This document shows positions 1 to 64,000 of a DNA stretch of 64,000 bases, one piece after another (the stretch's first letter is position 1; each line of letters starts with the position of its first letter). Location: NCBI GenBank assembly GCA_047495785.1, contig JBLDXI010000056.1, positions 310,001 through 374,000 of the forward strand. The letters run 5' to 3'. The position numbers and the translations under genes were made by a program. Source of the stretch: Lepidodermella squamata (taxonomy: Eukaryota; Animalia; Gastrotricha). Under the pieces are notes generated by a model. That model searched no databases and had not been told where the DNA came from. It was given only the letters and a program-made list of their open reading frames with translations.

Positions 1-2835
1 CCTTCGCATGCAGTCCCGGTAGCTGTTGACGGCACCAAATGCTACACTGGGTCCAACTATATGTTTCGCACGGGTAACTTCAATCGCTTGAGATTCTAGG
101 GCATGGTTCGACTTGTCGGAAACGATTTTTTCCAGGGAAGTGAGATCCCTTGGTGTTAAGGAGAGGGAACCGTCGAGGTTGGCACTGTGTTCTGCCACAA
201 TCTGCTTCACTTTGCTGGCAGGGTTGAATTTATAGTTGATTTCCTGTAAACCAATAAAAGCAGCTCTTGCTAAATCATTGCGGCAAATGCGAAGTTTGTT
301 AAAAAACGTCACACTCATCATTGTTGCCTGCACCATTTTCGAGCTTAGGCCCAGCTCGCACGCTGTTCGAATATTCGAGGTGCAGGAGTTCAGCCCCCAG
401 GCCAGTTTGTGCGCTCTTAGCATCGGTCGATCAATTTCTGGTCCAGCAAATGTTCCCCATAGTTGTGCTCCATATAGCGCGCTGCCGTACACCTTTACCC
501 CGACCAGTGTTTCCAGTTGATGTTTCTTCAGCTGGGAGACGCGGACTCCTTTCCGTTTGATGGCCGACAGGGATGTCAGCCCACGCGACACGCCGGTGGA
601 GATAGCCTCCTTCCAGTTCAGATTGAACGTGAACGGGATGCCCAAGTACTTGAAGGACCACGCACACTCGATCTTGGCACCATTTAGCGAGAAGGCATCG
701 GCAATTGATAAGATGTGTTCGGTTCTCCTCTTGCAGAAAATAACTATCTTGGTTTTGTCAACGTTTATTTCCATACCTCGAAGTTTCGCAAAGCGGTCGA
801 CGGCGTCAATCAGCCTTCGCATATTAGAGACGCTCTTAGCCAATCCCGTGGTATCGTCGGCAAACTTTAGCGCCGCCAACTTGATCTCATCGTTAATTTC
901 GGCTTCGTTGATGACGCCACAGCTTGTAAGAAATTCGGGCAAGTCGCTGATCAGTATCGAGAATAGAAGAGGTGACAACGCATCGCCCTGTTTCACTCCT
1001 TGTTCCAGATTGAACCGGTCTGTAGAGGTGTTGCCGACTCTCAGTCGGGCAAAGCTATCGCGATACAAGTCGATTAAGACTGCAATGAAGTGAGACGAAA
1101 CACCTTTCTGAAACAAAGTCTCGAATAGGATGTTGTGGGGGACGCGATCAAACGCTTTCACGAAGTCAAAAAAGCACGCAATTAGATACCCACCCTTTTC
1201 CTTCAAGGCGTTAGCAATGGCAGCGAGGAGTACAGCGGCCGCTTCAGAAGCCCCCATGCCTTCCCGAAAGCCGAACTGGTTTGGGGGGAGAATCTTGTTG
1301 TCCTCGGCCCATTTGTAGAGACGATTGTATAGTACCTTTGAATAAATGCGGTAAAATAGCGGCAGTAGTGAGATTGTTCTGTAGTTATTGGGATCTAGCT
1401 TGCTTCCCTTTTTGAATATAGCCGTCATGGTTACTTCCTTCAGCGGATTGGGGAATTTCGTTGATTCAAAGCATCTTTTGAGAAACAGAAAGGCCAGGTT
1501 AGTGAAAAATTCCTTCGTGGTGTCGTCTGCTTTAACCGCGCGTGCCGTTATGCCGTCATAGCCCGGAGCCTTGTCCAGAGGCAGGTTTTCGACAACCACC
1601 TTAACCTCGTCGAATTCGAGCTGTTTATCCAGGGCGTCGACTCTTCGATTATTGTCAAATTTAAGCTGTCCTGGATTACTGCCTGCGAACAGGTTTTTGC
1701 AGTGTTTCCACCAGTCGGTGACGTTGATTGCCGTTTCGCATGCTTCACTTTGATCTCGGAAAGCTCGAAATAATTCTTTGTTTGTTCGATCATTCATTAT
1801 TCTCTCAAGGATGGTTGATTGACTGGGTGGTCTGGGTTTTCCAGTGGTCCTGTGCAGTTTCGTGACGAAGGCTGGTTGTAATAGTTGCATAATTGTCTTG
1901 AGTTGATCGTCTGATTGTTTCGTGTCCAGTATTTCGCGAAGGTGGCCTAGCTTCGGGTTCCAGTAAGCAGCGACGCCCTTGATTATAACAGGGTCTAGGT
2001 ATGTTCTTAATCGCGATGGGCCTTGAGTACCAGGTCGGGGTTCTTGAGCCGGGACGGTGAAAAGAGTAGAGCAGATAGGTCGGTGGTCGGAGCCGAAGGA
2101 ATCATCATTAACCCAGAAGTCTATCTCGGCAAAGTTTGTGTTGTTGGAGACTAGCAGGTAGTCGAGTACAGCTTTTGATTTCATTCTAGTGATTTTGCCG
2201 ATACCCGCGTCTCTTCCCAATCTGCCATTTGCAACGATACAATCCAACTCGTGCATCATCTCCCTCATTATTCTTAGTTCGCTGTCTTTCGATCTCATTT
2301 CGTCTTCAGAGACTCTCGGTGGGCAGGGCTGGTCTTCTTCGTCGAGAAACAGACTCATATTATCTGTCCAATCTTCCCCAGCTATACGGATGTTGAAGTC
2401 GCCGTAAACGAACCAGTTTTCAAAGCAATGGGTGACATTTAGGTCGTCAAATGTAGCGATAGCATTTTGAAGCAAATCCCTTTTTTCATTGATTGAGCCA
2501 GGACGAACGTATATGAAAACGATGAGAGTTTTATTGTCGAGCAGTAACCAGAGTGAGGCGGTGTCATGGTAGAGAAATTTAACTCGATTTTCAATGGACT
2601 TATTAATTCCGAGGACAAGCCCGCCGCTAGGCCTGCCTAGTCCTGAGGAGGTGGCTATTGGTTCGATATGATATATGCGATGACTAGATGTAGGTAGGTA
2701 GTTACAGTTGAATGCCTCTAGGAGGCAGAAGATCAAAAAGTTACACAAAAATCCAATAACATCATGGTTCAGGGATCTTGAGCTTCCGCAGATATTCCAG
2801 CAGCAGACACTGACTGGATCGGGTCGGTCAATGGC
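1..2835 (-). CDS. LINE ORF2: AP endonuclease + reverse transcriptase (partial, runs off the window; absent from the ORF track)
   Basis: Hand translation gives 945 codons with no stop. APE motifs: CCWNICG, FCLLE, GRPSGG, VYGDFN, LDYLL, SDHRP. RT motifs: KAPGYDG, NYRTISLL, QFGFR, DFVKAFD, GVKQGDALSPLLF, FADD, FKYLG. Confidence 0.95.
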
Positions 2836-3873
2836 CTATTGGGACATCTCATCGTCGGTGTCGTCTTCGTCAACTCCAGGTAGAGCCATTGAGACGACTT
2901 CATCAACCGCTTTGTTGTTTAGCCAGACCTCTAGCATCTCCCGATCCATTCGAAAAACTTCATCATGAGCTTCGCTGTACCAGTAAGCTGTCAGGGACTC
3001 AGCGTGTACCATGAAACCTGTTTTAATTTTCCACTTTCTTGCTTCCTCTTCAATCTCCGTGACCTTCTTAATTTGCTCAGTAAGCCTGCGTTTGGTGTAG
3101 CGTTCCTTCGGCCCTTCATGTTGCTTGTACACAACGCCAATGCTCAATAATGCCGCATTCATCTCTCTGCAGAAAATTTGTTTGGTTCTCGCTTTGAGGT
3201 TTTTGAAGGTAACTTCCGTTATCGACTTCTTGATGGTGGTGCCATTCTTCACTTTCATCTCGATTTCGCGCGATACAACCTCGGTAGGCTCTGCCTCCTC
3301 AAACACTGATCGGGCGGACTTCGGACCGACTTTTACGGAATCAAGTTTGGAAAGAAAGACGCTAGCACTGTTGATATTCCCCATTTTGAAGAATATGAGC
3401 TTGTTGCTTGACTTGCGCTCGTCCCAGATGGCATTTGAGAGTCGTCGGAGTTCGCCTAAATTCGTCACCAGTGAAGCTGTTTTTGATTCCCGTGACGCCC
3501 TTGCTGCCCACGCGACAGCCTTTGTGGCGTTTGCCGCATTAATTGCCAACTTTCTATCGACCTCATCTGATTTCGAGCGAAGCGAGTCCACTGCAACTTC
3601 GACTGATCCTGTCCTTTCTTCCAACGCCTCAAGCCGTTCCGCTGTATTCCGGTTAGCTTCAATAGCGAGCAGCATGTTAACTCCTTTCAGCAGGAGAAGA
3701 AGTCCCGGGTCCATGACTTCGCCTTTTTTCTTGGCATAATCATCGATTGCAGACGATAGCGAGACCAGTTGCTCTTGTTGTTTCAGCGCGTCTTCCGGTG
3801 ATATGGGTTTCGGTCTCTTCCGAGCATTGGACGCGTTAACCGGTGTTGCTGCTGTTTGATCCGTTCCGCTCAT
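2836..3873 (-). CDS. LINE ORF1 protein (coiled coil + putative RRM-like nucleic-acid chaperone), 345 aa
   Basis: Lies directly upstream of ORF2; heptad-like ERLEALEERTGSVEVAVDSLR; NKLIFF...EVTFK resembles CR1/L2/L1-type ORF1 domains. Confidence 0.85.
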   Translation of the reverse strand: MSGTDQTAATPVNASNARKRPKPISPEDALKQQEQLVSLSSAIDDYAKKKGEVMDPGLLLLLKGVNMLLAIEANRNTAERLEALEERTGSVEVAVDSLRSKSDEVDRKLAINAANATKAVAWAARASRESKTASLVTNLGELRRLSNAIWDERKSSNKLIFFKMGNINSASVFLSKLDSVKVGPKSARSVFEEAEPTEVVSREIEMKVKNGTTIKKSITEVTFKNLKARTKQIFCREMNAALLSIGVVYKQHEGPKERYTKRRLTEQIKKVTEIEEEARKWKIKTGFMVHAESLTAYWYSEAHDEVFRMDREMLEVWLNNKAVDEVVSMALPGVDEDDTDDEMSQ

Positions 3874-4782
3874 TGTCGCCTCGGGCCGGTTTACTCTTTA
3901 TTCAAGCGTATTTAAGTAACGATCTTAGACACAAATCAAATTCAGATATTCGATAATTATCGATTGCTAAAGGGCGGCAAAGTGTTGTATATAGACGCTA
4001 AAATTATGTAAATTTGAAAAATAAATATCTTAGTTACAAAATAAATTTATATTATCTCATTCATAATAAGTGTCATTATGAGATGACAATTTGTGCAATT
4101 TCACCCGCTGTTTTTGCCGTTTCCCGGGGCGAACGATTGCCAAAATCCTGATTATCGCGCGATCTGCATTATCGAATCATCTATGTACCTATCGCCTGCT
4201 ATTTCTGTTTTGAAAAATAAAAGGCGTATTAGGTCAATCAGATGCTGCTTAATCTGAGTAAAGATTATGATTTTATCAGGTCAAACACGATGGTAATAAG
4301 TGACCTGTCACTGTCATTAGCTTTTTTTGGTTCACGGATCACGGAGAGCAGTTTTCAGAATTTTGGAAATTGCTTCATCCTTATTTGTTTAGTTGTTTGA
4401 CTTGCTTCATAGATAATCGATTCTATCCAAATCCAAGCTCCTTAATCTTTAGGGATAGCTCCAAGTTTACGCACCCGGCGCGCGTGCCCATTGCCTGGTA
4501 CTTCGTCTAGTCAATTCTATTTTGTAGCATTCCATGTATTCTTGTGTAATATTTCATATTGGGGGAAATGTCTCGACTCCTGACTATTCAATACCTGCAG
4601 CGAGTATCGTGGCTGATCTTTAATCTTGATTTTTTGTATAAAACTCCGATTTGCTTTACAACTTTGAAATCATACTGAGTCACTTCGGCATGCGTCCAGC
4701 CTTTCTGGTGTAGAATTTAGAAATACTATTGCTATCAATCTAGATGTTAATTTTATCTTAAATTTTATTCAACTCGGATGGT

Positions 4783-7700
4783 ATGGAGAGTGTATCTCCA
4801 AGAGGTGACCTGATTGATTCGATGTCATCGCGAAGTCCATCAGTTTCATCCAACGGCACACCAGAAAATAAGGAGAAGTCCGACTTTCTATCTCACTCGC
4901 CAACCTCAAACACAACTTACTCGCGGAGGTTAGTCGACCGCAAACGCGCCTTATTCAAGCAAAATGGCGGGGATCTCGAGATTTCCCTTGCTAATCCAAA
5001 TAGCAATGCGATTGTCGCTCAGCCTATCATCGACCGCGTTCAGCCGACGGGAAAGGTGACTAGTCGCCGCCCTGAACAACGGCCAGAACAGCGGATAGCC
5101 AGGAGGAATAAGGAACGAGAGAGGAAGCATCTCGTTAAAGAAGCTTTAAATCGCCTCGCTCTTCTTCTACCCGATCACACTAGTGGCAGTAGGACAAAAG
5201 TGACATTGGACGTGGTAAAGGACGCTTGTGATCTAATAGTTAATTTACAAGAACAAAGTAGGCGTTTCGCCGATCTCGACGGCCATTCAAGTGCTTTAGT
5301 CCTCGAAACTAATCGGCGTTACGAGCGGCTGCTAACCCTCGCCGGAATTCCGATCGACACAGACCCGGACGTGTTAGAAGCTCAATTATGCCAGGCCGGG
5401 CCTGTGCCAGTCGCTGTAACAGTCTCGCCAGTCATCGAACCAGCGCCTAGGAAATCTCAGCAGAAATCACAGAAATCTAACGCGCCTTATCTCGTGGTTT
5501 CGCCGAACGGATCTTGTACTCTATCGACAGATATTGCAAATAAGCCGTCGGAGAAACAATTGCATAATCCGTTACATACCTTAGCCTCTGTCGCCGTTTC
5601 AAACGACGGCGCATCTTCTTCATCGAATAATGAATCTTCCGAGTCGAAAAGTGAAAAGTTATCTCTGCAGCATGGTGGAATGCCTAATCAAGAACCGGCT
5701 AATAATGATCTCCTTCTCATGGTTGCTTGCCCTGACGGTAAGGAATTTTCCCGATATTTCACATTACAAAATTCAGAAGCCGGTAAATCGATACTCAACT
5801 TGGGGTTTGAAAACTAGAGAATCGCATGGATTTGTATCACGATGGTATGGGGTGAATTTGCATCTACTTAGCATAAGGAAAAGATTTTTCACTTACCGGC
5901 GTTTCTCAATTATGAGTGTAAATAAGCGGTATTGTTAATTGGATGTATTGCAAACTGGGATTTGATCGATTTGTCTCGCCCAAGTACGAATCTTTGTGGG
6001 CTTTCAGAGGATTTTCATGCATTTTCTTTGCTTTTATTAATTGTACCAATCTTTTCAGGCGATAAATCTGACTCAAAATCGGACGGAGGCGCAAAATCGA
6101 ACCCACCGAGTTCTCAACAATCGAATGCCTCAGACCTGCCTTTAGTCGCCTTGGGCCCCAATCCGGGTCAAATCGTGCTAGCAGGCGGTTCTCTCCCACC
6201 ATCGAATCTACCGCAAGTGTTGTTGCTGCCCGACGGCCGGCTCGTCCCAGTCAACATGGCCGATCAAACGGCGGACATGAATTACCGCCAACCGTCGCCC
6301 GTCAAAAAACCAGTCATGGTCGACACATCTGCCGCAAAATTGTCAGTTGTCCAGCCGGGGCAGCGTGCGATTCTACCGAAAATCGCCGCGAGACCGTCGT
6401 CGAATCACGTTGCGATTGCGAGTTCTCGCGATCGGCCAATTGCTCCGCGCCGGCCTATCGCCCCCGCCCAGCCGTTGCAGCCTATTGCGCCTCAGCCACA
6501 GAATTTCCCGGTGATTTTCATCTCGCCGCCGCAGCAGGGCGGTGGGGCGGCTGGGCAGGGCCAGATCACGCTATCAACTCAGCCGCAATTCGCAAATTTG
6601 GGCAACAATCTTGTCGCTGTGCCCATTTCTGGTAAATTTTCTCATTTCTTAGCGGGAAAATTGACGACGTTAGGCATTATTTGCTTCAAAATTCTTTTTC
6701 TGACTCGGCTTAAAAGAACGGCCGAATCATTCGGGTATGGAATCAGAAGTACTAAACCAGTTGATTCTCACCACGTTGTAAGTTCTGAAAAATTCGATTT
6801 TTCAAGCCACAAGCTTCCTTCTTGAATAATCTTTGTTGCGCCACATGTACCACCCTATATTTTCCTATTCTAACGTTTTAGGTTTGATGCCCGCAAGCGT
6901 TCAGCAGCAACAAAACCAACAAAACCAGCAACAACAACAACAACAACAACAGCAAATTCAGTCAGAACCAGATTATCTCACAGTGCTACCGCCCATGTCG
7001 AACAGCACAACGCCGCCTGTTCAGCCTAGCCCCGTTAAAACACCTCAACCGCCGGAGAAGCCGTCGTTTGAAATCACAATTGAACCTCAAACTGTGCAGA
7101 AAAAGCCGGCTGAAATCGCTCAAGAGACTTCGGCTGAGCAGTTACTCGCAGACATGGTGCAGCCAGATGCAAGTTGCTTGATGGAGATGCCGGGCATGGA
7201 CCAGCCGGAGGTAGCCTCGGAACTCGAAATACACGCCGAAATCGCACCACCGCCGGCTCAGCCTGTCGTTAAAAAATCAGTCAAAAAACCGATTGCTGCT
7301 GGCAAAATCGCAGAGAAAAAGGTGTCTAAACCGAAGAAGGTGCTGAAACCACCTGTTGAAGAACCACCTGTTGCTTTGACGAAGCCGTCGACCGGCGAAA
7401 TCGAAATATTCCTACCGCCTCTGCCGAAACCTGTGGAAGAAAAGCCGTCGCCTTCGATTAACAAGAAGCCACCACAGCCGCAGCTGCCGGAGAAGAAAAA
7501 ATCGTCGCCCCTGGCAAAGAAATTCACGCTGGTCGACGCGAAGCCTGTCGCGAATGATTTGCTGGCTGAATCTGCGATATCGATGCTCATCGACGAGCCG
7601 CCCGAATCAACGCCGAAAAAGCTGATCGAACTGCCGCTCGATCTTTCAGTTCCGCTGCCGCAGCAGAAATCGTCGAAAAAGTCGTCGTCGTCGAAGCATT

Positions 7701-10700
7701 CTGTGATCGAATTGGCGAAGAAAAAGCCAGTTGAAGCAAGCGGTTTCGGGCCGTTGTTAAAAATTCAGACGAAAGGTGCGCAGAAGGCGGCTGGTCTCGG
7801 TGCTAATGGTAATGTGCTGTCAGCATCGCCGCCGAAAAAGGTGAAAAAATCAAGGGAAGAACCTTTGCCACCGCCCCCGCCCCCGCCGGTGCCTGTTGTG
7901 CCTGATGCGAAAAACTCAAAGCGAGTGCGCAAAAGCAGCGAGGTGGAGGTGCCGAAATTGACGAAAGTCGTCGAGGCGCCGGCTGTTGACCCGGCGCAGC
8001 GGCAGTTGCGGGTGAAGCAACCGGCGGCGGCGAAGGCAGTGAGTTCGAAGCCGGCTGTTGTTGCTGCGGCGAAAACTCCGTCGAGATCGACCTCGAAACG
8101 CCGGTTACCGCCCGCTCAACATGATGAAGGCGACGACAACTTGCAACCACCTGTTGCTGCTGAGTCGAGGCAGAAAACGCCGGAAATCGCCGCTGAAAAG
8201 CCTGTTGTTGCTATTACTGCTGGCCGGCAGTTCGATGAGAGGAGTCGATCGCCGCTGGTTTCGGTCGTTGAAACGGTGCCTCAGAAATCGACGACTGTTG
8301 AGCCGGCTGAAGATCCGTTTGATCGGCTGGTGGCGAAAGCGGCCGCCGAGGCCGCATCATCATCCTCAACGTCGTCATCGAATGCAAACGCAGCTGGTCT
8401 TTCAACCTCAAGCAATTCAGGTTTGTTCATTTAAATTTCAAGTTTAGACTCGATTTAAATTCATTTATGAAATTTAACTTTATATATTATTGTACATTTC
8501 GGCTTAGTTTTTTGTCAGAACCTGATTGAACAATTTTCAGTTATTAAAAGTTGAGACTGAACAAAATCAAAGAAGAATTTGGAAATTCTAAGAACCGGAA
8601 ATTGTTTGAGAGACGGCAGGAATGGATTCATTGATGAAGTTGAAAGTTATGTCAAAATCACCAAATTTTACCGATATTTCGGGGCTCACTTAGCCCACAT
8701 TTTACCAAAAAAATCATCGATTTCTGAACCAGGACAGATTTTTAATCCTCATGATTTTGTTCAAACTATCGTTCTCCATCTTTCAATTGTCATAAAATGA
8801 GGTTTTGTGGTACTACAGGCTCGAAAACTAATGAGTCGTCTCGAGCGAATTCTGCGTTGGACGATGCAATGCTGCCACCCCCACCTGTGCTGGAATCCAT
8901 CGCCGACAAGGACTACGACCAGCCTCCAGCCGCGCCCGCCCCGGCCCACCACCAAGACCTCGATCGAGACCACGCGCCGCCGCCACTCGACGACGACTAC
9001 GAACCGCCGCATGCCCCGCGGCCAGCCGACGACCCGGCCGACCAGCACGAGCCGCTGCTCATCGGGCATGGCCACCATGACGACGAGGAGGCGGCTGAGG
9101 TGCGGTCGCGTGTGACGACGACGCTGACAAATGGCTCAGAGGCGGCTGTTACCGTTGGAGGAGATGCGGTGGTGTCGCACATTGGCGAGTCGAAGCAGCA
9201 GATTCAACAGCCGATTGTCGACATCATCGATCAACAACAACAGCAAATTGAGCCGCAAAAGCAGCAAGAATCATCGCCCAGTGTTGTGGTGAGTCGTCAT
9301 TTTTTAAAAATAATAATCTTCGATTCTACTGAACTTCATATTTTCAATGTCTAAACAAAAAACCAAATGTTTAGATTAATCCATGGTTAATGGAATTAGG
9401 TTATAGCTAGGCTATGAAGCTATTTAGTAGGCTCGTACAGGCAGGATTTTAAAATGCGGCTGCTACGGCTGGCGATGTCCGCAAGAATACGTTTTTTATG
9501 GGCTTTCCTATTCGTAAATCGCGTAGCATAAGGCGTCAGCAGCAGATTTCGAGATTGAAGTGCGTGATCCAAAGAAAAGCTCCGTTGCCATTTCCGTGCT
9601 TACTGGAGCCGGCAGCAGCTCGGCCTGCGGCGAGATGTTGTACAGGCCTGGGTGTTCGCTTGACCGGGCGGTCCCGTATGACGATCGTTGCCCGGCATGG
9701 CTGAAGAGGATAGGCCGATGGCACGCAGTTCGCAATCAGCCGGCAGTGTTCGACGCAGCCGCGACCTTCGTCGCATTCCATCGCTGACTGGTATTGTTTA
9801 ATGGCGATTAGCGCTGTTTCTGCAGCTTTCGTAGCGTTTTCGAATAGATGCTCATTTTTGCAACAGGCGACATGATTTCGCAACCGGTAACCCGGTCTCA
9901 GTTTTGCCTAGGTAATTATTTCATCGTAACGCTTGACATCGAATTAATAACCCAAGGTTCGGAGCACAATGAAGCAAAAGTATCATTTATTATAACGGCT
10001 TCAAATAAATGAAAAAGTCGGAAAATCAAAGTGAGGCTTGATAAGCGAGGCGATCAAAGTTTACTCCAACGACGCGGCGTTGACATGCAGCTTGACGGCG
10101 AATCGTACGTGTTTGTTGGGGAATCGAGCGTGGTTGACGGCGTCTGCATTGTCGACGGAGTTGCTATCGGAGCAAAAGTTGTGGAGGCTGTCGCCGGAGT
10201 TGCTATTGGCGCCCAAGTAGTTGAGGCCGTAGATGATGGACTCGGCGCAATGGAATATGTTGGCGTTGTTGTTGTCGACATGACAAAAGTTGGTTGGTTT
10301 GTCGTAGAAATATAAAGACTTGTTGAAATGAATTAACAAAATTGGAGCAACAATTTACCTGAGCTGTAGCAATGAGGTGTGTTATATAGGGCCGAATAGT
10401 TGGCGCTATCTGTGAGAGTTATCGAACACGTGAATAGCAAGCGCTAATTCTTGTTATTCAACGGCGAAAGAGAAAGGGAAGACGTGTCAAAAAATGAAGA
10501 ATGAAGTTGCTGTGGCAAGTTCAACTTTTTGGGCGGAAGGGTTAAAGCTTTCAGGCGAGACTCGTAGATCTAGATAAAACGACAGCCTCTGCTTAGAATC
10601 AAATGAGATGTTTGGGATAAAATTATTTTGCGTGAAACCGGACCGTCGTTTTGCGGAACTTTGTCGGTGTTAATGGCTGCCGGTTTGTACGCTTCGAGCT

Positions 10701-13700
10701 TATTCTTGTGGATGGTGTCTCTAAAGGCGATGCCATGCTCGGCCTCTGCGCATACAGCGATCGCGCCCATGCCGTTGGGCACGTTGTACGTCAGCCGCTC
10801 GCGCGTAACTAAGACAGCAACTCGACAAATGACTTGCTTTTAATACAACAGCAGTGTAAAGATGAGACAGTGAAGACGCAGTCAACAATCAACGCCTATT
10901 TGCTAGGGCAAAAAGTTACCTTATTAAAAGAAATTGCTCCTTATCGCTGACACGCAGTGCAGTAATACGACCATTAGCTTTGAGGTAGTTGGCGAATGCC
11001 GGCAAGCTGAAATCGCAGGAGCCAGGATCGATCAGAGTTGAATTTGACAGGAAAAATCACTGGTCGCTCTGCAGGCTAGAGCATTAATTGACCACTCATA
11101 GTGCATAGTGCGCGTTACATGGAGATCATAATTACAAAAAATTGAGATCTTAGCCAAGTAATTGGAGTATACTGGCATCGCGTTTTCGATAGAATTTCGA
11201 TGTTAGAGCCACGATAAAGAATTGTTTGGTTAAATAATCGATGGGAAAAACTGAATCGTCCAGAGCAATTTTGGATCAATTCCAAAAGCTGCTAGCCCGA
11301 TTTATAGTTCCTAGATAATTGAGACTTAATTACTGCAGGTTTCTACCGGAATCAAAATTCCAAATGATTTAATCTCATTTTTCTTATTTTTTAGTCGAGT
11401 GGGGCTTCAGTGCCGCTGCATCACATCTCGGTGGAGCCGGTCGTGAACGTGGTCGCCGAACGAGCCCCGTCCACCGTACCAGCTCCTGTCATGCAACAAC
11501 AGCAGCAGCAACCGCCGTTGATTTGCTCACCCCCACCGCCTCCGCCACCTCCACAGGCCCAACAACAGCAGCAACAGCCGATCGTCTCATCGAAACAACA
11601 ACACCAACAGCAAAGACGGCCATCGAACCCGTCGTCGAATTTGAACCCGTTCCTGCTGAGTTCGAACACTACAACTTGGTTCGAACCGCCGCCGGAACAA
11701 ACGCGGCCGCAGTCATCAGCCGCCCCGCCCCTGGCCCCTCCGCAGCCACCACCACAACCACAGCCTCAATTCTCGAATTTCGATCTGGCCAGCTTCAACA
11801 GCCAGCAGCAATCGGCTCAGTTGCACCAACAACAACAGCAACAGCAGCAGCAGCAACAGCAACAACAACAGCAAAGGCACTACGAAATGGCGTCGAAACG
11901 CGCGAAGATCGACCAGATCCAGGCGGTGCAGGCCGCCGTCGACTCGGCCTCGCAGCACCTGGCCACGCAGCAGCAACTCGCGTCCGTGCAACAGGCGCAG
12001 GCGCTGCTGGGCCAGCTCATGGAGCCGTCGCCCTCCTTCGCCACGTTCGCGACGAACATGCTGCTGGGGCAGACGGCGCAGGCGGCGCGGCACCCCGCCA
12101 TGATGCAGCCGAACGCGCACTCGATGGACTCGGTCGTGCACAACCTGCTGCAGTCGACGCAGTCCACGTTCCACCCGGGCGTCGGCGCTGGAGTCGGTGG
12201 CGGTGGGCCGATGGTGAACCGGCAACAGGCGGCGGCTGCTGCGGCGCATGCGAACCACGCGGCGGCGGTCGCGGCCGGCCAGAACTCGGCGAATGCGTTT
12301 TTGAACAACATTTTTCCGCAGCAGTCGGTGTTTTCCGGCAATCCGGGCGCGATGGGAGCGGCACGCGGCCACCCGGCTTTTGCGCCGTCTTTCTACACAC
12401 CGGCGCCTGATCTTGGCAATCTAGGTAAATTCCGCTGCTATATTTTACTCATTTCGTCATCGGTTTAACACTCTTCGTACCACATACGCACATTTGCGTA
12501 AATGAAAATTTGCAGAAATTTACCGTATACACATATTTGCGTATGCAGAAGTATCACTTTTTTTACGATTTTTTTCTCGTTGAGTGAATGCCTAAAATTC
12601 ATGACTTCATGTCATCTATGTCATTTAGCACCTGAAAAACACGAATTTCGAGTCAAAATCACGAAAAACTCTTTATTAGCTGAAAAATCAGTGATTATCG
12701 ATTATCGATTATTGGTTATCGATTTTCTGTCAACTCTGATTTTTTCCGATTCACCATTGAATTCGCCGTGTTTCAATCTACCGCCTCAAACAAATTCCGA
12801 AAACTTCACGAAATTTGATGTTGGATGTAGCAATTGATACACAGAGGAACAAGACTAACAGCGCAGTATTTTTTCGTCATGACGCGTTTCTTGTGATTCT
12901 TCATACAATCAGCGCAATTAGTTCGCCGGTTATCAGGAGGACTTCTTTCTAGTGCCTCAGTAGCCAGCACAGTTACTTGTTTGAAACGTGACATGATGCG
13001 AATAACTTCAAGTTTAGTGATCAAATCGAGCGAATTCAGATTGAAAATAGGTAGAAAATGAAAATTTTCCAAGTTTCAACTGCGCCATCTGTTGTCGACC
13101 GTATACGCACATTTGTGTAAACAATATTTTTCAGTGAACGCCGTATAGGCTTTCGCAAAATGTTCCTGCATACGCTTATGTGCGTAATCTGTATTCGCAG
13201 AAAACAACCACATACGCAAATGTGCGTAAAACTTTTGTAAAATCTGACCGTATACGCAAATATGTGTAAAGGTTTTTTTGACATTACGTAATATGGGTGC
13301 ATCTCGAAAATCCGGGACATTGACCATTAGTCTTAGAATTCGATCCTCTTTCTGAAAATATGAAATTCGACCTGAGGGTCGAATTTTTTGGTCGGCACGT
13401 CCAAAAATGGCCGGTATTTGAGAAATAGGCTCGTCTAAAAAGCCCGGTACGTAGAGTGTTAAAATAATTCTCATTTCTGTGAATTCAAATGGGCAACTTC
13501 AAACCGAACTTATTAATACTTTGAATATACCGAAATATAGTGAGCCGAAATCCTCAAAACGGGAATTAATCACCACCAAAAATAAGTAGATCCAGTTTAT
13601 GCGTAAGATATTCGCTCGTAAATTTGAGGTTCATTATGCTCCGATGTGAACTATGGTCGCCCGCTTCGATGCGAACCTCAACCTTTTTCATTTGAAAGCT

Positions 13701-14528
13701 CAATAAATTTGTGTGTCAGTTGTTGGAATTTGAATGGGTTCCCAGGATACTTGCCAACTCAAACGTTCGACGTTTAATTAGCCATGATTAGCCTCATCAT
13801 TAAGGCAATCGATTCTCTGTTGCGGAGAAGCATCGCATTTCATGTTGAAATGCTGAGGGGTTGGCATTCCGGGCGTCATAAGAGCTTTCAAATCATCAAA
13901 TTCACAAAGTAGCAGGTCCCCAATGCCAACCTGAGCTTGCTGAATAGCGGCTCCTTAATTCAAGTGTCAAAATTCGAAAACAGGCTGAAAAACCCCATGA
14001 TTTCGTGTCGTCATTTTTGAATGAGCTATGAGATAGGAAATGGAAAATTGAAGTGAGCATCAACTGTTAGTCTTGAATTTGAAAAAGCAGATTTAAAAGA
14101 ATATTTATATGGTAATTTTTTTAATTTCTTTGTTTGTGAATTTTGCAGGTGCAATGTTTGGCGCGCCAGCTTTTGCGGCGAACCAGTCGCGGTCGATGGG
14201 CGGGCACAACCCGATGGGCTCGATGGGCGACCTCATGCAGATGCAGTCGAGCCTCAACCAGGCGTGCCGCCTCTCCGCCAACCCGCCGCCCGTCTCCGCC
14301 TCGGCCTCAGCCGCCACGGCCGCCGCAGCTGCCGCGGCCTGGCACCAGCAAATGGGCGCCGCCATGGGACCGAATGCCGGCAATTTGATGCCGACCGCTC
14401 AACAGCAGCAGCAGCAACAACAACAGCAACAGGCTCAGTTGCAACAGCAGCAGCAACAACAGGCGAACAGCAACGCGATGGCTCGGCAGCACCAGCACCC
14501 GTTCAATCCTTTCCAGCATTTCGGCTGA
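4783..14528 (+). CDS. USF3: USF3-like large bHLH transcription factor, about 1648 aa; exons 4783-5737, 6059-6631, 6882-8420, 8819-9288, 11395-12424, 14149-14528
   Basis: bHLH RRNKERERKHLVKEALNRLALLLP...LDVVKDACDLIVNLQ, then NRRYERLLTLAGIPIDTDP (resembles the USF3 post-zipper motif) and a long P/S/Q-rich tail. All five introns are GT-AG and phase-consistent (4947 nt). The gene structure is firm; orthology is less so. Confidence 0.7.
10054..10281 (-). CDS. Putative nested antisense Thr/Ser/Pro-rich micro-protein (75 aa) in USF3-like intron 4
   Basis: ATG-initiated ORF with a 39-nt internal duplication (TASTTWAPIATPA/TASTTFAPIATPS) whose differences are mostly synonymous in this frame. Confidence 0.45.
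   Translation of the reverse strand: MSTTTTPTYSIAPSPSSTASTTWAPIATPATASTTFAPIATPSTMQTPSTTLDSPTNTYDSPSSCMSTPRRWSKL
12469..13458 (-). mobile_element. Internally deleted piggyBac element (990 bp) in USF3-like intron 5
   Basis: TTAA at 12465-12468 and 13459-13462; 13-bp TIR CACTCTTCGTACC / GGTACGTAGAGTG (12/13 match); about six subterminal ATACGCACATTTG(C/T)GTA-like repeats; transposase C-terminal relic inside. Confidence 0.9.
12806..12930 (-). pseudogene. piggyBac transposase C-terminal cysteine-rich domain relic
   Basis: RRTNCADCMKNHKKRVMTKKYCAVSLVPLCINCYIQHQ fits the CxxC..T..C..(C)..PLC..C...H pattern with one Cys changed to Ser. Confidence 0.8.
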
Positions 14529-15779
14529 TGGAGCGAGAAAAATTGTTTCGACGTTCATTTGTTGCTTCTATCATGGCTTATATAGTATATTTATCTAAAG
14601 TTTTTATTCTCTCAATTTTGCGATTCCATGTGAAAGGCGGAACTGAACCCAAAAAGTGGTCTCAAATTAACCAGAAAAATTCGAATTTTCAATGGTAAAA
14701 AAATAGTTTGAAAATTTTCAACGAATTTTCAGATTTTTCTGCAAAATTCGTAAATTGCCATTTTATATTTTTCGAAAATCGATGAATTTGTAGTAACTGT
14801 GCAAATATCAGAGATTTTGAAGATTCGAATTTCGGTTCATTTATGGTGGCTCTATATTTTGGGTTCAGTTTTTCCTGCCGAACGATGAGGTGTAATAATT
14901 TCAATTAATAAGAAAAATGGCATCACTATTTTATGCTTTGCGATTCGCTGTTGCGAAGAGTGCCTGGCATGACAGCTATAAAGTTATATCATGAGAAAAA
15001 TCGTGTAGATTCGTACAGGTATGCCTCTACCTGTTGTAATCGAGACTGCTTCCAAACACACTGCAACCGCCGGCGTGCCTTATTTCTTCTCTTTTCATTG
15101 TTGTGTTTTTCTACTATAATATCATGATACATCTCGCGGGATGAAGAATCTGCGTATTGTTATGTTTTTTTTCTGCGCCAAAGAAGTTTTTGTATGATGT
15201 GACGTACCTATTGCGGAAAACAAAGCTAATGGCTTCTTTCCCGAGACATGTTTCTTATCGCTGCGAGCATGCGAGAAAAATTAATGACGACTTAACAGTA
15301 ATTTTTGCATACGAAATTATACCTTTTGATTAGCTGTAATTACTTTTATTATACTTAATCGAGATAACATTTTTAGTACCGAGCTTTGCTTAGTTTTTCT
15401 TCTTGCTTTTTTGTTTCGTTTCTTCCTCCGATGGTGATGCTGTTAATGATTATATAATTTGCGTTGAAAATTATGCAGAAACGAACTTATTGAATTTTGA
15501 TAAAATGACACTGATGATGAAGTAAAAGTGAGTTTTCGGATTTGTTTTCCGGGTTAACTGGCGTCGAATTTTCCTCCTATTTTGAGCAGCTGGAGTTCGC
15601 AAGCAATTACAATCACTGAATTTTCCATCAGGGTCGTGCACTCGTGTCGTGAATTTAAAAGTCGTGCGGAGAAGCCCTGCCGGCACGGCGTCAGCTGAAG
15701 TGAAACGAAATAACAGCTATTATGCGTCACGTCTACGTGAAAACATGACAGCAACAGGCAACCGGCCATCATGAAATTT

Positions 15780-15803
15780 GTAGTAGTAGTAGTAGTAGTA
15801 GTA
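15780..15803. repeat. (GTA)n microsatellite
   Basis: Direct reading. Confidence 0.9.
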
Positions 15804-16837
15804 ATTTTCCTACGCGCTGCTCCCGCGTCACAGAATAAAAATAATTACATGCGCGTGAGCGGGTTGTTTTCAATTTGAAAAAATGACTTCCCGAAGCCAA
15901 AAAATAAACTGCGCGAGTTAATCTGAGTGTATTTTTACGCGCAATCCAAATATTGACTCAGTTGCTGCGACTTTCAGCCAGCCTGCCTGGTTTAAGAGGG
16001 TAGTTTTCCTTATCTTCTGGCTACGGCTGCGGACAAATAGGTCTAGGTGACGGGAGAAGTAACACAGGTTACTTTTCACTCGTGCTAGTGTTATTCAGGG
16101 TGAAAATTAATAAACACCTTAAATAGGTAAACAAAGCCATAACCCTGAAAATAAATTTAAATATGTGAACATATGAGTAAAACCACAGTTGATTCAATTT
16201 AATTCAAAATTTTACATCCAGTTTCTGATTTGCGCCTGTTCTACACAACAACGCAATTCAGCTAGGCAGGTAGGTAATTGAAAGTGAGGAATAATTGTTG
16301 GACGAAAAAATAGCCCCTCCACTTCCTTCGAGATTTTTATGTCTTATATCTCCCCCTTTCCGTCATTTTCGTTTCCTTTGCGAAATGTCTGCGTCCGGCT
16401 TTCCGCCCCGAGTTCAAATGGAGTGCAATCAAATTCTACTTGAATAATGATGCCTTGAAATAGCAGCTTGATTAAGACGTCTAAATTCAATCAGCTCGTA
16501 AAGGTTGAGAAAGTGATTAGAAATGTGTCCAAGTGAAACTCGGATAGAATTTCAGCAACCCATCGTTACCTCAAGACATTATCTCAAGCTGCCCCAAATT
16601 TTCTCAGGAGAAATTTCAATTAATTGAAAAGTATATCTGAAAATGCAATGTTTCTTCAGTGATAAACAATCTTCGAAGCCGAAAACCTTCAAAATTTTTG
16701 AAAATTGAAACAACACGAACTCTGTCAAGTTGCGAAACTTCGCTTTCACGTTTTATTTTCGAGCAATATCGACCGATCGGATCATTCGATCGTCATCTTT
16801 TTACAGACGCACACACGTAGTCGTAGTAGAGAAGAGA

Positions 16838-16951
16838 TGTAGTAGTAGTAGTAGTAGTAGTAGTTGTAGTAGCGCAGAAAAAAGCTTGAAAGCTGGAGAT
16901 AGTAGTAGTAGTATACGTGGTATCATCATCATCATCATCATCATCATCGTT

Positions 16952-16986
<35 letters not shown>

Positions 16987-17400
16987 CATACAACATTTAT
17001 TTTCGCCAACACATGTACACATTTTTTCGCTAAATTGTTCAACCTCACTTTTATTGTTGTAACATTATCGCGCTTTTTTTCGCAGCAACAAACCAGCTGG
17101 CGGCCGAGAAAGAGAGAGAAAAAACAATCGTAATAACAATAACAATAGTATATATATATATATATTTTTCATTTCTTTTTTCATATAGAGTATACATGGT
17201 TTTTTCAAGTAGTATAAGAATAACCGCAAGGAGAGAGGAGAAAAAACAGGAAAAAATTCGTCGCATTTTGTTTTCTTTTTTTTTGGTGCAGCTGGTCCGC
17301 AAAAATTTGAACACACAACGGGATGAGAGAGAGAAATTGTTTCATTTTTTTGCAATTCGGGAAGTGAAGTAAAACTCGGGAATGTGTGTGTGTGTCTGTG
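16838..17400. repeat. Compound microsatellite tract: (TAG)n, (CAT)n, (AAT)n, (TA)n, (TG)n; probably in the AFF 3' UTR
   Basis: Direct reading; lies downstream of the AFF stop on the minus strand. Confidence 0.9.
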
Positions 17401-17574
17401 TCTCATCATCATCTGCATCATTTGGATTCTCGGTTCACATTGGACTGATAACCGTCTTCTTCTTCATCTAAGTCGCGGTGGTATAAAAATAATCGGCGCG
17501 GCTGGTGTGTATGAAAGAGCTCAAATTTTCATTATTATTCAGTTTCATCGTCTTCTTGCACAAAAATCGTCGCC

Positions 17575-20500
17575 TCACTTGACGGCAACCTTGCCGCCGC
17601 CGACGCTGCTGCTGGCGGGCGGCTTCGGCTTGACGTCGCACGAGCCGGTGGCGGAGCGCAGCGCCCGGAACTCGGCGAGGCACCGGTCCAGGTACGACGC
17701 CAGGTCGAGCAGCGAGGCGCGCGAGTTCAGCGCCGGGCTGAACCGGTCGAAGAACGCCTTGTGTTTGTCCGTGCGCTCCTCCGCCTTCAGCCAGCTCGAC
17801 CGCGCCGCCTCCAGCAGCCGGAACGACTGCGCCAACGCCTCGACCGGCTTCGCCATCGCCGCCAGTCCCGATGAGGACGAGCTGCCGCTGCTGCTGCCTG
17901 GTTTCGCGGTGGTTGCGCTCGACTGGCCCGGGCGAGACGAGCCGGACGACGACGTCGAGCCGACCGAGCCGGGCGGCGACTGGTTGCTGTTTTGCGAGGC
18001 GGCCGCCGTCGGCTGTTGGCTGCTCGAGGAGGCTGGCGGCGGGGCGAGGGCCTTTTCGACGGCGGAGGCGGCGGCGAGGGCGTCGCGGGCCGACATGTCG
18101 TAGAGGCGCGAGGCGAGCACGGCCTTGGCCTGGTGGCACAGCACGAGCGGGATGTCCCAGCGCGGGTCCGAGGCGAGGTCGCGGGCCGATGGGGCGCACT
18201 TGGACAGCGCCTCGTCGATGAACGTCAGCAGCTGCGTGCGCCGCTTCGCCTCCGCTTTGCCGCCGTGGGTCGCTTCGTGAGCGCAAACCTGACGCAAACA
18301 CATTCGTTATTAATTTTTTCAAATTATTCGAAAAAGTTTAGAATTGTTCAGTATTAATTTAAAAATCTTGGAGTATTCAAATCCCGTATTTTTGTAAATA
18401 TTTAAAAATACTTTTACAATTTTTCTATTTTTCCAAAAAATTTCTAAAAAGTGAGTAATATCACTTAACATAAACTTTTCTTATCATGATTATCAAGTTG
18501 TTTAAAATTTAAAACAGGAAAATTCGACAATTGAAGTTAACATTCGAAATCTGAATTCATTTTCTTGAAAATGAAGCCCGATCATTGACCAGTAGCGACG
18601 ATTTGGGCCGCTTTATGGCGACCATGAGGCTTCTTATTATTTGGGCAAAATCCAAGAAAATCCCGAAAAATTGGGTGAAATTTGAAATTCAAGTTCACTT
18701 TCACTGCGCTTGAATCGCAATTGCTTGTCGGCATTTAAGACAATTATCGTTGAACTTCTTTCCGAGCTCACATTCCGCGTATTAAACTGCGCTAAAAATG
18801 ACAGGCCATTGCGGTAACTCAGACATCACTCCTAATTGATCCACGTCGACATTCGGGTCCTTGTGATGATCAATTGCCAGACTTCACACAGACACAATCA
18901 TCTATTACCACTCGGAATTCAAATTACGCGAACAGGTGACATAAATGCTCAATTCATGGACGCGAGATCGTCCTTTGCTTTTCAATTTTTCCGCCCGGCT
19001 GCTTCGCAGCAGCTAGTTTTAGATACGTACCTACCCGTTCACGGTTGGCTGAATGCAATAATATACAACCGACTACGTGAAGAATTTTTCTTACAAGAAA
19101 CCCATTGAATAAATAATGCCGTCGTCGTCCAACGCTGCATAAATAAACGGCGAGTTTTTTCGCCGCCTCGGCTCGACGGCGAAAACACGACGAAACAAGG
19201 TGCCAACAACGTTTTTTTCTTATTAGCCTCATACGTTATTACACGTGGTAGGCAAGGCGCTTACAGTGAGAGGCATTTTAACAAACTTGACGCGATAAAA
19301 ATTAAAGGATAGGTAATAAAACTAGACGAGCTTTAACCTCGATTTCCGGGTGCGATTATTTTTTTCTGCTATTGTTGCTGTGTCTGGAGGGCAAAAGTCG
19401 AGACAAGTTTATATCCGCAATTGCGCTCAGGTTTCGACCTCAGACACAGCGAGCGCAGTTTCAAATGCCAAACAACTATTTTACAGACACTTCCCCACTC
19501 GAGGTTCAGATTTCAATCATTCAAGAGTGTCTTCGATGCGAGAAATGTCTTCGTTCGCCAACGACACTTGATGCCGCCAATTAAGCAAATACACTACAAA
19601 TTTAGATTCGATAGCTATTGATACGGATACTTAAAGTATCGAGTTGCAACAGCTACAGCAAATTCAAGACGACTAATCGAAAAAAACGCAGATCACGAGG
19701 AATTTCAATGTTGAGAAAAAACAGGGCACACAAGCTTCGACTACAGCTTGTACAGCAACAGAGGATTACGAATCAGGCCCTGCGTTTAAATTATTCATAA
19801 ATTAATTGATGCAAAAAATGGGCCAGCGCTTCTACAGTCCAGGTATAACCTGAAATCCCACAGAAAGAGTGTCTCATATTAAATGTAGAGGATGAGTACA
19901 ATAATTTAGATCAACATTTGAGCCCGTAACTTTGTAAAAAAATTCGTGCCCGATGAGAAAAAAATAAATTCGCCGTATTCACAACATCAACATTCATCCA
20001 GCAGAAATTCGAAAATGAATCAGTTCCCCCAAGAAATGAGGCAAGCCATCGGGGAAAATTAAATAGGGGAAAAAAACTGTAAAACCCAAAAAAACTCTAA
20101 AATATTCATTTCAGGCAATAAACTTGAAAACTAGCCTTAGTAACATCAAAATTCTAAATTTCAATATTATGAAAATTCTCAAAAAAAATTCTAAATTATC
20201 AGGATTTTGAAATTACTACGTTATTTCCTAAATTTTAGAATTTCTTTAATAAATTCAAAAATTTGTAATAATTGTTGGGGCTGTACCTGTAACAAAAAGG
20301 CGAGCATGGCGTCGAGGTAGACGCAAAACGCGTCGAGATTGCGCTGTTTCGGGAACTCGGCGTCGGCCTCGCGCTTCCGCAGCCGCCCGCGCTCGTAGTA
20401 CGTCTTCTCGGCCTCGAGCCGCAGCTCCGTGAACGTGCCCTTCCACTCGACGGCGTTCGCCGGCCGCTGCAGCGCGCTCACCACGCGGTCGCCCGCCGTC

Positions 20501-23236
20501 TCGAACGGCGACAACGACCCGGCCGGCGCGCCCGAGTTCGCCGCCGCCGAACTGCTCGACTTGGGCTTGATCGTAAACCGCCCGCGCAGCAGCTGGTTCG
20601 ACTCCGAGACCGGCTGCGCGGCCGAGGTCGACGCGATCTCGGGCGAGTTGCCCGGCTTCTGACTCGAATTCACGACGTTCTGCACCGACAGCGGCTGCAC
20701 GCACGCCGTCTCCCGCCGCGCCTGCTTCGGCTGCGTCGGCCCGCTCGAGTCGTCCGAGCCCAGCTCCGTCTGCACCGACACGTCGAGGAACGAGCTCGGG
20801 CCCACCTGCACGCCCGTGTGCGTCGAGAACGCGGCGCGCAGGTCCCACGAGGTCTGCGAGAAGCCGTCCGAAATCAGCCCGGCCTCCTTGCCGCCCTTCA
20901 CGATCACGTCGTGACTCGTCTGACTGCCCTTCGCCGGCCGTTTCTGCGACGGCAGGTCAAGCGTGTCCGTCGACACGGTCGTGAACCGTTTTTTCGTCGC
21001 CGGCGCCGCAGATTTTTCCGCATTAACAACAGCAGCAACGGGTGGTGCTGGGGGCTGAGTTTTCGGCTGTGGTGGTGGTGCTGGTTCGGGCTTCGGAGGC
21101 TCAACAACTCGGCGAACTTTCGGCGCCTTCGACGACGTGATTTGCGGTGCGGCGACCGGTTCTTCGACTGGTTTCGGCGGCGACTCCGCCGGCTTTTTCA
21201 CCGCCTCCTTCACAGGCTCCGGCTTCTTCGGCGACGCAACCGCTGGCTTCTTCGCCGCCGGTTCCAGGGTGACCCAGCTGGGCGGTGGGTGCAGCGTGGG
21301 CAGCGGGGGCGAGGCCATCGGCGGCACGGACGCCGGCATTTTCAGCTGGGGCGAGGCGGGGGATAGCGAGCCGAGGGGCGACAGTTTCGGCTCGATTTTC
21401 AGGAAATCGTGCTCGATTGCCGCTGGTTTCTGAGGCGCAGGCGCTGGTGCTGCGTCTTCAGGCTCGGGTAGGACAGGCGAAAATTCCTGTCTCGCGAGTT
21501 TCGCTAGATCTGTGACTACCCCGATCGGCGACAGCAACTGCATAACCGGCGAGGGGAGGGCTACGTTTTGTAAAATTCGAGAAATGTCGTCCTTTTTCGG
21601 CGGAGTTGACGAGCTGCAATCAGCCGGTTGTTTTTGTTGAGATATTGTCGGCTGAGGTGGAGGTGGCGGGTCCATTTTCAGAGCAGGCGGCACGTTGGCC
21701 CGATTGCCGGTGGCCCTTCGAACCGGGGCGACTGATGGTAATTTTGGAGATTGAGCTTTGGGCTGTGGGGGCGGAGGCGGAGGGTCTTTTTTCGGGGTTT
21801 CTACTGCGACCTGAGGCGGTTTCTCTTCTTCTTCATCGTCCTCGCTATCATCACTGTCATCGTCTTTGATTTCGCCCTCTGACTCATCGCTAGATGATTC
21901 CGATTCTGAGGAAGATAATTGAGTATCGCCAAATAGTTCCATTTTCTTCAATTCCAACAGATTATTCGGTGGTTTCTTCTCACTTGCCTGAATTTAACAC
22001 AAAAGATTCACATTTTTATGATATCGATTAAAATTCGAATAATTTCAGCTCCTTCCCGTACAAATTTGCTCTCACTCATCTTAGACATTAATCTGAAGAT
22101 GGCATTCCTACATCCAAAAATGATTCAAAAGCGAAAAATACGTGTACACATTTGTATACTTCAGTTAAGCTCAATGCACTGGAAATATGCACGCATTATC
22201 CCAAAACTACGAAAACGACATTTTTTTCTGTCTGAGCCATATTAGGTCACGTTCTTTCAACGTATCGTAAAAGCTACCTAATTCCTTGAGATCAACAGGA
22301 AATGTCAATTTTGATGAATTGACCGAAAAATATCGTAAATAATGATTAAATTTACCTGACGAACAGAGCCAGACCGTGGTTCAACTGTAACAAAATTAGG
22401 ACTCGATGTAGCTGACTGGACGCCGCCACGCTGCTGCATCAGCAGAGAACTTGCAGCAGATGACGGTGGAATCGTGACACTCGGCTTTTCTTCCTTCGCA
22501 GCAACCGTCGTCGTCGGCGGCTTAACTTCGACAACCGGTTTAGCCGCCGGCGGTTTCTTCGTAGCAGAAGCAGTATTTGAAGCAGTTTGAGTCTTGTTGT
22601 TATTGCCATTCGTATTAGTATCACTCTTTTTAGCAGAACTAGAATCACCGGTGGTTGAACTACCATTAGTATTTGTATTGCCATGCACTTTGGACGAGGG
22701 TGGAGTGACCGGTTGTTGTTGTTGATGCCGTCTTTGGTCTCCATCCTTGTTGGATGTTGATTGGCGAGAAGACGAGGAATCTTTCAGACTCACGGGCGTT
22801 GGCGGTTGCGGCGTTACACCGACCGCGTTACGTATCGACTGCTCAGGAATGCCGAAAAACTTCTCCATAGGTCCCAAAATATTTGAAAGCTTTAATTGCA
22901 ATTCATCGTTGGTCGAGGCTGCTGTTGATACCTAAAGAATCAAAACATCCTTGAAGTGCAGCTTCGTAGCCGGCCACTGAAACTAACCGTTAACTTTTCA
23001 GGTCTGTTCGTCGTAGTACTTTTCGAATGACCAGACGTCTGTTTGTGCACATTGTCGGAATTACCACTTGGTTCTTGCTTCACTTGAGCACCAGAAGAAG
23101 AACTATTACCCTTTACGATAAGGTCACCTTTAACGTTCACGGGGTGTTTAGCAGGAGAATCTGTAGTCGTTGAGGCTGCAATCTGCGGCTGTTTGCCAAC
23201 ATCTGAAAGACGCAGTGAATTCGAATCAGCTGCCAT
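17575..23236 (-). CDS. AFF4: AF4/FMR2 family (AFF/lilliputian) elongation-complex scaffold, about 1079 aa; exons 23236-22988, 22931-22356, 21987-20287, 18288-17575
   Basis: N-terminal DELQLKLSNILG; ALF-like DISRILQNV..LLSPI; C-terminal domain YYERGRLRKREADA..YLDAMLAF and SWLKAEE..AFFD..SLLDLASYL. Introns are phase-0 GT-AG. The symbol denotes the family. Confidence 0.85.
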
Positions 23237-24249
23237 TCATATACAGCGCCACCTTTTCGGTTAAGGCGGCTGAAACACCGTAAAAATCCGATGAAGATAT
23301 AACAAAAAAATAACAAATCTATGAAAAATAGCAAGGAAAGCTTAAGTAACTCCCAAGAGCTTTGGTACAAAGTGAGAGGAGCTGGAATCAGCACCCGGTT
23401 TCGCTTAATTCAAAGAATAATGTCCATTAGCCATCAGCGTTGTTACACTCGTTACTTGCTATTAAAAGATAGCGCGAGAACCTAGAACTTGGAAAAGCAA
23501 GTTTTCTCAAGTCTCTTCGGTGCAAATCGTGAACAACACCATACACACCACTTTACACGGATTGTATGTCTCGCTAAGCAGCCAAAAACAAGAAAGCTCA
23601 AACATCGTATCAAGGATGAGCGTGTATTGCGTTATGCGTGATGTGTGTGCATAGCACAGAATACACCTAAAGACCTGACGGCATACATAGTAGTGCAATG
23701 GCATAGTAGTAGGCGATGAACTACATCATGCGAACCAGCCACTACCCGAAAAGCTGTACACACATCGAGATAAACATACAAACAAGGGACATAAAAGGTC
23801 ACGAAAAACCCTTTTAACGAAAGATATTTTCATATTTTACAGACTGGGGGTTTATTATATAAATATTAAATATTGATTTCCCGCAGCTTTAACAATAAAT
23901 TATGGCTTCAAAAATAAAAAGATGCACAGAATCTTTCGCGATTCGCGAGCATTCGCGATGAGTGAACCCTCGCTGCCTTTCGCCGCTTACCTCCGAGGTT
24001 TCCGAAAGGTTTGCCGCGCCTTCTAAGCTTGTAAGCCAGAATAATGCCGTTCTTCCAGGGGTAAACTTGCCACATTCTTCGTCGATTTCCAAGTTTGCCA
24101 GCGTTCTTTTCACTGCGTTTTTCCTCTCCACCGTTGGTGTAAACTTGTCGATTCAAAATGGCTGGATTCTGATTAATCATTCATCAAACATCAAACATGC
24201 TTTCCTTGATATTCAAATGCTTTAGAAGATTATATATCGTGAGTTCAAA

Positions 24250-25448
24250 ATGCCACCGAAAAGCAGCTCGGCATCGAAGAAGCAAGAGGTGAAGAAACAA
24301 GACAAGATTATCGAGGACAAGACATTTGGTCTCAAGAACAAAAAAGGTGCTCAAACGCAGAAATATGTGCAACAGCTAACTCACCAGGTTAAATCTGGTG
24401 GTCTTAGTGCCCGCAAAGCTGATCGCTTAGCTGAGCCGACTCGTAAAGACAAGAAGGAGGAGGAACAAAGGCGCCTTGAAGAGCTGAAGGAACTCTTCAA
24501 ACCTGTCGTGGAAAAGCCAAAAAATACGGATAATGTTGATCCCAAATCCATTCTGTGCGGTTAGTCAAAATCAAAATGTTTTGATATATTTTATCGTCGC
24601 GTTTCTCCCACAGCGTTTTATAAGCAAGGTCTTTGCACTCGAGGGCAGAAGTGCAAGTTCTCGCATGACATGAACTCAGCCGCAGCTGCTGGAGAACGCA
24701 AGTCGGAGAAAAAGAATCTTTATGAAGACGCTCGTGAAGACACAATGGAAAACTGGGACGAAACCGAGCTTCGGAACGTGATCGATAAGAAACACGGTGA
24801 AGCCGATAAAACAAAACCTAAAACAGACATTGTGTGCAAGTTCTTCATCGACGCTGTTGAAAATAAGAAATACGGCTGGTTCTGGGAATGGTACATCTTT
24901 GAAAATTAAGACTTAATTAAACAAATTATGTTAATTTCAGCCCAAATGGAAACGATAAGTGCCATTACCGGCACGCTCTGCCACCTGGTTTTGTTTTGAA
25001 GAGTGAGAAGGGTAAGAAGAAGGAAGATGGCGATGAATTGACGCTTGAAGACTTGATCGAACGAGAGCGCGCGTTGCTACCTGCTACTCAAACTAGGATT
25101 ACCCTCGAATCTTTCCTCGCGTGGAAGGAGCGGAAGAAGCAGGAGAAATTGAAGGCCCTGGGCGAAGCTAGCTCGAAGAAGAAGGAGCAGTTCAATGCCG
25201 GCAAGTTGACGGGTCTTAGCGGTCGTGACCTGTTCGATTACAACCCTGACCTGGCGCGGGCCGATGAGAACGACGAAGATGGCGGTGAAGTCGTTATGTT
25301 CGAGCGAGACGAGGACGAAGAAGATGCGGCAATGATGGCGGAGGAGGCGGCCGAGGAGGAGCGGAGGGCTCGCGAAAGAGCGGCTTTGAGAGCCGAGGAA
25401 GAGGCAGAACTCGCGGCACAAGTCGAAGCAGCTCAAATAAGCGAATGA
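24250..25448 (+). CDS. ZC3H15: CCCH zinc finger protein 15 (DFRP1), 364 aa; exons 24250-24559, 24614-24890, 24941-25448
   Basis: [14 protein letters not shown]; [20 protein letters not shown]; [19 protein letters not shown]; [10 protein letters not shown]; LSGRDLF. Confidence 0.97.
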
Positions 25449-25511
25449 AGTATTTGTTTGGTGATAACTAATGACAGCTTTAGATGCTTGCTTCCTGTAG
25501 AAAAACTGTGC

Positions 25512-25599
25512 GGGTCGGTGGCGTTGCGCGGCTTGCATTTCAGCCCCAGGTTTCGGGTGCCGGTGAGGGTCCCGTCGAGCCGCGTGACGCCCCCGCCCC
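25512..25599 (+). other. GC-rich long RNA stem-loop downstream of the ZC3H15 stop
   Basis: 25512-25535 pairs with 25576-25599: 22 of 24 positions, including three G-U pairs. Confidence 0.65.
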
Positions 25600-26470
25600 T
25601 CGCCGTGTCTTATTGTCTCATGCTCTTTCACACAAAACAAAACTATGATAAATAATGAAATGAAGTTGGTTTTTCAATTTCCCGAGTCTCTTGGTTCCAT
25701 GGGAAATCGCATGCCAAATTTGAGCGTTCTAACAAGAAACTGAATGAAAAAATTCTGGAAAATTGCAAAATTGCTAAAACCAAGCTTAAACTTCATAGAC
25801 GGAAGGAGCTTCGTGAATTCACAAATTCATCGGTGCGTAGTTGGGCGTAGGTTTTGTAGTAAGGACTGATCAATCCACTTCTCATCTGCTCCGCTGAGTA
25901 AACAAAGTTGTTCTCCTTCATAACAACTTAGGCATCCCATTTTATTTTCGGGCACGCAGCTTGCACTTGTGTAGTTATCGCACTAACTGTTTTTTAATTA
26001 TTTGAAATGGGAATAAGACAAGTTTAAGCTATAATGTCAAAAATTTATTGCCGAATGCTGGTTCCAAGTTTGAAAATATGATAGAAATTGACGGGTATGA
26101 TTAAGAAAAATGGCGCGACAATAATTTCGAATTTGTGGGCTGTAATCTTCCATCGAACTGGAGAGCTAGCTGAGTTTGCTTTGAGTTTTCTCTATTCGGT
26201 CTACAAGTAAAAGACGATTTGACTCGATCGATTACATTCGAGTGAGTGCCATTGAATCTCAAATATTCACTTGGGGTTATCGCCGATTTGAATGTTTCGC
26301 TCATTTTCGAGAGATTTTGTTTGAGAAAAATGGGGATAAGTATTTTTTATCGGATTTTTCTGGCCTTCTTCAAATTTGCACCATTATGACCTGACGATTT
26401 TTCGAATTTTTTGTCATTTTTATTCAACTTTCTGTTATTTTCTCGTAGACTTTAAGTGTCTATATTTAAA

Positions 26471-28291
26471 ATGACCGCAACACAGACGCCGGCGATCGTC
26501 ATCGACAACGGCACAGGCTACACGAAACTGGGCTACGCCGGCAACACGGTGCCGAACTTCATCATCCCATCCGCGATTGCCGTGCGCGAGTCGGCGAAAC
26601 TCGGCGACAACTCGTCGTCGCAGCGCGTCGGCCGCGGCGGCATCGACGACCTCGACTTCTACATCGGCGACGAGGCGACGGGCCCGGACGCGGTCGGCTA
26701 CTCGGTGCGCTGGCCCGTGCGCCACGGCGTCATCGACGACTGGGACCTGATGGAGAAGTTCTGGGAACAGTCCATTTTCAAGTACCTCCGCGCCGACCCG
26801 GAGGAGCACTACTTCCTGCTGACCGAGCCGCCGCTGAACCCGCCGGAAAACCGAGAATACACCGCCGAGATCATGTTCGAGTCATTCAACGTCCCGGGCT
26901 TGTACATTGTCGTCCAGGCTGTGTTAGCCCTGTGCGCGTCCTGGACGGATCAGAAGGTGGAGCGGACCCTGACCGGGTGTGTCATCGACTCTGGGGACGG
27001 CGTGACGCACGTGATCCCGGTTGCGGATGGCTATGCGATCGGGTCCTGCATCAAGCACATTCCGATTGCTGGGCGCGATATTACGTATTTCATCCAGCAG
27101 CTGTTGCGAGACCGCGAGCCGACCATTCCGCCGGAGCAGTCGCTGGAAACGGCGAAGCAGATCAAAGAGCAGATGTGCTATGTTTGCCCGGATATTGCGA
27201 AGGAGTTCGACAAGTACGACTCGAAGCCCGATAAGTGGCTAAAAGTTTTCAAAGGTACGCTTTTTTCTATGTACAAAAAACTGAACTCAAAAGTCTACAG
27301 AAATGCGCTACCCATAAGCTCCGCAATTATTTTTTGATATATCAACTTTCTTCTCGCATTTTATTTCTTTTTCCCGGAAATTGAAGCTACAAAGGGCATT
27401 CGTCATCCTTAATCCGCGTAAAAAGCGTAACATTAATCATAGAAAACCAGGAAAAACCCGCTAGTGGCAGGTTGGAACAAATTTCACCGGAGTTTTGTGA
27501 TTCCACGAAATTTCCATTGAGGGCTCTTTAAGGCTCTTTCACTTGGGCTCATGTCTAAATAAAATGCCTCTTTTACGTGTCCGAAATTGGCAAATTTGGC
27601 TCCAAGGTTTAGCTAGTGGGTTATAGGTTTTAGGCATTGAGCAACAATTTGGGCGACAGACGTGAGAATCGAGGAACTTAATTGTGCACTGTTCCAGGTC
27701 GCGTTGCGCAATTGAGCAAATAGTCTAAACACAGATTGACTAATTTTTTTATTTGTTTCCTACTGAAAATTTGAGAAATCTAATTTTGTTGTTTTTCCTG
27801 TAGGCCTGAATGCGGTGACGAAAGCCGGCTTCCAGGTGGACGTGGGCTACGAGCGGTTCCTCGGGCCGGAGGTGTTCTTCCACCCGGAGTTCGCGAACCC
27901 CGACTTCGTGACGCCGCTGCCGGAGGTCGTCGACAACGTCATCCAGGAGTGCCCGATCGACGTGCGACGAGCCTTGTACAAAAACATCGTCCTATCGGGT
28001 GGGTCGACGATGTTCAAGGACTTCGGGCGGCGGCTGCAGCGCGACATAAAGGTGACGGTGGACGGGCGGCTGCGCGCGGCCGAGGAGCTGTCGGGCGGGC
28101 AGCTGAAGCCGCAGGCTGTCGACGTGCAGGTGGTGTCGCACCCGCTGCAGCGCTACGCCGTGTGGTTCGGCGGCTCGATGCTGGCGACGTGTCCGCAGTT
28201 CCACGCGCAGTGCCACACGAAGCGCGACTACGAGGAGATCGGGCCGTCGATCGCGCGACACAACCCCATTTTCGGCATGCTGTTCACTTGA
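26471..28291 (+). CDS. ACTR3: Actin-related protein 3, 423 aa; exons 26471-27254, 27804-28291
   Basis: [68 protein letters not shown]. Confidence 0.99.
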
Positions 28292-28623
28292 AGCCGGTGC
28301 TAATACGTATACGCAATACATACGTCTTCTTCTACGTCTCTGTTCGTCTTTTTATCGCAATATATTTAACGTAAGTAGTAGCTTGCAGATTCAGGCTTTT
28401 TTCTACGATTCGCAATGCTCTAGAAAGTATTTAAGGTTTTCCCCCAGATGAGCAACGACCATTAGCATTATTATAGGAAGCAACACTTATTTATAGAATT
28501 AGCAACAACAATTTCAACTATTTTTTGGATTTTTTAAATCATTTTTCACGTATTCACGGCGAAGAAGTCCGAGGGCCCGGAAGCGTCGATCGTTGGGCAG
28601 CTTGACAGTTGCGCTTTTCTCGC

Positions 28624-28992
28624 TTAAATTAACCCGGCTTTGATTGTCTCGAGTAACTTTTCGTAGGGGTTCTCTGACTTTGAGGTCAGCAGAGCGAAGA
28701 TACCTAGCAACAAAAGCTGCTCGTTTTCGCTGGTTCCTATAGCTGAGTGGACAATGTTGGAATATCCGATTTTGTAAGTACCATCGGCAAAAATTTTCCG
28801 AACAGAAAGTGCCATATAGTGAGTGATCACCGGTGAACTAAACTGCATAGGCGGTTTTTTGCCTCTCTTGAGGACAATTTCCTCGTTGCTGCCTGATTTA
28901 AAAACAGACACCTTGGCAATCCACATCGCCACCAGCGCCTTGTGTCCAAAAAAACCGAACCGAAAGTCGATTTGCTTAGTCGAGGACATCAT
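28624..28992 (-). CDS. Hypothetical 122-aa ORF
   Basis: ATG-initiated with protein-like composition and not overlapping another gene; no motif recognised. Confidence 0.25.
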   Translation of the reverse strand: MMSSTKQIDFRFGFFGHKALVAMWIAKVSVFKSGSNEEIVLKRGKKPPMQFSSPVITHYMALSVRKIFADGTYKIGYSNIVHSAIGTSENEQLLLLGIFALLTSKSENPYEKLLETIKAGLI

Positions 28993-29383
28993 CTATATTC
29001 GTACTGTCGTTATGTACCATCAACGCTTTTTTCATGGAAACCTGACATGAAAGGTAGCTATTGTTCGGCGTGTTCTGCCACCAAACACCAAACTTATTCT
29101 TTTTAACGCAAAACACTACAGTCAGCCCCTGCTATAGCGCAATTTCAGGGGATACAAGGAAAAGTTGCGCGTAGGCGAAACTTGCGTTAAAGCGAATAAA
29201 GTGCCGGAATTCGGAATTTTATTACTATATAGCAATTTTTTCTAGTTTGAGATGATATCAGTGATCTTTTTGCGGTTTTATTTTGTCAAAATCGACTGAG
29301 TATCGTCCAGGAGCTTCAGTGCCATTAGCACCATTTCCCACACACTAATAGCTCGACTTCAGCTTGCGATTAGCTTGACCTTG

Positions 29384-29563
29384 TTAGTAGGTATAGCTCA
29401 GTACCTGAGCTATTTCGCGCGCTCCTTCGATCAACATCTCCGAAACGGGGCAGTTCTTGGCGTTATGTTCTTTCAGGTATTTCAACAGACGTTCATCTAA
29501 CAGAGGATATTTGCCGTCAACTATTCTAGTTCGTTCCGTTCGTCGCCCCTCTTCGACCACCTT
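29384..29563 (-). pseudogene. pogo/Tigger (CENP-B-type HTH) transposase fragment
   Basis: RTRIVDGKYPLLDERLLKYLKEHNAKNCPVSEMLIEGAREIAQVL, then a stop; fits the Tc5/CENP-B HTH pattern. Confidence 0.7.
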
Positions 29564-30299
29564 TTAATTGAAAATTAATGATAGGAAAGAGGAAATAATG
29601 TTTGATGGCCCAAACGATGGGAAAAATTTCTGGTAAAAATGATACCACTTGCATTATGACCCTAATTTTAGGCATTTTTCGAAGAATAGTATATTGAGAA
29701 TTAAAAATATTTCAATTCCATTCTGATGTCATTTTTCTTTTTTTCCAGGTGCCTTTGTCGATTGCTGCTTGTTAGCAATTTAAAAATCATCGCCTAGCTG
29801 CCGATTGCCTGTGTTTTTTGTAAAAAATGCTGATAAATAATGCTTCCAATGATCGACAAATCGAATCGAAAGATGTGTAATTTGTATCGCTTTTCCTGTG
29901 TCCAGTCTTCGGATGAGCTGCTGATACGTTCGGATGCAATTTCCAAAAGGGCTGCGACGACTCGATTGCTTTCTATACGTAAAATATGTTATCAGCTGCT
30001 AATCTTATTATTATATTATATTATTATTATTATTGTCTTGTGTACGCGAGTCGAGCCGACGAAATCGACAGAACAATAAAAATACCAACGAATGAAACTT
30101 TTATGTCTTGTTGGAAATATTTGGGGATTTTATGTTGAGAATTACACGAGTATTCAGCCTGCGAGGTTACTCGAAAGAGAGGGCGACATTATAATGAGTA
30201 ATGAAAGAGGTCGCGCAGCGAAAAATAGTTTCTCCGTGGGCTCATTTTGTCACGGAACAGTGGAAGTAAAAAATCGAACAAATTCGCTGCTTATCACTA

Positions 30300-30880
30300 T
30301 CACTTTAATGGGAGCCGGATCTCATATAAAATGCAGGTATTTGCGCATTACCATGCCAAAAGCTAAAACTGTGGCATATTACTCCAGACCATTGGATACA
30401 GAATCCGATATAGATGTGATACTGATACTGATTTTATTACATTTCGTCTGTCAACATTTAGCAATAGGTAATGTGCCTAGCTCTAGTTAGGACTAGTTGA
30501 GGACTTGAATGCCGAAGATTTGCACCGCACAACGCCGTTGCATTCGGCAGTTGAGGGTGCACACACTGAAACGACATGACAGTGAATTCTGTCGGTGCCA
30601 ATCTTAATGCTGCAGGCTACAGGCCTAAATGGTCGGACAGCTTTTCGCAGCCAAATTTTGATAACCAGGTAATGATTTCTTGTTTCTCAGATCCGATCGA
30701 CATCCGGCGATGTCAAAGCGAGATTTATAGTGTTGACGTCGGGGATGATGATGGGACTACGCCACTCCACATAGGTGCAACTTACGACCATCGAAAAACG
30801 ACGCAGCGCGGATGCGACATTGAGTTGAAAGGCGAAAATCAGTCTTCGCACTAATGACGTCATTCAAGGGACACCACTCA
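30300..30880 (+). pseudogene. Decayed ankyrin-repeat gene fragments
   Basis: DLNAEDLHRTTPLHSAVEGAHTET and DVGDDDGTTPLHIGATYDH lie in broken frames with stops. Confidence 0.7.
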
Positions 30881-31436
30881 CCACTCGGCTGTCGACATCC
30901 TTCTGAACTGTGGTGTTTTTCTCAATAAACTATCATGAGACGTTCTCATGGATAATTAGTAATAACTTCATCATTTTCAGTCGATTAAATCGTTATCATA
31001 GGTTGACTGCTTGTTCTAGAGTTGTCGATGCGATTTTATATACGCCCAGATTTGCAAAAAAGCCGCTCATTGCTAATCTGCTTAATTCGGAGATTTTTGT
31101 AGCATTTATTCCGAACCTAAACAATAATCCTGTTTATTAAAACTATCATCTCGGTGCGAGCATGGATAAAGACGCAGCATTATCGCGATTAATATATAAC
31201 CAGAGATTATCGATCGGGAGAATCAAGTAGTGCGATGGCAAATCATCTTTGCAAAAAATCTCTTCAATAAGCTAATTGAAGGGCGACGCGTACCGACGTA
31301 GAATTACAGGTGAGATGTGCATGTGACATCGACCGGAACGTGACTGCAAATTGAAATTTCCTCCTCGCCAGTAGAATTCATTACGATGCGTGATGAGTGC
31401 TGTGATATGTTTTTTAAACTATAAATCAGCTCATTC

Positions 31437-32289
31437 ATGGCAGCAATGAATTTCCGAATAAAAAACGCAACAGACATCACCGGTATAGAATGGACGACGC
31501 AATCCAGTGAAGATACCGAGTCAATTGGCCTTATGAAAATAATCCTACCCATCGTCGCTGGCTTCGCCATTTTCTGCGGTATATCCATCTTGCTATAGAA
31601 GCTCTTAAACCTCTATAAATATGCCTTTTAAACAGTTCTCTTTATCGCTGGACTCTGTTCCAGGACTCTGATGAGAAGTGTATCTTTCGAGAATGAGGCC
31701 GGCAATGACAGCAACATTCTTATGGCAGACGAATGCAACGAGCCATTGAACAAACTTAAATCAAACTATCCGCAATCCCTTGCGGTAAAAATTCGCAATT
31801 TTGTTAATATTATATGCACATTTTTTCAAAAGGCTCCTGTCATAACGGTAACTTCGGCTACGAGTGATCATGAACGGCTTTGTTCGCCCCCAGCGAAAAC
31901 CCGAGCAATGTCAGTCTCAGGTTTGGATGAATAAGCGATTTTCCCTATTATTTATTGAAACCTTGGCATATCTTTAGGTCAAGGCGATGCTACAATGAGG
32001 CTTAGGGAATGTATATCCTTAGCAGCCTTGCCCACGTCGTCGAATTCCTATGAACCAGCGTCTGACATCAAGGAGGAAACATCTTACAAAGACGAGGACT
32101 TTCTGACCACTGTTACGATCAAACGTCCACAAACGCCGGGCGATACGAATTCCGGCAAGACGAACACTGTAGTTTTGTAAGTTGTTTCAAAATGTTCTGA
32201 CAGCACTGTTTATAAGATAATTGCATTATAGGTCTCTGGATGTCGCAAACAATTTGCTGCGATCAGCATCGGATGCTGTCTACCGGTGA
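31437..32289 (+). CDS. Orphan single-pass membrane protein, about 211 aa; exons 31437-31578, 31636-31784, 31833-31920, 31978-32176, 32232-32289
   Basis: Four 48-57-nt GT-AG introns keep one frame (636 nt); splicing completes the hydrophobic helix IILPIVAGFAIFCVLFIAGLC. Confidence 0.65.
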
Positions 32290-32933
32290 AAGTTTATTCC
32301 GTCTTGTTTTTATTGACGATATTCATGTTGCGAAAACATCATCATGTTGTACACACGCCATATCCGTATAAATATTATTATTCATTTGTAATAAATTCAA
32401 TATTTGTTCAGCGAAAATGGGGCCGTATTTTTTGAAAACATGAATCTCCGCGAAAAGTGAGGTTGGGAATTTGTGAAAAAATAACAGGAATAAACTTCGA
32501 AATGCGAATCAGAACACTTCTCTTATAGTTTATAGTCTGATGATTACGAACTGAGGATTCCAGCTTGTTTCAGCTGGTCTAATTCAGGGTATTTATACAA
32601 GTTCTCTGATTTTCACCGTAATTCACCGTAATTCAAGTCTTCTATTTGCTTTATAAGATCATAAACCTCTAAAATGAAACTTAATTTTTAGCGACACCAG
32701 GTCATATGTTGTTTGTTGATTAGGCGCGAGCGCCCGTCAATCGTGTTGTCACAAAGCGCACTTTCACGTTGCGTGTCACCAGACGCAAAGTTACAGGCGC
32801 ATCTTTCTCTAATTGCATACATAGATTACATGTTTGCTCAAAGCGATAGACAATGCAACGCGCATCTGATGACAATGAATCTAACGCCTTAAATGTCTTT
32901 GAGACATCAGACTTCTTTTCCTTGTAATGTAGA

Positions 32934-35090
32934 ATGATTACATTTGATCAATTCATCATTTTTGCGTTGCTGGCAAAAATTATCGATCTTGCACACGGAT
33001 CAGCGCCTAATCCGAATTCGCGGAATCCGCCGTTGAAGGAACGCAGCTGCCTTTCGGATGTCTATTTCGTCATCGACTCCTCGGCTGCAATAGGTAAAAT
33101 TTGAACATTTAATTAGCCAGCCTAAACCCGCACATAAAATAAATTAGCCTAGGAAGTTGATGTACACTTTGATGTGAAATTCGCCTCATTAAAAAACACG
33201 GAAAGCAAACGGCAAAGAATACATTAGGAAGATGGGGGAAAAAACCTCGTAAGAGATAAAGAAACAACAGATTCGGTAGGAATACATATTATCAAAATTC
33301 GTTGGACTTGACTTCAAAATAAGGCGCGTTAGGGTATAAGGTCTAAGGTCAAGCTTATACTTTGTTACGGGGATCCTTCTCGATCCTTGCGCTGTATATA
33401 ACCTGAGTTTATTAATCAGGTCCTGCTAGGTTTCACAAAATGCGTCATTTCGTGTCCGATGTCGCCAATGAAATGTGGAAAGCCGGCTACTACTCAACCC
33501 GTTTTGGTGCGATCCGTTACGGAGGAGTCGCCGGAGCTGAGATAACGCTCGGCCTCACTAGCATCGACCAACGAAAATCAATCATCAACGGACTCGCTAA
33601 AACATTTTACACAGGTATGACCTATGACCTATTCATCAACCAATATCAAATACCTTATAACTTGCGTTTTATGTATGCTAGGAGGTAAAGCGACCAAGCT
33701 CGATAAAGCCTTCCATACCTTCAGCCAACAGGGCCAGCATTTCACGAAGGGAAACCGCGACCTAGTCCGTGATGTTCTCTTCGTGGTCACTGATGCCGAT
33801 AGCCATCATCATATGAGCCCGCACCACGCAGAGGGTGACAAGGGCGAAGAAACATTGAAAACTGCGAAACATCTTAAACAAAGCGGAGTCGGAATCATAG
33901 TCCTAAGTCTTGCCTCGCCCTTGAACAACGCGACGAATAAGGCCCCTGTAAAACATATTCCGAAAAGCGGCAACATCCCAGCACCAGAGCCTTTGTACCA
34001 GACATATCAAAACGACGATTTGACTGATGCTAAAAAGCCGCATGTTTTCGAAAAAGTCGCCTCGTCAAAGCATTACTACTGGCAGTTGGATAACATAGAC
34101 GAACAATTACGGCCCTTCCTTGACACGGCGATTCTAATGATTTGCCAGATGAGCGATCACGAAGATGCGAACAACAACACTTATTTGTCGCCGGAAGCTT
34201 TTAAAGGCCTTACAAAGAGATTGACGAGTAGTAAGGTTGACGATGAAGAGGACTTTTCTTACAAGCAGTATGCCGGTCGTGAGGCTGTGACTCAGAAGAC
34301 CAGTCAGATCGTCTTATTCATCCCTCCGTTATTCGGGAAGCGGTACTTTTCGTTGCATAAAGCGATTCAGGAACAGCAAGAGCAGCAAAAGAAGAATATG
34401 ATGAATAGAAAACTTATTCCTTTCAATTATGCTGTTAAACCCCAGCGTAATGTGACGAGGGGCAACTCGTCATTGTCGCTAAGGCCTTACTTTGGGCTGC
34501 CAAGACCTATATCACAAAGACCTGTTCCACACAAAATACCGAAAGCCGCTGATGCTCGACTTGTCTTCCCAGCTGAGGCCTTTACGGCACCTCGGATGCA
34601 AGATTTCAACGAAACTTTGAATTCAACAATAGCTCCAACGACTAATTTGACTAATTTGACGACTAACTGGACGACCCCTGCTTTAAATACTACGACTGAA
34701 ATGCCTCTTACGACTTCAAATTTAAGTCTCTCTGTTGTATCTGTATCTGCAGATGAAGCTGTAGTTCCGACTAACGTATCTTCAACGACTTTGAATTCCA
34801 CATCGAGCCCAAATGTAACTATTGCCACGACAGAGCTGCCGATTTTAAACTCAACAAATGGTTCTCTGTTTGAGCTAATAGATCAGACAAATGACACAAG
34901 AGTTGATCTAGCCCGGCGGGTTCTTAACGACGACGGTATGACGGAGCGTTTTGATGAGATCAAGTTCTTTTCCATTATGCCCCATCCTATTTTGTTGTCA
35001 TTCGGCGAGATGTTGTCTTCTTTCGACGAGCTGATGGCTAATGGAAGTGGAATTGGAAGTGGTCTCAATGCTAGTGTTGTAGAGCAGTAA
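32934..35090 (+). CDS. Secreted vWA-domain protein with mucin-like, N-glycosylation-rich tail, about 587 aa; exons 32934-33093, 33420-33614, 33682-35090
   Basis: Signal-like N-terminus; DVYFVIDSSAAIG, RFGAIRY, YTGGKAT, VLFVVTD, AKHLKQSGVGIIVL; T/N/S-rich C-terminus. Confidence 0.85.
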
Positions 35091-35670
35091 CAGCTCTATC
35101 GTTTAGTCAAAAGTTTGCCCGTTATGAACCCTTTCGTTTGTGCAATCGATCGTGAGTGTTCTTCCGAACCTTCCTAGCGCGTCAAGTATTATTACAGAAC
35201 ATAATAAATTATAGGCCATGTAACCTCGAAGGCATAGTTCAATGGCGATGATTTTTTAAACAACCACAGGCCTAACTTTCTGCGCTAATTGTTGAATTTT
35301 CATAAATAAAATGGTCTGTTAATCACATGGAAGTTTTTTCAACCCGGGTCTTATTGTGAAATAAGGAATATAAAGCAGCCATCCATTATGGCTGCCCACG
35401 GTTGGAGAAATAATTCTCTATAAGTATTCTTTATAGTCAGGAAAAGAATAAAGCCAGCAAAAAATTGCTCGTATGTCATTCTGGCCTAGTTGTGTCATGT
35501 GACGCACGTCGCATGGGTAGTTTTTACAAAAACCTATGAAACAAAAAAATGAACACGCGACGCCATCTCAGTGCTGCGCATTTATTCCATTTTTATCCCA
35601 GAAAATTCTCTAGGCCAATAAATAAAGCTGTTGTAAACGTCTCACACATCTTAGGATTGTAACGGTTATT

Positions 35671-36935
35671 ATGGCCACGCAGCGAGTTGCATTGATTTTA
35701 GGAAGCACTGGAGTTGTAGGCTCGGCTTTAATCAAAACACTTCTTGTTAATGCTGGCCCTGGGAAAACTTGGTCTGAAATCGCTGGATCATCACGCGAGG
35801 TAGTTCCGCCTCACGAAGTCGCCCGTTACGGCGACAGCAAAGTTCTTCACTTCGTTAAGGCTGATATTGGAATATCCGATGTTGAAAAGTTGGCAAATCA
35901 GTTTGGGCAAGACTTGCTGAACCGTACAACGCATTTGTTTTTCTGTGTTTGGATCCCTAAAGAACCAGGTTCCGACGAGGAGTACAACATCAACTGCGCC
36001 CTTTTGGAGAACATTATCGCAGCTGTGAAATTCGCCCGAGCTAAAGCTGGTATCACAACTTTACCCCGATTACTTCTAATGGAAGGTACTAAAAGCTACG
36101 GAAGTCAACTCGGTCCAGCCATCTTCAAGGACTACAAGGCGCCATACGATGAAGATGACTACGTTCGTCACCCAACGCCGAAGAATTTCTACTTCGGTTA
36201 TGAAGATTTTCTGCTCAAAGAGCAGTACCCTGAATGGATCGCCCTGCGCCCAGACATCATCATCGGCCCTTCCGTCTTGCGAAATTCTTTTTACAACGTT
36301 GGCACGGCTTACGGGGTTCTTCTCGCCCTGCTGAAAACCATGAATCGTAAAATGGTTTTTCACGATAGTTCTGATAAGACTGGTGTTCTGGATTCTATCG
36401 ACGGTTCGGTAAGTTTCAATGGCTCAATTTCCTCGTGAACAATTATTCATGTTGACATCAGGTTGACTCTTGCATTGTTGCTGATCAACTTGAATGGGCA
36501 GCCCTGCTGCCAACCGAAAAGCTGCACAGTAAGGAAATGAAAGACAAGTACGGCGTTCCGGGGTTGAACTGTGCTAACGGCACAACCTTCAAATGGCGTG
36601 ACATGATACCAAAGTTGGCAGAGAAATTCGGCATGGAATACTCTTTGGATGAGCCGTTTGACGTGTTGGCGTTTGTCGCTGATCCGGCGACAAAGGAACA
36701 ATGGGCTAAGTTAGTTGATCAGTATGGTCTGGTGCTGCCTCGAGATCTTGCTGATGTTTGCTACTGGCCTGTTCTGGTGTTTGCGTGGTCGCGAAACTTC
36801 AACCGCGAGTCGTTGATGAGAAAGGTTCACCATTTTGGGTTTACGAAAACGCTCGGTGCCGAGGAAATGTTCACGAATCTGATCCGTGACCTTCAAAATC
36901 TCAAGGCTATTCCACCAATTTTGATCAAGTCTTGA
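35671..36935 (+). CDS. PRISE-family (progesterone 5-beta-reductase/iridoid synthase-like) atypical SDR, 403 aa; exons 35671-36408, 36462-36935
   Basis: GSTGVVG, THLFF, EGTKSYG, NFYFGYED, WIALRPDIIIG, DSCIVADQLEWAA, NCANG..FKWRDM, KVHHFGF. Confidence 0.85.
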
Positions 36936-37374
36936 TTCCTTGATGGCCGGGTTAACAAACAAATCGATTCTAACGAGCGATCTGACTTTATAATTGATAA
37001 TTGATAATTGACTGAATAAGAAATTGACCTCTGTGTTAATGTCCTAGTGTTTCGGTTAATTTAAAAATCATATCTTCGCGGTTAAAATAAAATTTTGACT
37101 GTTGTGGATTATGATTGAAGCCTTGTCGCTTTTCGATTCACCTGATGAAATCGGTACGCTTAAACATTGTGAACAAAAAGAGTGAATGATGTTGATTCAT
37201 AACAATATTATATATTATTTATTTTCATTTCGTAGGCAATATCACAATGTTAAGTTTGACAGTATAAATGTGAAAATTATTCAAGGAATGAGATCGGCAA
37301 TTGAGATGAGTTCACAAAAGTTGAGCAATCAGTGCGATAATAATCTCAAAAAATGCATGGAAAACACTATCATT

Positions 37375-39344
37375 TTAGCTACTGATTTCCAGCTGATCAA
37401 TAGCAGGCGTATCCTTTTCGGCAACCAGCATCAAACTTTGCGGAAGACTCCCGCCAGCTCCAGCACGGCCGCTAATCAGTCGCCGGTACTCCTCCTCCTC
37501 ACGGCTTGTTTCTATGTCAAGCCTCGCCCACCACGGCCCAGACAGCACATCAACAGTCTGTTTGTGCTCTAAAGCCGCTCTCGTTCTTACCGGCTTCGAT
37601 GCACACGCAAGTCGCGCCGCATCTTCCAGGGTGGAAGCCTCCAAAACTGGGCAAGTCTCGCGCATAGTTGCAATATCAGTCTCAACACGCGCCATTCCCG
37701 TTGAACACTCGTGCATACATCGTCTTGTATCTAACATCCTTTTATAATGCGCTGCCAGTGCTTCTTGGCCCCGCTCATGTAAAATTCCCAGCCGTTCTTT
37801 ACCCCAAGTTTGATGCGGATGGCGAGATTTAAAGTCGAGAATACGCCGCTGGATTTCCAACTCTAGTTCCTGTCGACGAGCTGGCGTCAACTCAGGCACG
37901 ACGTCCAACGTTTTCCTGACAGCTAACAGCGGGTCTATCAGGCGCTTAGCTCTTATTTTGTAACGTTTGTACGATCTCTGAATCTGTTTCGCAGCTCTAT
38001 CCCGCTTTTCTGCCTCACTGGCTACGTCATAATGTTTACGGGCTTGGTGGCCTCGCCAGGCTGCTTGAATTCTAGCAGCGGCTGATTGCTCTAATTGGCG
38101 CAAAAAGCCTGGAAATTGCTCGGCTGGAGTAGCCAACATCTGTTTCAGCAATGTCTGTCTACCCCGGCGAACTCGCTGCTTTCGAGCGACAAACAGATGA
38201 AAATGTGAAGTTTCATCTTGTTCTTTACGAACTCGAGCCTCAAGATCACGCTTCTTTCTTTCACGCCAACGGGCTTGTAACTTAGCAAATGCGTTATTTA
38301 CGGCTTTCAACCGTTTTCGAGCGAGATAACTGCGAATATACGATTGGATCAGCAGTGTGGCTGCAAGATGTGCATTCATGCCCCGTCTGGCTGCTTTCGC
38401 CGGGTCACGCGCGTCGACCAACCTGTAAAAATCTTTCAATTCCTCATCACGCAACTTTAGCCGTTCCGTCCAGTTATCAGCAATCATTTCTTTGACACCC
38501 TTGAATTTCGCGTTTATCAAACTGGCGTAACGTGGGTCGAATTCTACGACATGTTTTAGAGTGGATAAACAGTCCCGGCTGCATGTTGGGCTGCTACTTG
38601 TCGCCAGTTTAAACAGCAACTCTTCGACAAGTTCAGTCGCGTCGATTTCCGACGGGCTCAACGGGCTGGGTGATGCGTAAATTTGGCCTAAAAACCCGAC
38701 AGCCAACGACGCGACATCGTCCAATTCAGACATGAGCAACTGGCCTAGATTGGCTGATCTAACCACCGCCCCTGCTAACCCTGGGTATGCGTTGATTAAA
38801 CTCAATGTATCCGCCAGCATTTCCTTCACGCCGCGTAAAACGTAGATTTTTTCCGTGGCCGTGGCTGGAACGGCTGTTTCGCCGTGCAGCCCAGCGTAGC
38901 GCGTTGCAGCGTTTCTCGCGCATTCTAACACGGCTTCAGCGCTCATCCTCAGCAGCGTCTCCGAACCTTTTGCATCTCGGCAGAATTCAAGCCTGCCTTG
39001 ATCGCTGGTGAAGCAGCGAGTTAGCAGGCCAACTAATTGGGCCGCTGTGGTCCAGCCGTCGGGTGGGACGGCGGTGAAGTCCATTTTCAGTACAACTGCG
39101 ATGACATCGACGAGTTTGAGGGTCCAAATGTCGTGGATTATACTGTTCAGCTGGTCGCCTTGAGGAGCGACCGAGTCGATCAATTCTGAAAATGGGATTA
39201 GAAAGAGGTATGGAAACAGATTTAAACAGAGAAAATGCGATTTTCCAACTCACTTTTCAATTGAATAAGCAAAGCCGGAAGACGGCGATTTGTGGTGGAC
39301 CCATCCGTGATTTGCTCGGCCACCTGGGCCACTTCACTCGCCAT
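37375..39344 (-). CDS. IQCB1: IQ calmodulin-binding motif protein 1 (NPHP5), about 633 aa; exons 39344-39254, 39185-37375
   Basis: IQ motifs IQSYIRSYLARK, IQAAWRGHQARK, IQRSYKRY; ELTPARR; C-terminal PVRTRAALEH..PWWARL. Confidence 0.88.
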
Positions 39345-40475
39345 CACTAATCTCAACAAAAAATGTATCCTAAAAATAAATAAATTATAGAAAAAATCCG
39401 ATAAAATACTATGCTTTTGGATTGTTGCTTTTTCCTCCATAATTTTTTTGTCAACATCCATCATTCCATCGCATCCGAAACCGACAACCGAGCACAATCA
39501 GATTATAATATTAGACGACGCAGCTCGTTGGAGGTTAACCAGATATTAATAAGCCCGATAAATATTTTAACATTTAATTTCAATTTTTTTCATACCGAAA
39601 TAAGAATAACATACATTTGTTGTTTGAATAGCAGAAGAGCCGCAAAAACACCGATTTTAAATGTTTTCAGGTCAAAAACCGACTTGTCACTCGCGCGAAT
39701 GTAATATTTTAGTAGTAATGAGACAAATTATATCGCAGAAAAGACAAGCCATTCGTATATAACAGGACTAATAAGCCATCATTAACTAGACAACGAAAAA
39801 ATCCTGAAATTTCCAGAATTTTCTGACAAGAGTTGAATCCCTTAGAAAAACACAATCGCCCCTTAACAAAATAATTTTTAGTGATTACAATAATTTCTCA
39901 TAATAATAATGTAATACCAAGTGTCCTCGTAAATAAGAGGTCGCGTAATTATTGCTAGAAAGACGCGCGACCACTTCGTGTGAAGAACAACCATTTTTTA
40001 GCGAGAAAAACTGTCAGAAGACGCGTTTTTGGACATGCAATATTTTATATTGTTTACGTGTATAACAAATATCATTTTTTTCTGTTAATAGAATGGCCAC
40101 TGGAAACTCAACAATTGGCAGACAAATTACGCTATTTTTCCTTCTCCTCAGAAGTTTACATTTTGGTTTACATGTTATGGTTGATTTTGCGGTAGAGAAG
40201 ACGCAGAAGATAGGGGATTTCAAATTATTTTCATTATCACATGAAATAGCAATTTTTTTACACACGAGAGGGACAGTCAGCAGATTGAGAGATAGCGAGA
40301 GAAGGAATCGAGAAATTACGTGTTCGAAAAATCTCAAAATTCAACTGCACATCCAAGTCCCCGAAAAAATGTCTGAAAATTTGGAAATTTCAAGTTTCAA
40401 TTTTTTTTAATTTGAACTTCTCCAAACACGCAATTTCTCGTGAAAACTGGCCTCAATAAGATACTACTGTAGAGT

Positions 40476-42283
40476 TTACAACTCATCACGAGCCAACGAA
40501 TAGCGCAGACGGGACGGCCCCAACTTCGCAAACATGGACTCGGGCGGGTCCGTGCGGCCGCCCTGGCCGTGCGGCACCTGGCCGAAGTCGTAGTCCGCCA
40601 TCGCGTCGTCCTCGTCGCCGGCCTTCGATTTCGGAATGTGCGGCTCCTCGGTCGCGGCGTGCGGCTGCTCGCCCTCCACCTTGTTCACCTCCTGCACCGG
40701 GTCCATCGACAACTGCGGCGCCTGCGTGGGGTCAGGGCCCTGGTGGAACTCGCGGTGCAGCTTGCCCGAGTGCAGATCCAACACGAATTGCCGCAACAGG
40801 CCCGGCTTTTGCAGCTGCGACTTGACGTCGAACGGGAACAGGTACATGTGCTTGAACGAGTCGATGGCGAGCACGGGCAGATCCGACGAAGCTTTGCCTA
40901 AATGCGACAGAGGGTGCGAGAACTTGTGCCCATCGGCGTACACCGGGTTGATGAGACCCCGCTGGTCCGGCAGCTGCTTCCGCACCTCCTCCGTGAAAAT
41001 TTTGATCGTCTGCTTGTCCTCCGGGTCGTGGAACAGAATGAGGAAAGGAATGCCCTCCTCCGTCATCTCCTCCGCGTTTTCGAATGTAATCTCGCGGACG
41101 AGAGGGATGCACTTCTCGCGGATCCACACCTCCAAATCTGTGTAAGACTCGGCGTTGCCGGAAAAGTCGACGAACGACTCGGTGACGGGGCTGATGAAGC
41201 GCACCTTGTACGGGTCATCGCCGACAATCGTCGTCGGCAGAACTCCGATGAAGGCGTGGAATTTGCAGTCGTCTTTCAGCTGGCGGGCCAGTTTCTTCGC
41301 GTTTTCAACGACGCGTTGCGCCGACGAGTGCTCCTCGCCGGATTTCATCAGCACGACAATGTGCCGGTTGCGGTCGTCGAATTTCAGCACTTGCATGAGG
41401 TTGGACGCGTATTCGATCGGGTCTTTCATTTCGTTGCGCAGGTACTCCTTGATGGCCTCGGCGGATCGGGAGCCGCGGTACTCGCGCCGCACGACCTCGC
41501 CGTTTCTGAACAGTTTGATGGTTGGGTATTTGTTGACGCCGAATTTCTGGCACAGCGGCTGCGAGCCGGGGCCTTCGCAGTCGACGCGGGCCAGTTTGAT
41601 TTGCGCGGCCGAGAACTCGCGGCCCACCGAGTTGGACGTTTCCTCGAAGACGGGCGCCAACTGCCGGCTGAAGTGGCACCAGTCGGCGTAGAAGTTGGCG
41701 AGAACCAGCTCGGATGACGTCACCGTCTCCAGGAAATTGTCCTCCGTGAGCTGGATCAAATCGGCTGAGGCCAAGGCGACAAAAACCTGAATAGAAAAAA
41801 AAATGCACAAAAATATTATGATTAATTGAACAGAGAGAGATAAACATTTATTAAAAAAATTGGACTGCCTAATTCAATAATAATTAGGTTGCCTTGCGAC
41901 ACAGTGAGTATGAATTATATTTTAAAATTATTTGTGTTTTTTGTGGTTGAAATAGATATGGATTGAATCTTTAAGAATCGATTTTGAAATATCAGAAAGT
42001 AGTTGAAAGTAAAAAATTGCAGAACATTAATTTCTTGAAATTTCAATGAACATTTTTTGAAAGATTTGAAATTTGAAATTATTTTAAATTTAAATCATAA
42101 TTTGAAAATAATATTATTTTATGATTATTGTTCAACTGTAGCCCTAAATCGCAAAAGTGACCCTCGATTTTCCCCAAAAAAGAATCTAAAAAATCAAAAA
42201 TTCCCCCATATAACACTTCTCGAAGAACATTTCGAAATGGAATTGAAACTTACAAAGCTGAGCAGAGCGGTGACTAGTCGCAT
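40476..42283 (-). CDS. ERP44: ER resident protein 44, 446 aa; exons 42283-42254, 41786-40476
   Basis: Signal peptide; FYADWCHFS; KYPTIKLFRNG..REYRGSRS; PLVREITFENAEEMTEEG; DSFKHMY; C-terminal RDEL. Confidence 0.97.
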
Positions 42284-42832
42284 GTCGCGGCTTCTTGCGA
42301 TGAGGCGGAAATAAATTATTAAAATTAATATACTAAATCCACTCGACCAACAAAACCTAAGAAAAAACGAGAAAATGCCGAATTAACAATGGTCGAAATT
42401 GGAAAATGTTCGAGATTTCATCTCAAATATTCTCGGCCATTTCTGATTTTTTTTATTACAAGAGACAACGTAAACATGAAGAATTGAGAAGTTGGCGTCA
42501 GTTAAATCGACACTTTCGATACAATATTAGCCACTAACAGATGCAGTGGGACTCAATAACGGAACAATAATAAGCACGGTACATTGAAGTTGTTGAAATT
42601 GAAGTTTTTCTAGGTATGCAAACACGTCGAGAGATACATCAAATGAGCAACTCTTTTCCACTTTTATGAGCTGAAATAACAATTCAGCAAAAGATAAAAA
42701 AATTCGCAATAAATTTATAAAAATTCTTTTTTAAAATCTAATACATTCAAATTTTTATATTTCGACGTTTCCAATAATTTTATTGCGAATTTCTCATCAT
42801 TTTTCTTTTTTTGGTCGGATTTTCCCTTTCCA

Positions 42833-45800
42833 TCACACTTTATCGTCGTCCGTTTCCTGCGTGGTCGTAGTCGCGCCGTCGGACGACGAAGGCGGTGCAA
42901 CACCCGCCATGGCCTCGTCCTCATTCTCATCGTCCATATCGTCGTCCATCATGTCTTCGTCCTCGTCATCAATGTCATCTTCCTGGTCCTCGGTGTCTTC
43001 CTGGCCAGGACCGCCTGCCACTAACGCAGCCGGGTTGACTCCATCTTCGAAGTTGTTCGCGATCGAGTTACTCGATTCCGACACAAATGACGGCTGTTGT
43101 TGCATTATTTGAGGCTGGGGCTGGACCGCAGCAGATATACCGGGCTAAAATCGAATGAAAAATGACAATTTCATGTTAATTGGAAGAAACAAAGATTATG
43201 TGTTTAAAAAAGTGGTGAAAATTTTCCCTTCGTCCTTTTTGGGCAAGACCAATTTTGCACCAAGCAATATACTACAACCAAAATAATTACCGAAATTTGC
43301 TGAGGCTGCGAAGTCGGCGGCAGCTGCTGTTTGTTATCCAGGCACTCCATCATGGCCGTAGTCGAAGAAACCGCCGCAGCCGCCACTGGCCCAACCACCG
43401 TCGAAGACGCGGACGAAGCGGTCACCGCCGCAGCACTGCTACTGCTACTAACCATCGAAGTCATCGGCTCGACAACGGCCGGCGCCTGCTGCTGCGCCGA
43501 CTCGTCCATCGCCAGTTTCGCCTGCGCCTCGGCCACGTTCACCACTTCGACAACGCGCTGCGCCGGCTCGTGCTCGTGCGCCGACTCGTTGTGCGCCGAG
43601 TTCGAACTGTCGTCGCCGGGCAGCTTCACAGCACCCGGCATCTTGCCCGGCACCACCGCCACCACGGCGGCCGCGTTCGACGGCTCGACGGCCGAAGCCG
43701 CGGCGCCGTTCGCCGACTGCTGCTGCGCGCGCACCTTGTCGCGGAGTTCGAGCCGCGCCCGCGCCACCAGCTGGTCGAACAGCTCGTCGGTGAGGCGCGG
43801 CCGCTTCGAGCACACCTCGCTCCACGACTCGTGCCACTTCTCGCGGTCCTCCGCGATCTTCTTGCGCGTCTTCGCGTGCTGCGTCTCGGCGTCCCGCGTT
43901 TCCGTCTGACGCGCGGCGAGCGTTGTTTCCAGATTGGCTCGCTGCGTCCGCAGGGTTGTCAATTTTTTACCGAATACAACCTGAAATTTGCGAAAAACCA
44001 ATAAACATTTGCAACGAGAAAAATTACAAAAAATAGTCGATTCCAAGCTTTCAAGAGAGTTATCTTGTTTGATCATTTTATCAATAACTTATTATAGGAT
44101 AACTGCGGCCATTGCCAACCGATAGCTTTGCGAATTTTCCATGACTGTTGATTTGCTTCGATCAAAAGTCAGTTTCAACAACGTCTCCGAAGACGACTTT
44201 CATGAGCTTCGTCAATGCTCACGTCAAAGAAATCGAAATGAGGGATTATCGGATTTAAGATTGAAGAAATAGACCATGTTCGAATATTTTCCTGCGCTTT
44301 TCTTAGCCTATGCAGTGATATTGGTTAATATCAGTGTTTACGAACAACGGCTTCAGAGTTGTTCAAGTTTGCACTAGGAATCCTGGTGCTTTATCACAAC
44401 TGATTCAAAACTGATGCCGTCCAGTGAAATATCTGGTATGGGTTTCACTAATTGTGTTGAAGCGTTGAAAATGTTCAGTATAAATTGCCAAAATATCGTT
44501 GTGCAAGGGAAAGTGTTTCCAAAAAATTGCTATGGCCTCCAAAACTATCACTGGTTTTTAATTCATTATCAATTTTCAAATTAAAAAATTTCAGAACCAA
44601 GTTACAGGTATGTACTTTTGGTAAAAATGATTCGGTAATTTCGAGCAAAACGGGAGGAGATAATTATAATTTCTTCTTAAATTCAATTTTTGCACACCCT
44701 ATGCTCAAGTACAAAATTGTAATTGGGTTGTAAATTTACCTGTCGCATATCGGGCACGACCGAATCTGAGAAAATATCGGCCATCAACGCGTGGTTGCGC
44801 GCGTATCTCGCCGCGGCGAGGTGCTTCAGCGAGAACACGTTGTCATCGTCGTCATCGGCCTGGACCACGCCGACGCGCGACGTGATCGACTTCTTCTCCT
44901 CGGCCTCTTGCGCGAGTTGCAACTTGCGCATCTCCTCCTTCTTGCACCACTCCTGGTACGCCGATGAGTTGTGGTAGTTTTGCAGCGCCTCTTGGTAGGC
45001 CACTTTTTCGAGTTCATACTCGAGTTCGTACTCTTTACGCTCGTCGTCCGTCAGATCTTGCCACATTTTGCCGATCATTTTGCCAATATCGGGTATCGAC
45101 TTGATGCGAGGATTCGCCGCTTTCACGTGGTCCCACATTTTTTTAGCTACGGAAAAAACAACAAAATTAAAGAAATTGAATAGATGAATTTAAATAATAT
45201 TAAACAATTAAACTTAAGAGTTTGACGAAACAATTTCAAAATTAAACCGCCGAAAGATTGTTTTTCAAAATTTCATCAATAATTTGAAAAAAACGCCCAA
45301 TTATCTCAAAATTGCGAGTAGTAGTTTTGGGACTCGTCAATTTTTCGAATTCGGTTTAGCTTCTGGGACATTTTGTGACACTTCAGAAAGCCCGATTTTG
45401 AACATTTCACAAAAATACGTGAAATTTCAAAAATGTACAGCTCCAAATAATTTTCCACTAGTTTAATCAAAATTAATCCATTCAACCAATTATTTGATTT
45501 CTTGGGTAAAACTATAGTCTCAATCCTGAAAGTTGAGAGGTTACAGATTGCAGCATGAATTCGAGCCAAGCTGAGTTTTTAATTCAAAAAAATAAAAGAT
45601 ATTTAGAGCTTACAATATCGCATGTAAGGCATGAGAGGCGGTTTTGGTGCTTTGACGGGTTTGTTGCCGCCACCGGCGTCGGCTGACTCGGCTAGACGGG
45701 CGAATCGGCCGGCGGCGAAAGCCGGATGGCCGGGTTGGCCCTGCGAGAACGGGTTCACATTGGCGGCGGAGGAGCTGCCTTTGTGGTGTCCGGACGACGG

Positions 45801-45881
45801 CGCGGCTGTTGACACGGAGGCTCGGCGGCCAAACAGCGCCGGTGGCACTGCTGGGGTTCGGTAGTTACTCGGCAGTGCCAT
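42833..45881 (-). CDS. SMARCE1: BAF57 SWI/SNF subunit, about 558 aa; exons 45881-45614, 45146-44740, 43980-43291, 43144-42833
   Basis: HMG box PLMPYMRYSKKMWDHVKA..IGKMIGKMW; YHNSSAYQ; NHRLI-like ARYARNHALMADIFSD; coiled coil; acidic tail. Confidence 0.95.
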
Positions 45882-46805
45882 TCACAATTTTATAAAAAAA
45901 GGCGGTTATCTAATATAAATTCTTAAATTTATAGCAAGGAAAATTGTGAACGAAATTCCTTGAATTCGAAAGAAAATATTAAATTTCGAATAATCTGAAA
46001 GGCAATAAATCTGGGATTCTGGGATATTCTGATTGCCGATAGCGAGCTTTTCAAAAATTATGACCTATCAACTTCACTCACATATTTTCAGAGGTGTTTT
46101 ACAAATTACAATTTAAAATTCACGACGACTTGAATTAATCAGGTGAATTTTAATTTCCAGTAATTTAAACTTTCCTAAATTGCATGTTACAATTACCAAG
46201 AGGGTAACTTAGAATCAGAACATTTAAATTAGATGAATCGTTATAGCTAATATTTTGTGGGCCGACTGAATTCTTAACTAGTCAAGGGGATAAATTTCAA
46301 CATCGAATGCTTTCAACCTAGTTGAATGCTGTATTATGGCTTCGTCCATAATATCTAGTCTCTTTTATTTAAAATATCAAACACCTAATACTGAATGGTT
46401 TTCACTGTGGCGGAAAATTTAGCTTTAGTAATCACGAACCGGCAATCAGAATGTGATTTTTCTGTCTTTTTCGTGATTGATTTCAACTATCGAGTAGTGT
46501 TAACCGTTAAAACAACGCCAAGGTATTGCAGCTATGTTTGTTTATATGTACGTAGTTATATTCATGTTTCATATAGCCACTTGTTCAATGAAAAATGTTA
46601 GAAAGGTAACTTGTTGTTAGCAGATCATGACTACATAGAATGAAGACACCGGACTTGATCAATCGATATTACAAAAATCGACTCTTGAGCAAATCGACTC
46701 GCATGTTACAAATTAGTAGAAAAATTAGCAAAATTGAGCAGAAACATTCATGGAGTGTCAAGTTTTCACCAGATCTTTTCTTCCACCTGAATCGAGCGCC
46801 ACTGA

Positions 46806-47117
46806 TCAGTGATTGGCGTCGTAGGCCGCCTTCTCGGCCGCGTAGTCTTGTTCGTACTTCTTCTTCTGCTGGGCCGACAGCGCCTGCCACTTCTCGCCGA
46901 TCATCTTGCCGATCGGGCCGACGCCCTTGGGGAAGTTCTCCGGGGCCGCCTTGATTTCGACCCACTGCTCCTGGGCGAATCGCATGTACGGGGTCAACGG
47001 ACGCTTTGTCTTGTTTTCCTTTTGAGCTTTACATTCGAAAAATTACGCAAAATTCGTGTAAAATTTCCAAACGAAAATTGATTCGATAAAATGCTTACCG
47101 GACTTCTTGTCAGACAT
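46806..47117 (-). CDS. Small single HMG-box protein, 79 aa; exons 47117-47099, 47026-46806
   Basis: MSDKKSAQKENKTKRPLTPYMRF..IGKMIGEKWQALSAQQKKKYEQDY; phase-1 GT-AG intron; GC-rich codons. Confidence 0.9.
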
Positions 47118-47983
47118 TTTGATGAATCCGGTGTAGATAAAACAGTGATAAAATTGAGCAAAAGGTTGCTATGTTCTATGGGCCAAAGAAAAATCAGGTG
47201 AATGAAAATTTAGAAATAAGCTGGAATTTAAACAAAAATTTTTATATCAGGGCAGAATCCAACAATCTGAAAAAGAAATAACAGGTAAGAAATTAGGATT
47301 CTATTGAAAATAACGGTTTACCTTGAAGTTTGCTATTGTTTGTCAACAACTTTCACAATAAATTAGGATAATATCTAAGGAAAGAAAAATATGAATACAT
47401 TTAAACAAAATCCTGCAAATCGCTTTATTGTGGTTAAAAATTATTGTTTTTATATTTATATTTAGGGATGCGCCTGATTGACGACATAGCATGGACAAAA
47501 TATTTCCATCTTGTGATTTTTCGCGAAAATTTCTCGTCAAAACTCTTGGATAGAAATGATTTGTGTACAATATTTTCTTTCGAAATTGAGAGAGAAATAT
47601 GACTGAGATGACGAGAGAGCAAAGACTTCTGAAGTATCAGAGAGAGATATACGGCTTAAATCCCGGCACATGTACAAAAAATCGAGAGAAATCAGTAAAA
47701 TCATTATCAATTAGCAAATTATCATTCAACTGATTTGTTTTCATCGATTTATCACTGTGGGAGAAGTCACTCTATTCCAAAATCAGTCGTTCAACACCCA
47801 CCGCAAGCAAATGACAAAATAAAGCATCGATCTAAGACCTCATGACTCGAAATTTGTCGACGTGATGAAAGAAGATGCAACAAAACAAAGTGACACGATT
47901 TACCCAGAAAAAATGCGCATCTTTAAGGATTTGTTGTACACAAAAATAGTAGTTTATATTAGGCAAATTAAACGGAATTTTGT

Positions 47984-49418
47984 TCAGTCGAAATGACTCT
48001 CGACGTGGCTCTGAATTTCGCTTGCTGGAAACGACACGTGACACATTGGACACTTCGGTTCGCCAGCTGGTTCGTCATGAGCCGCAAAATGCGCCTGGAT
48101 TTCATTGCTAGGGACCGATTCGTCACAAATCGGGCACTTCACAACGGCTGGTAGACTTGGGGCAACTGAAGACGTAGCCATAGGAGGACTTGAAATCGGC
48201 GGCCCGTCCTTACGCCTGACCTGTTTATACAAAGCCCGGTATTCATCGGCGGCCTTTTCGAGACGCAACTTCAAATCAGTAGCACGACGATCAGCTTCAT
48301 CTGCGATTTCCTTCTGATTCAAATACTTCATCATCGCATCGGCTCGAGCTCGTTCTAGCTCAACAACTCGTTCATCGACGTTGGACATATTTCGTTTCCG
48401 TTCTTCTAGCTCTTTCTCCAACTTTGCACAACGCGATTTGAACGTGTGACATTCGCTCTTCGAATCTTCTAACCTCGCAGCGAGAGATCGCTGGACAGCC
48501 ATCAGCGATTCAACTTCTTGCTGTAGCATTCTCTTCAAGTCTTCAGTAGCTGATAGTCGCTCTTCGGCATTTCGCAGTGTCTCTTCAAGTCTGTAGTACA
48601 ATTGTTGTTGCTCAGCAACTTGACGATTCAGTTCACGAAGGCGGGATGACTGGTCCTGGTTCTCAGTTGACAACTTCAATCTGGCTTCGTCGCCATGGAT
48701 CAGCTGACCTTTGACGCGTTCGAAATCACGTTCGAGTTCTTCAATGCGACGCAAGGCTTTGTCGTGTTCTTCAGTTTTCGCAGATGCTTCCTTTGCCACG
48801 GCTAAATCACTTTCCAACTTGGAATTTTCAGCACGAAGTGACGCTAGTTGTTGCGCGAGTTTCTCGCTTTCTGACGACTGCTCGGTTAGCAACTTCTGAA
48901 GGTGGAGTTTGTCTTGAATTGTTTTAGCCAAGGCGTTTTCAAGCTGGTTACGGCTGGTCTTCACCATCACAACATCTTCGTCACTGTCCTGTACATCTAC
49001 GATCACCCCATCGCCAGATGCGTCAGTTATGAATGAATTCTATTAGAGAGACCATGCAAATATACTGAGAAGAAAAATAAAAACAACAACTCACGTCTTC
49101 GCCCGAGAAGCTGAATGTAGTACTGATTCCGTGAAGATTGTTCTCGGAATCAAAATAACACAACTGATAGAAATTCGAGAAATCACGCGGAAGGGTATCA
49201 GCGGGGAAAAATGTCGAGCCGGAGTCTTGGGCAACCACTTGTTTCGCAACGTACTGTTCAATACTTGACCAGCCAACTAGAAACAAGCCAACCCAGTCAG
49301 ACTCGGGTTTGATCTGATAGCCATTTGAAGCTTCAACAATAATTGTGAGAGCATTAGCTACGCAGTGAAACTCGGCTATTCGATGAAATCGTACGTTGGA
49401 TGCTAGTTCGTTATCCAT
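47984..49418 (-). CDS. TAX1BP1: TAX1BP1/CALCOCO-family autophagy receptor, 459 aa; exons 49418-49095, 49039-47984
   Basis: SKICH domain DWVGLFLVGWSS..FYQLCY; DVVMV LIR-like site; coiled coil; two UBZ fingers CPIC..H..H and CPMC..H..H. Confidence 0.88.
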
Positions 49419-50302
49419 TTTTTTAAACTCTACAAATCATGAGAGAAGATGTAGTCAAAATTATAATGACGAGCTGTTGAGATACTGCAGTTGAGCGAAA
49501 TCAAAATCCAACATGGCCGTCACACAACGTATTGCAGCAAACTGACGCACCACGCACAAACAAACTGACCTTGATTACGTTCAATAAAGCGTAATATGAA
49601 TGTTAGATATTAGATACGAATGTTTCAGGAGATAGGCATAAGCCATCGCCAGCTTGGATTTAGGCGCGATATTTTGTGCTCAAGTTTGCCCGCCAAAGGT
49701 GATGAATCACAATGAAATCCCAGTTTTCTGGCAAAATGTCATTTAGTTTTGACATTTTAAAACAATGTATACTTCAAAAGTCTTCAAAAAATATATTGCT
49801 TGATTTTTTAGTATTTAGCAAAATGAAATTGTCATGATTATGTTTACGCGTTTTGGCTGCCCCTTCGATGATGCGTTAAACGCTGGAATCTTAGAGAGCA
49901 TGGGCTTGAACCAATCCAAGCGGCAAGCGTTACTTATGTAGCTGGAGGTCTTTGACTAATTTAATGTAACTTTGTCTATAGCTTTTGGCACAAATACGTA
50001 CGCATCCTTCGCTCAACGGCGTATTTGGACAACCATAATGGCCAGAATGCTCGATTGATAAAATATCTAGCTTACTCGTCTTTGTCCTCCGTCAGAGCCT
50101 GCCATTATCGCTCAGATGTGACGGGTGGGTGGCCAGTATAGTTCGCTACTGTGCTAATCTTTGATCTTATGTAATCTTATGGATAGCAGGGTCATAGCAG
50201 GGCAGCAGCTTGCTAAGAATGATTCCGCTGATGACCCCTATTTAGTACTTCATCTTCATGTGTAATGTACCTAAATTATAGGTATTATTTGCAATTTTCC
50301 TT

Positions 50303-51769
50303 ATGGCGGAGCTTCCGTCGTCTGCTGAGCGGAAACGCGGTGACCCAGCCCCAGCGGCTGCAGCCGGCGAGAGCAATGAACCTAGTCCTGGAGAAGCCTT
50401 CAAAGATTTTGAAACCATGGGATCTATTATTAACAAGCTCAAACTTCTCAATTACGACGAACAATTCTGCCAGAGATTGAAATTCAAGCCTTTCTCGCCA
50501 CATTACTTTGCCATTAAAACAAATCCTGGCGAACAGTTCTGGAATTTCGGCTCTCTAGCTGCATGGCTGATACGCGAATGCGGCAAGCCATTTGATCAAC
50601 CTCAGGAGGTGAGGGAGTTTTCTCACTGAAATAATTTTTCTGAAATAATAATGTTAATTTTTCGTTTAGTATGATGATCCTAACGCAATAATCGCCAGCA
50701 TTCTCGACGCTGCTCGTCAATTCAATTTAACAGTCAATTTCCCTCCGGCACGTCTCAAGGAAGGACACGGCACTCAATGTTTATACATTTTATCGGCTCT
50801 GTGCGATGAAGCCCTGAAAGCGAAACGTTTTGCATATGCTAGACCTCATTATATCGAAGAGGAGGGCGATAAAAACGTTGCTGTCATCGAAGATGATGAA
50901 AATGACATGGTATGGCGGGCGCGTGAAGACGGCCAATTGAGTATGGATGATGCTGCCGACGTACCTTTCGAAGAAGACGACCATCATCTGCTTGATCTCA
51001 ACGGGGGCGACAAGGGCTACGATCCAGCCGTTGGAAGCGATTCAGGTTTTAGATTAGCGGCTGCGTTAGATTCAAGTGCCGACGCCAGCGAGTGGAAGCT
51101 TGAAGTTGAACGTGTTTTACCCGAACTGAAAGTGACAATTCGAACCGATCCTCGTGACTGGCGTGTCCATCTCGATCAATTTATCCAGCAAAATCAGAAT
51201 CTAGGTGAATCTGTCAAATCTCTCAAGGGTGAACTGGACAAATTGACAACCGATATCTCGAAAACTATGGAGAAAATTTCAAGCCGTGAGAAGTATGTAT
51301 CGTCTCAATTGGACTCTCAGCTTGTGCAGTACCGCGAGGCGCAAAATCGGTTGAATAAAGAGAAAGAAAGGTATAAAGTGGCATCGACTGGCATTGTTGA
51401 AAGGCAGCGACTGTTGAATGAAGTCAACGATGAGCTAGAAAATATCAAGCGAACAATGCGGGATCGTGGCAGCAGCATGACTGATGCTCGTAAGTTTGAA
51501 TCTTCGAATTTTGCATTCCCATTTTGATAAATTACTTTGAAACGACAGAGCCATTGCGAAATATCAAGGAGAGCATGTCCCAAGTCAAGAAAGAAATCGG
51601 ACAGTTGGAGGTTCGAATCGGCGTCGTTGAGCATTGTCTCATTCAAGCGAAACTCAACTCAAAGAATGAAATATACGCGTCTGATCAGAATGATTCCAGC
51701 GATCCCATACTCGGCACGGGCCTGGGAGGCACTCGGTCCAGCGGTGCATCGAAGCAAATTGTCATATGA
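50303..51769 (+). CDS. IFT57: Intraflagellar transport protein 57, 448 aa; exons 50303-50608, 50670-51489, 51549-51769
   Basis: KLKLLNY, NPGEQF, PQEYDDPN, EWKLEVERVLPELKV, DWRVH, KISSREKY, RIGVVEH. Confidence 0.97.
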
Positions 51770-52940
51770 GGCGATTTAGATTCTTCTATTTATCGGTTAT
51801 TAACTATATCAGTCCAACTGTGTTATTGTGCATTTCATCGAGTGCATTTTACTAATCATCGATCTCACAAGCGTTTTAACGTTCAACCAATAATAATTGT
51901 TATGATACAAATGTATAACAGTAAAACAGAGCTGAATTGTTGTCTAAACTATTGAGTTGTTTCGTTTTATCGTCGGCTATTCATCGTAATTCACTCGGAT
52001 TAAGCGCAGACCGCGTTGTTATTTGGACTTCTGTAAAATTGATTTCGACCAAGCAAAATCAATCGAATGAGCTGCTAATAATAATCACCGTTTTTTCAGC
52101 AGCAACACAGAATTGGGAAATATGTTCAGGTTTTTCTGAAAAATTCAACTGCCATGAAAAGGCTTGTCCAGTTGAACCATTGAAGTGTAACTCCCATGCT
52201 TAGTCCTCTTTCTGTTGGATGTTTAAAAGAAGGAGTGCATTTCGAGGATTTTCCCCTTAACAACATTATATTTCAGCCGATAGTTTGATATCGCCATCGT
52301 CTCTAATTGCGTATTGTGCAGAACAGGATTTGCGTGCTGCCTGAAAATCATGCGAGTAAAGTTCTTCTGCTGAGGTCTTGCACCAAAACAGCACGATGTG
52401 ATTTTAACCAACATTTATTTCATTTTTCAAAATAGACCTCAGATTCCAACTTAATTCCATGAAAATTTCAAGAATAATACATTGAATGAAGGGGTAGGTT
52501 TTGTTTTTACTAATATTGAGGAATATAGTCCAGACAAGACCTGTGTGGCTTCGCTGCCCCCTAACCGGGAAGAACATGTTTATTGGCTAACGAGTTTGAC
52601 CTCCTTCACTAATATGCCTGGCTCGGACTGCGGCTCATTGAGCTTTGTCTAAAATTTTAAGGGCATCTATGACCCATACTAATGAAGCTGGCGCCTAGGA
52701 CTACATCACAGTATGAGTCAATCGTTTTGTTCGATGTCAATTGTTAATCACATCCAGGCGTGCAGCGCACATTTCACACGGTTGTTGATTTCCATTCCAA
52801 GCAATTCCAATGGACCAAGATCGGTCTGCCGGCTGCCGGACTTGGTAGCCTTTTTCATCAACAGCGGTCAAATTCCGGTCGATCAGTTGGAGTATCGAGC
52901 TAAGAAACAGTGTTTGCGTACCTATTCGATTCATTTGAAG

Positions 52941-53379
52941 GGAAGCGAGTAGTCGAGTGGTCACAGCGTCTCACTGGCTGCGAAGAGGCACGGGTTCAAT
53001 CCCCAGAACCGCACAACGTCAATCTTGCGTCTCCGCACAAAGTCTGCATTCTTCTGCGGGACCGTAAATCAAGCTGCCATGAAGAGTCATGCGGCCAACT
53101 GGAGCCAAGGATTTAATCCTCGAGTGTGAAAGCTGCTGGTAATTCCCGCCAAGCAGTTCCTCCGAGACCGCGGCTCCCTTCCTCCCGGTGTAGGACGCCA
53201 TTCACCGGCAATCAAGAGATGGCTACTCGGTGCGAAAGCCTGGGGACCATGGATCGATCAGCAATAATCGGCTCATGTGTAGATGACTCTTAGGCCTCAT
53301 ATATGTGATGACATGTGATCCAAGTGCTAAATGTCGAAAGGCGAATTGCGCAATAAAGTATGAGTATGAGTATGAGTAT
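52941..53379 (+). mobile_element. tRNA-derived SINE (about 440 bp)
   Basis: A box TAGTCGAGTGG (52950-52960) and B box GGTTCAATCCC (52993-53003) without an acceptor stem; ends in AATAAA + (GTATGA)3 GTAT. Confidence 0.85.
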
Positions 53380-53702
53380 TTAGCTTCAGCTGTAAGATCG
53401 GAGTTAGGACGCGATTTTGTTTCGTTGGGTCTGAGCTAATGGCTCACCTGAGTTTGAGTAGCCTACTGCGTACTTTACTGTCACCTACTGCCACGCGGAG
53501 TATGGGAAAAATCAGGGTCAGTGATGATATTTGGCAGTTTGTTTACGCCGATTGCGAATGACGTTGTGCCATGGACCTTAAACTTTGAAACGCAGTCGTT
53601 GATTAGTAGAAGGCTGATGACTGAGGAGGTGCTACTTAGATGCGATCCACGAAGAGCTGGTCTGAGAATAGCTCAATCGCGTACTGATAATGGCCAAATG
53701 GG

Positions 53703-54440
53703 CAGGTCCCGGGTTACCGGGGACTGCTGTTAGTCGGCAGACCCCCTCCCCGTTTTTCTCCGTTTGTCCTTGACGCCCGCGGCAAATGCCGTTCGTGTCA
53801 TTTACATTCTTCAAAATTTGTTAAACGTTACTTGAGTAATATAAAAATTAAATAAAAATTTAAAATGACCTTGAACATTTTATTTTCAATTTTTTGGCGC
53901 GTGACTTCAGGTTTCCCGTCAGGCGATACCGACCTGTCGAATTAATGCGTGAAATTTTGTCAGGATTCAGTTGACGATTCAGGATTAGTGAATATCAAAA
54001 AACTAGCATGGTATTGCATTCAGGAATGGAACAGTTACATTAATAAGTTGATACTATTTTGCTTTGCGGAGCAACCCAGCTGCGTACAAATATCTGCCTA
54101 ATTTCGGAAGTGCGCCAAAATATCGGTATCGGTGTATTGCGCGCACTTGCGCGATAATTAGCGATAATAGACCATTAGACGCACACGCAGAATGGTCGTA
54201 ATGATCGTGTGGCAAATGGAAGTGCGTAAGTAAGAAGTGTGTAGGATTGATTGATGGACAATTTTAGTCAGACGTTATTCTTCGCTGCCAATGACCGCGA
54301 CATTGGGTGAACAGAATTATTCCGCAACCATAAGCCTGACACCTCGCTGGAAAAATCAGTCAGCTGTTGCCTTCCAATTGGAGAGTTTAAATATTACCAG
54401 AAAATCGATGAACATTAGTACATTGATTGAAACATTGGTT
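53703..54440 (+). repeat. Interspersed repeat, copy 1 (uninterrupted); copy 2 is 55906-55947 + 61995-about 62400, split by the 6-kb TIR element
   Basis: CAGGTCCCGGGTTACCGGGGACTGCTGTTAGTCGGCAGACCC is identical at both sites; collinear similarity continues for about 350 bp after 61995, then becomes patchy. Confidence 0.9.
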
Positions 54441-54456
54441 GTTGATGGTTTATAGT

Positions 54457-54905
54457 TGTTACATTGAGAGTGTCGAATCGTTGAAAGTGCACTTTCCACG
54501 CACGAATTTCCATTGAAAGTGAACTTTCAATATTGAAAGTATACTATCCCCCATGGAAAGTATACTCTCAATAAAAAGATATGCATTGAGAGTAGACGCT
54601 AACAAATGTCCATTGTTTCTCCCGTCTTGAGCAGCCAAAAGAGTACTCTCAATAAAAGGATGGAACATCTTTTGCGTGGAAAGTATACTCTCCATGAAAT
54701 GATCGAGTTTCTTTAGCATGGAAAGTTCACATTCAATAAGTGATATCGTGGAAAGTAAACTCTCAATGAGCGTCTTTTTATTGAAAGTATACTCTCCATG
54801 GGGGAAAGTGTACTTTCAATATTGAAAGTTCACTTTTTCTCACTTTCAATGAAAAAAGGCCCATTGAGAGTTAACTCTCAACGATTCGACACTCTCAATG
54901 CAACA
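54457..54905. mobile_element. Foldback MITE with TGT...ACA ends (Ginger-like), 449 bp
   Basis: Ends TGTTACATTGAGAGTGTCGAATCGTTGA and TCAACGATTCGACACTCTCAATGCAACA; long imperfect arms built from GAAAGTATACTCTC units; flanks TAGT/TAAT. Confidence 0.85.
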
Positions 54906-54929
54906 TAATCATGTTTAAGAAAAACACAT

Positions 54930-55029
54930 TTGCCTTACGCGCACTTGCTTCGCAGTGTGACGTAATGGGCAGGTCCCAATTATTTTCCCTCCTGGTATCT
55001 GGGATCCTGAACTTGTGATCATTTGAACA
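54930..55029 (+). repeat. About 100-bp repeat with a GCTTCGC-loop hairpin; inverted partner at 63181-63279
   Basis: CTTACGCGCACTTGCTTCGCAGTG(T/C)GACGTAATGGGCAGGTCCCAATTATTTT.. occurs in both orientations. Confidence 0.9.
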
Positions 55030-56569
55030 GTGGGACTGTTAACATGCTCGCTTTCGCTCGCATATGTAAACAGTCCCAAAGCTTCTCCATATGATGAACA
55101 TTTATCAGTCTTATTTTCTGTCATTTTTACCATCCACTTTCTTCTGTCTCCACTCGCATTAGCAGTGTCGCCTATAATCTTCATAGTCGTTTATCGTTTA
55201 TCGTATGATCGTTTCCATCTTTTATATCCCCTGTTTTCCTAACAAAAGTAATAATGATAGTTTTTCAAGAGTTAAAGAAAATCGGCTTAGCCACAGCCGA
55301 GTCGAGATACCTCAGAATAACGCAAAATTCCTTACCAACCGTAGATATAAACGATGGCCATATCCCATATCGTGCCTTAACTATTTTTTGCTCTTCATTT
55401 TGTTTTAAAATAATATGCGACGATATACAAACGTTTACATGGGCAGTAAGTCATTTGAAAGGGCATGAGCTCGTATAGCTCCGCTATTCCCGCATAGACA
55501 TAATTTAAGATGGACTGACTACCCCTTCCATTCCCTTCATACACCAATGTAAATCCCATGTACAGATTGCAATGTTTCTTACCGACTCGTTTGAACGAAT
55601 CTGCATGAAGAATGAAAATAACACAATTTCCTTAATCTTCGCATTATATTAGCATTGATTTTTTGATACAAGCCTCCAGTCAACAGATTGAGTTTAGCTT
55701 GAAGTTAAAGTTGGTCTTGCAGAGAATTCCCGATAAAATAGTGATTGTGCCATCTGAGCAGTAAAACATTGCTTGACTTTCTAACAGAATCAACCACCCT
55801 GCCGATGATAGTAACATTGGGTAAACAATAATTATTCCACAACCATTTACGTCTTACACCTTACAACTCGCTATAGAAAATAATATAGTATCACCTGTTG
55901 CCTTTCAGGTCCCGGGTTACCGGGGACTGCTGTTAGTCGGCAGACCCCGGTGCGCGCGCGTCATAAGGGCCCAGCGATCCCCGGATATTTTCGTCCAACC
56001 CGCAAACTATAAAAAATAATAATTATGAAAATATTATTACGCAACTTCCTTGTTATATAAATATTTATTTGTCTGCCTTAAAACGAATGATTTATAAATA
56101 TATATCAAAATTGCAATTTTCTACTTCCTTTGTCGGCTTTTTGTTGTTTTGCGCTTATAGTTTTCTGCATTTCTTTTCGTTAGCCGTTTTGAAATTTTTG
56201 AAATTCGCGCTCAGTGTCCTTGTCGCAAGCAGAGTCATCTGACGGGCGCATTTCATGTGACCAAGAAGTGACCGGCACGTGACGCGCGAGTTAAACTTTA
56301 CTCAATAATGTGTTATCTCATATAATCTTATTGGTAATAAGCGAAAAAACTAAAAACTGACAGTTGATTATGCGTAGTAACTAGAAGCGTGCTTAGTTTT
56401 CTATCTAGCCCTGGCCTGCGCGTCGTGTTTTTTTTACATAACCCCGATGACCGGTCAACCTAGGTCCTAGGTGTGACAGTTCTGCAGGTTTTTCACTCGT
56501 TTCACGTACTATGTATTATGCTAATCGAACTGATCGAACTCGGCCAGCTGTTGAACATAATCCTTGTAA

Positions 56570-58000
56570 ATCTTATAGATCCTCGTAAAACATAGGTTAT
56601 CGAACATTGCTATTCGAGTTCACCCCACTCTCTCCGACTTTGTCGTTCTAAATTCTAATAAGAAATAAGATCTGCATTAAACATGTGTACGATCTTTCGT
56701 AATTCTAAATCCTTACTTGCCTCTTGATTATGCCAGCTCAATCAGCGCTAAGGATATCGTTGCCTGGGTAAACTCATCACGACAGCATCTTTTTTTATGA
56801 TTTTCATTTTTCATGATTTAAGCACTTGGAATTACTTCCCTTCCCCTATCGCCATGAGTCAGTTCTTCCGGAAACTTGAATCTTCCTCTTAGATCGATTT
56901 CTGAAAGCAAAACACGAGGAAAATTCATTCTCGAGTCTTGACCAATAACGCAGAGGAAGATTTAACTGTCCACAACTCGGCGCCTGATTGAAAGATGAAA
57001 CCAACGAATGGATGCATGCATGTAAACCCCTTTTTTATCAAGTATTGTGCGAATATACCACATACCACATACCAGACTGACGGAAAGTTTATAGATTGCT
57101 GGGCTAGCTACTAAAAGTTAGGAAGGAGAAATTGCTTTATATTTTGTTGAAGTTGAAAGTTATGTTACTAAGTGTTCGATTGCTGACCACTGACCATCAG
57201 TTGTCAGTTAGTATTCTCTCAAATGATTATATGGCCCTCTTATTGGTAGGAATAACTTAGTGAGTTTTGCAAAACAGCCTTACGAAATTCAGGCTAATGC
57301 AGAGAACATTATTTTCATCGCTTCTCTAGTCTGATCTACTCAAGTTTCATTCTTATTTAGACTTGTGTTCTAATTGCCGTGTGAAGCATGAAGAATCAGC
57401 ATATATCCAACGCCTCTCCTGGATTCAATGGCGCGTCAATTGAGTTCCGAACGACCTTGTATGGTACAGATTGGTATCATTACACATCACACGTTCTATT
57501 AGAGTTATCTTGCGCCGTGTAGCTTAATATTGGTTGGTTGAAATCGTGTTTTCAGCCTCGAATAAAAAGTCTAGATTGACCTTGCATCAATCTCAACGTC
57601 TTTCGAGTTGAATGGTTATTATCAACTCGAGCCTATCGCCAAGGAATTGCAACGTCGGAATTCTCAGTGGTTACAAATAAGTGTTCCTGCTTAAAGATGA
57701 TGCTGCTGATGGCTATGCTGCTAGATTCCTAAATATGCCTCTGGTGGTATGTTATTATTTCTAATATTGTTCCAATTGGGTATTTTAACATTTTGTTTTT
57801 AGATCTATCGCTCTTTCAACTTTTGAAGATGGCGCTAGCTCTCAGCACTTCGCGGGAGCAGTTGTCGAGTCAGTTATCAACATTTGGAGGTTGGAATTGA
57901 AGGATCTAGGCTGATATATTCTTCAGATTTTCATGGAGAACTTGTATTAGCCGCTGTTAACTGTTAACCAATGAATCTTTCGACACATTCTGGGGTCTGC
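56570..58000 (+). pseudogene. Unidentified decayed intron-containing gene inside the TIR element
   Basis: Short protein-like frames broken by stops; typical AT-rich intron GTATGT...TTTTAG at about 57747-57802. Confidence 0.35.
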
Positions 58001-59004
58001 GAAGTTTGGCCCCGCATTCTCGTTATAACGTGCGAGATATCTATACCTAGCGAACGATAGGTACATTGCATGATGAATGACAAGCCTGTGTGAAGTTTTT
58101 ATCTTCATTTAGACCTTATTAGAAAAATATACCTTGGCATGCGATGTTTTGCGATGTTTTTATAATCAGTCATTTCACGTGATTTTGCTCGATAAGAGTC
58201 AGGCTTAAATAAATTATGATAGCTTTTGCTGGGGAATTCACTGTTTTTAACCTTCATTTTTTGCCTGAACTAACTTTTAACTAACTTTTTCATGATAGCT
58301 TATTGGCTTGATTATGATAAAGGATAGGTACGACGCATGATATATTATTTACAAATTTATCCGAAGCTGAATGTATCGAAGATTTACGTGATATAGACAC
58401 AGCCTACATACAGCATGCTATTGGGCTCATTTATTTGAAGTGAAATGAATTGATTTATATGAATCGATTCGAGTTGAATTTTAGGTTTGAGGTATAGAGC
58501 GATTGAGAGCTGATTAAATTTATTTCGCCAGAGTTGCCACTCACGAGCTGAGTTTTAGAACTGGTTCCACGACTGTCAAGCCAGTCCTACTTACTATTGT
58601 CAATTCAAGGTCCGTTCTTCAGACTCAGCGCTAGCCTGAGTTTTATTAACCAATACCGATCGGATAAACCTCGACCAGGAATTCGCGAGATCAGGAATAA
58701 TCTTTCGAATTGGCTTGGAACTTTTAATTCAGTGAATAGCGAATGACGAGAGCACACATTTATTTTCGCATGGGACTGTGGACTGGCAACTATCAGGTAT
58801 AGCTTGAACTAAAGCTCTTCAATCTTGCGGACTCGATTTTTTTTCTTACTCTTGAAATCGTCTCTGAATATAATCGATAAATCCCGAATTTTCCTCTACA
58901 TCATCTTTAATCAACCCATAGATGATCAACATTCGGTCAAAATTGAGCAAGAATGTGTTATACCGTTATCACTAGAATGAAAGTGACCACCCTTCTTCCA
59001 TCTA

Positions 59005-59077
59005 GCCGAGATAGCTCAGTTGGGAGAGCGTTAGACTGAAGATCTAAAGGTCCCTGGTTCGATCCCGGGTCTCGGCG
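59005..59077 (+). tRNA. tRNA-Phe(GAA)
   Basis: Canonical cloverleaf GCCGAGATAGCTCAG..CTGAAGA..GGTTCGATCCC..CTCGGCG; downstream TTTTT. Confidence 0.97.
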
Positions 59078-59145
59078 TACCTTTTTGCGCTGCCTTTGGC
59101 CTGTCCTAATGCTATGTTAGAAGCCCACGAGGGTTTTCTATCGTA

Positions 59146-59217
59146 GGCCCGTTGGTCTAGGAGTACGATTCTCGCTTTGGGTGCGAGAGGTCTCTGGTTC
59201 AATTCCCGAACGGGCCC
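59146..59217 (+). tRNA. tRNA-Pro(TGG), slightly degenerate
   Basis: GGCCCGTTGGTCTAG..TTTGGGT..GGTTCAATTCC..CGGGCCC; one T-stem mismatch and a D-loop G>A change. Confidence 0.88.
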
Positions 59218-59293
59218 ACTAGTTTTTTCTTCATTTGAATTTCAACAAGGTATTGAAAATTTATCACATAATCCAGGCATTTTATTTCATATC

Positions 59294-59365
59294 TCCCTGA
59301 TGGTCTAGTGGTTAGGATTCCGCGCTTTCACCGCGGCGGCCCGGGTTCGATTCCCGGTCATGGAA
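59294..59365 (+). tRNA. tRNA-Glu(TTC)
   Basis: TCCCTGATGGTCTAGTGG..CTTTCAC..GGTTCGATTCCC; one acceptor-stem mismatch. Confidence 0.92.
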
Positions 59366-59579
59366 AGTTTTACTATGAAATGAGTTTTTTTTTAAAAATC
59401 ACTGCTTATCGCAAAAAATCGAGCTCAGGAGCTCAGGAAAAATCGAGCTTAGAATGCTCAATCTTCCGCTACCTGGGCAGACACTCTATCACTAAGCTAC
59501 TATCCCTTTGGCTTAGATGGCCATGCAGTCCCAAATTTAAGCTGCCGAAGCAAAAGATTCGTGAAAATTTTGTTTTTGT

Positions 59580-59653
59580 AGGATACTTACGGGTGCCGAT
59601 CCCGTTGCCTCTCGCATGTTAGGCGAGCGCTCTACCATTTGAGCTAATGCCCC
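59580..59653 (-). pseudogene. tRNA-Ala-derived gene with anticodon AAC, probably a pseudogene
   Basis: GGGGCATTAGCTCAAATGGTAGAGCGCTCGC CTAACAT GCGAG..GGGATCG is an Ala(AGC) body; the 3' acceptor strand has a mismatch plus an extra base. Confidence 0.8.
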
Positions 59654-59728
59654 ATGTGTTTGAGTCAATATTTATAACAAAGGCATTCTCAACAATAACG
59701 TAAAACTAGCAGTAAGTTTTTGAAAAGT

Positions 59729-59805
59729 TGGCGCCCATCGGGAGACTCGAACCCCAGAAACTGCGATTAACTGCTCACGGGAGACCAGGGTTCGATTGCA
59801 TGCCA
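59729..59805. pseudogene. Fused tRNA remnants: minus-strand 3' half (Asn-like GTT loop) back-to-back with a plus-strand 3' half (Asp/Gly-like)
   Basis: Minus: CAGTTAA..GGGGTTCGAGTCTCC..GGCGCCA; plus: GGGAGACCAGGGTTCGATT. Confidence 0.6.
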
Positions 59806-59866
59806 AGAGCTAGCTTTTTCCTCGATTTGAAAGCTGAACTATGCGTGTTGGCCAAAAATGTACAAT

Positions 59867-59939
59867 CGCCCGATGTGGGGCTCGAACCCACGACCCTGGG
59901 ATTAAGAGTCCCATGCTCTACCGACTGAGCTAACCGGGC
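59867..59939 (-). tRNA. tRNA-Lys(CTT)
   Basis: GCCCGGTTAGCTCAGTCGGTAGAGCATGGGACTCTTAATCCCAGGGTCGTGGGTTCGAGCCCCACATCGGGCG; TTTTT terminator downstream. Confidence 0.98.
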
Positions 59940-60196
59940 TGAGACAGAGTAGTGTACTGCTACATTTTATATTTCCTTACTGTTATTACTTCTGGATTAA
60001 AAGCAATCGCAGAAAAAATTAAATGGTCGCGTGCTCTTTGAACCAACCAATCACGGACTTGAAACCAACCGACCAATCAGATAATTGTGGATTCACTGAT
60101 TCCACTAAGTCCTTATTTTTAAATTTGTTGGTTACACACTCACGCCTTTTAATTTAGATATTTAACTCAATTTAAAACATTCCAATTTCTCGAAGA

Positions 60197-61290
60197 TGGC
60201 CGTAGGTCCACCACCGATGAGCATGTCTACTACAACCTTTCCAACACCACCTGGAGCAGGGATTTTTTCGCCATCCGTTGTGTTCAAAGTATCTCGACTT
60301 TCCCGAACGAAAGAAGATCAAGTTATCAGAATTTATCGATAATGCGAATTGCGAACTCGCATATACGCCAGGTTTCGAGATAGTGGATCTTCAGATTTCG
60401 AACTGCCGGAGCCAATCATTCGAAAATCGAAGTGGAACTGTACGGAATGTTCTGTTTCTGTCAACTGTTTCTGTTAAGCTAGAATTCATTTGGACGAAAC
60501 TAAACCAGTGGGAACTTTGGCGCGTGGCTCGTGGCTCGAAGAATGGCTCATTTCTCAACCGAGGTTGGCAGACGGCAATTAAACAACAAATCCAAGGCTC
60601 GGGAATTATGTAAATTTCTAAATTCACAATTAGTTTTCTTATTGTGTTCGTATTTTTTCCTTATAGAATCTTGTCAAAGCCCTGGCTGGATTATTATTAC
60701 TACAATCTGATATATTACGAGTGGGAAACTCGATCCGAAGAGCAAGCTTCCAATAACAATAAAGCCGTGCCAATCGGCGACTTTTTAACACGCCTCGTTT
60801 CATGCCATACTCAGCTCGGCGTTTTAAATTAAGTTACAAACTGTGAAAAGTGCTCTCAGGTTTCTCGCCAAGCTTCGAATGCATCTTTGACTACTTCGAT
60901 CGTGGATTTCGGACATCAAACTGAGCCCTTGACAGAGTTATCTGTTATCGAGCCCTGATTTCTGGCGAGGCTTTGAACTCTGAATGAAATCGAACCCTGG
61001 CATCAGTCAGCCAACAAACAGAGGAATGAATAATTTTAAATACAACCGATTTGGTTCACTGGCGAACTGTGGCGCGGATTTAAACACTTTGCGAAGCGAT
61101 TTGTTGGAACTGCTTTCTCTCGTCTCAAGTTGTCGAGATAGATAACAAATTCTTCATTTTCGAATGTTCATAATGCTTTTCGGTTCTTGTTGAATGGATT
61201 TTGGATTCGATTTTGAACTTTCATGCTGGCTTCAATGCTGGCTTTGATTTAGCGAAAATCAATCGAACTTGTATTTGGGCTGGAACCTTT
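60197..61290 (+). pseudogene. Decayed KDM4-like JmjC histone demethylase gene inside the TIR element
   Basis: Collinear motif resemblances: RKKIKLSEFIDNANCELAYTP (about 60308), QWELWRV, ILSKPWL after an intron at about 60610-60666, FGHQTE..LSV (60908), FHAGFNAGFDLA (61219). Many stops and frameshifts. Confidence 0.55.
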
Positions 61291-63180
61291 TCTGAAGCTG
61301 CGCACGCATAAACTTTCAAATTATTATGGATGAACGGCTCAACGAATTTGACCAAACATCATTCTGCGCTGGCTTTACTCCTCTTTCTTATTTATGATTA
61401 TTTCGTCTTTCTATGCGAAATTATTCGTGGCTTCGAGAAATTTCTTATTGCAAATAAACCAAACATCGTGGTCTGCCAATTTGTTTTTTCTTTATGATTT
61501 GAGTTTAAGGCATGGAAAACCGAAATTGAAAAATCCAGCGGAAGCGATTATGAACATTTAAAAATATTCCCGATCGATTGATAAAGTTCGCGGTTTTACA
61601 GTTTAATATGTAATTATTGGACACGGCGATAAGCAGAAAAAGCCGCTAAGCGTATATTTTTTGCCAACTAGGATGCTGCTGCTCTGAAAGTTCAAGGAGG
61701 TAGATTCCAATCAGAAAATAAGTTTTATAATAATGATCATATTACGCGCTACGCTCGCGTAATTTTGGTATTATTATATGCCGTAGTATAACGCATATAT
61801 TAATGCTCTTAATAATAAGCAAAGTACGCAAGCGCCTGAAATCGCGATTTTACGTCATTTCAACCCGAAAAATTGTTCGATTTCAATTTTGAGCGATTTT
61901 AAAGTGATAGGGACGTCATTTCCTATCGAATGATACCTTTCAAGCGGTCAAATAGGTCTCCGGCGAGTTGGGCCCTTATGACGCGCGCGCATCGACCCCC
62001 TCCCCGTTTTTCTCCGTTTGTCCTTGACGCCCGCGGCAAATGCCATTCATTTCATTTACATGTTTAAAAATTTGCTGAAAGTTAGTTGAGTAATATTAAA
62101 ACAAAATAAAAATTTGAAATGACCTTGAAAAATTTATTTTCAATTTTTTGGCGTGTGACTTCGAGTTTTCCGTCAGGCTCTACCTACCGACCTGTCAGGA
62201 TTGAGTTGATGATTCAGGATTAGTGAGTATGAGTATCAAAAAAATATCAAGGTTTTGCATTCAGGAATGGAACATTTACATTATTAATTTGATACTATTT
62301 TGCTTTGCGTCCGCGTACAAATATCTGCCTTTCTAACTGGAGAATTTGAATGTTAGCCGACAGAAAATCGATCAATAAAATAGAAACATTGTTGAAACAT
62401 TACTTTTTGAGAGTTCTGTATATTTGTAGTATCGTATAACGCAATTTCTCCCAATAGCCGATTGAGATATCCCAATGTGCAATCCGAATTGTTCCCAACG
62501 TCATTTTCAGCTATTTTAAACAGTTTTTTTTTAAATTTGGAAACCAAGCAAGATTGCAGAATAGCCCTTCGCCTATCTAGCAGAGCCCATTTTCCCTAAT
62601 AACTTGTTCCGTAACTGCGTGTTCTATGAGTTATTAAAAAGCTAGCATATTTTCACTGTAACAGTCTTCTGGCCTTCTAGGTCCATTTAAACTCTTTATT
62701 AATCAATTTGCAGACCAATCGATAGGGCTCTTCATGCTCTTTAATATGATGTGATACATTATAATTCAATAACCTGAAGGCTGATGAAAACAATAGGCAA
62801 AAAGCAACTTTCGGATTGCTCATTGAGACATCTCTATCGGCAATTGGGGGATTGCCAATACAATATACAATACTACATATTAATTATTACGAAACATATG
62901 CGAACTTGTCCAATGCATTACAATGATGAAACATTTATCAGCCTCAATTCTACCATGCACTTACTAAAATTTGGTCACATTTTGACGTATTCTGTTATTC
63001 GTAACGTAGAGCCATTTACCACCAAATTTTTGAAAGTAATATCCTATCAAAGCCGTTCCCAGAGACTTTGAGTCCCAGACCTTACGACAGACCTTAGGAA
63101 GAAGACTGCTTAGGAAAATTCTTGATTTCGTTTCGAAATGTAAAATCGATGCGCTTGGTCCAGGTTCGGACGAAATGATA

Positions 63181-63279
63181 TGTTGAAATGATCGCCAGTT
63201 CAGGATCCCATTTCCAGGAGGAAAAATAATTGGGACCTGCCCATTACGTCGCACTGCGAAGCAAGTGCGCGTAAGACAA
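63181..63279 (-). repeat. Inverted copy of 54930-55029
   Basis: Reverse-complement match read directly. Confidence 0.9.
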
Positions 63280-64000
63280 TGATTTTAGGGATGCATTGAC
63301 AGATCGATCGAATCAAAAGGTTTGGACGGGTGTGAGGATCGCCACTGCGAAATAGTCAAAAATTCCCGATTCAGCCGTTGGTTGCGTTGGAAACTGGCAC
63401 AACTCGTGGTGTTATAAAACTGGCCCAGAGGTGAGACGAGAGAAGCCAACTTCGAACAAACTCGCGTAACACACAACGCATAGCAACATACCGCAAAACA
63501 GCAGCAAATATCAGCAGAATTTGCGTAACAAATGATCAATTTTTTATTAAATAACATTATTGTTACACAATTTGAAATAAAATATTTTTTTAGCGTCCAT
63601 AGCAACGGCGTGTGATCCTGTTCACGTTGCCCGGAACGTGTTTTCTTACCGAACGGTACATGTTTGTCTCATTTGCATTCGCGTGTACTTCTGTCTTCCA
63701 TTAGTCTCCTGCGCCTGACTGGTTGTTAAGGTTCTTTCGTTGATTTAATGCCACGACTAAGCTGTTTGCTGTTCATCGGCAGTTCGAATCTGAGCGGTTG
63801 CGCGTGAGAGCCATAAGCTTAGTACTTGAGTGGAAATTCCGTCGTTAATCTTAGTTATTGAGTAAAATCAACTTGCAAACCAAAATGTAACGTTAGATTA
63901 CGCCCCGCCCGACAATAGTTGAGGCTCCTTGTGATCGCATTAGAAAGGGCGGTCACACGCAGAGCGACTGCTTGCAGCCGGTTCCTGAACCAATGCTTCT

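What the first reader, a model, noticed from the sequence alone, without database searches (positions are those of the whole stretch)
55948..61994. A 6-kb TIR transposon that moves a mixed tRNA gene cluster, with the empty target site visible nearby
Seen: 26-bp TIRs (25/26) and a duplicated target. The unbroken target GGCAGACCCCCTCCCCG is present in another copy of the host repeat at about 53740, which indicates a true insertion. Between the TIRs, within 940 bp, lie Phe, Pro, Glu and Lys tRNA genes, an Ala-derived gene and two half-genes. Known: SINEs derive from tRNAs and Dada elements target them, but I do not know multi-isotype tRNA cassettes as usual cargo of animal TIR elements. The CGGTG/CGATG terminus with a GC-rich 4-bp (or 6-bp) TSD matches no superfamily signature I recognise. 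Inference: a family that disperses tRNA clusters.
Basis: partly seen in the sequence, partly recalled or inferred. Interest (0 to 1): 0.88.

Follow-up and report, generated by a model that had tools for sequence, protein, structure and literature searches.

The report
Jumping DNA carrying a tRNA cluster
A 6-kb piece of cut-and-paste jumping DNA with no enzyme of its own has landed inside another mobile element, and it holds a partly decayed cluster of seven different transfer-RNA genes or gene halves; this is one more sign that tRNA gene blocks travel as transposon passengers in this small animal, although other copies of this particular element could not be checked.

Summary
55948-61994 has 26-bp TIRs (25/26) and a perfect target duplication (ACCC, or GACCCC if each end moves in one base). 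Removing it restores 88 bases identical to an empty paralogous site near 53740. The host repeat has the ends of a DINE-1/HINE (Helentron-type) element. Inside, 935 bp hold tRNA-Phe and -Lys (intact), -Glu (one mismatch), -Pro (degenerate), an Ala-body pseudogene with a Val anticodon, and two fused 3' halves. No transposase was found. A KDM4 relic proposed by the scan was not supported when its pieces were searched apart. Best reading: a non-autonomous Pack-TIR-type transposon, perhaps Sola1 (4-bp duplication; from memory), that jumped with a captured tRNA block. The scan noted this kind of cargo before, on other DNA of this genome (at least seven TIR-bounded tRNA cassettes; one follow-up reports many copies; unchecked by me). 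No paper found describes such cargo in animal TIR elements. The claim that the termini fit no superfamily is not established.

The parts
55948..61994 (.). Non-autonomous TIR element, 6047 bp (55949-61993 if the duplication is 6 bp)
55948..55973 (+). Left TIR, 26 nt, begins CGGTG
61969..61994 (-). Right TIR, 26 nt, begins CGATG on the minus strand; one mismatch at position 3
55944..55947 (+). Left target-site duplication ACCC (55943-55948 in the 6-bp reading)
61995..61998 (+). Right target-site duplication ACCC (61994-61999 in the 6-bp reading)
59005..59077 (+). tRNA-Phe(GAA); 68 bits, no non-standard pair flagged; T-run follows
59146..59217 (+). tRNA-Pro(TGG), degenerate: D-loop GG changed, one T-stem mismatch, 42 bits
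59294..59365 (+). tRNA-Glu(TTC), nearly intact: one acceptor-stem mismatch, 58 bits
59581..59653 (-). Pseudogene with an Ala-type body (isotype from memory) and anticodon AAC; two acceptor mismatches, B-box broken, 38 bits
59731..59771 (-). 3' half of a tRNA gene (Lys/Asn-like, from memory) with intact B-box and T-run; boundaries approximate
59772..59810 (+). 3' half of a tRNA gene (Asp-like, from memory), fused back to back with the other half; T-run follows; boundaries approximate
59867..59939 (-). tRNA-Lys(CTT), all stems paired, 70 bits, T-run at +9
55974..59002 (.). Left interior, 3 kb, A+T-rich, no coding signal found (longest stop-free stretch 88 aa against 102 in shuffles)
59940..61968 (.). 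Right interior, 2 kb; holds the by-eye KDM4-like stretch (about 60166-61308), which searches did not support
55906..63279 (+). Host element that received the insertion: DINE-1/HINE-like repeat, 5'-clipped, about 1.3 kb without the insert; 3' subterminal repeat at 63232-63245 followed by a stem-loop
   Evidence: defining features from PMC4067079
53697..54460 (+). Second copy of the host repeat with the empty target (53736-53752), a 14-nt 5' subterminal repeat and a nested hairpin; right boundary approximate

Best explanation
This is a non-autonomous cut-and-paste DNA transposon of the Pack-TIR kind. SHOWN: a TIR-bounded 6-kb block sits between duplicated target bases, 42 bp into a HINE copy; it holds seven tRNA-derived units and no detectable transposase. 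INFERRED: a transposase made elsewhere (best guess Sola1) recognised the 26-nt ends, cut the block out and inserted it with a 4-base staggered cut. An ancestor of the element had already copied a block of host tRNA genes, probably by template switching during gap repair from one of the genome's tRNA arrays. The block then travelled as a passenger, and most of its genes decayed while two or three stayed usable. The net effect is to scatter tRNA genes and RNA polymerase III promoters to new sites.
For: TIRs, a perfect duplication and an empty paralogous site. No ORF or domain in 40 pieces. The junctions look young (88/88 identical flank, 25/26 TIR) while the cluster is decayed, which fits a load older than this insertion. 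No nested inverted-repeat pair frames the cluster. No parent tRNA gene lies in the 59 kb to the left, whereas 57% of animal Pack-TIRs lie within 15 kb of their parent and multicopy ones lie far away (PMC8277862). Leads only: scan notes of other tRNA-loaded TIR elements, of tandem tRNA arrays and of cargo-carrying Sola1 elements.
Against: Only one copy was seen. Only 2 kb to the right is visible, so a nearby parent there is not excluded. tRNA genes are known to mutate fast (from memory), which weakens the age argument. The superfamily rests on one ambiguous junction and on remembered signatures. Most animal Pack-TIRs are single-copy and arise without transposition.
Confidence: 0.6

Rival explanations
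1. One-off capture. The transposon inserted first, and the tRNA block was copied into this single copy later by gap-filling repair, so it never moved with the element.
For: This is the commonest route for animal Pack-TIRs: only 1.4% were multicopy (PMC8277862). The scan notes abundant tRNA arrays in this genome (s1-430914; unchecked). No second copy was seen.
Against: The block is more decayed than the junctions. No parent lies in 59 kb on the left. No breakpoints or nested repeats were found around the block.
Confidence: 0.18
2. Selected cargo. The element keeps the block because clustered polymerase III promoters (TFIIIC-bound B-boxes) act as a chromatin barrier that protects it from silencing, or otherwise help it spread. 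The tRNA products matter little.
For: Both half-genes kept the B-box half and the terminator and lost the 5' half. Five of seven B-boxes fit the consensus. The scan notes the same kind of load in elements of different sizes, one with hAT-type ends (unchecked), which would mean repeated acquisition. tRNA genes acting as barriers is established knowledge in yeasts and mammals (from memory).
Against: One deletion between two divergent genes leaves both 3' halves by geometry alone. Two B-boxes are broken, and Pro has an A-box change. A non-autonomous element needs no transcription in order to move. No comparison across copies was possible.
Confidence: 0.17
3. Composite or nested structure. Two short elements flank a piece of host DNA, or a smaller tRNA-bearing element jumped into the 6-kb element.
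For: The scan notes 0.85-1.9-kb TIR-bounded tRNA cassettes elsewhere in this genome. The interior resembles ordinary non-coding DNA.
Against: The TIR core occurs only twice, so there are no inner ends. The longest repeat shared between the two sides of the cluster is 11 nt, at chance level.
Confidence: 0.05

Closest known systems
Pack-TIRs of animals (Tan et al. 2021, PMC8277862) and plant Pack-MULEs
   Same: Non-autonomous TIR element with a target duplication that holds captured host DNA.
   Different: Their captured pieces are short (median 224 bp), and the word tRNA does not occur in that paper's main text. Here the load is a 935-bp block of several isotypes. The parent locus was not identified.
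Sola1 DNA transposons
   Same: 4-bp duplication and a C/G first base (from memory); length near the 5.4-kb mean for bivalve Sola1 (PMC10294476); cargo-carrying Sola1 elements noted in this genome (unchecked).
   Different: No transposase here; the target is GC-rich; the TIR was not compared with any Sola1 end; a 6-bp reading remains open.
Dada transposons (Kojima and Jurka 2013, PMC3706591)
   Same: Linked to tRNA genes; 6-7-bp duplication, which matches the alternative 6-bp reading.
   Different: Dada inserts into small-RNA genes, and no TIRs were found in it. This element has TIRs, carries the genes inside and sits in a HINE.
tRNA-derived SINEs that multiply tRNA genes (birds, PMC8044555)
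   Same: A mobile element raises tRNA gene number; the copies decay.
   Different: SINEs have one tRNA head at the 5' end and move through RNA. Here seven units of different isotypes lie on both strands in the middle of a DNA element.
Arabidopsis tRNA-Cys cluster overlapping annotated Helitrons (PMC10701932)
   Same: A tRNA cluster proposed as transposon cargo.
   Different: One isotype in tandem repeats; the Helitron call was not confirmed by prediction tools; the authors call it a would-be first case of non-coding RNA capture by a Helitron.
DINE-1/HINE elements (Thomas et al. 2014, PMC4067079), for the host repeat
   Same: 12-15-nt subterminal inverted repeats, a hairpin at the 5' repeat, and a stem-loop between the 3' repeat and the end.
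   Different: Autonomous Helentron partner and TT target not shown; the filled copy lacks the first 6 nt of its 5' repeat.

Membership tests
Non-autonomous TIR DNA transposon | Terminal inverted repeats | tested here: met
   26 nt, 25/26
Non-autonomous TIR DNA transposon | Target-site duplication confirmed by an empty site | tested here: met
   Paralogous empty site, 88 identical bases across the junction
Non-autonomous TIR DNA transposon | No intact transposase | tested here: met
   Longest stop-free stretch 130 aa, at shuffle level; no Pfam hit. Pfam lacked Sola and Academ models as of PMC5751038, so a decayed relic could be missed.
Pack-TIR | Host-derived sequence between the ends | tested here: met
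   Five eukaryote-type tRNA genes and two halves
Pack-TIR | Identified parental locus | not testable with these tools
Multicopy tRNA-carrying family | Same load at several sites with different duplications | not testable with these tools
Sola1 | 4-bp duplication (from memory) | tested here: inconclusive
   4-bp and 6-bp readings fit equally
Sola1 | Sola1 transposase, or ends shared with an autonomous Sola1 (Repbase rule: same duplication length and positions 1-11 aligned) | not testable with these tools
   No transposase; no Repbase or genome access; defining papers not held
Academ | 3-bp or 3-4-bp (memory) duplication and TAG-type ends (memory) | tested here: inconclusive
   Ends are CG, not TAG; a 4-bp duplication is possible
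Dada | Inserted inside a small-RNA gene, no TIRs | tested here: not met
   Target is a HINE; TIRs are present
tRNA-SINE | Single tRNA head followed by a body and tail | tested here: not met
   Seven units on both strands, each closely followed by a T-run
DINE-1/HINE (host repeat) | 12-15-nt subterminal inverted repeats, 5' hairpin, 3' stem-loop | tested here: met
   53697-53710 against 63232-63245; hairpins fold (criteria)
DINE-1/HINE (host repeat) | TT target and autonomous Helentron partner | not testable with these tools
   No complete copy with both flanks in the window
KDM4/JmjC relic (s1-393995) | JmjN/JmjC similarity | tested here: inconclusive
   No hit for separate pieces in Pfam, PDB, two protein libraries or the Atlas. 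The joined read-through was left out.

The most novel reading that the evidence does not exclude
Several unrelated TIR superfamilies in this animal have independently acquired multi-isotype tRNA clusters and keep them under selection as a working module, such as a polymerase III/TFIIIC barrier against silencing. DNA transposons would then be the main engine of tRNA gene dispersal in this genome, and this 6-kb element would be a separate lineage of such carriers.
Probability: 0.2. Interest if true: 0.85.

Novelty: new variant of a known kind. Interest (0 to 1): 0.52.

Why it matters
tRNA genes turn over and change place quickly in animal genomes, and the mechanism is poorly known. SINEs copy single tRNA heads and tandem arrays grow locally, but neither moves mixed clusters to new sites. 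A cut-and-paste vehicle with a dated junction gives a direct route, and a test bed for whether polymerase III promoters help a transposon or only ride along. The gain from this locus alone is moderate: it is one copy, mostly decayed, and the scan has noted the same kind of cargo elsewhere in this genome.

Tried and rejected
Local scripts worked beside them.

TIR pattern scans: full TIR in metagenome contigs, 0 hits; viral contigs, 0. An 18-nt core gave 13 hits in 60-70% GC contigs with no further match and no tRNA gene, so they are chance.

Protein routes to other copies: the left-end reading frame found nothing. The 130-aa frame gave one hit, a repetitive ORF in a bacterial-type contig, rejected.

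KDM4 relic: pieces searched apart gave nothing. Motif likeness by eye gave two competing positions for the same motifs, so I do not count it.

A nested element around the cluster, a composite of short elements, Dada and SINE readings were rejected. A 5-bp duplication would need asymmetric ends and was rejected.

Ten paper searches found no animal TIR element with a multi-isotype tRNA load (bear on this). The library lacks Repbase Reports and most subscription journals, so this is not proof of absence. The findings look-up by sequence was blank, which means nothing.
Full report
Observation. The element at 55948-61994 has 26-nt inverted ends with one mismatch at position 3. The 23-nt core occurs twice in the window, against 0.00 expected in shuffles. 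The flanks read ...GGCAG ACCC | element | ACCC CCTCC..., and joining them after removing one ACCC gives a string identical over 88 bases to a second copy of the host repeat starting at 53703, falling to about 88% further on. This is a true insertion, judged from a paralogous and not an orthologous empty site. Because the outermost C and G can be assigned to either side, the duplication is 4 bp with CGGTG/CGATG ends or 6 bp (GACCCC) with GGTG/GATG ends. One locus cannot decide. A mismatch at position 3 is a little easier to accept than one at position 2 (inference).

The load. ARAGORN finds four tRNA genes in 64 kb, all inside the element. Rfam scores Lys 70, Phe 68, Glu 58 and Pro 42 bits, and a fifth gene at 59581-59653 at 38 bits. 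Lys has all stems paired. Glu has one acceptor mismatch. Pro has a changed D-loop and one T-stem mismatch. The fifth gene has an Ala-type body (from memory), anticodon AAC, two acceptor mismatches and a broken T-loop. Two 3' halves are fused back to back near 59772, as one deletion between divergent genes would leave them (inference). Every unit is followed by a T-run within about 14 nt, as expected for polymerase III genes. So two genes are intact, one is nearly intact and four units are damaged.

The rest of the interior. Neither the 3 kb on the left nor the 2 kb on the right has a reading frame longer than shuffles give (88 against 102 aa; 130 against 105 aa, reached by 24 of 200 shuffles). 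Forty stop-free pieces gave no Pfam hit above a cut-off. The KDM4-like relic noted by the scan (s1-393995) found no support in PDB, Pfam, two protein libraries or the Atlas. The only hit was a repetitive ORF in a bacterial-type contig. The pieces were searched apart, and the joined read-through was left out as required, so a very decayed relic is not excluded. No inverted repeat longer than chance frames the tRNA block.

The target. The host repeat begins with a 14-nt motif at 53697-53710 that overlaps a hairpin. The same motif returns inverted at 63232-63245, followed by a stem-loop and an end near 63279. A third copy's 3' end lies on the minus strand at 54930-55029. These are the features given for DINE-1/HINE elements (PMC4067079). 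The TIR element therefore sits 42 bp inside a 5'-clipped HINE of about 1.3 kb. This explains both the empty site and the 100-bp inverted repeat around the region.

Other copies. One run holds 68% and one from another study 20% of the element's sampled words. TIR scans of public contigs gave nothing or chance hits, and a protein route failed.

What the scan noted before. These are AI notes that I could not check. The genome is probably a gastrotrich (s1-401918). At least seven other TIR-bounded tRNA cassettes of 0.85-1.9 kb are listed on other pieces, one with hAT-type ends. The follow-up of s1-404896 reports ends at many sites, several joined to the same tRNA load. A 27-gene tRNA block forms tandem arrays (s1-430914). 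Large cargo-carrying Sola1 and CMC elements are noted. I could not compare their ends with these, so I do not know whether this element is kin to any of them. These notes raised my prior for a family and gave the Sola1 lead. They are not evidence for this element.

Mechanism. Shown: ends, duplication, empty site, load, no enzyme. Inferred: mobilisation in trans; capture of the block by template switching before this jump; passive carriage. The load looks older than the jump, because the junctions are unchanged while the cluster has point changes and a deletion, and no parent lies in 59 kb on the left. In animals, single-copy Pack-TIRs mostly arise by gap filling from nearby DNA, and multicopy ones lie far from their parents (PMC8277862). 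That paper also supplies the main rival, since multicopy cases were only 1.4%. I give 0.6 to passive carriage by a mobile family, 0.18 to one-off capture in place, 0.17 to a load kept for its promoters and 0.05 to a nested or composite structure.

Comparison with what is known. It works like a Pack-TIR and meets the tested criteria for a non-autonomous TIR element. It is not Dada, which inserts into small-RNA genes and showed no TIRs (PMC3706591). It is not a SINE (PMC8044555). The nearest published claim of tRNA cargo that I found is an unconfirmed Helitron overlap in Arabidopsis (PMC10701932). The superfamily is open. I therefore neither file it as Sola1 nor accept that it fits nothing.

Verdict. 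Real and well bounded; a new variant of a known kind. The unusual point is a multi-isotype tRNA block inside an animal cut-and-paste element, which my paper searches did not find described, in a library with known gaps. The family claim is untested for this element, and the scan has noted the same kind of cargo on other DNA. Interest 0.52.

Noticed in passing
window 53697-54460, 55906-63279, 54930-55029: Three pieces of a DINE-1/HINE-like family with a 14-nt subterminal repeat, a 5' hairpin and a 3' stem-loop; two in plus orientation, and one 3' end in minus orientation.
   Followed up: yes
window 54457-54905: A+T-rich fold-back piece of about 450 bp (66-nt arms at 80%, inner 78-nt arms at 90%) built from 27-nt subrepeats; looks like a MITE placed between HINE pieces.
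   Followed up: no
window 59581-59653 (-): Ala-type tRNA body with a Val (AAC) anticodon; acceptor stem and T-loop are broken, so it is probably not a working mistranslator.
   Followed up: partly
window 60988-61000 (-): A lone 13-nt match to the B-box region of the plus-strand half-gene at 59785-59797 (E 0.10); possibly a stray B-box, possibly chance.
   Followed up: partly
window 59414-59460: Short tandem duplication, 24-nt unit in 1.9 copies, in the spacer between Glu and the Ala-type gene.
   Followed up: no
window 1-3897 (-): Two long open frames (353 aa, and 945 aa running off the window) that read like ORF1 and an endonuclease-first ORF2 of a LINE retrotransposon (by eye).
   Followed up: no
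window 4762-51524: Dense host genes with short introns; by eye a bHLH protein, Arp3 (26456-28288), an ERp44-like protein (40479-41873 minus), an HMG-box protein and an IFT57-like protein. CpG is not depleted (observed/expected about 1.3).
   Followed up: no
L001 10001-11242: Repetitive 413-aa ORF in a bacterial-type metagenome contig; a chance hit to the 130-aa frame.
   Followed up: yes
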